A stretch of 64,000 nucleotides of DNA from an uncultured Planctomycetota bacterium (GTDB taxonomy: Bacteria; Planctomycetota; Planctomycetia; Isosphaerales; Isosphaeraceae): positions 1,856,001-1,920,000 of the forward strand of contig CAWGMQ010000005.1 in the NCBI GenBank assembly GCA_963823665.1, written 5' to 3'. The stretch's first letter is position 1. Each line of letters begins with the position of its first letter. The notes beneath the pieces are model-generated. The model was not told the origin of the DNA. It made no database searches and saw only the letters and a list, made by a program, of their open reading frames with translations. A program made the position numbers and the translations under genes. Shown here piece after piece: positions 1-64,000 of the stretch.

Positions 1-219
1 GGGCCGCTGAAATGGGGGCCGCGATTCGCTGCCCCGTAGCCTGAGACTCGCCCCGGAGGAAGGGACACGGCTGAACCGCTCATTATCTTGCCCACTCACA
101 ACGGTTGGCCGAACTCGTTGGCCCAGCCATCGACACTTTCGGTCGAATACCGCGACGTTTACAATTCATCTGGCCTTGGTTGACAAATTTGGCGGGATGA
201 GTTGACGAACGAGGATTGT

Positions 220-1266
220 GTGGAAAACCGCGCGGGCAATGAAATCCGTCGATTCATCCTGCGTTTCGTGGACGAATACCCGCACGAGATCGCGAAGCGA
301 GCGTCAGAGGAGTTCGGCGTTTCGCGTCAAGCTGTGCATCGACACCTGACGGCGCTTGTTCGGGAAGGTCAGATCGAGGCGAGCGGACAAGCACGCCGCA
401 AGCGCTATGGCCTCAAAACTCAGGTCGTCGAAAGAACTCTGCCATTAGCGGCGAATCAAGATGAAGAACGCGTTTGGCGACTGATTGTCGCCCCGGTGCT
501 CGCAGGCCTCCCGGAGAGCATCCTCAGGATCTGCGATTATGGATTCACGGAGATGTACAACAACGCGATCGAGCACTCGGAAGGAGCCACAGCGCAGATT
601 TTCATCGGCCGATCTGCCCGAACGATCACGCTTGGTGTCAAAGATAATGGAATAGGCATCTTCGAGAAGGTTCGTTCGGGGTTCAATCTGGAAGATGATC
701 GGCAGGCAATTTTCGAACTCTTGAAGGGCAAGCTCACAACGGACCCGAGCCGGCACTCAGGGCAGGGATTCTTCTTCTCGGCACGGTTATTTGACCGATT
801 CGACGTGATTGCGAACCAGACATGGCTTCGCTACATCGCAGGATTGCCCGCACAGTGGATGATTTCGTCGAAGGCGGATGACCACCGTGCGAGCGGCACC
901 TCAGTCGAGATGACGATCGCCGTCGACAGCCCGCGCCTGCTCCGGGAAGTCTTCGACTTTTATTCAAACCTGGAGTCCGGAGACTTCGAATTCTCCAAGA
1001 CGGACATACCCTTAAAGCTGGCCCAGTACGGAACAGACCTGCTCATCTCTCGGTCCCAGGCCAAGCGCATCCTGGCTCGGCTTGAATCGTTCGAGGAAGT
1101 GTTTCTCGATTTCTCGGGTGTCGAGGAGATTGGGCAGGCGTTTGCCGATGAGATCTTCCGCGTTTATGCGACGGCCCACCCCGCCGTGAAGCTGACTCCA
1201 ATCCATGCGAACGATGACGTGAACCGAATGATCCGGCGGGCGATTGCCGGGACGAAATCGAGATGA
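220..1266 (+). CDS. wHTH + HATPase_c + C-terminal STAS-like (DUF4325) protein
   Basis: N-terminal HTH (FGVSRQAVHRHL), GHKL motifs (EMYNNAIEHS, DNGIGI, SGQGFF), C-terminal SRSQAKR...LDFSGVEEIGQAFADEIFRV. GTG at 220 follows GAGGA; the ORF track starts at 202. Confidence 0.8.
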   Translation: MENRAGNEIRRFILRFVDEYPHEIAKRASEEFGVSRQAVHRHLTALVREGQIEASGQARRKRYGLKTQVVERTLPLAANQDEERVWRLIVAPVLAGLPESILRICDYGFTEMYNNAIEHSEGATAQIFIGRSARTITLGVKDNGIGIFEKVRSGFNLEDDRQAIFELLKGKLTTDPSRHSGQGFFFSARLFDRFDVIANQTWLRYIAGLPAQWMISSKADDHRASGTSVEMTIAVDSPRLLREVFDFYSNLESGDFEFSKTDIPLKLAQYGTDLLISRSQAKRILARLESFEEVFLDFSGVEEIGQAFADEIFRVYATAHPAVKLTPIHANDDVNRMIRRAIAGTKSR

Positions 1267-1376
1267 GGAGCGACTCAAACATCCGGGCTCGATGAGCGGG
1301 CGGCACACGGAGTGTGCCTGCTACATATGAGCACTGGCCTCGTCAGTCGTATCTTGGCGTAACGCTCGGCGGCGGC

Positions 1377-2282
1377 TCACGCGATTTTCGCCAGCGGGTG
1401 ACCGGCCAGTTTTTCTAGGATCGCGATCGGGGCGATCTCCGGGCAGGCCAGGCTCGAGCGGCGGATGATGAAGGTTTGCTCGAGGGCGAACTGGCCGCTC
1501 AAGCAGGCGTGGCTGGCGCTGTCGGTGAACACGATCCAGGTCGAGCCAGCGGGAAACTCCCAGCGGTCCTTGCGGCAGGTTTGCTGGAATCTAGCGTCTT
1601 CCTTCATCGCGTGGTGGATCTTGAGCATGAAGCGGTCATACGGAGGCCGATCGATTACCGGCAGGCCAATCCTGGCCGCGGCCCGGACGGTCAGCTCGGC
1701 ACATGTCTGGAGGGCACTCTGCTTCCGGTGAAGGCCGACGCGCTCGGCGAATTTGCCGGCGAGATCTCCGAAGTTGTCGGTGGTGATCCACACCCGCGGG
1801 CGCTCGGGATGAATGTTGGTGAAGATCCGCAGCAAGCGGTCGCCATGCGAGGGGCGCGTCGGAAACGAGTCGAAATGAAGAAGGTCATTTCGCGAGTGGA
1901 GCGAAACCTGCCGCCCGGATTCCTCGATCGGGCGGAAGCTCGCGAAGTCGATCTTCCAGGCACCGGCGTATTTCTTCAGCAAGCTCGCCATGAAGGCGAT
2001 GGCTTGCCCCGAATAGCCGCGCATGATCTCGTGGACTCTCGCCCGCTCTTCGGGATTGTCCTGGTCGACGCCTTTGAGCCGGTCTTCGAGTGTTCGGTAG
2101 CTGATGTTCTTGTGGTACGAGGCACTCACCTGCTTCTGCGTCACCAGGAACTTGCGGTGCTCCTCGGGCAAGAGCGGCGGAGAATCCGGAAAGTACAAGA
2201 TGTCGCCCGATTCGAGCCCGCGGTATTCGAGGGCACTGGCCTCGGTGTCAAATCGGTCTTTGCCAAGTGTGATTCGTGCCAT
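1377..2282 (-). CDS. kdoO: Kdo hydroxylase family protein (Fe(II)/2-oxoglutarate dioxygenase, Kdo to Ko)
   Basis: LE.G.ILYFP, KNISY, SFRP.EE.GR, DLLHFDSFPTRP..G.RLLRIFTNI, FPAGSTWIVFTD...HA..SGQFALEQTF, as in the KdoO family. Confidence 0.8.
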   Translation of the reverse strand: MARITLGKDRFDTEASALEYRGLESGDILYFPDSPPLLPEEHRKFLVTQKQVSASYHKNISYRTLEDRLKGVDQDNPEERARVHEIMRGYSGQAIAFMASLLKKYAGAWKIDFASFRPIEESGRQVSLHSRNDLLHFDSFPTRPSHGDRLLRIFTNIHPERPRVWITTDNFGDLAGKFAERVGLHRKQSALQTCAELTVRAAARIGLPVIDRPPYDRFMLKIHHAMKEDARFQQTCRKDRWEFPAGSTWIVFTDSASHACLSGQFALEQTFIIRRSSLACPEIAPIAILEKLAGHPLAKIA

Positions 2283-2515
2283 GCCAGACCGCTCCTTGAT
2301 CGATGGCTTCTTGATCGATGAATCCGTTCGGAAGGGAGTGGGTCCGAATCATACCGCGATTGCGTAACCTGGAAAGAGGAAACTCGCATTGACAGTGTTC
2401 GGCACATGGACGACATTGCGGCCGACGAAATCCGTTGCTGCACAGCCTGTTTCAGCCGGCTCGATGAATCGACTGGATTTTCAACCAAGACTTCACTCGC
2501 CAGAAGGAACTCGCG

Positions 2516-3385
2516 ATGAGCCAGCTTCCCGCCGCCGTGCTTTCCCGCGCTGCCCGCGGTCTTTCCCGACGATGCAAGGAAATGCGCAACACGATCGAAT
2601 GGCGCGCATCGCGGGCCATCCGGAACGAAGCGCCATGGTCGTATAACCGTTGGGGGCAGCGGTACCAGGCAGTGAGCCTCTCCGAGTATCACTACCTGCG
2701 CGACGGCAATCCCGAGAACTACGAAAGCGCCCTGATCGAGCAAGTTCTCAAAGCAGGAATGACCGTGGTCGACGTGGGTGCCAACCACGGAATGTTCAGT
2801 CTGGAGGCGGCTCACTTGATCGGCTGCGAAGGCGTGGTGCATGCGTTCGAGCCCACGCCACGGACGCGGGAGCTGCTGCGGAGCAACCTGGCGGCTAATG
2901 ACCTGAGCACGGTCAAGGTCTTTTCATCGGCGCTTGGCGAGACTTCCGGCACTGCTCGTCTTCGGGTGCATAACGAGCTGAGCGGGCTGAATACGCTCGC
3001 CGCGCTTGATGTCACCTGGAACCATCAGAAGCTTGCGGCGGATGAAATCATCGAGGTACCCGTGACAACATTGAGTGCACACGCACAGACTGAAGGGCTG
3101 GGCCAGATCGACTTCCTCAAGATTGATGTCGAGGGTTTTGAGCTGAGCGTGATCCGCGGGGCACGGGAGCTGCTGCGCGAAAAGCGCATCGACCTGATCC
3201 TGCTCGAGATCGGCGACGGCACCTGCGCGACGGCTGGAGTCGACCCGATCGAGGTGCTCCATGAGCTCGAGTCGCTGGGCTATCGGTTGCATTCGATTGA
3301 TTCGGAAGGCAGAGTTTGCGACCGGGTTCGGGCGTTCCCCGAAACTTCGTTCAGTGCCAACTTCCTGGCGATGCCGGGAGTGTGA
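2516..3385 (+). CDS. FkbM family SAM-dependent methyltransferase
   Basis: VVDVGANHG, AFEP and FLKIDVEGFE motifs. Confidence 0.9.
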   Translation: MSQLPAAVLSRAARGLSRRCKEMRNTIEWRASRAIRNEAPWSYNRWGQRYQAVSLSEYHYLRDGNPENYESALIEQVLKAGMTVVDVGANHGMFSLEAAHLIGCEGVVHAFEPTPRTRELLRSNLAANDLSTVKVFSSALGETSGTARLRVHNELSGLNTLAALDVTWNHQKLAADEIIEVPVTTLSAHAQTEGLGQIDFLKIDVEGFELSVIRGARELLREKRIDLILLEIGDGTCATAGVDPIEVLHELESLGYRLHSIDSEGRVCDRVRAFPETSFSANFLAMPGV

Positions 3386-3386
3386 G

Positions 3387-4208
3387 TCACCAGTGCATCA
3401 CAAATCCACCATCGACGTTGATTGTCTGCCCCGTGATGTTCCTCGCTCGATTCGACGCGAGGAAGACCGCCATGGCCGCGATGTCTTCCGGGTGCTGCCA
3501 GCGATTGAGCGGGACGACTTTCTTGATCTTTTCTGCTGACCACGCTTCGTAGGTTGAGCGTTCCGATTCGGGCTGATCTCGTGCCCAGGCTTCGTATACG
3601 CCGCGGTTGAGCGGAGTTTGCACCATGCCGGGGCAGAGCGAGTTCACCCGCACGCCGGAGGGTGCGAGGTCCTTGGCTGCGCACTGGGCAAAGTTGATCA
3701 CGGCGGCCTTGGCGGCGCTGTAGGGTGGATCGGTCTGTGAGCCGATCTGGCCTGCCACCGACGAGAGAAAAAGAATTGACGGAGAAATGTCAGTTCGGGC
3801 GGTTGTGTTTGCGAACGCGTGAGCCATCGTGGGGGCAAACGCATGCGCTACGTTCACCGCGCCGACCAGATTGATCTTGAGGACGCGGTCCCAGTCAGAA
3901 GGCTCGAGCTTCCAGAACGGAAACCCGAATTTGCCCGACCCGGCACCGACGGCGTAAACCACATGCTCGCACTGGCCCAACCGACGGGTGATCTCCCCAG
4001 CCGCGTGCTGGACGGCTGAGTAATCACAGACATCCACGACCAGACTGATCGATCCGGGAAACTCCGTTACGAGATCCACGACACGAGGGTCGATATCAAT
4101 GGCGGCAATTCGCGCTTTCTCGGCGGCGAACGTCTTCGCGATCGCCGCGCCGATTCCACTGGCCGCACCGAAAATAGCCACCACGCTACTGGAGAGGCCC
4201 AGATCCAT
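3387..4208 (-). CDS. SDR family oxidoreductase
   Basis: GAASGIG, YSAAK (YxxxK), VRVNSLCPG, ITGQTINVDGG. Confidence 0.93.
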   Translation of the reverse strand: MDLGLSSSVVAIFGAASGIGAAIAKTFAAEKARIAAIDIDPRVVDLVTEFPGSISLVVDVCDYSAVQHAAGEITRRLGQCEHVVYAVGAGSGKFGFPFWKLEPSDWDRVLKINLVGAVNVAHAFAPTMAHAFANTTARTDISPSILFLSSVAGQIGSQTDPPYSAAKAAVINFAQCAAKDLAPSGVRVNSLCPGMVQTPLNRGVYEAWARDQPESERSTYEAWSAEKIKKVVPLNRWQHPEDIAAMAVFLASNRARNITGQTINVDGGFVMHW

Positions 4209-4217
4209 CGCGATGAC

Positions 4218-4487
4218 TCATTTTCCGCTGGAACGCTGGCGGCCGGCTTGCTGGTTGCCACGGCCGATGTCAACCATGCGCTCACGAGCACTCGGGTCCG
4301 CATCGGGGCCGGCAGATTGCGACAGCTTGCTCTGGTCACGCGCGAGCTTGCCCTTCTTCTTGCCTTTGCCTTTCCCCTTGGCGCCGGGTGAGACACCAGG
4401 CAGTCCCTCCGCAAAATCTGCGTCTTGATCGGCCGGCGGTTGGTCCGGCAGTGCGTCGGTCAGCTTGAAACGCCCAAATCCCGGCAT
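4218..4487 (-). CDS. small basic hypothetical protein
   Basis: GGAGG RBS before the ATG; ends 9 nt upstream of the SDR gene on the same strand; KGKGKGKKKGK stretch. Confidence 0.6.
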   Translation of the reverse strand: MPGFGRFKLTDALPDQPPADQDADFAEGLPGVSPGAKGKGKGKKKGKLARDQSKLSQSAGPDADPSARERMVDIGRGNQQAGRQRSSGK

Positions 4488-4648
4488 TGAGGTTGCCTCC
4501 GTTCCGATGAATGTGGTCTGTCGATAGATTCATAGTAGAGCGAAAGCAGCCCGATTTTTCTAGCGAAATGCAACGAACTCCCGTCGAGATGTGGTACAGT
4601 TGACGCCGCTCGGCGAATTTGCTGGGTGTGCTCGGGAGTGGTTGGGAC

Positions 4649-4699
4649 GTCAGGCTAAAGCCTGACCTACTTCGGATGTCAGGCTGAAGCCTGACCTAC
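4649..4699. repeat. two tandem GTAG-type REP-like palindromes (GTCAGGCT[A/G]AAGCCTGACCTAC)
   Basis: Copies at 4649-4670 and 4678-4699. The reverse complement is GTAG followed by the hairpin GTCAGGCT..AGCCTGAC. A third copy lies at 55672. Confidence 0.8.
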
Positions 4700-4712
4700 T
4701 GGGGAGGCATTC

Positions 4713-5480
4713 ATGCTCCAGGAAACCGGATCGTTGACTCGCCGCGAATTCGCCCGAAATGCGTTGCAATCGGCGACTGCCCTGGCCTTGATCGAGGGGC
4801 TCTGGTCGAGCCGGCTGTTCGGGGACGGAGTGCGGCCTCTGATCGACGATTGGTTCAAAGAGGTCGACGCGATCAGCAAAGATGTCCACGACCACAAGAC
4901 GAAAGACGTCGAGTTTCAGAAGTCGCTCGAAGAGCTGTATCGGCGCGTGGACTTGAAGGCGCTGCTGGCTTCTCTCGACTTCGATCGATTGGCTGGAGGA
5001 ATAAGCTTCCCGGCGAAGGGAGCCAAGAGCTTTTCCGGCGATGAGCTGCACATGACGGGTTTGCCAAGGAAACCGATCTTCGGTAGACAGGTCTTCGCGA
5101 TGAAGAAGGGGCGATCGGTTGTGCCGCATGGTCATGACAACATGGCCACGGGGTTCCTCGTTCTCAAGGGCAGTTTCCGGGGCCGACACTACGACCGGGT
5201 GGAAGATCACCCGGAGCATTATGTCATCCGCCCGACGATCGATCGCGTGTTCAAGCCGGGCGAGTTCTCGACCATCTCAGACCATAAGGACAACATTCAC
5301 TGGTTCACGGCCGAAGGCGAGACTGGCTTCATTTTCAACGTCCACGTGGTGGAGACCGATCGCGACAACAAGAAGAAGCCAGGGCGAGTGTACGTCGACC
5401 CGATGGGAGAGAAGCTTGCGGGCGGCCTGATCAAAGCCCCCAAGATCACGTATGGGAAGGTGAACGAGCTCTATGGGTAA
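4713..5480 (+). CDS. putative Tat-exported cupin-fold protein
   Basis: LTRREF twin-arginine-like leader; VPHGH...H metal-binding cupin-like motif; GGGGAGG RBS. Confidence 0.6.
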   Translation: MLQETGSLTRREFARNALQSATALALIEGLWSSRLFGDGVRPLIDDWFKEVDAISKDVHDHKTKDVEFQKSLEELYRRVDLKALLASLDFDRLAGGISFPAKGAKSFSGDELHMTGLPRKPIFGRQVFAMKKGRSVVPHGHDNMATGFLVLKGSFRGRHYDRVEDHPEHYVIRPTIDRVFKPGEFSTISDHKDNIHWFTAEGETGFIFNVHVVETDRDNKKKPGRVYVDPMGEKLAGGLIKAPKITYGKVNELYG

Positions 5481-5503
5481 CTAGGCCGACAGGCGTGTCG
5501 GCC

Positions 5504-5941
5504 CTACGGGGAGCGCCGCAGGCCGTACAGCAATGAGCCGACTTCGCCGTGAACCTCGCGGGTGTGGCGAACGATCAGTGCCGGCGGCATGGGCCAGGGA
5601 ACGATCGCGCCGACAGCGGCCGTGTCATCGGCCGCGTTCTGCCCGCGGCGTGCGCGGCGCTGGCGGCGGCGTTCGACCGTTTGGCGGATCGAGGCCTGGT
5701 AGTCCGCACTCGGCTCTGCGGCGCGGGCGGCGGGTTTTTTGCCACGTGGGGCTCGTGCATCGCCACTGTCGGTCTTGCCTGGATCGGATGGTGTGGCCTT
5801 GCGATCGGCGGAGCCGGCCGACTGACCGCCGCGGCCGGATTCCTGGGCCTGGGCGAAGGCGTCGCCCGCCGCGCAGCACGTGCAAATCCAGAAAAAGCCG
5901 GCTAGAACCCAACGCGACAGGCGGAGCATAGAGCCGTCCAT
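5504..5941 (-). CDS. hypothetical secreted protein
   Basis: AAAGGAG RBS; signal-peptide-like N-terminus ending AFAQA. Confidence 0.6.
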   Translation of the reverse strand: MDGSMLRLSRWVLAGFFWICTCCAAGDAFAQAQESGRGGQSAGSADRKATPSDPGKTDSGDARAPRGKKPAARAAEPSADYQASIRQTVERRRQRRARRGQNAADDTAAVGAIVPWPMPPALIVRHTREVHGEVGSLLYGLRRSP

Positions 5942-6130
5942 GCGTCATCTCCTTTCGGGTGTGCGGCGGTTTGAGCTGCCTGCGTTGCCATGACCAGATG
6001 GGACGATTAGACCGTCCCACGCAAGGAACGGCAAGCACGACGAACATCTGGATCGCATCGTTGTGTGAACCGTCACGAGATCTTAACATAGCGTTCGAGA
6101 CAGTCTTTATCCAGGCGCGGGAGCCTCGCG

Positions 6131-8679
6131 GTGATCGGGATCGGCACGACGCTCAACGACAGGTTTCTCCTGGAAAAGGAGCTGGGGCGCGGCGGCATGG
6201 GAGCGGTCTATTCCGCGAAGGACCAGCTCCTCGAGCGTAAAGTCGCGATCAAGGTGCTCAAGGAGCAGAGCGGCGAGGAGGTCGGCAAGAAGCTACGGCT
6301 CGAGGCGCAGATTGCGGCCAGGCTGCTTCACGAAAACGTGGTTCGAATCTACGATTTCGGCCAGGCGGCTGGGATCTATTTCCTGGTGATGGAAGAGGTG
6401 AACGGCACCAGCTACTCGAAGCGGTGGCGACAGCTTCCGCCCGCCGAGCGGCTTTTCGTGCTGGCGCTCGTGGCCGATGCGCTTGATTATGCCCACCATC
6501 AAGGAGTGGTTCATCGCGACATCAAGCCGGCCAACGTGCTGATGACATCGGCCGACTCGCCCAAGCTCTCGGACTTCGGGCTTTCGATGCTTGCCTTTTC
6601 CGATGAAGGCGAGAAATCAGGCGTCATCCGAGGCACTCCGCACTACATGAGCCCGGAGCAAACGCGGGGCAGCCGGTTGGATTTTCGTACCGACCTGTAC
6701 TCGCTCGGGGTGATGATCTACGAATCGGCAACCGGCGGTGTGCCGTTTGCCGGGCCTTCCGTCGCGATCATGTCACAGCATTATTCGGTGGCGCCGGACC
6801 GGCCGCAGTCGCGCAATCCGCTCGTCTCGAACGAGCTCGAAGCGCTCATCCTGTCGCTCCTCGCCAAGGCACCCGCGGACCGGCCTTCTTCCGGGGGTGC
6901 TGTCGCGCAGGCGCTGCGAGAGGAAGGGGAGCGAGTCAAGGAAGGCGCGGCGGCGGCGCCATCAGGCCGTGTGAGCGCCGCGGGAACCGTGAGCGTGACA
7001 GCTCCGTCACTGACGGCGCCCATGCCCGCCTCGAGCGCCCCGGCTGCCAACGGAGCGGGCGCGGGGGCGCCTTCGGTTCCAACGGTTGAACGGAGCCGGG
7101 CCATTCGCGCCGGGGATTCGATCAAGACTGATGCGGCCCCCCCTGCTCCTTCGATTGCGGCCCACCGTGCTGCCGTCGCCACGGTTGCGGGAACCGGCGG
7201 GATGCTCGCCCTGGTTCGATCGCCTCTGGTTCGCCGAATGCTCGAGCTCGTCCTGGCGGAACCGATTCTGGTCACTCCGGAAGAGCGCTACCTGCACGGC
7301 CACTATCTTGCCTACCTCCTGAGCGGATCGCGGAGGCGCGGTCTCTTTCTTCGCCGGCCGATGGAGCCCCGCAACGCCGACCGTGCGCGGTTGCTGCTGG
7401 GGGTCACTTACGCCATCATGGCCGATGCGACCGACGAAGCCATCGAAGAAGCAGCCGCGCTCCTTGATGAACGCGTCGAAGTGCGGACGTATCTATCGCC
7501 AATCGTGATGTCCAAATACCTTTTCTGCCGTTCGAGCCCAGCCCGGCGCAAGCTGTTTCGCCAGACGCGCAAGGCCATCGGCGACCAGAGCGCCTATGCC
7601 CAGAAGAAGATGCTCGACCCGCAGGGGGTTCTCAACCCCGGTTTGATGCCGCAGAAGCTGTCGGACCTGAACCTGCTCGCACCGGCCCGGATGGAGGTTG
7701 ACGACATTCTGGTCGAGCGCTGGAACCGGGTGGCCGAGGTGTGGCGAGAGCAGCCGGATTTCCGCACTGCGGTGCTTCGGTACGCGACGGCGAGCGCTTA
7801 CCGCGACCCGGCCAGCACGGGGTTGTGGCCCGAAATCGTCTACCCCTTGATCGAACGGGCTCGGTGGCACCGCCGGATTCGCGGGCGCACCGAAGCGATC
7901 TGGGATTACATCAGCGGCAAGATCCTTCACGTTGCGGATGCCGGCGTCAAGCTCGACCAGGCAATCGACCGGGTCGTCCCCGCGCCCTTGGTCGCCGAGC
8001 TCGACGAATCGCTCGAGCTCATGGTCGAGGACCAGCGGCTCGACGACGACGAAGCCGACCCGTTCGCGGCGGCGGCCGCACCGGATGAGACCGATCGCCT
8101 GACAGCCTCGCTCACCACCAGCCGGGTGAGCCTGGTGGAGCTTGCGAGCGAGCCGGCCCAGTCAGACAAGTCAAAGAACCTGATGCGGCTGGTCGACCCC
8201 GATCCACTCCGGTTCGTCCAGAGTCAGCTCCACGATCTGTGGAAGGAAGCGCTTCAAGCTCTTCAGAGCCAGGGCCATGCGCGCCGGGTGCCAAGCCCGC
8301 CAGCCACCGGCCCGTGCCGATCGGCCCTTTTCGAGTGATCGTCATCCCGTCAATCCGCGGGCGGGCCGCCGGCCAGATCGCCATCCAGGGCATGGCCAAC
8401 AAGCAAATCGAGGTCACCACGCCCACCCTGCGTACCCGAGGATCTCCGTCCAAGGCCCTTCTGGCGATCTGGCTCTACCGCGACAACAGCCTCGTCATCG
8501 CCCACCTCGATTTCATGAACTCCGAGCATTACGTCCTGTGGCATGCCCCAAAAAGCCACCAGCTTAACTTTGATGATGCGGGTGAGCTCAACCACGAGCT
8601 CTTCAGTCTCGGCATGGAAGTTCCTGATCAGATCGACAAAGTACTCTCCCGCTCGTTCAAGCCTCAGAACCCTGTCTGA
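6131..8679 (+). CDS. Hanks-type Ser/Thr protein kinase with long cytoplasmic C-terminal region; single-base frameshift near 8280
   Basis: LGRGGMGAVY, VAIK, HRDIKPAN, DFG, GTPHYMSPE. The frame continues as PGAKPASHRPVPIGPF...FKPQNPV (ORF 8239..8679) after one missing base. Confidence 0.85.
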
Positions 8680-8937
8680 CCGCGGGCCTGATTGCCCAAG
8701 CTTCCCAGTTTTTCTTTGTGCGTGCTCTGCGCGGTTGCTGGAGCGGCTTTGCGGTTCTCGAAAACTCTGATCTTGGCTAGGATTTGCGCGATCGATCAAT
8801 GCACCGAGCCTCGTGGGCGCGTCGACCGATGGCATGGAAGGCCACGGTGTGCGCGGGAAGTCTGTCGCCCCCGGAAGACAGGTGTCCTTACTCCGAAACC
8901 GTCCGGGCTCGGCCCGGAGCGGATTGAGACGGTGGAA

Positions 8938-10671
8938 ATGAATGATGCAAATGGATTTGCAGATCGGAAGCCAGCTTCGAACGATGGGGCTTTCTCGCCA
9001 GGCCGGCCGACTTACCGCCACGACGGCGCGGTTTTAAAGGGCAATGCAGTAGCCGGAGAAGTGGCCGTGGGCCCGGATGGGCGCCGGACGGGCTGGGCAC
9101 GGATCGAGCGCGGCTGGTGGCTGGTGCTTGGCATCACGATGCTGGTCTTCTCGGCGTTTCCGATTGCCAACCTGGTGCTGGGTTTCTCCACCAAGGACTA
9201 TGGCCTGTGGTATCAGGTGGGCCTGGCTATTCGCCAAGGGCTTGATATCTATCCTCGGCCCGAAAGCCATCGTCTTTTTCCGTTCATGTACCCCCCGTCC
9301 GCTGCGGCGATGCTCGCCTGGCTGAGCGTGCTGGGGCGTACTGGGTCGCTGCTGGCGCTCGTCGTCGTGAATTCGGCTTCGTGGCTGGCTTCCATTTTGC
9401 TCTCCGTCTACCTGGCGGTGAAACCCGGGGCCGGGCGACACCCCTTGGTTTTGATCGTTCCGTCACTTTGCATCATCGTTCTGGTGCACAACATCTATCT
9501 GCTCGGTCAGCCGAATCTTCTGCTGCTGGCGCTTCTCCTGGGGGCATTCGTCTGTTTGCAGCACGGGCGCTCCGTGTCGGCCGGTGTGCTCGTGGCCACG
9601 GCGGCGGCGATCAAGGCTTTTCCGATCATGGCGCTGGGCTATCTTATTTATCGACGGATGTGGGCTGCGTCTGCCGCAACTGTGGTGGCGCTCTGCGCGT
9701 GGCTCTTCATCGCGCCCCTTTCGTTTCGAACACCCGCGCAGGTGGTCGACGATGTGGTTGTCTGGTCGAAGGGAATGCTCTTCACGTATGACTCACATGG
9801 AATCGCGCAGCGGCCGTTCCGATCGTACAGCTACAAGAACCAGTCGATCATGGCGCTCGCCCACCGATTGCTTCGCGCCGTGCCGGCCGATGGCGAAGCC
9901 GTTCTGTCACGACGCGAGAAAGAAGGCCAAGCCGACTTGCGACCGACCAAGGGAATTGCCGGGGTCGACCCTTCCACCGACCTCCTCGCTTTTCTGAAGG
10001 CACACGCAGAGAACTCGCCCGACCAGGCAGGCGCGAAGACCGCTTCCTCAGCCGATCTGGGGGCGGGGGTTACCGGCCTGGCAACCGCAAGGGGCGGTAG
10101 TTCGGAGCGTGGCCTTCGCTGGGAAGAGACTGTGCAGGCGGCCGAACCGGCCCTTCGCAATGCGTGGAAGGTCAATTTTCTCGACTTGAACTTTCGGGGC
10201 GTGACCGCGGTCACGCTGGCGGTGATGCTGGGTTTATGCGGGTTTGTGCTCGCAGTGCTCCCGCGGCAGCGGCAGCGTACCCGCGAGACCGACGCGATTG
10301 AATATGCGATCGTCATCCTGCTTACCGTGATGTTCTCTCCGCTCTCGTTCAACTATGCTTACGTTTGGTTGATTTACCCGATGACGCTGGGTCTGCACCT
10401 GGTGATGAGCGAGCCGCCGGGTGCTCGTGGTCATCGCATCCGGGTCGGCTGGATCGCCGCGGTATTCCTGATACCGGCGCTCGCGCTGCCGATGCCCGTT
10501 CTGGCACAAGCCTACGGCAATCTGTTCGTGCCCGCGCTCTTGCTCCTGCTGGGATTGGGTGTGATGCTTCGTGCAGCATGCCGGAACCCTCAGGAACAAA
10601 AGACCATGGTGGATCCGGCGCATGTTCCGCATGGCGACCACCATTCCCGGCCGATCGAGGCGGTCATCTGA
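8938..10671 (+). CDS. glycosyltransferase family 87 (DUF2029) polytopic membrane protein
   Basis: FMYPP, LGQPN, AAAIKAFP and NQS motifs; many TM segments; start assigned to ATG 8938. Confidence 0.8.
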   Translation: MNDANGFADRKPASNDGAFSPGRPTYRHDGAVLKGNAVAGEVAVGPDGRRTGWARIERGWWLVLGITMLVFSAFPIANLVLGFSTKDYGLWYQVGLAIRQGLDIYPRPESHRLFPFMYPPSAAAMLAWLSVLGRTGSLLALVVVNSASWLASILLSVYLAVKPGAGRHPLVLIVPSLCIIVLVHNIYLLGQPNLLLLALLLGAFVCLQHGRSVSAGVLVATAAAIKAFPIMALGYLIYRRMWAASAATVVALCAWLFIAPLSFRTPAQVVDDVVVWSKGMLFTYDSHGIAQRPFRSYSYKNQSIMALAHRLLRAVPADGEAVLSRREKEGQADLRPTKGIAGVDPSTDLLAFLKAHAENSPDQAGAKTASSADLGAGVTGLATARGGSSERGLRWEETVQAAEPALRNAWKVNFLDLNFRGVTAVTLAVMLGLCGFVLAVLPRQRQRTRETDAIEYAIVILLTVMFSPLSFNYAYVWLIYPMTLGLHLVMSEPPGARGHRIRVGWIAAVFLIPALALPMPVLAQAYGNLFVPALLLLLGLGVMLRAACRNPQEQKTMVDPAHVPHGDHHSRPIEAVI

Positions 10672-10994
10672 CCGCCAAGCGTTGCAAGCGATCGTGCGGC
10701 GAAGAGGCCACTCTGGGATTGCCTTTTTTCAGGCTTTGGCCAAGAATGCCGCCATCATTTGAATGAGGCATCCAGCGCGAAGGAACGCGGCGGATGGACA
10801 GGAAGCGGATTGCGGTCGCGATTCGACCACGGGTTGAGTCGCGGCTGATCGCGAGGACCGGAAGCGGCGCCCACCTTTGAAGGCCGCTTCCGGAGCCGAA
10901 CGAGGCAGAGCGCGAGGCCGATTGGGTTCCCCCGATCGACTCGCCCTGCGAGCAACCGCAAGCGAGAAAGGTCCAGGCAAGGAGGCGAAAGCCG

Positions 10995-12623
10995 ATGGTG
11001 CGCTGGTTCGCTGACCGTCTGCATGAACGGGGTATTCCCTCGGTGAGTCTGCGGCGATTGCTCCCGGGGGCTCATTTCGTGGGAGGCACGGACTGGGAAG
11101 TCTCGGGCTGCTGCGACGATCATCGGCGGCTGGACCCCGGGCAGTTGTTCGTTGCCGTTCCGGAGGCAAAGCCCGGATATGACGGCCATCGCCATATAAG
11201 CGAGGCGCTCGATCGGGGCGCGGCCGGTGTCGTGGTGGAACGCCTTTGCCCGGAGGCCGGGCGGCTTCAGGTGGTCGTTGCCGATGCGCGTGCTGCCCAC
11301 GCGCGGATTTGCCAGGCCCTTTCCGGCGACCCATCGAAGCAACTGGCGACGCTGGGAATCACCGGGAGCCAGGGCAAGACGATCACCGCGCTCATGATCC
11401 GTTCGATTCTCGAGGTTGCCGGCGATCAGTTCGGGCTCATCGGTCCATCCGAGTTCAGCAACGGGGCCAGGTCGCGCATGCTGGGGGCGGGGTTCAAGCA
11501 CGCGAGGGCGAGGGCTGATCTAGCCGGTGCACGCACGCGCCGGCCTCTTGCCGGCCGTGCTCACTTGCCAGACGGGGGCGCATTCGGAGCTGCGCGGCTG
11601 GCTGACCTGCTCGCGGAGATGGTCGATCGCGGGTGCAAGGGAGCAGTCGTCGAAATCTCGGGCGCCGCACTCGAAGATCGCAGCTTTGAAGGAATGGCGT
11701 TCGACGCGGCCGTCGTGACAAATATCGCCGGAGTGGGTGGATCTTCGCCCGAGACACTGATCTCGCTGCGCAGGGCCAAAGCCAAGCTGTTCCGCCAACT
11801 GGTTTCCGGCGGGCTGGCAGTCGTGAACGCCGATGACCGAAATGCAGAAATGCTGGGTGGAGTGAACCTCGAGGCACGCCGGGTTGCCTTTGCGCTTCAA
11901 CCGGTTGCCAGCTCGGGCGCGATGGTCGACATCTCGGCCCGGCTCGAATCACTGGATGGCTCGGGAACGCGGATGCTGCTCCACGGGTTCGACCGCGAGA
12001 TTGGCATACATGTACCCTTGGTGGGCGTGGGGGCGGCAAAATGCGCACTCGCCGCGGCTGCACTGGCGTGGGGCCTTGGCATCGAGGGGTCTGCGGTCGT
12101 CGCGGGTCTTGAGTCCATCCCGCCGGCGCCCGGATATCTCGAGGCTATTCTCGAGGGTCAGAGCTTCGATGTGCGGATCGACGAGGCCCGGACCCCCGGC
12201 GCGCTGGGTGAAGCGCTTGCCGCTCTCCGTTCCATCTCCTCCGGTCGTATTCATTGCGTGGTGAGCGGTGACGGTTGTGTTGAAGAGACCGTGCGGCGTG
12301 AGCTTGCGGCCGCCGCAGAGCTGAGCGCTGACCGCGTGATCCTGACGCTTGGCAACCCACGCACGGAAGACCCCGGCCAGATCCTGAATGAACTGCTGGC
12401 TGGATTCCAGAAGCCGGGGCGGGTTCTCGCCGTGCCTGACCGCCGCGCCGCGATTGAAACAGCGCTCGCCGACGCTCGCTGTGGCGACGCTGTACTCATC
12501 GCCGGTAAGGGCCGCCATTCCTTCCAGATTTTTGCGGATCGAGTCATCCCGTTTGACGACAATGCAGTTGCGGCACAGTGGCTGCGCAATCACCGTGTCT
12601 CGCCAATCAATCGGTCGGCGTGA
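10995..12623 (+). CDS. divergent Mur ligase family protein (MurE-like)
   Basis: PGQLFVAV...DGH, P-loop GITGSQGKT, VVNADD, NPRTED, DRRAAI, VLIAGKG. Several MurE catalytic motifs are altered. Confidence 0.8.
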   Translation: MVRWFADRLHERGIPSVSLRRLLPGAHFVGGTDWEVSGCCDDHRRLDPGQLFVAVPEAKPGYDGHRHISEALDRGAAGVVVERLCPEAGRLQVVVADARAAHARICQALSGDPSKQLATLGITGSQGKTITALMIRSILEVAGDQFGLIGPSEFSNGARSRMLGAGFKHARARADLAGARTRRPLAGRAHLPDGGAFGAARLADLLAEMVDRGCKGAVVEISGAALEDRSFEGMAFDAAVVTNIAGVGGSSPETLISLRRAKAKLFRQLVSGGLAVVNADDRNAEMLGGVNLEARRVAFALQPVASSGAMVDISARLESLDGSGTRMLLHGFDREIGIHVPLVGVGAAKCALAAAALAWGLGIEGSAVVAGLESIPPAPGYLEAILEGQSFDVRIDEARTPGALGEALAALRSISSGRIHCVVSGDGCVEETVRRELAAAAELSADRVILTLGNPRTEDPGQILNELLAGFQKPGRVLAVPDRRAAIETALADARCGDAVLIAGKGRHSFQIFADRVIPFDDNAVAAQWLRNHRVSPINRSA

Positions 12624-12876
12624 ATTTCCGAAATTGAATTCGAAGCGTTGTCCTCGCCGCGGCAATGCTTTGCGGTCGAAGATCAACTTCATTTGCGATG
12701 ATCGAGCGAACATTTCCCAGCCCTGATGCGTCTGAACACTAGGTGCGATGCGATCGAGCGGCGTCAGCCGGAATGTCACCGCAAGAAAGATCGTGCCAAA
12801 ACGAAGAACAAGATAAGAACACCAGAACTGAACTAGACTCGATGTAGTGGGAAGCGAAACCCGGCAGGAACAAGCG

Positions 12877-13254
12877 ATGTTATTGCAAGAAACACAGTCG
12901 ACGCATCAAAAGCTCCGCCGGCGTGAGCCTGCCGGCGTGGAGCATGACCCAGCCGCCTCGAGCGCGATGCTCCGTGAGCTGGCTGTGCGCGCTCACCGCC
13001 TGGTCCGGGAGATGGACGACGCACGATCGCGGCCGGTGTCTGTGATCGATCAAGGAACGCTCTTCAACCTGGAACAGGAACTGATCGAGCTGCGTTCCGA
13101 GATCATTCAGCTCGAGCGGAGACTGCAAGCGCAGAGCCTCGGTGGTCTAGCCGCGTATGTCGTGGCCTTGCGGCAAAGAGTGGAGGATAGTTTGACCTGC
13201 GCTCGCGGGCAGCGCAAGCCCGGGCGAGCTTTGATTCAGGCGATCGAGGACTGA
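12877..13254 (+). CDS. hypothetical coiled-coil protein
   Basis: AGGAA RBS; heptad-rich LEQELIELRSEIIQLERRL. Confidence 0.55.
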   Translation: MLLQETQSTHQKLRRREPAGVEHDPAASSAMLRELAVRAHRLVREMDDARSRPVSVIDQGTLFNLEQELIELRSEIIQLERRLQAQSLGGLAAYVVALRQRVEDSLTCARGQRKPGRALIQAIED

Positions 13255-13369
13255 AGACGCCGGAGCGGGAACTCGACTTCCGCATTCATTCACGAACAAC
13301 CGAACTGACGCGACATCGCGTTGTCCGGCACGCCCCGATGCGATAAGCTGAACGCGGGGAGGTGCTGAA

Positions 13370-14389
13370 TTGATGCGGAAAACACGCCTGGTTGGGACTG
13401 CCGGGATCAAGCAAGCAAGCGCCGGCGCGTTGGGTCTGATCTTCCTTGCCGCCGGGCTCTGGACCGCGGCATTTCTGGCTGTGGTGCCCGCTCACGCGCA
13501 GGAACGAGGGTCTGGTGCGAAGTCTACGACCGCGGGCCGCGGTATTGATTCCGGACCGGGCGCTGGCGGCGGTGACGATATCACGATCGATCCCGGCGAC
13601 GACGGCAAGGATGGCTCGGCTCGGGGCCGCGGTTCCGAGTCGCTCTTGAGTGCGATCGCGAATGCTCCCGTTCCGGTGATCGTGGTGACGATTATCATCG
13701 TCGCAATGTCGTTCTACTTGTTCGCGCTGGTGGTCTGGATGGCCCTCAACTACCGCAGTTCGACTGCAATTCCACCCGACCTGGTGCGTGACGTTCAGGA
13801 TTTTCTCGATCAGGCAAAATATAACGAAGCATATCATCGGCTCGTGCCGGATTCTTCGTTCCTGGCGCGGGTGCTGGCGGCCGGGGTTCGCAAGCTGCCG
13901 GCGGGTCTTTCTCAGGCGCAGCGAGCCTGTGAGCTGGCCAACGAAAGCGCAACCATGGAAATGGAGCATCGCACAACCTATCTGGCCACGGTGGGGACAC
14001 TGGGACCGATGATCGGGCTGGTTGGCACGGTCTACGGCATGATCATGGCTTTCGGAGTGATTGCCGTCGAGGGCTCATCGCCGCAGGCGAACCTGCTTGC
14101 GAGGGGAATTTCGACGGCACTTTACGCGACACTCGAGGGCATTGCGATCTCGATTCCCGCCATCTTCTTCTACGCGCTCTTCCGCAACCGGATCGCGCGG
14201 CTGTCGCTGGAAGTGGGAATGACAGTCGAGCCGCTGCTCGAGCAATTCGCTCCCGGAGTCAGAACCGTGACGCAAAGCCCCGGTACAAATCAAGCACCAG
14301 CGGCGGCCCATCCTCATCCCTTTGCCGTCAATGCCGCGCTGGCAGCCGCCACGACAGCCGCGCGGCCCGCGTTACCCTCCGCGGAATGA
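13370..14389 (+). CDS. exbB: MotA/TolQ/ExbB proton channel protein with N-terminal signal peptide
   Basis: LATVGTLGPMIGLVGTVYGMI and GISTALYATLEG. Confidence 0.88.
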   Translation: MMRKTRLVGTAGIKQASAGALGLIFLAAGLWTAAFLAVVPAHAQERGSGAKSTTAGRGIDSGPGAGGGDDITIDPGDDGKDGSARGRGSESLLSAIANAPVPVIVVTIIIVAMSFYLFALVVWMALNYRSSTAIPPDLVRDVQDFLDQAKYNEAYHRLVPDSSFLARVLAAGVRKLPAGLSQAQRACELANESATMEMEHRTTYLATVGTLGPMIGLVGTVYGMIMAFGVIAVEGSSPQANLLARGISTALYATLEGIAISIPAIFFYALFRNRIARLSLEVGMTVEPLLEQFAPGVRTVTQSPGTNQAPAAAHPHPFAVNAALAAATTAARPALPSAE

Positions 14390-14418
14390 AATGCAGATGA
14401 ACGTGCTTCCGCGCCAAG

Positions 14419-14450
14419 CAACTGACAACTGACACCTGACAACTGACAAC
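14419..14450. repeat. intergenic heptamer tandem repeat (ACTGACA, about 4 copies)
   Basis: caactgacaactgacacctgacaactgacaac between exbB and exbD. Confidence 0.75.
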
Positions 14451-14455
14451 AACGC

Positions 14456-14932
14456 ATGCCCCGTCACACCAAGGTTTCGAGCTCAAACGTTCTGAACCCG
14501 AACTTGACCGCGCTTCTGGACGTGGTGCTTCAGCTCATCACGTTCTTCATGATGCTGCTCCATTTCGGCACGCGGCTCGAGGGAGCGACCAAGGCGGTGC
14601 GTCTGCCGCTTGCTCCGGCTGCGCTGCCGGGAACGGAACTCACGTTTGATCGCCTGGCCGTGGCGATGAATGCTCAGGGCCAGCTCATGGTGAAAGGAAA
14701 ATCGCTGGACGAGGAAGCGGCTAATGCATTCTGGGCGGGTGAGGCCAGGGTTCGTCGTGCGGGGATCGAGATATTGGGTGAAGGTGCAACCACCCTGGAA
14801 AACTTACCGACCGTTGTCATCCTTCGCGCCGATCGAAGTGCGTCGTATGGTGCGGTGAGGCGCGCGCTCGCCGCAGCGCAGGACAAGGGATTTGCCCATT
14901 TCAGCCTGGTTGTGCTGCGGAGCCGGCAATGA
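14456..14932 (+). CDS. exbD: ExbD/TolR family protein
   Basis: NLTALLDVVLQLITFFM TM segment with conserved Asp; VILRADR...YG. Confidence 0.88.
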   Translation: MPRHTKVSSSNVLNPNLTALLDVVLQLITFFMMLLHFGTRLEGATKAVRLPLAPAALPGTELTFDRLAVAMNAQGQLMVKGKSLDEEAANAFWAGEARVRRAGIEILGEGATTLENLPTVVILRADRSASYGAVRRALAAAQDKGFAHFSLVVLRSRQ

Positions 14933-15579
14933 GCATTGGATCGGGAATCAAAGTTGGCCCGAGCCTGCCCGGAGCCGAACCTCGGCCTATGCCGGTCGGC
15001 GGCGAAGCCAGAACGCGGGCGCGAAGCTATCGCCCCGGGCCGCCTGATGAAGTCGCCTTTCCCGTGACGCCGATGCTCGACATGGCCTTTCAACTCCTCG
15101 CTTTCTTTATCATTACTTTCAAGCCGCCGACGACGGAAACTCACCTCGACCTCGATCTACCGGCCACACCGGTTGCGCTGCCATCCGCATCACGTGGAGG
15201 CATTCCGCCCATACCCGCTCGAAACGTTGACACGGACCTGGAAAACGACCTCCTGGTCCGCGCACTCGCCGACGACCTGGGTGACTTGAAAGCCTTGAAG
15301 CTCGGCGAAGCAAACGTGAGCGACCTGACCACTCTCGGCAAACGTCTGCGCCAGTATACGGAGCTACTGGAGGGCAAGCCGCTGCGCGTGCGACTGGTCG
15401 CCGACGATAACCTGCGCTATGAACCGGCCGCACGGATCATTGCTACCTGCTCATCCGCCGGTGTGGCCGCGATCCGATTGAGCCCACCGGGGGCGATTCC
15501 AGTTTTACCCGGAGGGGGCGAACGCCCCGCGGGGATCGGCAAAGCGGCTTCCAGAAAAGAACCAGGTAGCGGTCCATGA
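14929..15579 (+). CDS. exbD: second ExbD/TolR family protein
   Basis: VTPMLDMAFQLLAFFI; LVADDNLRYE; ATGA overlap with the previous gene. Confidence 0.85.
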   Translation: MSIGSGIKVGPSLPGAEPRPMPVGGEARTRARSYRPGPPDEVAFPVTPMLDMAFQLLAFFIITFKPPTTETHLDLDLPATPVALPSASRGGIPPIPARNVDTDLENDLLVRALADDLGDLKALKLGEANVSDLTTLGKRLRQYTELLEGKPLRVRLVADDNLRYEPAARIIATCSSAGVAAIRLSPPGAIPVLPGGGERPAGIGKAASRKEPGSGP

Positions 15580-16397
15580 AACACCGCATGCGCTGGGTGG
15601 TGATCGCGCTCGTATCAATGATTCTGGCGGCCGAGGGCCGGGCGTTCTGCAGCGACGATGATCCAGAGACATCCCATCAGCTTTCACTGACTGATCTGGC
15701 GGGATACGCCGCAGCTCTCTCGGGTAAGCCGACCGCCGAAGCGGCCAGGGAGACTGATCCGCCTTTTCGTGTGAAGTTCAAAGACCTGTGGAATCGTCCG
15801 GACCGGTTTCGAGGCCGGCGGGTTACGGTGGAGGGCCGGGTGATGCGGATTTTCCGGCAAGGCCCGCTCGGCAGCTTTCCTGCGCTCGCGGAAGCCTGGA
15901 TCACCTCGCCGGCCGGGGACCCGTTCTGCGTGGTCTTCCCTCAGGACGGCTCAAACGGGCAAAAGGAAGCAGTCCCCGGCGATCCAGCGTCCGTGCGAGC
16001 AGAAGAGGAGAAGGGCGCACAGAACAACGGTGGAATGCCAGCCCAGGGCCGGGTGGTGCACTTCACGGGGACGTTCTTGAAAATGGTGCGATACACCGGA
16101 GCCGACACAAACCGGCTGGCACCGCTCATCGTTGGCGACGCGCGACCAGTGCCGATTCCGACCGAGCGGATCGAGAGAAACAAGGACAGTGCTCTCCCTC
16201 GCGCCACGGACGACGGCGACGCGGCCATCAAGCTCACTTACTGGGCTCTTGGCCTTGCCGCGGCGGGCCTGGTGGCAGTGGGTCTCGCTCGATGGCATTT
16301 GCGCGGGCCGATCTTGCCTTCCCGGCGCCACATGAAATCGGCTGATCTGGGCCCGGACCCGCCGCTGGAGTTCATCGAGCCGCCGAATGAGCCGTGA
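15576..16397 (+). CDS. hypothetical exported protein with C-terminal membrane anchor (possible OB-like domain)
   Basis: Signal peptide, PDRFRGRRVTVEG, C-terminal TM; ATGA overlap with exbD. Confidence 0.65.
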   Translation: MKHRMRWVVIALVSMILAAEGRAFCSDDDPETSHQLSLTDLAGYAAALSGKPTAEAARETDPPFRVKFKDLWNRPDRFRGRRVTVEGRVMRIFRQGPLGSFPALAEAWITSPAGDPFCVVFPQDGSNGQKEAVPGDPASVRAEEEKGAQNNGGMPAQGRVVHFTGTFLKMVRYTGADTNRLAPLIVGDARPVPIPTERIERNKDSALPRATDDGDAAIKLTYWALGLAAAGLVAVGLARWHLRGPILPSRRHMKSADLGPDPPLEFIEPPNEP

Positions 16398-16414
16398 ACT
16401 CCGGTATTCCGCCA

Positions 16415-18040
16415 TCATTCATCGTCGGCTTTGACTTCGTCGAACCGGCCGACTTGCGGATCGAATGAGTAGAGGCGACCGCCGTTGACGACCAGCGCGG
16501 TGCCTCCGGGGCCCACATGAGGGCTATCCGCGTTTCTTCCTTCCACCTTCAGCGTCTGCCAGGTTCCTGTGATGGCACTATAGGCATGGATCGACTGCTC
16601 GTCCTGGACCATCAAGAGGCTGCGAGTGTTGAAGCTGGTGTTAGGCGCCATACGCTTGAGTTCCAAGGTCTGCTGACTCCATTTTCCGGTCACGGCACTG
16701 AAGGCATACACATGGCTGTCGATCACGTAGGCCGCGTAATTGTCTTGCAGGAAAGCATCGGCCTTGAACAACGTCGCGGGTTCTGCCAGAGCTTGCCGGC
16801 TCCACTTCCCAACCTTGGTCGAGAAGACGGCGACCTCGTTGATCGGTTCTCCCAGTTGTCTATCCATGATGAGAGCGACCAGGCGTCGGGACTGCCCGAT
16901 GCGCGGACTGATCATGATGCCCTCGGGAGCCTTGTAGGAATGCCAGCTCTTCCTGTCGGGGTCGTACGCCCAGATTCTCTTGGAGTCTCCGAGCGTGATG
17001 ACGGGTTCCGGCGCGTCGAAAGGCCCCTTCTTGGATTTCACGGCAGAATCACCTGGTGTTTCCGCCGTCGACTTTTCTTTTGCGGGTGGGGTTGACGATT
17101 CGGTCTTTGTGATCGCTTTCGGGTCGCCAGAATCCTGCGTGAGGGGCTGCGACTCTCCCGACGTCACTGTCGCGAGCAGGCCCAGACTCGTGATTACAAT
17201 ACCGGCGGCAAGCGCAGCAGCCACCACTGTCTTGATCCTTGTGAGCCACATGACTCGAAGCACCCTTTCCGCTAAGGTTGTTACCGAAACCGAGAATTGT
17301 CCGCCAATTTGTTTTGCAAGAGGCGTTGCCCGGGTCACGCCGGCAACGGTGGCTTTCGCCAACTGCGTGGAGATCGTCGATGAGGCAAAAACCGCCGGAA
17401 CGGGAGACTCGTATGGTCCGGCCGCCGATGTGATCCCGCGACGAGACAGTCCGTCACGCAGCCGATTTCGACCACGTGCTAGCCGGCTCTTGATCGTTCC
17501 GGGCGGACAGTTGAGATACTTTGCGGCGGCTTCGTAGGAATGGCCCTCGAGGTCGCACAGCACAATCGGCAGGCGAAAGCAGCGCGGAAGTCGGTTGATT
17601 TCCTCATGAAGCGTCTCTGCCCATTCGTCAGGGGAGTCGAGATTGCCAGCGGTGTCCGCGATCTGGGCGGCTCTTCGCTCGATTGCTCGCTGGCGGTTGA
17701 CGACTGTCTTGAGCCGCCCGGCGGCGCGGCGTGCGACTTGATGAAGCCAGGGGGCGATCGAATCGTGCACCCAGAGAGTGCCGCCTTTCTGCGCGAGGAT
17801 AAAGAACGTTGCCTGGAATGCGTCCTGGGCATCGTGATCGTTGCCGACAATGCCGCGGCATACGCAAAACACCATTGCGCCGTGGCGATCCACCAAGGCT
17901 GCAAAGGCCGTTTCGGCGGACTCGCCGCGACGGCGAGCGAATTGCTCGAGCAGTTGACCATCCGACATAGCCGCCACAACTCCCACATCGAAGAGAGTCT
18001 GGAGGTGAGCCAGGGTGGTTTCGCGGTGTTCGTGCGGCAA
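16415..18040 (-). CDS. membrane-anchored ECF sigma-70 factor with extracytoplasmic repeat domain (planctomycete type)
   Basis: SDGQLLEQF, AFAALVDRHG, HDAQDAFQATF, GTIKSRLARGR; a TM helix, then repeats of the type YAFSAVTGKW. Confidence 0.88.
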   Translation of the reverse strand: MPHEHRETTLAHLQTLFDVGVVAAMSDGQLLEQFARRRGESAETAFAALVDRHGAMVFCVCRGIVGNDHDAQDAFQATFFILAQKGGTLWVHDSIAPWLHQVARRAAGRLKTVVNRQRAIERRAAQIADTAGNLDSPDEWAETLHEEINRLPRCFRLPIVLCDLEGHSYEAAAKYLNCPPGTIKSRLARGRNRLRDGLSRRGITSAAGPYESPVPAVFASSTISTQLAKATVAGVTRATPLAKQIGGQFSVSVTTLAERVLRVMWLTRIKTVVAAALAAGIVITSLGLLATVTSGESQPLTQDSGDPKAITKTESSTPPAKEKSTAETPGDSAVKSKKGPFDAPEPVITLGDSKRIWAYDPDRKSWHSYKAPEGIMISPRIGQSRRLVALIMDRQLGEPINEVAVFSTKVGKWSRQALAEPATLFKADAFLQDNYAAYVIDSHVYAFSAVTGKWSQQTLELKRMAPNTSFNTRSLLMVQDEQSIHAYSAITGTWQTLKVEGRNADSPHVGPGGTALVVNGGRLYSFDPQVGRFDEVKADDE

Positions 18041-18291
18041 TTTTGGGACTCGTAGAACCGCCGAGAGCTAAAGCACTGAAGTGCCAAGGACTGAAGCCCG
18101 TGCCTATTGACCGCGGCCCCGGTCGGGCCGAAGTCAAGTTTCCGATTGTCGAGCAGCCCTCGGTGGGCTTTTCGATCTATTCATTAAAGCATAGTGGGCC
18201 GTGAATTGTTCCCGGACAACTTCGAGAATCTGCTGGATCATCTTGACGAGTGGCTCTACCATGCGAGAATCGATCGGGGGTTTACAATCGC

Positions 18292-19341
18292 ATGCGGTCA
18301 TTCCCTATACCCAAACGGCGCAAAACGATTGAGCTGGGGCAATCACCGCTCACGGACCTGCGTGCGCTGGGTAGCTCGACGTTGTTTCACGCCCTGGTGG
18401 TTCTGCTGGCATCGTTCACGGTTCTGAACGCCGCGCTGCCGCTGGGTGGGGAGTCAACGCGTCCGCGGGCGCTCTACACCGAACTCGATCCAGTTGATAA
18501 CCGGGAGAGCGTTCCTCCGTCGCCGGGAGAGGGGGGCGGGAGCCCGGGTGAGGTCGGAGGAACCAGCAGCGTACCGTTTGTTTCCAATGTGGAAGGTAAG
18601 ACACCGCAGCAAGCGACTCGCGACCCGGTGGCCGACAATCTGCTGGCGGAAATCCTTCCCGATCCACAACCCAAGCCTGCAGAAACACAACAGCGGGCAC
18701 TACCCGGGCCACGAACGACCGGTGAGGGAATTCTTCCGGGGTCGGGCTCCGGCGGTGGTGAAGGCGTTGGTGGGGGCTCTGCCGGTGGCGCCGGCCGAAG
18801 CATAGGTCCCGGTACGCAGTTCTTCGGAGCACGCGAACATGCTCACTCGTTCACCTATGTGATCGACTGCTCGGGGAGCATGGCGACGCGTAATTCGCTG
18901 GACGTCGCGAAACGCGAAATGATGGCGAGCATCAACCAGCTTGCGCCCGATGCGGAGTTTGCCGTTATTTTCTATAATCTCCAAACTCGCGTTCTCAATG
19001 ATCCTCAAGGCCAGAAAGGGCTTATGGCGGCGACCGCGCTGAACAAGGGTCGGGTGCAGTCGCAACTCGAGGCCGTATCACCGCTGGGCGGTACGGACCA
19101 TAAGGGGGCCTTGCGCGAGGCGCTCAAGCTGAAATCCGAGGTCATTTTCTTTTTGACCGACGCGGAGTTGATTTCCAACAGCGACATCGACGAGATTCTT
19201 CCCGAGGTAGGTCATACGCGAATTCAAGCCGTCGAGTTTGGCTTCGGAATGTCTCTCGGCCAGCGGACGCCCTTGAGCCGGTTAGCCACGACGACTGGGG
19301 GCACTTACCGTTACATCGACGTCAGCCGATTTGCCCACTGA
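18292..19341 (+). CDS. membrane-anchored vWA domain protein
   Basis: MIDAS motif YVIDCSGSM, GGT, FFLTD; N-terminal TM and Gly/Pro-rich linker. Confidence 0.85.
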   Translation: MRSFPIPKRRKTIELGQSPLTDLRALGSSTLFHALVVLLASFTVLNAALPLGGESTRPRALYTELDPVDNRESVPPSPGEGGGSPGEVGGTSSVPFVSNVEGKTPQQATRDPVADNLLAEILPDPQPKPAETQQRALPGPRTTGEGILPGSGSGGGEGVGGGSAGGAGRSIGPGTQFFGAREHAHSFTYVIDCSGSMATRNSLDVAKREMMASINQLAPDAEFAVIFYNLQTRVLNDPQGQKGLMAATALNKGRVQSQLEAVSPLGGTDHKGALREALKLKSEVIFFLTDAELISNSDIDEILPEVGHTRIQAVEFGFGMSLGQRTPLSRLATTTGGTYRYIDVSRFAH

Positions 19342-19895
19342 AAGTGCCACACGGACTTCCGGCCTTTCGCCCAGCGTCTGACTGAACTATGCTCGTGTGC
19401 TTGGAAGCTGCCACCACATGCCTGAGTGAATGGATGGTGTGAGTTTGTGGTGAGATTTGCAGGCTAGACTCTTTTCCGATGGCCGAGGGTTGTGTTTAAT
19501 CGCTGGGCCACGTGAGTGAATCGGTGCGCGAATCTTCGAAGCCGTCACGGAGAGCTGGGCCGGGAACGGAGACTGGTAGACCACGAATGACGGCTTGGTG
19601 AAGATTTGTGTGTCGGCCCGGAGGAGTTGGGGGAGGGGGAACGGGAGTTGCTTCCCGGCGTTTTATCCCCTTAGTGTATCGGGAGCAGGCGCATGTGCGG
19701 GCGCCGGCGTCCTGTTGAGATTGGCACTCCGGCTGCCGCGATCTGGACCTGATCGATTCGCTCACTCACAAAAACACTTGAGATCGATTTCGACGGTGCT
19801 CACGAGCACTCAACATGATCAGAGGCGCTCGCGAGGTATCCGACGACCGGTAACTGCTCTGAATGTAGCAACACTTGAACCCGGAGATGCGGAAA

Positions 19896-22689
19896 ATGCG
19901 ACGTTGGCGATTCATTAGATATTTTATGGTCGCGCTGGCGCTTTCAGGAGCGCCGGCTCGGCTCAACGCCCAGGAGCCGGCCAAGAAAGACACGCCGCCG
20001 GGTGCGGCGCCGACTGCCGCGGCCGAGAAGGCGCAACCGCCTGCGAACGCTGCGGCAAAGCAAGCCGCCGCTGCGGCTGCTGGCGCGTGCTGCGCCGGCG
20101 GCAGGTTCTGCCGCGGTGACGGCGGAGGCGGAAGAGTTTGAGTATTTCGCATTTCTCAAAGATCCCGCGTACACGTTGACCGAGCAGATTGCACTGTGGG
20201 TCGTCCTGCTGATTGCGGTGGCGGGTTTGGTTTATGCGATAGCGCTGGTCGGGCAAGTGTATGGGGCTGACGAGGGAACGGAGAAGATGCGCGAAGTCGG
20301 CGCTGCGATCCGGCAGGGAGCAAATGCTTATCTGGGCCGTCAGTTCCGTGCGATCATCGTGCTCGTCTTCGTGCTCACCGGTCTGGTGTACTTCACGGCC
20401 GAGGCGGCTGGGGCGGTGGCGATCGGACGCGCCGGCGCGTTCTTCATCGGGGCCTCTTTCTCTTGGCTGGTCGGCTTTGTCGGCATGAGGCTGGCGGTGC
20501 GCGGGAACCTTCGAGTCGCCGCGGCGGCTCGAACGAGCTACGGCGGGGCGCTGCAGCTCGGGTACCGCACCGGCACGATCACCGGCATGCTTACCGACGG
20601 GCTGGGACTCCTGGGCGGCACGATCATCTTCATGGCGTACGGAGAACATGCCTATGAAGTGCTGCTCGGATTCGGATTCGGCGGCACGTTGCTCGCGCTC
20701 TTCATGCGAGTCGGCGGCGGCATCTACACCAAGGCGGCGGACGTCGGCGCGGACTTGGTCGGCAAGGTCGAAGCGGGAATACCCGAAGATGACCCGCGGA
20801 ACGCGGCGACCATCGCCGATAACGTTGGGGACAACGTAGGCGACTGTGCCGGCATGGCCGCCGACATCTTTGAAAGCTACGAAGTGACGATCGTCGCCGC
20901 GATGATCCTGGGATACGCCAGCTTCGGCCACAAGGGCGTGATCTTCCCGCTGCTCGTTCGGGCCATCGGCGTGCTGGGATCAATCTGGAGCACCTATACC
21001 GTCAAGGCCGGACCGAATAGCACGAGCGACGAAGCGCTGCATTCGGTGCACCACGGGTTTGTGCTGGGATCGATCTTCAGCGTTGTTGGTTTCGTCCTGC
21101 TTGGCTTTGGATACCTGCACTTCAACAAGGAGTATTACTCGGAATATCCCCAGGCACTGGGCGGAGCCGAGCTCAACGGCGTCTTCAAGACGGCGAAGGC
21201 GGAATTCGAGAAAGCCAATCGTCCGGAACGTGGCACCACCGACCACAAAGCGTACGAGGTCAAGTACAAGGCCTATCAAAAGGATCTTGGGAAGTTCATC
21301 ACGGAATACAAAGGCGACATCTTTGAATCCCGCTTGCCCTTCTGGAACAGCTTCGGAATTGAAGGGCTCGACATGAGGCCGGCGTGGACGTGCTTGATCG
21401 GGATTATCCTGGCCATCACGCTGAACAAGGTGACGAGCTATTACACGCACACTCAGTACGCCCCGGTCAAGTCACTGGCGAAGAGCTGCCAGACCGGGCA
21501 CGCGACCAATATCATTCAAGGGTTCGCGGTTGGTTATGAGTCGGCCGTTGTGCAGACCCTCGTCATTGCCATCGCGATTCTACTTGCCGCGGTGATCTAT
21601 GCCGGTGCGACTCCGCTCTTCGTCGCCTATGGCGTGGCGATGTGCGGCATCGGAATGCTGACATTGACCGGCAACACCATCAGCATGGACGTGTTCGGGC
21701 CGGTGGCCGACAATGCCAACGGCATCGGCGAGATGGGCTATGATCGGCAGGAAATGGGCGAGGAGAATTACAAACGTGCACGGCAAATCCTGGCCGACCT
21801 CGATGCCGTCGGGAACACAACCAAGGCAGAGACCAAAGGAATCGCGATCGGCAGCGCCGTGATCGCGGCCGTGAGTCTCTTCGCGAGCTTCATCGCGATT
21901 CTCGCTGTCGGCAGCGAGGCTGATATCGACAAGATGACGACGGCTCAATACACGACTGAGGCGGGTAACCTGTCGATCGCCTATCCGTACGTGTTCGTGG
22001 GCGCGCTCATCGGCGGCGTGGTTCCATTTCTGTTCAGCTCGATGCTCATTCGCGCCGTTGGCCGCGCGGCGTTCTTGATCGTCAAGGAATGCCGCATGCA
22101 GTTCCGTGACAAGGAGATCTGGGCGGGCACCAAGAAGCCGGACTACGGCCGTGTGGTCAACATCTGCACCGCAGCGGCGCAAGGCGAGCTGATCGGCCCT
22201 GCTCTGCTCGCGATCTTGATGCCCATCCTGGTCGGCATCTTCCTGGGAAACCAGGCGCTCGGCGGCTACCTGGCGGGGATGATCATTGTCGGCCAGCTTC
22301 TGGCAGTGTTCATGGCCAACGCAGGTGGTGCCTGGGATAACGCCAAGAAGTTGATCGAAGACGGCATCTACGGCGGTAAGGGTTCCGAGGCGCACAAGGC
22401 GGCTGTCACGGGAGATACGGTCGGCGACCCCTTGAAAGACACGGCGGGGCCGGCGCTCAACCCGCTGATCAAGGTCATGAACATGGTCTCGCTGCTGGCG
22501 ATCGCGCCGATCATCCTCTACAGGGAATCCTACTGGATCTATGTCGTCGGAATTGTCTGCGTCCTGGGCGTCGCGTGGGCGGTCTGGCGCAGCAAGACCG
22601 AAAGCAAGGAGTTCCGTGAAATGGAGGCCGACCTCGCTGGTTCTGCCGACGCCAACAAGGCGCTCGAAACGGCGGGGGTTGGCGACTGA
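19896..22689 (+). CDS. hppA: membrane-bound H+/Na+-translocating pyrophosphatase, K+-independent signature; apparent +1 frameshift near 20085
   Basis: GGGIYTKAADVGADLVGKVE, EDDPRN, DNVGDNVGD, GNTTKA, GGAWDNAKK, GDTVGDPLKD. The signal-peptide-bearing N-terminus is in another frame (19875..20141). Confidence 0.93.
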
Positions 22690-22859
22690 CGGCTTGGGCG
22701 GCTGCAGAGCCCGACTGACTCTGTACGGTCCCGGGTAAGCGAGCGCCTTGGCTCGCCACCGGGGCTGGTGCGCACTCCGGTGTCCCGTCACGACAACTCG
22801 CGGTCGGGCGTCACCGTTGTGTGCTTGATCGATTCACCCGGGAGGCTCTTCGATTGACG

Positions 22860-23207
22860 TCAGAACAGCTTGCTCGTGGGATAGTACCGCCGGATGACGG
22901 TCAAGCGCAGCTTGACCAGTAGCAAGAGATTGGCAAGTTTGAGCCAGATCAACCAGGATTGCAGAGCGTAAGCCTCTCGGAAATCGGTCAGACCGAAAGT
23001 GAAGAACGCGGCGGAATAGATGACCTCGATGATGGAGTGGCGATAGCGGATGTAGCGCGCCAGGACCAAGCCCGATAGGATCACCCAGATCGTGCCTTCG
23101 AGCAGGTTGAAGAAATGGTACGGGATCTCGAACCAGTCTGGGTTGCCGGAGCCGTAGGTCCACCACGTCCTGAATACCAAGTATTCGAGGATCTGCTTCC
23201 GGGTCAC
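22860..23207 (-). CDS. small membrane protein, hypothetical
   Basis: Several hydrophobic segments; overlaps the upstream stop codon (ATGA-type coupling). Confidence 0.6.
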   Translation of the reverse strand: MTRKQILEYLVFRTWWTYGSGNPDWFEIPYHFFNLLEGTIWVILSGLVLARYIRYRHSIIEVIYSAAFFTFGLTDFREAYALQSWLIWLKLANLLLLVKLRLTVIRRYYPTSKLF

Positions 23208-23713
23208 CCCCGCTTATCCTCATTGAGCAAGTGCTGGCTCGACTGAAGGAAGCGGCGCTGGCGGGTCTTGGAGGCGGTGGCGGCGGTGGCGGTCTGGGTT
23301 TGCATTTTCAGGTCGTCGAGGTTGGCTTTGCAGAAGGGGCACTCAACGACTTCGATGTGAAATGTCAGATATGAGGAGAGCTCAGGATCGAGCGCTTCCA
23401 GGAGATAGCTGCCCAGTTGCTGACGGCTGGGGCAGGTCAAGCGGGTGCGATGCCAGATCGCCCCCAGGGTGTGCAACTGACCGTCGGCACGGTTCTGGCG
23501 AACGTCTTCCAGTCGCTCGCGAAGCTCGGCGGAGTCGCGAAGCGCCTTCTCGACGCGTGCTGACACCTCCGGTGCCAGAGCATCCAGGAGATACTCGCGC
23601 AGCATCACATCGTCGATGGGAGCTGCCGGCCCGGTTGGCCTCTGCCCGCGAGCGGGTGCATTGGCGGAATGATCGGCACCTTGCTTTCCTTTGCCCCTCA
23701 AGTTACCCATCAT
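23204..23713 (-). CDS. putative soluble anti-sigma-like protein with zinc-binding motif
   Basis: Directly downstream of the ECF gene; CPSR...HIEVVECPFC (H-x5-C-x2-C, ZAS-like); two 'YLL.AL' anti-sigma-like repeats. Confidence 0.6.
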   Translation of the reverse strand: MMGNLRGKGKQGADHSANAPARGQRPTGPAAPIDDVMLREYLLDALAPEVSARVEKALRDSAELRERLEDVRQNRADGQLHTLGAIWHRTRLTCPSRQQLGSYLLEALDPELSSYLTFHIEVVECPFCKANLDDLKMQTQTATAATASKTRQRRFLQSSQHLLNEDKRG

Positions 23714-24347
23714 AGCCGCTCAACCTCCGCCAAAGTCCTCGAGAGAAAGACCCGCGCCGGGCCATTTCCTTGAGGCGGGCGATTGTCTGGAACTTGTAGC
23801 TGGCCACGGCCTGCTCGGTGATTTCGAGGTACTTGGCCACTTCCTTGTTAGCCCAGCCCTTGACGACCAAAAGCTCCATGCAACGTAAGCGGGCGTAGTC
23901 GCCCCGCGCGAGCCACTCTCGTACGAGCTGTCCCATTGAGTCGGTCAGCAACCGTTCCTCAGCCTTGCGCCGCTCACCGCTGCGTGCGATGGAGGACGCT
24001 GCCCTGCCACCGCCGGGGACCTCGTCCAAGGGCCGGCCGTGGTCATCCGAGCCAAACTGGTCGATCGGCCGCCTGCCTTGTTTGCGCAAGTGATCCGTCA
24101 GCTTGTGCGCTGCGATCGAGAAGAGGTAGGCCTCCATGTCTCGCTTCTCGTCATAGTGAGGCAAGCTGGTCAAGAAACCGATGAAGGTTTCCTGGACAAC
24201 GTCTTCGCTCGCCGCGCGGTCGCGCAGACGGCTGTCTACGAACGCCAGCAGCCGCCCTTCGAATCGTTCAATGAGCTGACGCCACGCCTCGGCGTCTCCT
24301 GCGCGAACTTGCCGGACCAGAATCGTATCGGTCTCTGTAACGGACAT
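23703..24347 (-). CDS. ECF RNA polymerase sigma-70 factor
   Basis: AWRQLIERFEGRL, SEDVVQETF, YLFSIAAHKLTD, sigma4 NKEVA..L.I.EQAV. Confidence 0.88.
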   Translation of the reverse strand: MSVTETDTILVRQVRAGDAEAWRQLIERFEGRLLAFVDSRLRDRAASEDVVQETFIGFLTSLPHYDEKRDMEAYLFSIAAHKLTDHLRKQGRRPIDQFGSDDHGRPLDEVPGGGRAASSIARSGERRKAEERLLTDSMGQLVREWLARGDYARLRCMELLVVKGWANKEVAKYLEITEQAVASYKFQTIARLKEMARRGSFSRGLWRRLSGYDG

Positions 24348-24470
24348 CGCCAAAGCCTGCCCCGGGGACGCGTCCACGCGCGGAAAAGTCCTCCCTCGCT
24401 ATTCACAAATTGTACACGCACCCCGGAACGTTTGCCTATCCTGCTCATCACGTGATGAATTCACCGAGCT

Positions 24471-25415
24471 TCACGTGACCATCTGGTAGATCAGCACGCC
24501 CCCGGCGCCAACACCGGCGGCGGCCAACAACCTGAGCCGATTCGTGTAGTAGCCCTTGGTCGCCTCGTCGGCACGGATATACCCTGAAACGGCGGCCAGG
24601 CAGATCAGAATGAAAGCGAGCGAGCCGCCCATGTTCACCAACCGCCGTCCGACAACCTCATGGTTGTAGACCTTGATGAACCGGGCACGACTTTCCGGTG
24701 ACTTGTCGAGCTTCAAATGCGTGATATACATCGCACCGAATTCATTTGGAACCGTTTTTTCGAGCTCTGCATTCAGAATGATTGAGTCCATCAGCCGATC
24801 CGGAATCTGCCACGAGCTGGGAACTTCGGGATCGAGCCAGGCGGCGATGTGTTGGTGGAGATCTTTACGAGCCTGTTCGGCGGCTCGGTCGGGCGTTGCC
24901 GAAATCTGGCTATCGAGTGTCTCGGTTGTTGTTTCGGCACTGATTCTGACGGCCTTCGGTCCCGGCTTTGACTCGATGCGGCCACGAAATTTGGCCGGCG
25001 GAACAGGAGGAGCCGGCGGCATGGCTTGGGCGTCGGTCACCCGCGTGCCGGGAACGATCGGCACGGGAAGTCCCTCGGCATCCTCGCGCTCGACGACCTT
25101 CGTGTGGAATACGCCGGTCTGTTCCGCATCGTCGTCGTCATCCGACCCAAACGCCCCGCGCACCTCCGCGAAGCGGCGATGAACCTCGTCGTGCGTCTTG
25201 TCGACAGCATGACGAATCTCGTGCTCGGCCTCGCGGAGAGCTCGCTGTACCTCGCGCCCTGCCTTGGCCAGGTGCTTGCGGGTGTCGCGATCCTGAACGT
25301 AGCGCGGACCGTTCCAGTGCCCCGACGGAGCCGGCCGCATGAGCGCCGCACGCTCACGTGCCCATACCCAGTACACCAGGCCCGCCACGATGAGCAGAAG
25401 GATAAGACGTTTCAT
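24471..25415 (-). CDS. hypothetical membrane protein
   Basis: N-terminal TM; two C-terminal TMs around GYIRADEATKGYYT. Confidence 0.7.
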   Translation of the reverse strand: MKRLILLLIVAGLVYWVWARERAALMRPAPSGHWNGPRYVQDRDTRKHLAKAGREVQRALREAEHEIRHAVDKTHDEVHRRFAEVRGAFGSDDDDDAEQTGVFHTKVVEREDAEGLPVPIVPGTRVTDAQAMPPAPPVPPAKFRGRIESKPGPKAVRISAETTTETLDSQISATPDRAAEQARKDLHQHIAAWLDPEVPSSWQIPDRLMDSIILNAELEKTVPNEFGAMYITHLKLDKSPESRARFIKVYNHEVVGRRLVNMGGSLAFILICLAAVSGYIRADEATKGYYTNRLRLLAAAGVGAGGVLIYQMVT

Positions 25416-25526
25416 TGGAGTCCAATCCCGTAACGAACAGCAGACTGAGGGTCCGTAATCAGAATTCTCGATGCCGCTTGTGAGTCAATTCGAGCAGTCG
25501 CCCGCGTTCTTGTTCCAGCCGCCGCT

Positions 25527-27438
25527 CTAGGCCCTGAGGATTTTCGCCTTTCGTCTTTGCTTTTCCGAGGCCCGCACATACTGGGCATAGGCCGCGGCGG
25601 CTTCATTCCAGGGGCTTACGAGCTGGACGACCGCGGCGATCAGCACGGCAATGTAGACGCCGTCCCAGCGTGCGTATGGCCAGAATGGAATCAACATCGT
25701 GGCCAGTAGCGCCGTCCACAAGATCGGGCCCAACCGGAACCGCACCTTGCGGTCGCGGGCAGTCACGGGCAGCCAGCCGGTCGTGAGTGCGAACAATCCA
25801 CCAAAGTAGATGGTCTCGAGGTTGCGAGGCTCCGAGAAGAACGCGTTCTGAACGTTGACCCCGAGCTGGACGTTTCGGGCAAACACCGTGCCGACAACGC
25901 CCAAGAGCAACCCGCATCCCAGGGCGATGAGACGCTTGGTGGTCTTGTCGAAGCGGCGAGGTTCGATGGCTTTATTCGGGATCAGGGCCATCCAGGTACC
26001 AAGAAGTGCCATTCCGAACAGATACGCAAGCTGCTGAGGATCGGAAGAAAGCTCGAAATTCAGGAGCGAAGGAGCCGGCACGCTGAGAAGTGCCAGCAGG
26101 GGCGTTGCCCAGAGCATCGATGATGTCAGCTCAGCCATGCGCACGCGGCCGCTCGGTTCCGGTGGAGGCTCCGGAGGAGGCGCAGGCGCCTGACGTGGCG
26201 GCGCGGCGCGGGGGCGGGGGCTGGCGTGCGAACGTAATTCACGTTGCGAACCACACCGGCGGCACGGGGCCGGCCGGGGCTCGGTGCGGGGCGATTCCGC
26301 ATGGGAACAGCATTGGGGCGCCGCAGTGCATCCAGATTCGCCCGGATTCGTTGGCGGATTCCATTCGCGGCGCGCGGGGGCCGCGTATCCGGTCCAATGT
26401 AGAAGACGGGTTCCTCGGCCTCGATTCGGAGAACATCATCTTGTACCGCTCGGCCGGCCTTGGCGTCGCCGATGATCCGCACGTCGGGGCGCGAGGTGCA
26501 TCTTCGGGCGGGAGCAGGTCGTAGAGCCGGTTGGGGCGATGGTTCGGGTCTTTGGCCAGCGCCTTGGCGACAATCGAACGGTAAGGCTCGGCGAGCATCG
26601 AAACGTCGGGCCGCGCGGTCAGGTGCTTCATCAGCACCTCGTTGACCGTCTCGCCGTCGAACGGCACCTTACCGGTGAGCATTTCGTAGAGAATCACGCC
26701 GATTGAATAGATGTCGATCGGCTTGTTGTATTTGCCCGAGCCGATCTCGGGGGCCATGTAGTGGCACGTGCCGATGCTCTCGGAGTGCTCGGTGCCGTGG
26801 CTGGGCGTGATCAGCTTGGCCAGGCCATAATCGCCGATCTTGACGATTCCTTCCTCCATGAACAGGTTGGCCGGCTTGAGATCGCGGTGGACGATTCCGT
26901 GATCGTGCAGGTAGGCGACGCCGTCAACCAGCCCCTTGAGCCAGTGGCGAATCTCCTGGAGCGGCATACCACCGGGGTATTGCTTCAAGACGCTCGCCAG
27001 GCTGGGGCCGGCCACATATTCCATGACCACGAAGGTATCGCCGGAGTCGCTTGCCTTGAGGTCGAAGATCGTGAGCAAGTTCGGGCACTTCAGGTTCATG
27101 CAGTGAACAACCCCGCGCCGTTCGACGTCGAGATTGCGCAGGATGAGCTTGAGCGCCACTTCCTTGCCAGAATCGGAGGTGGCGTAATAAACCTCGCCGA
27201 AGCCCCCACGGCCGATGGCACGCTTGATGGTGTAGCCGTCGAGCGGCCGGGCACCTGAGCCGAAGCTGTAGCGACCGTGCGCCGTCGATGATGCATTGGG
27301 GTTGGGCATATCTGAGCTTCCCATAAGGTCTTCCGGCCCTGATGCCGAGGAATCCTTTGGCTCGTAGCCGACGGTTTCGGCCATACGGCCCTTGCCGTTC
27401 AATTCCGCGCCACGCAGGTCTTCAGCCGTTGCGCTCAT
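25527..27438 (-). CDS. Ser/Thr protein kinase with C-terminal polytopic membrane domain; two single-base frameshifts (about 26490 and 26205)
   Basis: IGRGGFGEVY, VALK, HRDLKPAN, DYG, GTCHYMAPE. Continues through ORFs 26126..26482 and 25527..26144, the last with multiple TMs. Confidence 0.85.
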
Positions 27439-27585
27439 CGGTTGTGCAACTCCATCAGGAGGCCGGTGTCACCCGACCAAGACCGCTGCACCGATCAATC
27501 AATCGGCACTGTGCAGAAGCGCTGCCCGCGACCGGCCATGCCGGCCCGAGGAAGCGCGTTAAAGGTTCGAGTTCGTTTCCGTTTG

Positions 27586-29192
27586 CTAAACCGGCTGATT
27601 TCCCAGGGGTTCGAGACTGAAAGAAAAGCCGTCACCGAGCACACTTGACTGTAAAGTCAGAGGAGCACGGGAGGCGCAGGTTCGGCCGTCGACGTCAAAG
27701 GCACCGGCCGCCCGGCACCACAGTGCTCCCGCTTGACGGTACAACACGACCGAATTCTCGATCGTCCGCGCCGGAATGTGCGCCTGCGACTCTCTCCCTA
27801 CAATACACGTTTCGGCCATCAGAATCACACCATCAACGGCCAGAGGGAGCCGGTGCCGGCTCACGATCGACAGTCGCGCGGTGGCACTGACCGGGCTCGG
27901 CTGGCGAAACTCGAGCTCGACGGTCGAACCCAACCGGATCACGTCGCCGTCGCGCAGCACAGCCTGGTTGACAACCGGCTTGCCGTTGATGAATGACGGA
28001 TGATGGGCCTCGAGCAGGTAACCTTCGCCGTTGCGCACGAGCGTGGCGTGGTTCCGCGAGAGGTCACCCATGAGCGGAATGTCGGCATGACTGTCCGAGC
28101 CGGCCCGGCCGAGTAGAATGCGATCGTCCAGGCAAACGAGATAGCCTCCGATGGTGTCGACCCAGAGCAAGAATCGGCCTTTGGGGCCGGCAGCATCGGC
28201 TCGCGCCAGCGGTCTGGGCGGAGCAGCCATGCGAGGCGCACCCACTCGCTGTGGCGACACTCCGGCCGCGTTGGCATTTTGATCGACCGCCCGCGCTGGA
28301 GACGGCGAGACGCCCGGCTCGCGATGCGTTCCCGCGCACAGCCAGACGATGCCGTCGGCCGGCTCAGGCGTGGTTGCGGGAGCAGGTTCAGCATCCGATT
28401 CGGCGGCTTGAACGACAGGCGGCGGTACCTGTGCCGCGCGGGCCGCTCGTTGCGGCCATCGCGCTGCTGCCGGGCCGATTGCAGCGATCTGTTGCCACGC
28501 ACGAGCACGAGCCTGGCGCGCGGCGGGATGTTCAGGCACGCTGGTGAGGACGGCCTCCGCGGCTGAGAGGATCTGGGGCCATTTCCCTTCCGAGAGTGCT
28601 GCGTAGAGCGCCTCAACCTTGGGAGCTGCCACCTTCTGGCGGCTCTCGAGCTCGACCTTGGCGGCCCCGACGGCTTGCTGAGCTGCGACTGCACCGGCGC
28701 CCGAAGCCAGGCGATCAGCCCGGTCGAGCTGCTCCTGGGCGCGCCAAATTCCCCGCGGCGCCCGTCTGCAAGCCCGTTTTGCCATGCCTCGGCGATTTCA
28801 CGCGCCCGCCGGAGGGCGGGCCCACCAACTTTGTGCCGCGTCAACTCATCGATTCGTTCCAGCACTCGAACCGGCTCGCCGGCGTCGAGATCGGCGCGAA
28901 CTTCGTCTGCCACGCGGTCAGCCAGGCTTAGGCGGGCCGCGGCCAGTGAGTCGGGTGGTGCGCCCATCCGCTCGGCCAAGTTGAGATCTTCGATTGCTCC
29001 CGAAACGTCGTCGACACCGCCTCGACGCGTCGCCCGGGCAATTAAATCAAGCGCCAGCCGCGTGCGGAACTGGACGGCTTGATGGTGATCGGACACGCCC
29101 GCACGAGTCGCCAGAAGATAAGCCTCTTCGTAGCGTCCCAGCCGCGCGGCCTCCTCGGCTTGTCGCAACACGATTCGCCATTGTCCCAGCAT
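27586..29192 (-). CDS. helical-repeat + C-terminal FHA domain protein; single-base frameshift near 28740
   Basis: FHA motifs LLGRA, LSRNHA, FING, LRDGDVIRLG. The N-terminal half (MLGQWRIVLRQAEEA) is in the frame of ORF 27939..29402. Confidence 0.8.
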
Positions 29193-29501
29193 GGTTGATT
29201 CGCCGCCTGGGTTGACCATGGGGAAAGTGCTCTCGTTTCGATCCGACCCGGCCAAGTAGGCCGAGAGAAACGCTGGTCCAAAGTATTGTACCCAAGACGG
29301 CCTGACTTCGACTTCCGTTCCCCCCTCGCTTCCTCCCGTCCGATCGGGGGGATGCGGACGGCGAGGCCGAGGGGAGGAACGGATCGTCGAAAGCTGGAGC
29401 ACTCAAAAGAGCACTCCCAGTCAGATCAGGCCCGCTTCAAAATCCACTCGCGGCGCAGATATTATCATCCGCCGCAAACTGCCCATGTTACCAATTACGT
29501 C

Positions 29502-30323
29502 TTAGAGGCTCTTGTCCGCCGACTTGGGCGCGGAACGCGAGTCGGACGTGCCAAACTGCTCGTCGACTTCTTTCACGATGTCGCGCTGAGAATCGACGCA
29601 GGCCGAGGGGCCGTCGAAGTCACCATAGCGGCCTTCGATCTCGGCACGGCGGGCCATGACATCAAGTCTCTGCTCCAGGTCGGATACCGCTTTCTTGGCT
29701 TTCGAGAGCGCCGAGTTGTCGAAGTTGAAGTCATTCTTCGACTGGACCAACTCGATCTTCTGCAATTCGGCCTGGATGGCATCCAGCTTGGCGGTGAGTG
29801 TCATCTTCTGGCCACGCAGCGTTTCGAGCTGCTCGCGGGCGGTCTTGATCGTGTTCCCCTTGGCCTCGAGCATGTCGCGCTTCTGCTTGAGAAGGTCAGA
29901 CGTGTACCGGAAATGATCGAGCCGGTTGGCCAGCTCGGTCTTGGCGCGGCTCTCGGTGTCTTTGATATGGCCGGTCAGACGGATATCGCCCGTCTTGATC
30001 GAATCACGCAGAGCGACGATGGTCTTCTGCTCCTTATCCAGGTTGGCCTGGATCGTGGTGACTTCCTTCTCAAGGTGCTGGACCTCGACCTCGGCCCGTG
30101 CCAGCGTTTCCTTGTTCTGCTCGAACATCGGCTTCAGGTCGTCAATCGCCTGTCGAGCTCGATCGATCTCGAACTGCGCGGGAACCGCGTTTTGAACGCT
30201 GCCGCGGACCTTGTGGAAGGCCGTCCTGACATAGCTCGGGGCCGAGGTGCCGAACACCAAGAACAGTGCACCCGTCCCGAGTGCCGCACCCAACAACCCC
30301 TTCTTCACCATTGCGCACATCAT
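29502..30323 (-). CDS. membrane-anchored long coiled-coil protein (PspA-like architecture)
   Basis: AGGAG RBS; N-terminal hydrophobic segment; about 200 aa of heptad-rich helix. Confidence 0.7.
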   Translation of the reverse strand: MMCAMVKKGLLGAALGTGALFLVFGTSAPSYVRTAFHKVRGSVQNAVPAQFEIDRARQAIDDLKPMFEQNKETLARAEVEVQHLEKEVTTIQANLDKEQKTIVALRDSIKTGDIRLTGHIKDTESRAKTELANRLDHFRYTSDLLKQKRDMLEAKGNTIKTAREQLETLRGQKMTLTAKLDAIQAELQKIELVQSKNDFNFDNSALSKAKKAVSDLEQRLDVMARRAEIEGRYGDFDGPSACVDSQRDIVKEVDEQFGTSDSRSAPKSADKSL

Positions 30324-30732
30324 CTTGAAGTTCTCCTCTTGACCCGGAACCCGTGATTCTCGGTGTCTCGTTTTGTGGAAAATGGCGGTCGCTTTGTATT
30401 CCACCGGCTACCGACCGTGCCACACAGGTTCTTCGGGACATCGGTCCAAAATATTACATCGCGACCGATCTCAAAAGCTGGCTTCAAGAAAACACCAGAA
30501 ATGGCCGCGGCGTCAAGACGTCGGAATCGCGGCCTCGAAAAACGAGAGGCTGGGGTAGCACTTGCCACAAGGTTATGTAGAAAAGCAGTTTATGAGATGC
30601 GATCTGATGATCCAGGTGGGAATTCAGCGTCTTCAGCGTTCCAGACAGTCCCGGCCAGTCCCGGCCAGGTCAGGTTCGAGAATTTCCGTGAGCGGCCGGG
30701 GATGGCTGCGAAGAAGGGCCAAGAATGCAAAT

Positions 30733-30773
30733 AAAAAACCCTCGGGAGCAGCTTTCGTACAGCTCCCGAGGGC
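30733..30773 (-). terminator. rho-independent terminator of the sigma factor gene
   Basis: Minus strand GCCCTCGGGAGCTGTACGAAAGCTGCTCCCGAGGG followed by TTTTTT. Confidence 0.85.
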
Positions 30774-30831
30774 TTGGTCGATCATCACAACAGATGAGAC
30801 GGGCACTGCCGTCGTGGTGAGCTTATCCGGA

Positions 30832-31692
<861 letters not shown>

Positions 31693-31954
31693 AGTGGATT
31701 GCTCCGAAGGTGATATCCATCCTTAGACGCGTGGCAGTGTGGATGCGATCGACTTTCGGCTGTGAGCTCCGCACGCGAGTCCTGCTTTGCGGCCGTTCAA
31801 AATCACCGTAGGACACGTTTGTGAAGGTGTCAACTTAGTTTAATTAACGAGTGTGATGGATTTGTTTTGGTTCGTTTGAAAAACGGAAGATGGGATAAAT
31901 GTGCAGGATAGTAAAAGTTCGGCCTGCTGGTATTGGAATTGAGGGGCAAGGGGA

Positions 31955-32861
31955 TCAGGCGAGTTCGGCGGTGTTGTCGGCGGGCATTGAAGTGCGTTCG
32001 TCGCGCGTGCTGGCTGGGTTGTGCGCGATGGCGAGTCTGCCTGGCCATGCTTGCGACGAAAACTGCGGCAGTCTGAAAACACGTGAAGGGCGTGGACGTA
32101 GGGTGAGGCGAGTTTTGCTCTCGGCGAACTGCGAACTGGCTCGAACGGTCAGCAGGGCTGGCTCGGGCGACGGAATGACGACCCCGAGCATGAAAAGGAC
32201 GTGGCAAGTCGTGCCGCTGAGCACAAAGAAGTGAAAGAGCTCATGGTGGGCGAAAACACCCGGAACCAGAGCCGGCCAGTGCATCAGGTTCATGACCGCG
32301 CCGATGCTGTAGAATAGACCACCCAGCGGAAGGAGCAGTAGCTTTCGGTGCGAATGGCAACGGGCGAGCTCGTTGTAGCAGAAGATGGCGCCCCATCCCA
32401 TCACGAGGTAGGTCAGGGTTGAAAGCCAGATCGGCATCAGGTCGCCACAGAGGACGCGCGTGCCACAGACAGCCGCCGTTGACCAGGCTGCTGTGAGCGT
32501 TCCCCAGAGCCAGGGTCCTCGCATCAATCCCCAGGCGATCGGCGTGTAGGTGCCCGCAATCAGAAGGTAAATCCCCACGTGGTCGAGGCGCTGGAGCCGC
32601 GTGAGGGGTGGGCCGGTCAACCGCGGCTCCATGGAACACTGCGCTCATTCCGTAACACAGCGTCAACGTGATGCCGAAGACGACCAGACAGAGTGCCTTG
32701 ATTCTCTGGTGGCGCGTCGCGACGGTTTGTGCCGCCGTGTTGCCGTATTCAAACGCAACGATGCAGCGTTTCCACAGAAACCAGGTCACTGGTAGTGCCA
32801 CCAGCATTCCGGCGCCGTGGCTCCAGGCATTGATCGGCTCTCGAAGCTGAAGCAATAGCAT
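31955..32861 (-). CDS. hemolysin III / PAQR family membrane protein; +1 frameshift near 32625
   Basis: REPINAWSH, SAVFH, RLDHVGIYLLIAGTYTP, YLVMGW, HELFHFFVL. Confidence 0.88.
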
Positions 32862-33186
32862 GACGTCCCCGCGCGCTAAACACCGTGGGCATGGGGCCGG
32901 ATTACCTGGCGACATTTGAGCAGCGAGGTGCGACGCTACATCAACATGTTTTCGACGCCTGGCCGGCTGGTCCTTGACGAATTATTCGGCGCTCTTCGTA
33001 CGAGGGAAAGGCTGATTTTTCCGGCATTTCTCAAGATGCCGTTCCGAGCGTCTTGCCTGTCACGAATCGCGCAATAGACCGTTTCGCGAGTCATTCGAGA
33101 GAAGAACTCGCTCCAACATCTGTTATACGAGCGCCATGACGAAAGGTTGCTCGCCCTCGGTGCTCGAGCGGCCGGCTCGCCGACCG

Positions 33187-34059
33187 TTATTTCACCTTCA
33201 ACAGCTCGACCACGAAGAACAGAGTTGTCCTGGGTGGAACCTCGGTGCCTTTGCCTGCGTCGCCGTAGCCGAGCTCGGCGGGAATGAGCAGCTTTCGCTT
33301 GCCGCCCACCCTCATGGTGGCGACGCCCTCATCCCGGCCCTTGAGCACGTCGGAGTGGCCCAGCGAAAAGGAAAAGGGCTCGTCCCGGTCGACCGAGCTG
33401 TCAAGCTTCTTTCCCTTGGCATTTCCGCGCCAGAGCCAACCGGTGTAGTGGATCACGCAAGTCTGGCCCGTTCTGGGTTCGGCACCGGTACCCTCTCTCT
33501 CATCGAAGTACTCGAGCCCGCTGTCGGTTCTCTTCCAGATCTCGAGCAGCTCGACCTCGTAGAGCACATCGGCGTTCGGTGGGATGACACCTCCGGCTCC
33601 ATGCTCACCGAAAGCGAGATTGGCTGGAATCAAGAGTTCACGCTTTCCACCGGCCCTCATGCTGGAGACACCTTCGTCCCAGCCCTTGATCACTTCGCCG
33701 GTGCCCACGTGGAACGTGTAGGGCGCTCCCCGATCGAGCTCACTGCGATCTCCTTCCTTGGAGGTATCGAATTGCTTTCCCTTGGCCCCCTTATCCCAGA
33801 GCCAGCCGGTGTAATGTACGACGCACGTCTGGCCGGCTTTCGGCGGCTCGCCTTTGCCTTCGATGACATCCCTGTACTCAAGCCCGCTTTCGGTCCTGGT
33901 CCGGGCCTGCTTTCGGTTTTCCTTATTCCTGCCTCTCTCCTGCTCGACCGGAGAGGGACTCGTCTCGCGCGTCATGGCGGGTACGACGGGCGGGAGGGAA
34001 ACCGCCAGAGCCGCGAGAACCAGGAATAAAGGCCGAGCGGGGACGTTGAATTCTGTCAT
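33187..34059 (-). CDS. exported FKBP-type peptidyl-prolyl isomerase with two FKBP domains
   Basis: Two copies of SGLEY...G.G..P..GQTCV.HYTGWL...FD/LD.S...G.DEGV..MR.GGKR.L.IP..L; signal-peptide-like N-terminus. Confidence 0.92.
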   Translation of the reverse strand: MTEFNVPARPLFLVLAALAVSLPPVVPAMTRETSPSPVEQERGRNKENRKQARTRTESGLEYRDVIEGKGEPPKAGQTCVVHYTGWLWDKGAKGKQFDTSKEGDRSELDRGAPYTFHVGTGEVIKGWDEGVSSMRAGGKRELLIPANLAFGEHGAGGVIPPNADVLYEVELLEIWKRTDSGLEYFDEREGTGAEPRTGQTCVIHYTGWLWRGNAKGKKLDSSVDRDEPFSFSLGHSDVLKGRDEGVATMRVGGKRKLLIPAELGYGDAGKGTEVPPRTTLFFVVELLKVK

Positions 34060-34382
34060 GGAAACGCGACCTCCCTGCATCGATCCATCGCGAACTCGGA
34101 TCCATTCGTCGAGCCTTCCTGGGCTCTACGGCGTGTGACCCTACCATAACGCTTGCGATGATGGGAATGCGATTAGGACATCTTGTGACGCGCTTTGAAC
34201 CCAGGAAAGCGATTTGTTGTCCGAATATTTAGGCGATTTTGCCGATGAACTAAAAGAGCGGAAGAACCATCCGCACGGACTGGACGTATTAATTAGAATC
34301 GGAACAACCCGGCGGTGCGCTTTGGCCGGCTGCGGTTTCTTCACGGAGTGAACGGGGTCCGACGCTCGGGAGACACCCTCTC

Positions 34383-35597
34383 ATGGTGGGCGCATTTGGG
34401 GTGGGAGACTGGATCGGTGGGCGATTCCAGATCTTCGACATCCACGAGGGGGGAATGAGCCTGGTTTACGTGGTCAACGACCAGATGAATGGTCCTGGCC
34501 CGCAAGTGGTTGCGCTCAAGACACTTCGGGGCGAGCTGCTGAGAAGTCGCCTCCGGCTGAGCCGGTTTGCACAGGAGTGCCGGCTCTGGGTGCAGCTCGG
34601 CGAACACCCGAACATTGTCCGTGCCCATTCGGTGGAAGTGTTTGACGGCCGGCCCTATGTGGTGCTCGAGCTGATTCAGGGGGGCGATCTGAATCGCTGG
34701 ATCGGCTCGCGCCGTCTGGATCTAGAGCAGTCGCTTCGATTTGGCCATCAATTCTGCCTGGGCCTAGAGCACGCTTTGCGCCAGGGTTTGCATTGCCATC
34801 GCGATATCAAGCCCGCGAATCTACTCGTGACCGAGGACGGCAAGCTCAAGATTACTGACTTCGGGCTTGCGAGGATCTCCGAAGAGATGATCGCCGTGCG
34901 CCAGGAGCTCCCGGACGGCTCGATTCCCCTTGCCGAGTCCAGCAAGCTTCAGCCGATTATCTGGACTGATCCCAGAGACAGGGATGCCGAGCTTCGCCTT
35001 GCTCTGAGCGAGGCCCGGCCAGCCGTGAAATCCGTTGATGGGCGAATGAACGCGATTCACTCCGGCAGAGAAGATCGGAGTGAAGGCCTCGGGCCAATCG
35101 GCTACGCCGTCGCCCCAGCTTCCGATTCGTCCACGTCCCGCGCAATCCCGGGTCGAGGCACGACGCCTCACACCCCGAGCACCGCAGAGAAAAGCACGAG
35201 CGACTACGTCTCGCCATACGAGACTTTCGACCCGCGTCTGACTCGGACCGGTGCGCGTCTGGGCACAGGTGCTTACATGGCGCCGGAGCAGTTCCGCGAC
35301 GCGGCCTCAGTTGACGTTCGCGCCGATATCTATGCTTTCGGCGTCGTGCTCTTCGAGATGATCACGGGAGCGCTTCCGTTCAACGGCCGATCGTCCGATG
35401 CGCTTGGCCACCAGCATTCACAGTACAAGCCGGCCTCGATCGTCCCCTCGGTGCACCACCGGCATGCGAAGCTTGCCAAGAGCGTGGACGAGATCGTGCA
35501 ACGTTGCCTGATGAAAGAGCCCGCGGACAGGTTCCGCTCCGTCGCCGAGCTGCGGATGGCGATCAAGCAGATTGTGGCTCAGCTCACGCGCAGGTAA
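34383..35597 (+). CDS. Ser/Thr protein kinase (cytoplasmic, greatly extended activation segment)
   Basis: GGMSLVY, VALK, HPNIV, HRDIKPAN, DFG, GTGAYMAPE, DIYAFG. Confidence 0.9.
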   Translation: MVGAFGVGDWIGGRFQIFDIHEGGMSLVYVVNDQMNGPGPQVVALKTLRGELLRSRLRLSRFAQECRLWVQLGEHPNIVRAHSVEVFDGRPYVVLELIQGGDLNRWIGSRRLDLEQSLRFGHQFCLGLEHALRQGLHCHRDIKPANLLVTEDGKLKITDFGLARISEEMIAVRQELPDGSIPLAESSKLQPIIWTDPRDRDAELRLALSEARPAVKSVDGRMNAIHSGREDRSEGLGPIGYAVAPASDSSTSRAIPGRGTTPHTPSTAEKSTSDYVSPYETFDPRLTRTGARLGTGAYMAPEQFRDAASVDVRADIYAFGVVLFEMITGALPFNGRSSDALGHQHSQYKPASIVPSVHHRHAKLAKSVDEIVQRCLMKEPADRFRSVAELRMAIKQIVAQLTRR

Positions 35598-35630
35598 TTC
35601 ACGCAAGCTGAGCATGGACCCGGCCAATTC

Positions 35631-35789
35631 TCAGCCGTCCTTGGGATTTCCCTGGTGCTGAGTGGGTGGATCCCAGGCTTCGGGAGGGTAGTCGTGGTAC
35701 GTATACGCCAAGGTATGCAGGCAGCCCGTCGAGCCAAGGCTCGCCACGAGCAGCACACCGACAGCGATCATTCGAGCGATCCTCGCCAT
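35631..35789 (-). CDS. 52-aa putative lipoprotein (not in ORF track)
   Basis: GGAAAGGA RBS; MARIARMIAVGVLLVASLGSTGCLHTLAYTYHDYPPEAWDPPTQHQGNPKDG, with a basic N-region, hydrophobic core and STG-C lipobox-like site. Confidence 0.7.
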   Translation of the reverse strand: MARIARMIAVGVLLVASLGSTGCLHTLAYTYHDYPPEAWDPPTQHQGNPKDG

Positions 35790-35820
35790 GGCTCGATCCT
35801 TTCCTTTGGCTAGCTCGCCG

Positions 35821-36150
35821 TCACGGAGTCGGGAGTGAAGGAGGCGTTGTCGATGTCCCGGCCGGGGCCAGTGGCGCTGCGGGGGCAGCAGCAGCCGGTG
35901 CTCCGGTGGCAGCAGCGGGCGACGTTGAGGCAGCCGGGCCGCCTGAGCCGTTTGAGCCCACTGACGGCGGGCCTGTGTACGTTCCGGGCATCATCGAGTA
36001 ACCCGGCCCATAGGCTGGCGTGGGGAAGTCATCGCACGTGTCGCAGTGCCAGATCGAAAAGTGGGCAATTGATGGCCAGTGGCCAGACGCACACCCTGCC
36101 AGTCCTGTAGCCAACATGACGACCATCACCGCGTTGCGAAGCCTCACCAT
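35821..36150 (-). CDS. putative small lipoprotein with CxxC motif and Pro/Ala-rich tail
   Basis: GGAAAGGA RBS; MVRLRNAVMVVMLATGLAG-C lipobox; WHCDTCDDFP. Confidence 0.72.
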   Translation of the reverse strand: MVRLRNAVMVVMLATGLAGCASGHWPSIAHFSIWHCDTCDDFPTPAYGPGYSMMPGTYTGPPSVGSNGSGGPAASTSPAAATGAPAAAAPAAPLAPAGTSTTPPSLPTP

Positions 36151-36431
36151 GACTGAAATCCTTTCCTGTCCGTACGGATGAGACCGGCGATGACCGTGCA
36201 TCGACCAGAGACTCACTATCTTCGTGCGGCAAGACGAATTACGATCGCCGGGCGAGTCGATTCCGGCGCATCGCAATCGCGCATTTCCGACGCCGATGTC
36301 GTTAGATCGGTTAAACCTGCCTCGATCGATGAGTCCAATTCGCCAGACACTGGACAGTTGGTCTTCTACAACCGCCGGAACTTTGCGCGGCACGGTTGCT
36401 TCCGCTCAACCGAATCTCGTCCGGCATTCGC

Positions 36432-38162
36432 CTACTCTCGTGTTCCCACGCCGGGGATCCCGGTGTTCTCGGGCGTGGCACCGGCTTCGATCGTGCGCGC
36501 CGCTTGACTGTAGCGATCCCGCCACTGGATGCGCTCCGCGGATTCGATCGTGAGGAATGCAAGCTGACCGTAGTGGCTGGCGGTTCGGCTGCAAACGGCG
36601 GCCCACGCCGCACGATCAACTTTGAATTCCGCAGCCACACGCGCCGGCTCGAGGCTAATGGCAGCCACTTCCGCCGGCCACCCAAACGCGCCCTGGGCTT
36701 TGAGGCCAGCGAGCACCGCCTCCGCGAGCGCGACTTGCCCCTTCAAGTTCGGATGCACATTATCATGAAAGAGGTGGTTGTCGAGGATCCCGTGCGGGCT
36801 CCGGGCCTTGAGGACGACAGGTCCGTCCACGAGAACAACACTTCGCTTGTGGCGCTGCGCGACCGTGCGATATGCGGATTCGAGGCGAGTGCTCGCGCGC
36901 ATGGGCAGGCCGTCAAGATCGCGGGCCAGAATGTAATGGCGATCGGCTTGGGCGAACGAACCTTCCGATTCGAGCAACCGCGCCAGACGGTGATGGGTCT
37001 GCGCGTGTACGGGCTGGACAGCAAGGATTTTGCGGTAGGCCGCGATGGCAGAGGACGGGTTGCCTTCCTCAAAAGAGCGAATCTGGGTCAATTGCTCAAA
37101 GAGCGCGCGCCGTGCATCCGCTCGCAATTCCGCCAGAGCGTATGACTGACTTGGGTCCGACGCATCATTGCCGGGGGGAATGATCAGGATCGGCAAGCAA
37201 CCGATCCGCTCACAATCCGCGACAATTGTTTCGAGACGGCGCTCGAAGTCGTCGAAGACCCGCCCGGCGTCTTCCTGCGTGCAGACAGGACGGCCGATCG
37301 TTGATTCCAGAGCGCCGAATGACTGTGCGGGCACGAGCCCGACATGCTGCTTTTCGAGATTTTCCCGCGCCAGTCGCGCGACGGCAGAGAGGCGCCCGAA
37401 CGACTCGAGCCACGTCCTTGCCCAGGATTGCGATCGTTCATCCTCGTAGTAGAGCACTCGGTTTGAAAGTGAGAAGCGCGCCAGAAACTCGTTGTGCCCG
37501 GAATAAACGATCAGAGCATCGGGCCGATGCGTCGATCGAGCGAGTTTCAGGTGCATCGTCTCCAGTGTCGCTCCCTTCTCGGCCAGGTTCTCAACACGGA
37601 ACCGGCGCGAGGGCATCGCCCGCTCAAGCTCGCGTGCGACGACCGCACCCACGGACAGCCAGCCCTCATAGGGAACGCCGAGGGCACTCGATTCACCGAT
37701 GACGACGATGCGCACCTCCTTGTCAGATCCGGGCTGCTCGACGAACGTGGCGGGCAGGGATGGCAGGCGATGAATCCAGGCGAGCCAGGCTCCGGCGACT
37801 ACTTCAGCGATGCCGAATAAAAGCAGGGTTGTGCCGCAGAGTAGCGACCATCTGGCGGCGGTTGCGTTTCGCAGCCAACGAGCGCGGGAATTTGCATTTG
37901 ACCTTGATCGAGCGAACGCCGTGAGGGATAGAGCGAGACCGATGGTCGCGGCGGCCGCGGCCATGGGGTAAATCGCCAGGAGCATCGTCAAGACCGCGAC
38001 AACCGCGTGCCGGAGAAGCAGGCGGCCGGGGCTGAGGGTCCTGAGCCAGTCGCTGCCCAGAAAGATAACGACGCCGATTGAAGCCAGCGCGATGGCCGTT
38101 CCGGTGAGCCGAGCCAGGGGAAGAAGCCGATGAGGAAGCCGCTGGAAACGTGCCTTCGTCAT
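36432..38162 (-). CDS. membrane protein with SGNH/GDSL-like and TPR-like domains
   Basis: N-terminal TMs; IVVIGESSA, YSGHNEF, DNVHP blocks; helical repeat around AIAAYRKIL. Confidence 0.7.
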   Translation of the reverse strand: MTKARFQRLPHRLLPLARLTGTAIALASIGVVIFLGSDWLRTLSPGRLLLRHAVVAVLTMLLAIYPMAAAAATIGLALSLTAFARSRSNANSRARWLRNATAARWSLLCGTTLLLFGIAEVVAGAWLAWIHRLPSLPATFVEQPGSDKEVRIVVIGESSALGVPYEGWLSVGAVVARELERAMPSRRFRVENLAEKGATLETMHLKLARSTHRPDALIVYSGHNEFLARFSLSNRVLYYEDERSQSWARTWLESFGRLSAVARLARENLEKQHVGLVPAQSFGALESTIGRPVCTQEDAGRVFDDFERRLETIVADCERIGCLPILIIPPGNDASDPSQSYALAELRADARRALFEQLTQIRSFEEGNPSSAIAAYRKILAVQPVHAQTHHRLARLLESEGSFAQADRHYILARDLDGLPMRASTRLESAYRTVAQRHKRSVVLVDGPVVLKARSPHGILDNHLFHDNVHPNLKGQVALAEAVLAGLKAQGAFGWPAEVAAISLEPARVAAEFKVDRAAWAAVCSRTASHYGQLAFLTIESAERIQWRDRYSQAARTIEAGATPENTGIPGVGTRE

Positions 38163-38280
38163 GCGCCCCCCTTTTCGGTTCGACCCACCTTTGCGTATGA
38201 TCAGCGAATAGCTCGTGGGACCTGGAAAATCCGAAATTGAAGCCGTTGCCGCATGCCCCACTGGGGTGAGGCACCTGATC

Positions 38281-38805
38281 ATGACGCGACGATCTCGAGG
38301 CCGTGAAGTCGCCCTTCAGGTCTTGTACCAGGTCGAGCAGAATGCGGGAATCTCTCCGGAAGAGATTCATCGGTTCATCGTGCGCCGGCTGCTGGAAGAC
38401 CGCAAACTCTGCGAATTCACCGAATCGCTGACGGCGGGGGTCAAGGAACATCAGGCCGAACTGGATGCGATGATCTCGCAGGTTGCCGAGAACTGGCGGC
38501 TTGACCGCATGGCAGCAATCGACCGGAACATCCTGCGGCTGGGTGCGTATGAAATGCTCTATTGTCCCGAGGTTCCCGCCAAGGTTGCCATTAACGAGGC
38601 GCTCGAGCTGGCAAAGCGTTACAGCACGGCTCAATCAAGCCGGTTCGTCAACGGCATTCTGGACCGGGTGCTGCAATGGCACACTCAGGGGGCAAAGGCC
38701 GATGTCGAGCAGGCGCCCGGAGTCGAGGTGACCGACCAGGCCCCGATCGAGCCTGAGCCATCCTCCGGGCCCGAGGCGGCGGCGGATGACGGTCAAACCG
38801 GATAA
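38281..38805 (+). CDS. nusB: transcription antitermination factor NusB
   Basis: RRSRGREVALQVLY, NWRLDRM..IDRNILRLG.YE, VAINEALELAKRY, FVNGILD. Confidence 0.96.
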   Translation: MTRRSRGREVALQVLYQVEQNAGISPEEIHRFIVRRLLEDRKLCEFTESLTAGVKEHQAELDAMISQVAENWRLDRMAAIDRNILRLGAYEMLYCPEVPAKVAINEALELAKRYSTAQSSRFVNGILDRVLQWHTQGAKADVEQAPGVEVTDQAPIEPEPSSGPEAAADDGQTG

Positions 38806-39666
38806 GGCCGTTGCCGCAAGTTTGCCGTCACGGCATCGGCCATCGCCGGGCGCCGCCGACTTGCACGTGCATACAACTCACTCCGACGGGGTGTGCTCTC
38901 CGTGTGAGGTGGTTGTGGCTGCGGCGCGGGTGGGCCTAGGGGCGCTGGCCATCACGGATCACGATACGGTATCGGCGCTCGAGATCGCGCGACCGGAGGC
39001 GGCGTGGTGGGGTCTCGAGCTCATTCCCGGAGTGGAGCTGACCAGTGAGTTCGAAGGCCGTGAGCTGCACATCCTGGGGTACTTTATCCGCGATGATGAT
39101 CAGGCATTGCTCGAGGCGATGGAGTTCCTGCGCCTCGGGAGGTCTTCGCGCTTGCGCGCGATGGTCGCCCGTCTGAAAGAGCTTGGGTTGTTCATCGACG
39201 ACAAGGCCCTCAGGCTGGCGTATCCACGAGCCGTTCTGGGGCGGCGTCACCTCGCGGAATTCCTGGTCCGGAGCGGGCAGGTGAAGAGTCTGCGTGCGGC
39301 GTTTCTTGAGTACCTGGGCGATGGCTGCCCTGCTTGTGTCGACAAGACTCGCCTTGATGCCGGACGGGCCATCGCGCTTGTTCAAGCGGCCGGAGGCGTG
39401 GCGGCGCTCGCTCACCCGCCGGTCAATCTACGCGAATCGACGCTTCGGGCGCTGTGGAGCTTGGCCTGCGCGCCATTGAAGCGGACGGGCCAGGCTTTTC
39501 TCGAAACCTGAGTCGGCGGATTGAAGCGCAGGCTAGCCGGCTGGAGTTAATCAGCACCGCGGGGAGCGACTTCCATGCGGCTGACCGACCGGGGCGGTGG
39601 GTGGGCGCGATCACGACCACTCGTGATCAGCTTGAACGCTTGCGCGCCGCAAGCCAGACGCGGTAG
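38786..39666 (+). CDS. PHP domain protein (TrpH/YciV-like); single-base frameshift near 39453
   Basis: DLHVHTTHSDG, AITDHD, PGVEL, HILGY, LAHP; GSDFH lies in the next frame (ORF 39454..39666). Confidence 0.88.
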
Positions 39667-39907
39667 GGGCATACCCGCCTCGATCTGTATTCCGCGGTTT
39701 TTGCTCAACCGCGTTGCCGGAACTCGCCGTCAACCGACACCCGGATTGACTTTCAGCCGCACAACAATCATTGTCTAAATGCCTCTCCGGCGACGTTCTG
39801 CACGCCTGAAGCAGAAAATCTGGATGAGAGAGCACTTGCCTTCCCGAGTGGCTAAACAACCGGTAGGCGGCCTGATGTGCTCTTTAGAATAGCGATGGAG
39901 GATCATT

Positions 39908-40552
39908 TTGTTGCCCGAGATACCGACCGAGCTGCTGGAAGCCAAGAGTACACTGCGCCGCGCGGCATACGATGCCCGCAATGCACAGAAGAACAAGGAC
40001 CGCGTGAGTGAAGCCGCGGTTGCCACGATGATGAAGCTGCCGGAATATGAGGCGGCCAAGACGGCCTTATGGTATATCGACTGCCGGTCCGAGCTACGTA
40101 CGCGGCATGCGCTTCCGACCGCGCTCGAGAGCGACAAGAAGATCGTCGTTCCCTATTGCACACTGGACGACTTCGGCGCGAACAAGCTGGGCCTCTGGTG
40201 GCTCAAGAGCATGGACGAGTTGACAGTTGGCAAGTGGAACATTCTGGAGCCGCCTCGAGACCGATGGGAAGAACCCGAAAGGTCGATTCAGGCTGAAGAG
40301 CTTGACATCGTGATCGTACCCGGCGTGGGCTTCAACCGCCGCGGGGGTCGGATGGGCAACGGCCAGGGTTACTACGACCGGTTACTGCTTCGCGTGCGGC
40401 CGGATTGTCCGCTTGTTGCTCTCTGTTATGAAAGCCAGTTGTTCGACAATCTGATTGTCGGCCCGCATGATGTCTTCATGGACAAAGTGGTGACCGAAAA
40501 GGCGACATACGACGGCCAGGGTCGAGCGCAAGACTGGCGAAGCGATTCTTGA
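39908..40552 (+). CDS. ygfA: 5-formyltetrahydrofolate cyclo-ligase
   Basis: K..LRR, ILEP, DIVIVPGVGF...GGRMGNGQGYYDR, HDVFMD.VVTE. Confidence 0.92.
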   Translation: MLPEIPTELLEAKSTLRRAAYDARNAQKNKDRVSEAAVATMMKLPEYEAAKTALWYIDCRSELRTRHALPTALESDKKIVVPYCTLDDFGANKLGLWWLKSMDELTVGKWNILEPPRDRWEEPERSIQAEELDIVIVPGVGFNRRGGRMGNGQGYYDRLLLRVRPDCPLVALCYESQLFDNLIVGPHDVFMDKVVTEKATYDGQGRAQDWRSDS

Positions 40553-40567
40553 GTACCAGGTTAGCCC

Positions 40568-41500
40568 ATGCCCGCCGTGATCGATGACACCTATGCCGAG
40601 GCCTTTCGCAGCATTTATGTTGAGTTCCTGATCACGGCTTGCAGTCGACGATGGGTCGAGCATGCCGTGGCGGCTGCGACCGGAAATGCCTCGAGCACCA
40701 TCATGTGTGATTGCGAGGCCGGGGTCGATCGATATGTCGGCCCCCAGGGGGATGAATCATTCGCTACTCCGGATGGCCGCCCGGGTGCGATTGTGCAACT
40801 GCACGTTCCGCGATTCCGGAAGGACCGTGTGCCGGCTCTGGAACGATCGGCTCTGGTCCGGATTTGCCAGAACGTGCTGACCTGCCCGACGACTGCGTGC
40901 TTCAATCTCATCGACTCGCCAGAATACTTTCACATGGGTCGCAAGGTCGCCTATTTCGGGGATGGGTTTCAGAAGCGTATCGAGCGATTCGGTCGCAAGA
41001 TGTGGTGGGTGCCCACACTCGGCGGCGAATTCATCCTCGACCGGCGGCTGGGCTACCTAGACGGACTCATGGGCGGCAATCTGTGGTACATGGGCGAGAC
41101 TGAAGATGCAGCATTGGCTGCCGCTGAGGCGGGTGAAGCGGCGGTGCGCGATTGTCCGGGTGTGATCATGCCTTTTCCTGGTGGTATCGCCGGGAGCGGG
41201 TCGAAGGCGGGCAGCAAATACTCGTTTGCGGTTGCGAGCACTTATGAGAAGTTTTGCCCGAAGCTGGCGGATGACCCGGCGGCCAAGACGGATTTGCCGC
41301 CGAATGTGGGCTCGGTGATGGAGATCATTATCAACGGCCGCGATTTGAGTTCGATCAGTCGTGCCACGCAAGCAGCGATCAAAGCCTCTGTGAACACGCC
41401 TGGTCTGCTCCGGATCTCGGCGGGGAACTATGGCGGGCGGCTGGGGAAGAGTTTTGTTTATCTTCATCCGGAAAAGCAGACTCTGGCTCCCGGATCGTAA
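40568..41500 (+). CDS. fhcD: formylmethanofuran:tetrahydromethanopterin N-formyltransferase
   Basis: IDDTYAEAF, CDCEAG.D, TPDGRPG, QNVLTCPTTA, GGN, PFPGGI..SGSK, EIIING, ISAGNYGG.LG. Confidence 0.93.
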   Translation: MPAVIDDTYAEAFRSIYVEFLITACSRRWVEHAVAAATGNASSTIMCDCEAGVDRYVGPQGDESFATPDGRPGAIVQLHVPRFRKDRVPALERSALVRICQNVLTCPTTACFNLIDSPEYFHMGRKVAYFGDGFQKRIERFGRKMWWVPTLGGEFILDRRLGYLDGLMGGNLWYMGETEDAALAAAEAGEAAVRDCPGVIMPFPGGIAGSGSKAGSKYSFAVASTYEKFCPKLADDPAAKTDLPPNVGSVMEIIINGRDLSSISRATQAAIKASVNTPGLLRISAGNYGGRLGKSFVYLHPEKQTLAPGS

Positions 41501-41528
41501 GCGGGTGCGGACGCCCCATGGGTTTGGA

Positions 41529-41646
41529 ATCGACCTGATCACCGTGATGGCGAGCACGTTGTATCGCCTGATGGCGGATCGGATCGGGCGGGAGTACGAC
41601 AAGGCCCAGGCCAAGATGATCTTCCGCAACCTGATGGATGTCTCAC
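41529..41646 (+). mobile_element. transposase C-terminal remnant
   Basis: IDLITVMASTLYRLMADRIGREYDKAQAKMIFRNLMDVS resembles, from memory, the C-terminus of large IS transposases; no start, no inverted repeats seen. Confidence 0.45.
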
Positions 41647-41737
41647 CGACTTTCCATCATGAGTTCGTGTCCGTCGGCCCAGATCGATATCGCTGGGCAC
41701 GACAGTTTTGAAGCCGAGATCCCGCCTATCTGCGTCG

Positions 41738-42190
41738 TCAAGCTACGGCTGCGGCTGCGAGGCAGGCGAGCGCTGCGAGGGCCGCGAGATTTCTCGCCAC
41801 GTGAAAACGCCGCCAAAGAGTCCGATAGTGTTCAGCCCGTTCCGGCATCTGGCCTTCGGGTAGCCGACGAAATTTCGAGTTGATCGGCTCGGCGATAGTA
41901 ATTGACGCGACCACCACCAGCACGATGAATCCAACTCCGGCCCAAGCAAGAGCTGTCGCGGCGCCGCTGCGGTTCAAGGCAAAGAACGTCGCGGCGGCGC
42001 CGGCGGTCACACCGAGGATGGGCATCATAGGATCCGCCCGAAACAGCGACCGCCGAAAATCGACAGCGTATTGTTCAAGGGGCATTCGCCGCCATAAGTT
42101 TGTTCGTTCAACGGCGAAAATCAAGATCCCACCGGACCACAGCCCACAGAAGACCAACATCATCCAGGCGCTGATCTGCGTGATCGTCAT
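41738..42190 (-). CDS. DUF1772 / anthrone-oxygenase-like membrane protein
   Basis: GLWSG, MP, PINSKF, W.RFH..R motifs; 4 TMs. Confidence 0.75.
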   Translation of the reverse strand: MTITQISAWMMLVFCGLWSGGILIFAVERTNLWRRMPLEQYAVDFRRSLFRADPMMPILGVTAGAAATFFALNRSGAATALAWAGVGFIVLVVVASITIAEPINSKFRRLPEGQMPERAEHYRTLWRRFHVARNLAALAALACLAAAAVA

Positions 42191-42351
42191 GCGCTACTCT
42201 TTGCCGCGCAATCGGCTTGGTAGGCGCTCAGAATTGAGCGAATCATTGGCCCGTACTTCGGTTCGAGTTCCTCACACCGCATGCGGTTCTGTAGCTCGAC
42301 CCCCTTACGTTCGCTGCGGATCAAGCCCGCCTCGCGGAGTATTCTAAAGTG
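42187..42351 (-). pseudogene. 3' half of an ArsR-family HTH regulator
   Basis: HFRILREAGLIRSERKGVELQNRMRCEELEPKYGPMIRSILSAY...*; stop overlaps the ATG of the DUF1772 gene; 5' half absent. Confidence 0.75.
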
Positions 42352-42353
42352 CC

Positions 42354-42578
42354 AAGGCCGCGGTCCGCTACTCGGTCAAGGGGTGGGCGGCGGACCTGAT
42401 CGGCAAGGGCATCCGCGTCAACAACTTCAGCCCTGGCGTGGCCGACACTCCGATCCTCGACAGCCAGCACGAGACCAAGGAGGAGTCCGACGCGATGCGG
42501 GCCATGTACGTCAAGATGACGCCGATGGGCCGGCTCGGCCAGCCGGAGGAGATGGCCTCTGTGCTCGTGCCTTCCTGG
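42354..42578 (+). pseudogene. internal fragment of an SDR oxidoreductase
   Basis: KAAVRYSVKGWAADLIGKGIRVNNFSPGVADTPI...TPMGRLGQPEEMASV; no N-terminal Rossmann motif. Confidence 0.8.
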
Positions 42579-42672
42579 ACTTGTGCGGCGGGCTCGGGTC
42601 CAATAGGGTCGAGGAACCGACTATGCGGGCATACCGGCGTTCATTCGTCGCACACGATAAGAGATTGGGGCC

Positions 42673-44220
42673 ATGAACTACCATCCCAAGTGCATGTTCG
42701 CTGCCGGCTTTACCCTTATCTCCGCGTTGCTGCTCTCGATGCACGCCCACGCCGCGGATAACGAATACAAGCCCTTCGAGGGAGCCAAAAGTACCTGGCA
42801 TGACGGATTCGAGCGGTACGATTACGTGATGGACACAGAAACGCTGGAAATTCAGCCGTTCGAGCGCCCGGCGGACGAGAAGTTCGGGATCAAGGATCCG
42901 CCGCGGGGCAAGCGGCGGTGCGTTGTGATCGTGCCGCGGAAGGCTGCAGCGGGCAACCCCTGGTCATGGCGCGGATGTTACTGGGACCATCAGCCGCAGA
43001 CCGAGGTTGAGCTGCTCAAGCGTGGGTTTCACGTCGCGTATATCTCGGCCAACGCGGGCTTGAGGCCGGATAAGACATGGGACGCCTGGTACGCGTTCTT
43101 GACCGAGAAACACGGGCTGTCCAGGAAGCCGGCGTTTGTGGGAATGAGCCGTGGCGGCGAATACTCCTATACATGGGCCACCGCGAATCCCACGAAAGTT
43201 TCGAGCATCTATGCCGATAATCCCGGGGTGAATTCCGAAGTCCTCAAAAAGCTCGCCGACCTCGCGGCCGCCGACGTGCCCGTGCTGCACGTCTGCGGTA
43301 GCATTGATCCCCTGCTGGGGCGAGTTTCGACTGCGATCGAGAACATCTATCAGCAATTCGGCGGCCGGATCTCGGTGATGATCAAGGAGGGCGCAGGGCA
43401 TCATCCGCATAGCCTGCGCGACGCCAAGCCAATCGCGGACTTCATCTCGCAACAGGTTCAGCCAGCCGGTACCAATCCGCCTCCGTATCTGAGCGGCAGG
43501 ATCACACATTCGTCGATCTACGGCCGGCAAAACATCTATCGTTACGCGCCGAGCGAAGGGATCTACATCACCTGCCGGGGGCCCTGGTTCAGCCCAAGCT
43601 TCGATCGCTACTCATTTGGAATGACGGGCGTGGAGGGTTCGATCGGTGTCGTCGTTCCGAAGACGATCGCTGCCGGGAAGCCATGGGTTTTCCGGGTCGA
43701 TCATGTGAGTGCTGATGCTACGGTCGACCTGGCACTGCTCGAACACGGGTTTCATATTGTGACGGGGCCCGTGCCTTATAACGCAGACGGGCCGTCGCTC
43801 AAGAGCTGGAATGCGGTTTACGAGTTGCTCACCAAGCATGGGTTTTCAAAAAAGCCCGTGCTCGAAGGAGCCGGCGGCGCAGCGGGAGAGGCCTATGCTT
43901 GGGCCATCGCGAATCCGGACAAGGTCTCGTGCATTTACGGCGAAAACCCCGTACTGCGCTGCACGATGACGAAAGCACAACCGCTCGACAACCTCGCTGC
44001 ACTCGCCAGGGCCGGCATTCCCGTGCTGCATGTATGCGGCAGTCTGGATCCGATGCTCGGGAGCCAAACGCGCGAAGCGGAGAAACGCTACAAGGAACTC
44101 GGCGGGGCGATGACCGTGATTGTGCAAGACGGCGAGGGACATTACCCGACGGCACCCAGGGATCTCAAGCCCGTGATCGATTTCATCGTCGCGAAACAAG
44201 GCCCCACAAACGTGAATTGA
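42673..44220 (+). CDS. secreted protein with two tandem alpha/beta-hydrolase-like domains
   Basis: Signal peptide ending AHA; duplicated PW..R...ELL..GFH / W..AN P.KVS.IY..NP / PVLHVCGS.DP / G.GH.P blocks; GMSRGG in domain 1. Confidence 0.75.
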   Translation: MNYHPKCMFAAGFTLISALLLSMHAHAADNEYKPFEGAKSTWHDGFERYDYVMDTETLEIQPFERPADEKFGIKDPPRGKRRCVVIVPRKAAAGNPWSWRGCYWDHQPQTEVELLKRGFHVAYISANAGLRPDKTWDAWYAFLTEKHGLSRKPAFVGMSRGGEYSYTWATANPTKVSSIYADNPGVNSEVLKKLADLAAADVPVLHVCGSIDPLLGRVSTAIENIYQQFGGRISVMIKEGAGHHPHSLRDAKPIADFISQQVQPAGTNPPPYLSGRITHSSIYGRQNIYRYAPSEGIYITCRGPWFSPSFDRYSFGMTGVEGSIGVVVPKTIAAGKPWVFRVDHVSADATVDLALLEHGFHIVTGPVPYNADGPSLKSWNAVYELLTKHGFSKKPVLEGAGGAAGEAYAWAIANPDKVSCIYGENPVLRCTMTKAQPLDNLAALARAGIPVLHVCGSLDPMLGSQTREAEKRYKELGGAMTVIVQDGEGHYPTAPRDLKPVIDFIVAKQGPTNVN

Positions 44221-44240
44221 AACAATGCTCATTCACGATT

Positions 44241-44393
44241 TCATGGAGAGTCGCTTTGTGTTGGTTGGTCCCATCGTAGCGGCTGCTGCTTTGGGGCCTC
44301 GAACCAGGCGCGGGACCGCGGCCATGCGAACCAGATGGTGACGAACCCACCCATCATGAGCGTGACCGCGACGACGATGATGTTGACAGCCAT
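44241..44393 (-). CDS. 50-aa single-TM protein at the end of the oxidase operon (not in ORF track)
   Basis: MAVNIIVVAVTLMMGGFVTIWFAWPRSRAWFEAPKQQPLRWDQPTQSDSP; starts 7 nt after the oxidase stop, GGGGAG RBS. Confidence 0.7.
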   Translation of the reverse strand: MAVNIIVVAVTLMMGGFVTIWFAWPRSRAWFEAPKQQPLRWDQPTQSDSP

Positions 44394-44400
44394 CTGAGAT

Positions 44401-47025
44401 CTACTCCCCTGCTCTGCCGTAGAACGACCGGACGTAGCGGGCCAGCAACTCGCGCTGTGCAGGCGCGAGCTTCGGCTCCCAGCGCGGCATGGCGGTGCCC
44501 CGGACTCCGGACGTCAACGCGGTGATCGCGTATTCGGTCGTCGGTTGTACCTCGTGGAAATTGGTGGGAGGCGGCGACAGCATTCGTGCGCCGGGGCCAT
44601 CCCCTTTGCCGGCAGGGCCGTGGCAGACCACACACTCTTTGGCGTACAGCTCCCGGACGGTCTGGCGCTCGGGGCCAGCGAGCTCTGGGGGCGGCGCGGG
44701 CGGCGCGATCGTTTGCAGGTACGCGACGAGCCCGCGGAGGTCACCGGTGCTCAGATCATTCCAGGCGGGCATCGACGATCCCGAGACTCCGTTCCACATG
44801 ACCTCGCTCAGATGTTTCTCTGAGATTCGAGCGGCCGTCAGGTTGCGAGGTGCAGGCGTCAGGGCAAGCGCCGCGGGGCCGTCTGCCAGACCCTTCGCGC
44901 CGTGGCAGCCGATGCAATGGCGGGCAAAGACCTCCGCCCCTCTGCGGGCAAATCGCTCGGCCTCGCCGGGGGCCAGCGGTGTTTCCCAGTGCGGGGCCGC
45001 ACCGGGTGTTCGGGGGATGGCGCAGTCGCAGAACATTCCGTTACGGCGCTCCTCGTCGGGGTTTTGACCCGCTGCTAGCGGGGCTGGCGAAGCGAGGCCG
45101 GCGAGGCGGGCATCTCGTCCCAGCGATTGAAGGTAGCTTACCAGCTCGATCGCCTCGGGCCGTGGCCGTGTGGGCGAGCCGTCGAAGAGCCAGGGATAGC
45201 CGGGCATGACGGAGTCGGGAACGACATGCCGCGGGTTCCAGAGGTGAGCAAGCTGCCAATCGTTTGACTTCCGCTCGCCCTCGCGGGCGAGGTCCGGGCC
45301 GATGCGCCGGGTTCCCCACATCTGGGGGGCGTCGCCCGCGCTTTCCCACGCCTGGCTGGCCGGACCGAACCGGCGTACGTCGTCCTCGGTGAAACGGACC
45401 AACTGTGAGTGGCATGTCATACAACCTTCTCGGGCGTAGACCAAGCGGCCTCGCCGTTCGCTTGCCGAAGGGACAGACCCTTCGGCGGGTTTCGTCAGGG
45501 CGATCTGGTTGTCGAGCGTGCGGTTGGGCCACATACCGAGTACGACGAACGACAAGACAAAGAGCCCGAATCCGGCGCCGGCGGTGAGTACGTAGGCGTG
45601 CTTCAGCCAGCGAAATCCGGCGACCTCCGCTTCGGCGTCGTCTTGTTCGAGTGCCTCGGTGGTCGACGCAGGGGCGACGACTGCACCGGTCGTCAGCGTT
45701 GCCACGACGGAGATGAACCCGCCGAAGAGCACAACGCCCGATGCGGTACGGATCCACCAGAACGGTGCGGACGCACGCACGGATTCCATCCACGGCAGAT
45801 CGCCCTGCCAGAGCTGGCCCTGCACGAGCCCGGCGGCGGTCAAGTCAAACACCATCGCGGAAAGCCCCAGGGCCAGCAGCCAGAACGACCAGTTCGCCGC
45901 CCTGGCGTTGTAGCGGCAGCCTGGTGTCATTCGCCAGGCGTGCAGCATGCCTCCCAGGGCCGTGAATGAGGCGAACCCGATCATGGCGAGGTGGGAGTGG
46001 CCGATCACCCAGTCGGAGAAATGGACGAATCGATTGATCGGCATGATCGCCTGCGCCGAGCCTTGCAGGCTGACGATCAGGTAGACGACCGTGCCGGTCC
46101 AGACGTAGCGCAGCGGTGTATCGGCGGCGGCGATGGCCGAGCGGTTCCGGAGCGACAGAAGCAAGTTGGTGACGACCAGCGCCACGTCGGCTCCCAGGTA
46201 GACGGAAGCCACGATCGCTCCGCGCTGGGCCTCCATCGGGATCGATGAAAAGACGTAGTGGTGGGTGCCGTTGAGCGGGTAGATCAGGAATAACAGCCAG
46301 AACCCGATCATGGACAGGAAGTGGCTAAAGATCGGCTGGCGGGAAACGGCGGGGATCACCGCATAGGCGACCGCGAGCGCCAGCGGCGTGACAAACAAAC
46401 CCACGGCATCGTGTATCCACAGCCCGCTGAACGTCGCCCCTTGTGCCCCGGGAAGGTATTCGGGCACGACATTTCCAACGGGATAGGCGAGCAGAGTGAA
46501 CGTCAAGCCGCCGAGGATGTACCACGCGGAGACGTAGAGGCTCTTGACCCTGGCGCGGAGTAGCGGCCACACGAACTGAACGATCGCGAGGATCATTCCG
46601 AGTGTTGCCGCACCGTCGACCAAGGGCGGGAACTCAGCCCATTCGAGCGGCTGGCTCACTCCTGCTTGAACGAGAGCCCAACCCGGTAGAACAAGCAGAC
46701 CGTTCCAGACGGCGAAGAGCAACCAGCCAAGCCGCGCGCTCGTGACAGGGCGGTTGGCAAGCCTCGGGACGACGTAATACAGAAATGACAGAAACGCGTT
46801 GCCCAGCCAGCCGAAGAAGATGCCTTGTGTGTGGGCGAAGCGGATCCGCCCCCACGAGAGCCAGGCGACATCGCCGTGAGACTCAGGCACGTTCAGCCTG
46901 ATTGACATCAGTAACCCGAGAATGACGACGTAAAGCACCGAAGCCAGCGCGGCATAACCATGCCAGCGGATCAGAAGGGCGATTGCCGGGTCGTGAGGAG
47001 TGTGCTGTTCGCGGGTAGAGGCCAT
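44401..47025 (-). CDS. ccoN: cbb3-type (C-family) haem-copper oxidase: fused CcoN + CcoO + two extra cytochrome c domains
   Basis: RFAHT, WIHDAVG, YPLNGTHH, IGHSH ligand motifs; CcoO EGCMTCHSQ.VR, WGTRRIGPDLAR, SVMPGYPWL; further CIGCH and CVVCH with distal Met (MP). Confidence 0.88.
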   Translation of the reverse strand: MASTREQHTPHDPAIALLIRWHGYAALASVLYVVILGLLMSIRLNVPESHGDVAWLSWGRIRFAHTQGIFFGWLGNAFLSFLYYVVPRLANRPVTSARLGWLLFAVWNGLLVLPGWALVQAGVSQPLEWAEFPPLVDGAATLGMILAIVQFVWPLLRARVKSLYVSAWYILGGLTFTLLAYPVGNVVPEYLPGAQGATFSGLWIHDAVGLFVTPLALAVAYAVIPAVSRQPIFSHFLSMIGFWLLFLIYPLNGTHHYVFSSIPMEAQRGAIVASVYLGADVALVVTNLLLSLRNRSAIAAADTPLRYVWTGTVVYLIVSLQGSAQAIMPINRFVHFSDWVIGHSHLAMIGFASFTALGGMLHAWRMTPGCRYNARAANWSFWLLALGLSAMVFDLTAAGLVQGQLWQGDLPWMESVRASAPFWWIRTASGVVLFGGFISVVATLTTGAVVAPASTTEALEQDDAEAEVAGFRWLKHAYVLTAGAGFGLFVLSFVVLGMWPNRTLDNQIALTKPAEGSVPSASERRGRLVYAREGCMTCHSQLVRFTEDDVRRFGPASQAWESAGDAPQMWGTRRIGPDLAREGERKSNDWQLAHLWNPRHVVPDSVMPGYPWLFDGSPTRPRPEAIELVSYLQSLGRDARLAGLASPAPLAAGQNPDEERRNGMFCDCAIPRTPGAAPHWETPLAPGEAERFARRGAEVFARHCIGCHGAKGLADGPAALALTPAPRNLTAARISEKHLSEVMWNGVSGSSMPAWNDLSTGDLRGLVAYLQTIAPPAPPPELAGPERQTVRELYAKECVVCHGPAGKGDGPGARMLSPPPTNFHEVQPTTEYAITALTSGVRGTAMPRWEPKLAPAQRELLARYVRSFYGRAGE

Positions 47026-47078
47026 TTTGTTTTCGCGTCATCCTCGTGAAGGAAATCATCTGCAGTGCGGGAGGGGTG

Positions 47079-47507
47079 TCAGGGTGCCGGCGGCTGGGCA
47101 GCGAGTAGATATTCCACCACCTTCACCTCGTTTTCGGGGGTGACGGGCGCGCCATAAACGGCCACCATCTTGTGGACGATCTCAGCCCATTTCTCGCGGC
47201 GGAATGGTGGCTGGCCGAAGGGGAGCTGGGCCGAGTGGCAGATCAAGCAAGACGTCTGGAATTCCTCTCGGTGCGGCCCTTGGGGGATCTCGAAATCCCA
47301 GGCCGGCGTTGCCGTGACGGTGGACGTTTCGACAATCTGACTGTCGGAACGGCCGGCCACGGACCAGGAGTCTCTGGTCCCGAAGTAGGCGATGGCGGAG
47401 GCCGCCGAAATCAGGATGAGAGCCAGGATGATGCCGAAGCGCTGGCGGCGGGCGGCATCGGGGCTGGCGGCGGGCATCAGGTGCTCGGGCAATGGCTCAG
47501 ACGACAT
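47079..47507 (-). CDS. sorB: SorB-like monohaem cytochrome c with N-terminal TM anchor
   Basis: CLICHS...QP......W...V.KM...YGAP; overlaps the 3' end of sorA. Confidence 0.8.
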   Translation of the reverse strand: MSSEPLPEHLMPAASPDAARRQRFGIILALILISAASAIAYFGTRDSWSVAGRSDSQIVETSTVTATPAWDFEIPQGPHREEFQTSCLICHSAQLPFGQPPFRREKWAEIVHKMVAVYGAPVTPENEVKVVEYLLAAQPPAP

Positions 47508-48693
47508 GGATGGACATTTCCTCGACGACATTTCGCATGTACCCGCCGCGGTTCCAGCCTTCGTTCGAGGGCTGAACCTGGCCATCGCCGGCTGTGGCGC
47601 GGCAGCGAAGCCGGCATTCGCCGCGCACGGATGGAACCCAGCGGTGGTGCCAGCGGCGGAACGAGAATCGACCCATGTCAGGGCCCAGGGCCGTTTGCGT
47701 CCAGCTTGTGCCGCCATTGGTCGAAACCTCGACGCTGCGGATGCCGCTGCCGCCGTCAAAGGCGATTCCATCCAGGTCGATGGGCCGGCCCAGCGGCAGT
47801 CTGGCATCGGAGTCGGGCGTGGTGATGAACGATCGAACGTTCATGCGATGAATGGGAACGACCTGCTGGGCGAGCTGGTCTGGAGTTTCCACTCCGTTGG
47901 GTGTTGGCGGGATCTTGTAAGCCTTGGCCATCCAGTAACCATCGTATGGCTGCGCCAGGACGGTGATTTTGTGGAGCATTTTGACCCAATAGGTGGCATA
48001 CCATCCGGGGACAACCAGGCGGGCTGGGAAACCATTCAAGCGTGGCAGGGGCTCGCCGTTCGCCGAGTGGGCCACGATGACTTCAGGCTGAAGTGCGCGA
48101 TCGATATCGAGTGCCTTGACAAAATCGGGCACCGAGGCGAGTGGGCCCTGGTCGAGCCCATCGAACGTTACCTGGGCGGCGTCTTTTCGGAGGCCGGCCG
48201 CGCGGAGCACTTTTCCAAGCGAGACTCCGGCCCAGCGAGCGTTGCCCATGGCTCCGTTCCGCCATTGCGCACCGGGGACTCTGGGAGTGAAGAGACTGCG
48301 CGAGTTTCCGGAGCACTGATTGACGGCCACGACTTCGTCGTTGCCGAGCTTGCGAAGATCGTCCATGGACAATTCAAGCGGCCGGTCAACGGCGCCGTCG
48401 ACGCGGAGCCGCCACGTTTTGATATCCACGTCGAGTGGCAGCGCCTGGAGGTGCCAGCGAACGTAGAATGCTTCCATCGGCGTCAGGTCGTGACGGAAAT
48501 AGCGCCAGGGTGTCTCCAGACATGGCGGCCGGTCGTTCACGAGGCGCATGGCTGTCTTGCCGGGGAATCGCGCAAGTGGACCGTCGGTGTCGGTTGCAGG
48601 GGGATTTTCCCGGGTGCGCTGGCAGCCGATGGGCAGGAGCCCCGTTCCGGCCATGGCGGCGAGCCGCAACCATTCGCGGCGGGGTATTTGCAT
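47497..48693 (-). CDS. sorA: Tat-exported molybdopterin sulfite dehydrogenase (sulfite oxidase family)
   Basis: PRREWL Tat leader, LETP, FYVRWH, QCSGNSR (Mo-ligating Cys), GAMGNARWAG, NGFPARLVVPGWYATYWVK, WN..GY.RN. Confidence 0.88.
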   Translation of the reverse strand: MQIPRREWLRLAAMAGTGLLPIGCQRTRENPPATDTDGPLARFPGKTAMRLVNDRPPCLETPWRYFRHDLTPMEAFYVRWHLQALPLDVDIKTWRLRVDGAVDRPLELSMDDLRKLGNDEVVAVNQCSGNSRSLFTPRVPGAQWRNGAMGNARWAGVSLGKVLRAAGLRKDAAQVTFDGLDQGPLASVPDFVKALDIDRALQPEVIVAHSANGEPLPRLNGFPARLVVPGWYATYWVKMLHKITVLAQPYDGYWMAKAYKIPPTPNGVETPDQLAQQVVPIHRMNVRSFITTPDSDARLPLGRPIDLDGIAFDGGSGIRSVEVSTNGGTSWTQTALGPDMGRFSFRRWHHRWVPSVRGECRLRCRATAGDGQVQPSNEGWNRGGYMRNVVEEMSIHVV

Positions 48694-48852
48694 ACAATGA
48701 GGTTCCTCTGAGCTCCGCGCCGGCACGGCCGAGAACAGTGTGGCTGTAGATCCGGTTACTGTAAACTGATCTGGTGAACGAACGCGAATGAAAAAGCAAA
48801 TGTCCACGACCAACAGGGCTGTGGTTCTCGTGCTTGCTGTGTGGGAGGACTC

Positions 48853-50607
<1,755 letters not shown>

Positions 50608-50621
50608 TAGGAGATCTGTCG

Positions 50622-52283
50622 ATGACCGGGCTCGAACGACCGCAGACGGGCGCGCAGCTTCTGGTTCGATGTCTTGAGAGTCAGGGGGTTCCGTTCATCT
50701 TCGGCATCCCGGGCGGGGCCATCTCGCCGATTCTGGAGGCGCTCGCCGATGGCGGGCCGCGGTTCATCACGGTACGGCACGAAACTGCCGGGGCGTTCAT
50801 GGCACAGGCGTACGGACGCTGCACGGGGAGGCCGGGGGTCGTGCTGACGACGTCGGGGCCGGGGCTGATCAACGCAGTCTGCGGCGTTGCCACGGCCCAG
50901 GCCGACCGTGACCCGGTCGTGGCGATCACGGGGCAAGTTCCACGCGGGATGCGGTTCAAGTCGTATCACCAGTATCTCGACACGGTCGGCCTGTTTGCCC
51001 CGATCACCAAATGGAGCGTCGGGGTCGAGGAGCCGGATACCATTCCGGAGGTGCTGGCCAACGCATTTCGACTCGCTGCCAGGCCGCGCCCAGGGGCCGT
51101 CCACGTCAGCGTTCCGTCTGACGTGTCTCGCGCAGCCACCAAGGGCGAGCCCTTGTCGCTGTTTGAGCCTGCGTCGGGCGGCCTGCCCGCGGATGAAGAC
51201 CTCGAACGTGCTGCTCTGCTTCTGCGGTCGGCTCGTCAGCCAGTGCTGCTGCTCGGCGTGGGAGCGGGCGAGGCTGGGGCGACGGCGGCCATCCGACGGC
51301 TGCTAGGGCAGGCTGCACTGCCGGTGGCTTGCACCTTCGAGGGCAACGGTGTCGTCTCGCGCGACCTGGTCAATTGGTTCGCCGGCCGCGTTGGTTACAC
51401 GCACAACCAGCCCGCCGACCGGCTGTTGCAGCAGGCGGATGTCGTCGCGTGCGTCGGCTATGACCTGATCGAGTACGACCCAACGGAGTGGCTGGGGCCG
51501 GCGACATCGGTTATTCACCTGGATGAGATCCCCGCGACGATCGACCGTGCGTACCGGCCGGCGGTCGAGCTGGTCGGTGACCTTGGCCGCACGATCGATG
51601 CCCTTACAAAACGGCTGGGGCAAATCACGGCTATCGAGACTGATTCGCTCCGCGAGGCGCGGCAAGAACTCGCTGTTGATCGGTCGCGGGGGGCGGGTCT
51701 GGGCGGCTGCCCCGTCCATCCGCTGCGGATTTTGCATGATCTGGGGCAGGTTGTTGCCGACGACGTGACGGTTACCTGCGACGTCAGGGCGCACCAGATC
51801 TGGACGGCGCGATACTTTTTCCGGTATTCCCCGCGAACGCTCTTCTTCAGCATGGGGCACCAGACGATGGGCGTCGGCCTGCCCTGGGCAATCGGGGCGG
51901 CTCTGGCGCGCCCGGGCAAGCCGGCTGTTTCCATTTCCGGCGACGGCTCCTTCTTGATGACCTGCATGGAGCTGGAAACCGCCGTGCGGCTGAAGCTGCC
52001 GACTGTGCACCTCGTCTGGCGTGATGGTAGTTATAACCTCGTCGGTTTGCTCGCCCTGAGGGAATACGGGCGTGAGGTGGGGACGCACTTCGGGCCGACT
52101 GATTTCGTGGCGCTGGCCCAATCATTCGGTGCCGCAGGATTCCGCGTGAACGACGCGGATGAGCTGCGGCCAGCACTGGAGCGGGCGCTCGCTCTGGGGT
52201 CACCGGCCGTTATCGAGATCCCGGTTGATTACCGCGACAACTTGCCCCTGGTTCAGCCGATGAAGCTGCGGGCGGTCGACTGA
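50622..52283 (+). CDS. alsS: catabolic acetolactate synthase
   Basis: FGIPGG, RHE, TSGPG, QTMGVGLPWAIGA, GDGSFLM..MELETAVRL..P.VH.VW.D (AlsS/BudB-like); adjacent to budA. Confidence 0.88.
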   Translation: MTGLERPQTGAQLLVRCLESQGVPFIFGIPGGAISPILEALADGGPRFITVRHETAGAFMAQAYGRCTGRPGVVLTTSGPGLINAVCGVATAQADRDPVVAITGQVPRGMRFKSYHQYLDTVGLFAPITKWSVGVEEPDTIPEVLANAFRLAARPRPGAVHVSVPSDVSRAATKGEPLSLFEPASGGLPADEDLERAALLLRSARQPVLLLGVGAGEAGATAAIRRLLGQAALPVACTFEGNGVVSRDLVNWFAGRVGYTHNQPADRLLQQADVVACVGYDLIEYDPTEWLGPATSVIHLDEIPATIDRAYRPAVELVGDLGRTIDALTKRLGQITAIETDSLREARQELAVDRSRGAGLGGCPVHPLRILHDLGQVVADDVTVTCDVRAHQIWTARYFFRYSPRTLFFSMGHQTMGVGLPWAIGAALARPGKPAVSISGDGSFLMTCMELETAVRLKLPTVHLVWRDGSYNLVGLLALREYGREVGTHFGPTDFVALAQSFGAAGFRVNDADELRPALERALALGSPAVIEIPVDYRDNLPLVQPMKLRAVD

Positions 52284-52314
52284 GCCACGACCTGAGTTTC
52301 ACGAGGTCAGCATC

Positions 52315-53115
52315 ATGCCGAGCGAGATCTCTTCCATCCATGCTCTCCATGCCTTGCGCTCCCACCGTCATCGCTCGGCGAGCTCTGACGTGCCGGATGC
52401 AGGCGCACTACACGAGGTCTTTCAGAACTCGACAATCAACGCGCTCCTCGAAGGCGTGTACGACGGGTCGATGACCTACGGCGAGCTGCGCCGGCACGGG
52501 GACTTCGGGCTCGGCACATTTAACGCCTTGGACGGCGAGATGATGGCGGTGGACGGGGATTTCTACCAGATCAAAGCCGACGGCGTTGTTTCCCTCGTCG
52601 CAGATGACCAGCGGACGCCGTTCGCCACTGTTCTGTTCTTCCGGCCCACAATCAGGCAATCGCTTAATGGTCCGCTTGACTATGAGCATTTGCAGACCCG
52701 TTTGGACAGCATGATGGAAGGGCCGAACTTATTCTATGCGGTGCGGATCGACGGCGAGTTTGCGTCGGTGAAGACGCGGAGTATGCCCCGGCAGGCGAAG
52801 CCGTATCCACCACTTGTGGAAGTGGCGAAGACGCAACCGGAGTTTCATCTGAAGGACGTGCGCGGCACGCTGGCGGGGTTCCGATTTCCGGACTTTGCCC
52901 GTGGCCTGAACGTGCCGGGGTTCCATCTCCACTTCTTGACGGAGGACCGACGGGCTGGAGGGCACGTGCTCGATCTCGCGCTTACGCGCGGCGAAGTGGC
53001 GATTGATGCCACGGCACGCTTCCACCTGGAGCTGCCGACTGACTCGGCGTTTCTGCACGCCGCCCTGGGGCAGGATCACGGTGATGAGCTGGACCGGGCT
53101 GAACGGGGGAAGTGA
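52315..53115 (+). CDS. budA: alpha-acetolactate decarboxylase
   Basis: QNSTINALLEGVYDG, HGDFGLGTFNALDGEM, GFHLHFLTEDR..GGHVLD. Confidence 0.95.
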   Translation: MPSEISSIHALHALRSHRHRSASSDVPDAGALHEVFQNSTINALLEGVYDGSMTYGELRRHGDFGLGTFNALDGEMMAVDGDFYQIKADGVVSLVADDQRTPFATVLFFRPTIRQSLNGPLDYEHLQTRLDSMMEGPNLFYAVRIDGEFASVKTRSMPRQAKPYPPLVEVAKTQPEFHLKDVRGTLAGFRFPDFARGLNVPGFHLHFLTEDRRAGGHVLDLALTRGEVAIDATARFHLELPTDSAFLHAALGQDHGDELDRAERGK

Positions 53116-53143
53116 ATCGGTTTCATGACGAGAGGGAGATGCC

Positions 53144-54277
53144 GTGGGCGACGTGATCCATTTTTACAGCGTACACGCTGAATACGGCTGCTTCTCGAAC
53201 TTCTCGCGTCACCCGGTTCGGCTGAAGGGCAAGGTCTGGCCGACCAGTGAGCATTACTTCCAGGCGCAGAAGTTTGCCGGGATTCCTGACGAGGAAGAAG
53301 TTCGATTGGCGAAATCGCCCACGATCGCCGCACGGATGGGCCGCAGTCGCAAGCGGCCATTGCGCAAAGACTGGGAAGCCATGAAGGATTCGATCATGCA
53401 CGAGGTAGTGCTCGCGAAGTTCACGCAGCATGCTGACCTGCGGGCGATCCTGCTCGGAACCGGCGACTCGACGATTGTCGAGCACACCGAGAACGACCGC
53501 TACTGGGGCGATGGTGGTGACGGCAGCGGCAACAACCGGCTTGGTCAGATCCTCATGCGGGTGAGGGCCGAATTGCGGTCGATTCCCGCCACCGGTAAGC
53601 AAGTTGCTGGAAAACACCTGACGAACAGCTTCGCCGAGTGGCTGAAAACCACGTTCGCAACGCTCGTACGCCCGCTCATGCCGGATGACGGTGAACCGGA
53701 GACGGGTATTTCTGCCGTGGAGGCCCGGCTCAAATTGCGGCTGCCAGCCGTGCTACGGGAATATTACCTGCTGGCGGGAAGATTTGATCGATTCAACCGG
53801 GCACACAACGAACTCCGCCGGCCAGGGGACTGGACCGTGGAAGGCGGCAAGCTCGTGTTCCTCGAAGAGAACCAGTGTGTGGTTTTCTGGGGCGTGGAGG
53901 CGAGCACTCTGCCTGAAGACGACCCGCCCGTCCACCAGGCGGAGAACATTCGGGGGCGACCGGCCGAATGGTTTCTGGAGCACGAACGGTGCTCCGAGTT
54001 CTTGATCGTCATGCTTCACTTGCAGGCTGTCTGGGGAGGCTATGAATTCCTCGGTGGTTCGGAAGTGAAGCAGGAAGCGGTGACGAAGTTCCTGAACGGG
54101 TGGACTGCGGCCGGGACCGTCAATCAGCTTTCGGCATTCAACCGGGAGGGTGCGGCGGCGTGCATAATTCAAGACAAGAACTCGTTGCAGTTGTACGTCG
54201 GAGGGCGGACTGAACGCGAATTCGAGTTCATCAGGGCAGCACTTGAGGAGGTAGGCGTCGAGCTCGAGCACTGTTGA
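53144..54277 (+). CDS. NADAR (YbiA-like) domain fused to an SMI1/KNR4 (SUKH)-like domain
   Basis: FSNF, WPTSEHYFQAQKF, KFTQH, LLGTG...VE...D.YWG, NRLGQILMRVR; then I...E.RL...LP..LREYY...G...VFLEENQ..VFWG. Confidence 0.82.
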   Translation: MGDVIHFYSVHAEYGCFSNFSRHPVRLKGKVWPTSEHYFQAQKFAGIPDEEEVRLAKSPTIAARMGRSRKRPLRKDWEAMKDSIMHEVVLAKFTQHADLRAILLGTGDSTIVEHTENDRYWGDGGDGSGNNRLGQILMRVRAELRSIPATGKQVAGKHLTNSFAEWLKTTFATLVRPLMPDDGEPETGISAVEARLKLRLPAVLREYYLLAGRFDRFNRAHNELRRPGDWTVEGGKLVFLEENQCVVFWGVEASTLPEDDPPVHQAENIRGRPAEWFLEHERCSEFLIVMLHLQAVWGGYEFLGGSEVKQEAVTKFLNGWTAAGTVNQLSAFNREGAAACIIQDKNSLQLYVGGRTEREFEFIRAALEEVGVELEHC

Positions 54278-54289
54278 GACTGCAAAGGG

Positions 54290-54322
54290 CAAGCCCCCGG
54301 CGACTGAGCCACCGGGGGCTTG
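54290..54322. terminator. hairpin between convergent genes (probable terminator)
   Basis: 11-bp stem CAAGCCCCCGG / CCGGGGGCTTG. Confidence 0.7.
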
Positions 54323-54327
54323 TTGCG

Positions 54328-54650
54328 TCAATCGATCACTGCAGTCACGACACCCGAGCCGACCGTCTTGCCACCCTCGCGGATCACAATCCGGCTGCCA
54401 GTCTCCAGGGCGATCGGCTTGTCCAGGCTCACGTCCAGCGACGTGTGGTCGCCGGGCATCACCATCTCGACCCCCTCGGGCAGCGTCAATTCGCCGGTCA
54501 CGCTTGTCGTGCGGAAGCAGAACTGCGGCTTGTAGCCACTAAAGAAGGGCGTATGCCGACCGCCTTCGTCCTTGCCGAGCACGTAGACCTCACCACGGAA
54601 TCGAGTTGGGGGGCCACGAGGCCCAGGGGCGAGGCCATAACCACGGCGTC
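54328..54650 (-). pseudogene. tuf: EF-Tu domain 3 fragment
   Basis: [36 protein letters not shown]...GVEMVMPGD...[13 protein letters not shown]; an in-frame stop lies just upstream and domains 1-2 are absent. Confidence 0.88.
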
Positions 54651-54915
54651 ACCGTCCTTTCACGGTGACCGCCCTCCGAAATTGGATGACCTGGGCTAGA
54701 TTCGTCGTTCGTCGAGGAAACCTTTTGATGCTGGGCAATTCCGCGCCGGCGCCTGAGGAACTACCTCGAGACGAATCACGAAATCGGACACCTGGCTGCA
54801 CGAGGGGGTTCGGAGGGCGAACTTGACGGTGCGGGACGGCGTCAGGGTGGCAGCGGATTGCTGCGCGATCGTCGGCCGGGAGTTTCCGAATCTCTTCCAT
54901 GGCATGAGGCGGAAC

Positions 54916-55347
54916 ATGACGGACGCTGATATCGGTTCGCTCATTCGAGCCTTTGAGGACGGCTCTCTATCGAAATCAGAATGGACACACTCCAGGCACC
55001 TGGTCATGGCCCTCTGGTACTTGACGCGTCATGACAGGGATGAGGCAATCGGGCTGATCCGCGAGGGTATTCAGCGGTATAACGCGCGGCAGGGGAATCA
55101 CACCGGTTATCATGAAACAATCACCCTGGCCTGGGTTGCCGTGGTCGAGCGGTTCCTGGGCGCGAGAGACCTGAACGTGCCGGAGTCAGTGCTGGCCGAG
55201 GAGTTGTTGCGGCAATGCGGCGACAAGGATTACCTGCTGCGGTTTTACTCGAGGGAGCGGCTTTTCAGCGAAGAGGCACGGCACGGATGGGTGTCGCCCG
55301 ACCTGGGTGAAAGCTGCGTGAGAAGGCCCGTGTGGTCACGATGTTGA
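54916..55347 (+). CDS. conserved hypothetical protein (WTH..HL / YHETIT / W..PDL family); 3' end fused to the next relic
   Basis: FEDGSL....WTH..HL..ALWYL, GYHETITLAW, FYSRERLFSEEAR..WVSPDL. Confidence 0.7.
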   Translation: MTDADIGSLIRAFEDGSLSKSEWTHSRHLVMALWYLTRHDRDEAIGLIREGIQRYNARQGNHTGYHETITLAWVAVVERFLGARDLNVPESVLAEELLRQCGDKDYLLRFYSRERLFSEEARHGWVSPDLGESCVRRPVWSRC

Positions 55348-55640
55348 CCTCTGTTTGCACCGGAGCGCTACTGCTGGGCCGAGCGGGTCTGCTGGACGGC
55401 AAACGTGCGACGACGCATTGGCGGGCCGTGAATGAGATGCGGGGGTTGTTTCCGACCGTCAATGTGATTGACGATCAACACGTTGTCGAAGAAGGCGACG
55501 TGATCACGTCGGCAGGGATCTCGGCGGGCATCGATATGGCGCTCCGGGTAGTCGCCAGACATCATGGCGATGTGATTGCTCGGGCAACTGCCAGGTACAT
55601 GGAGTATCCGTTCCCCGAGGACAATCGGAGGAGAGTTTGA
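55311..55640 (+). pseudogene. C-terminal half of a DJ-1/PfpI family protein
   Basis: TSVCTGALLLGRAGLLDGKRATTHW, ITSAGISAGIDMAL, MEY; N-terminal half missing (in-frame stop at 55308). Confidence 0.8.
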
Positions 55641-55671
55641 GATGGGTCGGCGGGGAGCGGGGGCTCAATGC

Positions 55672-55693
55672 GTCAGGCTAAAGCCTGACCTAC
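55672..55693. repeat. GTAG-type REP-like palindrome, identical to the copy at 4649
   Basis: GTCAGGCTAAAGCCTGACCTAC. Confidence 0.8.
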
Positions 55694-55758
55694 TCAATTC
55701 TGTATAATCGACCTTGAGTAGTGAGCTGTGCTTCTGGAACATCCAGTAAGGAGACGCC

Positions 55759-56769
55759 ATGCCTTCCCAAGGTCCATCTCCCGCGTTGTTTTTCGACACG
55801 ATCAGCGCCTATCACCGTACCGAGGCTCTGCGCGCGGCTATCGAGCTCGATTTGTTTTCGCTGGTGGCCGCAGGGCGTCACACGGCAGGCGAGCTAGCCG
55901 AGGCGTGCCAGGCCGCGCCGCGAGGCGTTCGCATACTGGCAGACCATCTCGCTATTCTCGGCTTTCTCACCAAGCACGCTGACCGCTATGAACTCACGGA
56001 CGACACCAAGGTATTTCTCGATCGCAAGTCGCCGGCCTATCTGGGCGGTGCGGTCAGCTTCATGCTCGCGCCCGGAATGAGGGAGTGCTTTCAGCATTTG
56101 ACGGCGGCCGTGAAGCGAGGCGGGACGGCCGTTTCGGACGAGGGAACGGTCTCGCACGACAACCCGATCTGGGTTGAGTTCGCTCGCGCCATGGCACCGC
56201 TGATGCGGATGCCGGCCCAGTTGCTCGCGGGCCTGGTTGGCGGAGATGCTTCGCAACCGCTGCGCGTGCTCGATGTTGCCGCGGGGCACGGGTTGTTTGG
56301 GATCACGATCGCGGAGCGCTATCGGCAAGCTAAAGTCACTGCGCTCGATTGGGCGAACGTGCTGGCGGTTGCGGAGGAGAATGCTCGCCGCGCGGGTGTT
56401 GCCGAGCGGTATGCGTTGCTTCCGGGTAGTGCGTTCGAGGTTGATTGGGGCGGCCCGTACGACGTCGTGCTGCTGACGAACTTTCTGCATCACTTTGACG
56501 TGCCGACCTGCGAGCAATTGGCGGCCAGAGCGTATGCAGCTCTCGGGCCGGGTGGCCGGGCCCTTACGTTGGATTTCATTCCCGAACCCGATCGCATCAC
56601 GCCGGCAGCGACGGCCACTTTCGCACTCGTGATGCTGGCGACGACGGCTCACGGGGATGCTTATACGTTTGCGGAATATCAGGGAATTTTTGCGCGGGCT
56701 GGGTTCGGCCGCATTGAGTTCCATGCCCTGCCGCCGACAACGCAGCAGGCGGTGGTGTCGTACAAATAA
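55759..56769 (+). CDS. SAM-dependent O-methyltransferase (dimerisation + methyltransferase domains)
   Basis: AAIELDLF, VLDVAAGHG, GSAF, NFLHHFD; AAGGAG RBS. Confidence 0.9.
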   Translation: MPSQGPSPALFFDTISAYHRTEALRAAIELDLFSLVAAGRHTAGELAEACQAAPRGVRILADHLAILGFLTKHADRYELTDDTKVFLDRKSPAYLGGAVSFMLAPGMRECFQHLTAAVKRGGTAVSDEGTVSHDNPIWVEFARAMAPLMRMPAQLLAGLVGGDASQPLRVLDVAAGHGLFGITIAERYRQAKVTALDWANVLAVAEENARRAGVAERYALLPGSAFEVDWGGPYDVVLLTNFLHHFDVPTCEQLAARAYAALGPGGRALTLDFIPEPDRITPAATATFALVMLATTAHGDAYTFAEYQGIFARAGFGRIEFHALPPTTQQAVVSYK

Positions 56770-56780
56770 GAAGTGACCCT

Positions 56781-57140
56781 TCAAACAATTCGAAGCAGAC
56801 GACAGGTGTCTTCGTAACTGGCTTCGAGATCCAAAGGGATGGAGAGCTTTTCCGTCAGCCAGAGAGGCAGGGTTGGCAGTGGTCTGCCAAGTTTCAAGGG
56901 TTTCCGCCAGAAGTCGAAGACGGTTTTTGTTTCCGTTCGCCGCGTCCGGCAGCAGGCTGCATCAAACGTGCCGATATCGACTTCGAAATAACTTCCCAGG
57001 TGGACCCGGGGGGCGGCCTGGTATCCTTCTGGCAGCACCGGCGCCAGCTTTTGAATGATCATCATGGGCCAGCCGCCGTGGACCTCTTCCCAGGAGTGCC
57101 GCTTGCTCACGGGAGGTCGAAAATGAACGCGAAATGGCAT
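56781..57140 (-). pseudogene. DUF4058-family gene with internal deletion
   Basis: N-terminus HFRPP....SWE..H..W and C-terminus LPTLPLWL......LDLEASYE are joined with the central region missing. Confidence 0.65.
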
Positions 57141-57146
57141 CGAGGG

Positions 57147-57192
57147 CCCCCAGGCGTTGCCCTGGGCTAACTTGTTGCGCCCCTTCGGGGCC
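57147..57192. repeat. REP-like double hairpin (CCCAGG-cgttg-CCCTGGG ... GCCCC-TTCG-GGGC)
   Basis: Two short GC hairpins in an intergenic position; single copy in the window. Confidence 0.45.
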
Positions 57193-57429
57193 GGGAGTCA
57201 GGGATTCGGCGAGCGCCTCATGAGAGTAGACCAGAATCGGTTAGCCGATTCCAGCCAGTTACACGCGCGAGAGAACCGGATCACCCACAATCTACTCGAC
57301 TTACGAAAAATCGGAATTTTCTTGTGTGCGCGTCGATCCGCGGAATTATCATTCGACTGAGAAGTGGTGTGAGACGAACGGTCTCAACGGACGTATCAAC
57401 GCGATGTCTCTCTTTGAGGGCAAACAAAA

Positions 57430-57969
57430 ATGGTGCGGCGATCCTTCGTAGTGTGCGGGCTGATGCTTACCCTTTCGCTCGCGGGCTTTGGAGCCGATAA
57501 GCCCGAGGGCAAGCTGCCGGCGCCGCGTACTAACGCGGGCCTGGAGAAGGTGAAAAAGTTGGCAGGGACGTGGCTGAATACGGACAAGGATGGGAAGGCG
57601 ACCGACGAGGTTGCGTCGATCTTCAAGGTGACGGCGGGCGGGAGCGCGGTGCACGAGACAATCGCCCCTGGCCAGGCTCACGAAATGGTCTCGGTCTACA
57701 CCGTCGACGGGCCCGACTTGATCATGACGCATTATTGCGTGCTGGGGAACCAGCCTCGGCTGAAGGCCGACTCGAATTCCTCGGAAGGCCAGATTGCGTT
57801 CCAGTTCGCCGGTGGCACGAACCTCGATCCGAAGAAAGACAAACACATGCACGACCTGACCCTCATCTTCGTGGACGACGACCACATCGAGGTGAAGGGC
57901 ACCGGCTGGGAAAACGGCGCGCCGTCAAAGGATATGTGCTGTGGGCTCAAGCTGGTTCGGAAGAAATAG
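57430..57969 (+). CDS. conserved hypothetical secreted protein
   Basis: Signal peptide; LAGTW, EMVSVY, MTHYC..GNQPRL, HMH. Confidence 0.75.
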   Translation: MVRRSFVVCGLMLTLSLAGFGADKPEGKLPAPRTNAGLEKVKKLAGTWLNTDKDGKATDEVASIFKVTAGGSAVHETIAPGQAHEMVSVYTVDGPDLIMTHYCVLGNQPRLKADSNSSEGQIAFQFAGGTNLDPKKDKHMHDLTLIFVDDDHIEVKGTGWENGAPSKDMCCGLKLVRKK

Positions 57970-58187
57970 AAAGGACACGTGCGCTCACGGCGGCGTGTTC
58001 TTCGAGCCGCTCGGCGTCGGGTACCCCCCGGATTCCGAGCGGCTTTATTTCGTGCCGGACGGGATGCGCCTGGTGTCGCTTCTTTGACATCATCGGGCGG
58101 TCGTTGCCGCAGGATTGTAGTCGGCGACCGAGCTAGCTGGTGGCTGCCAGTTCGCAGCGCGTGGGATCTGCGTTCGGCCGGATCTAG

Positions 58188-58526
58188 CTAGCCCGTTCGA
58201 TGAGCGCCACGGGACTTCACGACGCGCTTGGCGATCGTGCCGGGGGAACTGTTTTGACCGAGCGGCTGCCAGGAGAATCGAAAAAGGGCTCGCCCGGTGG
58301 CGGGATCGGTTGCTTCGAGATCAATGACCTCGGTCAGAGAGACGCAGACCGAATCCCCGCTCGGAACATAACAGGTATCTTCGCCAGCATCTGAATGAGC
58401 GTGGGCGAATACGATGGAATCGCCAGCGGCGAGTGTTTTGGCAGCAGGCATCGGAAGGACGGCATCGCAGACTCGCCCTCTCTCCACGTCCGATATCCTT
58501 TGTTCGCTAGCGGGGTAACTGTTCAC
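58188..58526 (-). CDS. hypothetical protein
   Basis: GGAG RBS; 112-aa ORF downstream of the RRM gene on the same strand. Confidence 0.55.
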   Translation of the reverse strand: MNSYPASEQRISDVERGRVCDAVLPMPAAKTLAAGDSIVFAHAHSDAGEDTCYVPSGDSVCVSLTEVIDLEATDPATGRALFRFSWQPLGQNSSPGTIAKRVVKSRGAHRTG

Positions 58527-58588
58527 ATGAGGCTCCGACCAATAGATGTTGGTTAGATCCGCTTGAAACCTGCCGAGATGGTGTACGA

Positions 58589-58882
58589 TCAGTTCTCTCG
58601 ACCGTTACCGCCAGCCAAGCTGATCGTGCGAGCTACCCTTGGCTTGGCAACGCTAACCACCAGCCGCCGCCCGTCGTGCTCTTGGTCGTTGAGTCCCTGA
58701 ATCGCAGCCTCGGCCTCTGCGTCGGTGTCCATCTCGACAAAACCGAACCCCTTGCTACGCCCCATATCACGGTCCTGGATGACCTGGGCGCTCTGCACGG
58801 TGCCGAAGGGTACGAACCAATTCGCCAAATCGACATGCGTCACGGAATAGGTCAAATTTCCGACATACAGCTTTTTCGCCAC
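58589..58882 (-). CDS. RRM (RNP-1) RNA-binding protein
   Basis: KKLYVGNL (RNP2), SKGFGFVEM (RNP1), GRRLVV..AKP; GTG start. Confidence 0.92.
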   Translation of the reverse strand: MAKKLYVGNLTYSVTHVDLANWFVPFGTVQSAQVIQDRDMGRSKGFGFVEMDTDAEAEAAIQGLNDQEHDGRRLVVSVAKPRVARTISLAGGNGREN

Positions 58883-59189
58883 GAGATGATCTTTCTGGCA
58901 AAGACTTTCGACCCGCTCGATTCTTTCTGGGCCGATGAGAAAGGGGCACACAATGGAGCCCATGAGGCGGGAGAGACGAGAAGGGGAAGCAGAAAGCGAT
59001 TCGATGAGAACCCAATATGCTAACTCAATCGTCAAACCAACCAATTGAAGTATAACTAATTTGAATACAGAAAGAAATGACAAAACTTGAAACCTTCTCG
59101 GCTTGACCGAATGGGACGTGCTGTTCTTGATTTTTCTGGTCGCCGAATGGGATTCGATCAGCAGGACCATCCCGGCCCGCCCTTCAGGA

Positions 59190-59978
59190 TCAATTCCTCC
59201 GTCGCCGTCCAAGAGTCAGGACGCCCAGCGCTCCCGCACCGAGCAGCATCAAGCTCGACGGCTCGGGCACGGACTGGGTTGTCACCCCGATCGTCAAGAA
59301 GTCGATCGCGTAACCGTCGCCTCCGTCACCTCCTTCATCGATGCTCAAGGTCATGACGTTGGTGTCCAGAAGGAGTGATGGGCTGATCCCGATCGTGAAG
59401 AACTGGACGAGCGGGCCGCTCTCGTTAAGGCTTTCGAGCTCTGCCGTCAGCGCGACGTCCGTCGTGCCGTTAATCGTTGCGATGAACGGTTGCCCGAACA
59501 CCGGAAACTGGAAATCGTCCGCCGCGATTCCGAGAGTGAGCGTGGTCAAATGCTGGCCGGAAGGCACTAAACTGGAGTAGTCCATGGTCATTACATCCGG
59601 ACCGTTGATTCGTTCGGGGGATACAGAGTATCCATCGTGAAAGGCCGTCTGGACGGATCCCACGTAGATCTGGTCGGTTCCCGGGAAATCACCGGGGCCG
59701 GGAGTGAATGGGTAGCTATGGGGAGTGATTAACGAGGCCATGGTGACGACGTCCGGCGCCAGACCCACGAGGGTGGCGCCTGCCTTTGGATCGCTCGCAT
59801 AGGTGCCGGTCCCCAGAACATTCTCGTTGCCGTACTCAATCGCTCCACCTCCCGCGTGGACAGGCGAGCTAAAGGCCAGAGTGCAGATCATCGCAGCCAA
59901 GAGGCTGGCCAATGAGACACTCCACCGATTCGTTCGATACACGTGGCGATGTGCTGGAACCGCGAAGATACGAGTCAT
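59190..59978 (-). CDS. PEP-CTERM sorting domain protein
   Basis: Signal peptide; C-terminal VPEPSSLMLLGAGALGVLTLGRRRRN. Confidence 0.9.
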   Translation of the reverse strand: MTRIFAVPAHRHVYRTNRWSVSLASLLAAMICTLAFSSPVHAGGGAIEYGNENVLGTGTYASDPKAGATLVGLAPDVVTMASLITPHSYPFTPGPGDFPGTDQIYVGSVQTAFHDGYSVSPERINGPDVMTMDYSSLVPSGQHLTTLTLGIAADDFQFPVFGQPFIATINGTTDVALTAELESLNESGPLVQFFTIGISPSLLLDTNVMTLSIDEGGDGGDGYAIDFLTIGVTTQSVPEPSSLMLLGAGALGVLTLGRRRRN

Positions 59979-60216
59979 TGTGATTATGCCACCTTTCTTG
60001 TCGCCGACGCCCGGTTCCCGTTTGAACCGGCGGCACCTTCGTGCGGTCTTCTATTACGGTGGACCCAGGAGTGCTTCCCAGTTGCGACCTGGTGAAGACC
60101 TCATTTGCCACCAGGTGTTGGTGCTGCGGTGCCGGCGCGGTCCTGTGAGTTGTCTAACAGCGAGCGCCTGGTCCAGTTGCAATCTTTCAACTTTCCAAAA
60201 GGAAACGAGATCATTC

Positions 60217-61071
60217 ATGAACCATTTCATCGTTCGTCTTGCGCCCGGCGTGAGCATGTTGGCCGTCATGGTCGTTGCATCGGCCTCGCTTGTAGGGGCC
60301 GATGAAAACGCGAAACCGCGGGTTTCGGTTCCCGAAGCAGACGGCAAGGCTGCGCAAATTCTGAGGGCTGCGCACGAGTATGTGGCTGCTCGCTCCGTTG
60401 AGATCGAGCAAACCGCCGAACAGACTGCCCGTGTTCTGGTCGATGGTAAGCCGTTGGGCGCGGAGCAAGCGACTAAACAAACCTCTCGTATCGAGGTTGA
60501 CGCTGACAAAGGGTTCGTGCGAATGACGATGCGCGATCAAGGCGGGGCGGATGTTGTTGTGATTCGCAAAGGCAATCGCATCGCAATGAAGATTGGCTCG
60601 GATCCGTGGACCGCGCCAAAGGGCAGTTATGCCCGGATTAGCGATCAACTGGGAAACCCGTTCGCTTGCCCTTTTCCAGGGCCCGGAGAGAAGCATTCGC
60701 CGAAGTGGACGATCGTGGGTGATGAGCATGTCGACGGCCAGGAGATGGTCGTAATCAAGACTGTCGGCGACAGTGCGAATGAGTATGCCCAGGCGCGGAT
60801 GCGCGACGGAATCGTGTCGATATTCCCTGATGCCTCTTCCCGCCCGACTGTTGAAGTCATGACCTACGAGTCACGGCATTGGATCGGCAAGGCTGACGAT
60901 CGACGGATGCGGGTGGAGCAAACTTCTCATCACACCCTGACGATGCCGGGAGCCGCCAAGACCGTGATCGACGTTGTGGGAAAAACGACGGCGATCTATC
61001 GTCGATACAACAGAATTGACATCGATGTGCCAGAGGGCGCGCGCGGCATCCTTTCTCCGGAAGACAAATGA
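60217..61071 (+). CDS. hypothetical secreted beta-rich protein
   Basis: AAAGGA upstream; signal peptide ending VGA; possible LolA-like strand pattern (not confirmed). Confidence 0.65.
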   Translation: MNHFIVRLAPGVSMLAVMVVASASLVGADENAKPRVSVPEADGKAAQILRAAHEYVAARSVEIEQTAEQTARVLVDGKPLGAEQATKQTSRIEVDADKGFVRMTMRDQGGADVVVIRKGNRIAMKIGSDPWTAPKGSYARISDQLGNPFACPFPGPGEKHSPKWTIVGDEHVDGQEMVVIKTVGDSANEYAQARMRDGIVSIFPDASSRPTVEVMTYESRHWIGKADDRRMRVEQTSHHTLTMPGAAKTVIDVVGKTTAIYRRYNRIDIDVPEGARGILSPEDK

Positions 61072-61126
61072 GTGTGAACCTCGCCGGTGTGTTCCTGGGA
61101 ACAAATCATGCTATCCGAACGATGAG

Positions 61127-61240
61127 GTAAAGTTGAAGCTCAGCGACGTCATTCCGTGGGGACTGTCTTTCGATACTCGGAGCGATTGAGCTTTGAGTTT
61201 CATCTGGCGTCGATTGAGGAGTTGCTGCGGGTGGCGAGGT
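61127..61240 (+). pseudogene. SAM-dependent methyltransferase remnant, copy A (N-terminus joined to internal part)
   Basis: LKLSDVIPWGLSFD joined directly to YSERLSFEFHLASIEELLRVA. Confidence 0.7.
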
Positions 61241-61524
61241 TGGCAAGCGGCTAGACTCCGACCGGGGCAAGTTTGTGGTGCTGGCGCTGCCGGCGAAGTG
61301 CCAAAAGTCAAAGAAAAAAGCCGACCTGGGGGAACCTTTCGCAAAGTTCTCCCAGGTCGGCTTACTCTTTAACGAACCTGCCGGCAGGGCCGGGTTGTCC
61401 TTCGGCCAGTCATCCGACCATTTTCGCCGCTGGTTGTACGCTTTCGGGTCGGGGAATGCAAGCACTGGCCAGCTCACCGTTTACATTCATAAGTCGAAAG
61501 ATATTTTTATTACATAAATAATTA

Positions 61525-61553
61525 TTGACATTTTGTTCGCTTTCGCCTATAGT
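61525..61553 (+). promoter_or_regulatory. sigma-70 promoter upstream of hsp20
   Basis: TTGACA-N17-TATAGT preceded by an AT-rich UP-like tract (61500-61524). Confidence 0.8.
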
Positions 61554-61683
61554 CGGATTGTAGCCAGAGAGACAAGAGCGATGAAAAGCCGGTCCGGCAA
61601 TCCACTGCACGGCTGGCACTATTTGATCCTGCGTGCCCGAGGTCATCGCCAAACGGCACGCTCAATGACGAAGGAGACTTGAG

Positions 61684-62136
61684 ATGACACTCACAAGATG
61701 GGACCCGTCCAACGAGATGGTCAGCCTGCGGGATGCTGTGAACTTCCTGTTCCAGGAGAGCTTCGTGCAACCGACGAGCGGCGCACGGTCAGAACGAGGA
61801 GCCACCACGGTTGCGCTTCCCTTGGATGTTACAGAGGGGGAGAACGATTTCGTGGTGACCGCCTCGCTGCCTGGTATCAAACCGGAAGATGTGCAGACGA
61901 CAGTCCTCGGCGATACCGTGATGATCAAGGCCGAGAGCAAGGCCAATGGAGAGCAGAAGGGCCAGAACTGGCTCATGCGAGAGCGCCGTTCGGGCTCATT
62001 CCAGCGTTCGGTAAACCTGGGCACGCCCATCAATGCCGACAAAGCGACGCACCACTTCGAGCATGGTGTCCTGACGTTGACATTGCCGAAGTCGGAGCAG
62101 GCTCGTCCCAGGCAGATCAAGCTCAATGCCCGCTAG
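61684..62136 (+). CDS. Hsp20/alpha-crystallin small heat-shock protein
   Basis: RWDP, LDVTE, LPG.K.EDV, RERRSGSFQRS, HGVLTLTLPK; AAGGAG RBS. Confidence 0.95.
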   Translation: MTLTRWDPSNEMVSLRDAVNFLFQESFVQPTSGARSERGATTVALPLDVTEGENDFVVTASLPGIKPEDVQTTVLGDTVMIKAESKANGEQKGQNWLMRERRSGSFQRSVNLGTPINADKATHHFEHGVLTLTLPKSEQARPRQIKLNAR

Positions 62137-62161
62137 GTTCGAGTCAACTCAGATGCACATC

Positions 62162-62189
62162 GATGGGCATGGACCGGTCCATGCCCATC
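62162..62189. repeat. 28-bp perfect palindrome downstream of hsp20
   Basis: GATGGGCATGGACCGGTCCATGCCCATC. Confidence 0.75.
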
Positions 62190-62382
62190 CGAATTAGCTC
62201 AAGACCCGATGGGCATTCCTTGCTTAACCCATCGTTCCCACCACCCCGCCAGCCAGCCGTGCAGGCAAACAATCTTCACGCCATATCCCATTTGACTCGC
62301 TCTTCCCGCCTTATCTCGAAGCCGGGCCGGACCTCGGTATCAAGATTCGCCTCATGTTCGGGTTATCGGAGAGGGACCTGAC

Positions 62383-62750
62383 GTGATTTCGCAGGTTCGG
62401 CTCAACCTGAGCGGATTTGTGTGGGATTACTTCTGCGATCCCGATAATCCCGGGCGGGCCCGGCTGGCTGCGATGAACGTCTTCTTATCTGATCTTGAGG
62501 TGGGAAAAGCTGAGGGGTGCTATGTTGTTGGTTCTCTGCCGAGCCTGCCGTTTCGGGACGGGCAGTTTGATCTGGCTTTGTGCTCGCACTTGCTGTTTCT
62601 TTACTCGGATCGATTGACTTTGAGTTTCATCTGGCGTCGATTGAGGAGTTGCTGCGGGTGGCGGTGGAGGTTCGGGTTTTCCCTTTGCTGACCTTGGAGC
62701 AGGAGCACTCGCCGTATGTTGAGCCTTTGGTGGGCTGCTTGGCTGAGAAG
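62383..62750 (+). pseudogene. SAM-dependent methyltransferase remnant, copy B (frameshifted)
   Basis: R..AM..FL.D...GK.EG.YV.GSLPSLPFRDGQFDLALCSHLLFLYS, then FEFHLASIEELLRVAVEVRVFPLL in a second frame. Confidence 0.8.
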
Positions 62751-62778
62751 GAAATCGCGATCGTTTTGAGTGTGCGAG

Positions 62779-63081
62779 TTAAGGGATCTGAGCGTTCTCT
62801 TCGTCGCGTATCTCCAGATAGCGTTTCATGTGATTCTCAACGTCCAGTTGGTGGCTTGCCATGTCACAAACAACATCGAAGGGCTCCGCATGGAAAAAGA
62901 GTTCAAACTCCTCCAGAGGTTGATTCATGAGCTTTTTCTGGAGTTCGGCCAACTTATTCAATGCGGATGCTGAGCATTTGGGATGGAACTCGCGAATGCA
63001 ATGCTCGACAACCGCCCAATATTCTTGCTGCGCGTCATCAGGGACGATGTGTGAAGGTCTTAGTATATTGGCTTTACTCAT
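62779..63081 (-). CDS. hypothetical protein (100 aa, lower GC)
   Basis: Intact ORF between methyltransferase remnants B and C. Confidence 0.55.
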   Translation of the reverse strand: MSKANILRPSHIVPDDAQQEYWAVVEHCIREFHPKCSASALNKLAELQKKLMNQPLEEFELFFHAEPFDVVCDMASHQLDVENHMKRYLEIRDEENAQIP

Positions 63082-63469
63082 ATGTGCCGTGGTATAGAAT
63101 AATCTGTTGATCTATCCAAGGCAGTATTCCAGGCAGCGGCAAATTGATGCCCCTTCCGAGGAAGAGGAGGTGAGACCAGCAAGAGCCATCTCTAATCATA
63201 GCCGATCGCTTCCGCGGAGCAACGCCGAGTACACGGAGCACCAGTGCGGTCTGCCCGATTGGACTTCTTGCGCAACATGGCGGGAACGAAGGCTTCCAGC
63301 GAAGCGGATGCCCTTCACCGGCTGATGAAGTGCGGTCCCGGTAAGGCTTCGTTTCCTCCATCGCCGCTCCGATAGCCGCCGGTCGGAGCGACTCAGTTGC
63401 CGGGCGGAAATTATAGCCACTGAAGATCAGCACCTTCCGCAGGAGGCACTATAGGACTGGCCTCACAGA

Positions 63470-63800
63470 TTGAGATGGGAAAGGCTGAGGGGCGTTATAT
63501 CGTCGGTTCGCTGCCGAGCCTGCCGTTCTTGGGCGGACAGTTTGATCTGGCTCTGTGCTCGCACTTGTTCTTTCCTTACTCGGATCGATTGAGCTTTGAG
63601 TTTCATCTGGCGTCGATTGAGGAGTTGCTGCGGGTGGCGGCGGAGGTTCGGGTTCTTGACCTTGGAGCGAGAACACTCGCCGCATGTTGAGCCTTTGGTG
63701 AGCTGGTTGGGGGAGAAGGGGTGGAGGGCTGAGATTTGTGGGGTGGCGTATGAATTTCAGCGAGGGGGTGATCGGATGCTTTGGATTGGGAGGCGTGATT
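63470..63800 (+). pseudogene. SAM-dependent methyltransferase remnant, copy C (3' part, frameshifted)
   Basis: GKAEGRYIVGSLPSLPF..GQFDLALCSHL, FEFHLASIEELLRVA, then VAYEFQRGGDRML in another frame. Confidence 0.8.
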
Positions 63801-63834
63801 TTGCAGGCGGTTAGTTTCGTCAATGAGGCTGAGG

Positions 63835-63989
63835 CCGAAGCGGTACGATCTTGCCCGCGCCCGCGTGGTTCACGGCTTCGCAGGAAGCGTAGCGAAGTCA
63901 TGAAATGAGATTACGAGCCGGATGCCTCTTTGACAGGCAAGTTTCGATCTGGGGGGGCTCGGGTGCACGGCCACCTAACTCTACCCGGC
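63835..63989 (+). mobile_element. degenerate 3' end of a group II intron (maturase C-terminal stub + domains V-VI)
   Basis: KRYDLARARVVHGFAGSVAKS* followed by GAGCCGGATGCCT..AGGCAAGTTTCGATCTGGGGGGGCTCGGGTG..CACCTAACTCTACCCGGC. Confidence 0.7.
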
Positions 63990-64000
63990 GCAGGGAAGAG

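Follow-up and report, generated by a model that had tools for sequence, protein, structure and literature searches.

The window, a 64,000-nt stretch of contig CAWGMQ010000005.1 from an uncultured, soil-type Isosphaeraceae planctomycete, holds four intact, co-oriented and tightly packed open reading frames on the minus strand, encoding a SorA-like molybdoenzyme, a SorB-like cytochrome, an oxidase fusion and a small membrane peptide (Table 1), which bears out the arrangement given in the original prediction. Purine-rich, ribosome-binding-like stretches precede all four ATGs, and a promoter and terminator scan of the locus returned one promoter-like and two terminator-like sites, which is chance level. 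The malic enzyme, alsS and alsD genes upstream and a 515-aa gene downstream are absent from the recurring neighbours of related loci. The operon had also been called self-contained, which is not strictly right, because the genes for Cu delivery, haem and Moco lie elsewhere in the genome. The host genome (92% complete), searched family by family, gave no match to SoxB or TsdA and encodes, besides the fusion, an oxidase of the A family and another cbb3-like operon; these other oxidases could be fed by SorB.

Table 1. Coordinates of the operon genes in the window, and residue ranges within the oxidase fusion.
Feature	Position	Strand	Details
sorA-like gene	47497-48693	-	398 aa; PF00174 + PF03404
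sorB-like gene	47079-47507	-	142 aa; 11-nt overlap with sorA
Oxidase fusion gene	44401-47025	-	874 aa; starts 53 nt past sorB; PF00115 + PF02433 + two PF13442/PF00034 stretches
CcoO domain of the fusion	residues ~470-640
CxC motif of the fusion	residues 666-668		in linker
Dihaem domain of the fusion	residues ~690-870
Membrane peptide gene	44241-44393	-	50 aa; starts 7 nt past the oxidase gene

The molybdoenzyme and its cytochrome

The SorA-like protein contains the Moco (PF00174) and dimerisation (PF03404) domains, both above cut-off, and is matched by Starkeya SorA (2blf_A) with E 2.5e-109. SorA is by far its best NCBIfam family (493.6 bits, against 190.6 for SorT, 163.6 for SoxC and 42.5 for MsrP), and because this score lies below the 600-bit cut-off of NF052245 we refer to the protein as SorA-like rather than as a curated SorA. 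Three of three other operon SorAs tested also fall short of that cut-off (504-514 bits); both stand-alone proteobacterial SorAs tested pass it (648 and 676 bits), and a tree places the operon copies together with stand-alone SorAs of proteobacteria. An identity as MsrP (YedY) was rejected, since NF003767 scores 42.5 bits against a cut-off of 207 and the dimerisation domain is present.

The motifs FYVRWH, CSGNSR and GWYATY, on which the sulfite dehydrogenase assignment was originally based, are all present in the sequence, but the tyrosine of GWYATY is not the catalytic one: the equivalent of Starkeya Y236 is Y259, within KAYKIP. With S. novella residue numbers counted from the alignment of the SorA-like protein with 2blf_A, we take C104 to be the Mo ligand and R55, H57, R109 and Y236 to form the sulfite site. 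Their equivalents (C127; R79, H81, R132 and Y259) are all kept, with H81, C127, R132 and Y259 found in 56 of 56 operon copies and R79 in 55. R55 is placed at the sulfite site in PMC3561395. The predicted Tat signal is confirmed by the motif RREWL, an RR motif recurring in 54 of the 56 operon copies, and is followed by a lipobox-like Cys24 with an equivalent in 49 of the 56, versus none of four stand-alone SorAs. Judged by these motifs, the protein is probably Tat-exported and lipid-anchored through Cys24.

The SorB-like protein is a monohaem cytochrome c with an N-terminal membrane helix at about residues 24-42 (hydropathy peak 2.38) and a haem motif, C87xxC90H91 plus M114, whose C87, C90, H91 and M114 are invariant in 52 of 52 sequences. 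It is matched by Starkeya 2blf_B (E 2.1e-5) and scores 51.9 bits with the NCBIfam SorB model, under the cut-off of 93. SorA and SorB both look membrane-anchored.

A divergent cbb3-like oxidase and a small peptide

The third product is, by sequence, a predicted divergent C-family (cbb3-like) haem-copper enzyme fused to a CcoO domain and a dihaem domain; Pfam domains and three CxxCH motifs agree with the original description. The fused CcoO domain (PF02433, E 2.2e-38) marks a c-type cytochrome second subunit in place of CuA, and the best CcoN match (3mk7_A, E 8.3e-36) accompanies 23-25% identity to solved CcoN chains. An AlphaFold model built from 118 sequences (pLDDT 86.9, pTM 0.88), which replaced an earlier 18-sequence model (pLDDT 71.6), matches 3mk7_D in a VIA fold comparison with Z 37.5 and rmsd 2.1 Å over 442 residues, and the best NO reductase with Z 33.8 and rmsd 2.5 over 429 residues. 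H65, H205, H255, H256, H343, H345 and the helix-VII Tyr Y249 are invariant in 118 of 118 sequences, and the three c-haem motifs each have a Met (C535/C538/H539 with M607, C704/C707/H708 with M752, and C798/C801/H802 with M846).

A canonical cbb3 (ccoNOQP) identity was rejected: the protein lies below the curated cut-offs of TIGR00780/781/782 (ccoN 158.5 of 583, ccoO 122.5 and ccoP 50.3 bits) and lacks the CcoP membrane helices, and four P. stutzeri CcoN residues are substituted (W203 by G201, N208 by D206, H243 by G241 and E323 by Q321). With these residues altered and the CcoP helices missing, the enzyme may take up protons differently and have another O2 affinity. We take T215, Y223, S240, H243, Y317 and N289 to belong to the single proton channel of CcoN, with a CcoP Glu at its entry. 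The equivalents T213, Y221, S238, N287 and Y315 are kept, the H243 equivalent is G, A or T in 118 of 118 oxidases, and a new, invariant H235 lies in the same helix, close to its cytoplasmic end. Substitutions of the W203/H243/E323 type also occur in sister clades without sulfur genes. Invariance of SGLWIHDA in loci L017-L096 was built into the search pattern; the motif was verified separately in 67 protein-search rows and in the plasmid and even-sample loci (one SGLWTHD).

The 50-aa peptide has a single membrane helix with an invariant E32-x-P34-K35, and a profile built from 31 of the loci finds it directly past the oxidase in 73 of the best 80 of 426 loci. Of 31 members of the peptide family, three match FixQ (PF05545), with E 0.011 at best and no match given as above cut-off; a CcoS match (E 0.0087) is under cut-off, and Atlas points to a FixQ cluster at score 0.84. 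These comparisons assign the peptide to no family: a CcoQ-like identity is a weak lead, and the peptide is likely a small subunit.

Linkage to predicted sulfur dehydrogenases and exchange of the donor gene

Among the best 80 of 426 GTDB loci, a set biased to close relatives, sorA lies upstream of the oxidase within 1.5 kb in 64 and sorB is present in 66 (two without sorA, at a contig edge), a TsdA-like gene lies downstream instead of sorAB in 10, and the four loci with neither partner all end at contig ends; sorA and the TsdA-like gene never occur together. The linkage of sorA and oxidase is far beyond chance. MBL-rhodanese (17/80), DsrE (6/80), rhodanese and TauE genes also lie near these loci. 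The expectation that homologues of the fusion neighbour sorAB holds for 64 of the best 80 of 426 loci but fails in the even Acidobacteriota sample, where 10 of 11 loci have a TsdA-like partner and none has sorAB. The single locus of the even Pseudomonadota sample reads sorA-sorB-cytochrome c, and L141, a locus from an even sample, carries an unrelated dihaem cytochrome and lacks a sulfur dehydrogenase. Seen from the other partner, SorA lies beside the oxidase in each of the 11 genomes, among 61 relatives, whose SorA match reaches 56% or more. Stand-alone sorAB loci were compared in 12 planctomycete cases (one of them cut immediately past sorB) and 4 proteobacterial cases, and the oxidase is present in none of either.

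The alternative partners are, from their sequences, TsdA-like dihaem cytochromes and predicted thiosulfate dehydrogenases. That of locus L096 matches A. vinosum TsdA (4v2k) with E 5.1e-37, and the CxRSxNG motif, whose Cys is presumably the haem ligand, is present in 10 of 10 copies from the best 80 loci and 10 of 10 from the even sample. On plasmids of Paraburkholderia fungorum and Acetobacter ascendens a TsdA-like cytochrome lies directly upstream of the oxidase, together with DsrE and, in P. fungorum, YeeE/YedE; in both copies the Cys sits within a CFxxSMNG variant. Across four bacterial groups, relatives of the oxidase almost always stand beside a gene of the sulfite- or thiosulfate-oxidising type.

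In the oxidase tree, the SorAB- and TsdA-linked oxidases form one 81-row clade (SH-aLRT 100) on a long branch (0.71), in which the oxidases nearest to ours are those of Isosphaeraceae-type planctomycetes, and a sister clade has SorA, SorB or TsdA in 0 of 7 loci. Partner type switches at least three times by parsimony count. Identity values of SorA and of the oxidase rise and fall together across 55 loci (rho 0.667, against 0.183 for the best of 1000 shuffles), a co-divergence that could stem from shared descent alone. The linkage within the clade, the TsdA-like swaps and the lack of such pairing in the sister clade suggest that this oxidase is reserved for the oxidation of sulfur oxyanions in the periplasm and that its donor can be swapped.

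A model for sulfite-dependent O2 reduction

We favour, as the rather likely reading, a model whereby the four genes encode a membrane-tethered sulfite:O2 oxidoreductase chain in which SorA, by way of SorB, would feed a fused cbb3-like oxidase of its own. In this model, the SorA-type enzyme would take two electrons from periplasmic sulfite at Mo, yielding sulfate, and pass them to the SorB haem (C87/C90/H91/M114), from which they would reach the two C-terminal oxidase haems, then the CcoO haem and haem b (H65/H345), and finally the haem b3-CuB-Tyr site (H343; H205, H255, H256; Y249), where O2 would be reduced to water. Such a chain would need neither quinone nor a bc1 complex and, by releasing protons outside and consuming them inside, would retain part of the energy even if no protons were pumped. 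The clade as a whole would serve periplasmic dehydrogenases of sulfur oxyanions: SorAB in the Planctomycetota, the Melainabacteria and part of the Acidobacteriota and Pseudomonadota, and enzymes of the TsdA type elsewhere.

The original prediction had proposed modelling a SorA-SorB-oxidase complex; a model of SorB with the oxidase gives weak support for a contact. Its ipSAE was 0.52, versus 0.00 for the best of three controls, and reached a mark that 116 of 157 solved complexes attain, as do 2 of 215 mismatches, of which just 18 solved complexes and both mismatches lie at 0.60 or below; at least 64% of contacts agree between runs, with partner pLDDT of at least 67. In 31 of the best 80 of 426 loci an additional monohaem cytochrome is encoded between sorB and the oxidase, which speaks against a fixed contact of these two proteins in those loci. 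The earlier proposal of a molybdoenzyme wired to its own oxidase is thus backed by conserved linkage, co-divergence, active sites and the weak complex score, but some loci have a partner other than SorAB.

Published work already covers both sulfite respiration and the N-O-P fusion; this operon is not described in what we saw of the literature searched, including parts of PMC4013037, PMC10732223, PMC6431628, PMC12345210 and 10.1101/2021.10.15.464467. S. novella SorAB (PDB 2BLF) likewise pairs a Mo-enzyme with a monohaem cytochrome from adjacent genes and shares the R55/H57/C104/R109/Y236 equivalents. In our locus, however, the oxidase continues the same gene run and SorA and SorB look membrane-anchored; excerpts of PMC3797975 place S. 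novella sorAB at Snov_3268-3269 and its cbb3 oxidase at Snov_4464-4468. The P. stutzeri CcoNOQP oxidase (PDB 3MK7) has the same fold, six His ligands, active-site Tyr, Ca-site Glu pair, and CcoO and dihaem domains, whereas ours is a single polypeptide with ~25% identity and has sulfur dehydrogenase neighbours instead of ccoGHIS. The N-O-P fusion was published for Nitrospina gracilis (954 aa, PMC3578206), which shares the one plus two c-haems and Gly at position 203 and is described as having His202/Tyr208 where Ser200/Asp206 occur here; in N. gracilis, ccoNOP (NITGRv1_270015) and sorAB (NITGRv1_140025-26) bear different locus-tag series. A related fused copy in Sinorhizobium meliloti is on a separate branch, 33% identical to our oxidase. 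According to extracts of PMC3561395 and PMC4178425, c-type cytochromes also carry sulfite electrons to a terminal oxidase in Thermus thermophilus (SOR to c550 to c552 to ba3/caa3) and Campylobacter jejuni (SorAB to cytochrome c), but through soluble shuttles and general oxidases, and these extracts describe no co-encoded dedicated oxidase.

More tentatively, and with less confidence than in the chain itself, we speculate that the clade is a plug-in terminal oxidase forming a stable membrane-anchored sulfite:O2 or thiosulfate:O2 complex with swappable donors. H235 and the peptide Glu might rebuild the proton entry in place of the CcoP helices, giving soil and freshwater heterotrophs among the Planctomycetota, Acidobacteriota and Melainabacteria an unrecognised energy gain from sulfur at low oxygen.

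The same electron path might instead serve as a sink for detoxification, clearing sulfite and trace O2 from the periplasm, with an altered proton-uptake channel leaving it little or no energy yield; we consider this unlikely. Replacement of the H243, E323 and W203 equivalents, the absent CcoP helices, hosts that are not known sulfur lithotrophs, the missing soxB match in the host genome and the A-family and second cbb3-like oxidases covering ordinary respiration would all fit such a sink, as would the detoxification role usually assigned to SorAB-type enzymes in heterotrophs (PMC3561395). However, T213, Y221, S238, N287, Y315 and Y249 are kept and H235 is invariant near the cytoplasmic helix end, the same substitutions occur in sulfur-gene-free sister clades and in the only cbb3 oxidase reported for N. 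gracilis (G203, PMC3578206), and a soluble acceptor would be enough for mere detoxification.

Less probable still, the genes could be co-regulated neighbours, with a general-purpose, high-affinity cytochrome c oxidase and a Mo-enzyme that uses a non-sulfite substrate or feeds a common cytochrome pool. SorA and SorB scores below the NCBIfam cut-offs, the weak complex score, the additional cytochrome gene in 31 of the best 80 of 426 loci and a donor gene that varies by lineage and is absent in L141 point that way, but both partner types are sulfur-oxyanion dehydrogenases that reduce c-haems, the partner changes on the tree all stay within sulfur chemistry, and the tested sulfite-site residues are all kept, with MsrP at 42.5 bits. 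Very improbable is an NO reductase coupling sulfite oxidation to NO removal, which the low identity to solved CcoN and a fold also close to cNOR (Z 33.8, 32.3) might suggest, but in both sequence and fold the protein matches cbb3 oxidases best, and a cNOR or qNOR identity was rejected with Tyr249 present and Gly209 where, as we assume, NORs carry the FeB glutamate. According to PMC11214002, oxidases of the B and C families are able to reduce NO in vitro, and the active-site Tyr, here Y249 in 118 of 118, marks O2 reductases.

If the sulfite:O2 chain is right, it would be the shortest known kind of sulfur respiration, with donor and oxidase in one operon and the Sox, quinone and bc1 steps dispensed with. 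A cbb3-like branch currently annotated as ordinary would then gain a function, the unusual active-site and channel residues that this clade keeps would be accounted for, and lineages now scored as plain heterotrophs would be credited with sulfur oxidation. The clade is uncommon, occurring in 2 of 401 Planctomycetota, 12 of 401 Acidobacteriota and 2 of 401 Pseudomonadota genomes (centres included), so its global weight is likely limited. Cultured carriers are Kolteria novifilia Pan216, Agrobacterium burrii and Carideicomes alvinocaridis for the sorAB form and, on plasmids, P. fungorum and A. ascendens for the TsdA form.

Composition of the operon

Altogether, the operon is real and conserved, and it is built of known parts in a new combination. 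Its four genes are intact and lie head to tail, co-oriented and tightly packed as the original prediction stated, with an 11-nt overlap between sorA and sorB, a 53-nt gap between sorB and the oxidase gene, and a 7-nt gap between the oxidase and peptide genes. The flanking genes lie on the opposite strand and are not in the set of recurring neighbours at related loci.

Features of the operon, its surroundings and related loci (window positions unless a locus is named)
Feature	Position	Strand	Size	State
SorA-like Mo-enzyme gene	48693-47497	minus	398 aa	intact
SorB-like cytochrome gene	47507-47079	minus	142 aa	intact
Oxidase fusion gene	47025-44401	minus	874 aa	intact
Small peptide gene	44393-44241	minus	50 aa	intact
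CxC motif, oxidase residues 666-668	45022-45030			
5-Formyltetrahydrofolate cyclo-ligase family gene and formylmethanofuran-H4MPT formyltransferase gene (fhcD)	39908-41500	plus		
Gene convergent with the operon's end	42673-44220	plus	515 aa	
Malic enzyme, catabolic acetolactate synthase (AlsS) and acetolactate decarboxylase genes	48841-53115	plus		
Second cbb3-like operon of the host genome, contig C4	L100:7391-14878			
Acidobacterial oxidase locus with another partner	L141:3158-10017			

The SorA-like enzyme has both the Moco and dimerisation domains, and among solved structures it is nearest to Starkeya novella SorA (E 2.5e-109), with SorT, SoxC and MsrP/YedY far behind. It scores 493.6 bits with the NCBIfam SorA model, below the cut-off of 600, and 42.5 bits with the MsrP model, so that an MsrP-like identity, which would have undermined the prediction, was rejected. 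The sulfite-dehydrogenase residues are kept as predicted: R55, H57, C104, R109 and Y236 of S. novella SorA correspond, counting from the alignment, to R79, H81, C127, R132 and Y259, of which R79 occurs in 55 and each of the others in all of 56 intact operon SorAs (frameshifted, cut and duplicate copies excluded). A twin-arginine motif (54/56) and a lipobox-like Cys after it (49/56, versus 0/4 stand-alone proteobacterial SorAs) form a motif pattern, read without a predictor, that suggests a Tat-exported lipoprotein. The SorB-like protein resembles 2blf_B (E 2.1e-5) and has a hydrophobic N-terminal helix, in place of which many acidobacterial copies carry a lipobox-like Cys; CxxCH and M114 are kept in 52/52 copies.

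The oxidase joins CcoN, CcoO and dihaem domains in a single polypeptide, and its structure model (pLDDT 86.9, pTM 0.88) matches P. stutzeri CcoN (Z 37.5, rmsd 2.1 Å, 442 residues), with NO reductases ranking lower. Every one of the 118 aligned oxidases keeps all six His ligands, Y249, both Ca-site glutamates, the three CxxCH motifs, M607 and M752; the last two, together with M846 (117/118), are probably axial haem ligands. Compared with P. stutzeri cbb3, the CcoP membrane helices are missing, W203, N208, H243 and E323 are replaced by G201, D206, G241 and Q321, and an invariant H235 is present. G201, H235, G241 and Q321 are common to a wider divergent branch that includes an S. meliloti copy treated in PMC3578206, and therefore do not mark sulfur linkage, whereas the SGLWIHD form does. 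Fusions of this kind are common, numbering 1349 among 7997 scored proteins at E <= 1e-20, and not fixed, several loci carrying separate N and O-dihaem genes. Of the 118 oxidases, 81 have the CxC motif in the linker that joins the CcoO domain to the dihaem domain; planctomycetes show FCDC and Melainabacteria a similar CxCP, and most Acidobacteriota lack the motif, which is possibly a disulfide or metal site. Seven CcoN-like representatives (P0136, P0142, P0188, P0206, P0228, P0253 and P0263) miss haem or CuB ligands, although P0142 (841 aa) retains three CxxCH motifs; they are possibly inactive copies or misalignments.

A profile built from 31 copies, in which E32, P34 and K35 are invariant, places the peptide directly 3' of the oxidase in 73/80 loci and in both plasmid copies of the oxidase; six of the seven loci lacking a match end at or near the oxidase. 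Its similarity to CcoQ/FixQ is weak. In cbb3 oxidases a CcoP Glu lies at proton entry, and we speculate that the peptide Glu could stand in for it.

Partners and phylogeny of the oxidase

Oxidases of this clade are linked to the oxidation of sulfur oxyanions in the periplasm, and SorAB is one of their two putative donors. A GTDB genome scan yielded 426 oxidase loci, and among the best 80, which hold two identical copies and two loci from one assembly, sorA lies at most 1.5 kb upstream in 64 (Planctomycetota 21, Acidobacteriota 18, Melainabacteria 16, Pseudomonadota 2, others 3, and a further 4 labelled Cyanobacteriota that group with Melainabacteria). Two more of these 80 show sorB at a contig edge, and four (L039, L055, L083 and L090) are interrupted by contig ends. 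In ten a TsdA-like dihaem gene lies downstream, never together with sorA. The window has neither the extra monohaem cytochrome that separates sorB from the oxidase gene in 31 of the best 80 nor the MBL-rhodanese gene present in 17 of them, mostly immediately ahead of sorA.

Because the best 80 over-represent close relatives, we drew even genome samples, scoring at most four candidates per genome. The oxidase was found in 11 of 400 non-centre Acidobacteriota genomes, with TsdA-like partners at ten loci, sorAB at none and an unrelated dihaem cytochrome at one; in 1/400 Pseudomonadota, with sorA-sorB-cytochrome c; and in 1/400 Planctomycetota, with sorAB. The predicted adjacency to sorAB thus holds for most of the best 80 and fails in the even Acidobacteriota sample. 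The exceptional locus, L141, is the sole clade member without a sulfur dehydrogenase and has isochorismatase-like, amidohydrolase and dihaem cytochrome genes before the oxidase and DoxX after it.

Among 61 relatives, partly overlapping with the other samples, a SorA match of at least 56% occurs in 11, each adjoining the oxidase, and in a twelfth the oxidase is represented by its rear half alone. The reverse pairing does not hold widely: the oxidase is at 0/12 loci fetched for 14 other planctomycete SorA matches (45-53%; one locus cut right after sorB) and at 0/4 proteobacterial plasmid sorAB loci. Eight fetched loci (L122-L129) with stand-alone sorAB pairs belong to a single family (f40) of planctomycetes whose genomes are low in GC and 3.3-4.2 Mb in size.

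In a catalytic-domain tree of 122 rows, made by a quick method and leaving out 13 representatives that were fragments or lacked ligands, as well as a duplicate, a row truncated at its N terminus and a short row, the sulfur-linked oxidases form one 81-row clade (SH-aLRT 100, branch 0.71), in which the closest relatives of the operon oxidase come from Isosphaeraceae and other planctomycetes. TsdA-linked rows fall at three places, with three partner changes by parsimony. The SorA tree shows the same groups and pairwise SorA and oxidase identities co-vary (rho 0.667), which fits long co-inheritance and alone cannot show interaction. The sister planctomycete clade, with SorA, SorB or TsdA at 0/7 loci and GGLFIHD at the CuB helix, contains the host's second, more distant cbb3-like operon, comprising genes for a dihaem cytochrome, an unknown membrane protein, ccoN, ccoO, a P-type ATPase and DsbD_2. 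Its ccoN and two A-family oxidase genes of the host appear frameshifted in the assembly.

A proposed sulfite-to-oxygen chain and its rivals

We lean towards a chain that would begin with periplasmic oxidation of sulfite at Mo. SorB would pass the electrons via the dihaem domain, the CcoO haem and haem b to b3-CuB, where reduction of O2 would draw its protons from the cytoplasm, so that charge would be separated independently of quinone and bc1; the haem order follows that of CcoP, CcoO and CcoN in the accessible text of PMC8267372. Modelling of SorB (16-140) with the oxidase (13-868), part of the complex proposed for modelling, gave an ipSAE of 0.52 (runs 0.52, 0.31 and 0.54; best of three controls 0.00), with contact agreement of at least 64% and partner pLDDT of at least 67, and lends weak support to a contact. 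The ipSAE mark was reached by 116/157 solved complexes and 2/215 mismatches, and at values up to 0.60 by only 18 solved complexes and both mismatches; the score may partly reflect resemblance to solved cytochrome-oxidase complexes. The idea of a Mo-enzyme wired to its own oxidase stands, with the amendment that SorAB is not the sole donor, TsdA-like partners taking its place at other loci. The host genome (16.5 Mb, 92% complete) encodes cofactor supply outside the operon: moaA (above cut-off), cytochrome c assembly and, within the second operon, a ccoI-like ATPase. As to a sulfite source, soxB and TsdA searches gave no match in this genome, and one MBL-rhodanese homologue lies elsewhere in it.

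Detoxification of sulfite without energy gain is an unlikely alternative to this energy-conserving chain, and mere co-regulation of the genes, or another substrate, seems less probable still. NO reduction is highly improbable, the oxidase fold being nearer P. stutzeri CcoN than the NO reductases.

In the portions consulted of PMC3561395 and PMC4178425, respectively, T. thermophilus and C. jejuni respire sulfite via c-cytochromes to general oxidases, and S. novella sorAB and cbb3 genes lie far apart (PMC3797975, in part), whereas those of the window are side by side. N. gracilis has a fused CcoNOP with Gly203, and sorAB with locus tags of a different series (PMC3578206 and its supplement, in part); the available text of PMC10839748 restates the two findings and draws no connection between them. 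Peatland Acidobacteria have sorAB-like pairs and ccoNO in different locus-tag series (10.1101/197269 and PMC6018796 supplement, in part), and PMC11214002, as far as accessible, names no such C subfamily. The operon is not described in the literature searched; an account of it could exist in subscription journals or in bioRxiv or other supplements.

Of the surrounding genes, the convergent one encodes a probably exported protein for which Pfam gave no hit at E 0.01, and the cyclo-ligase and fhcD pair is typical of planctomycete C1 metabolism. The malic enzyme, AlsS and acetolactate decarboxylase genes, directed away from sorA and all exceeding NCBIfam cut-offs, are an acetoin-type low-oxygen module; a same-genus genome also has malic enzyme and alsD-like genes at the corresponding place.
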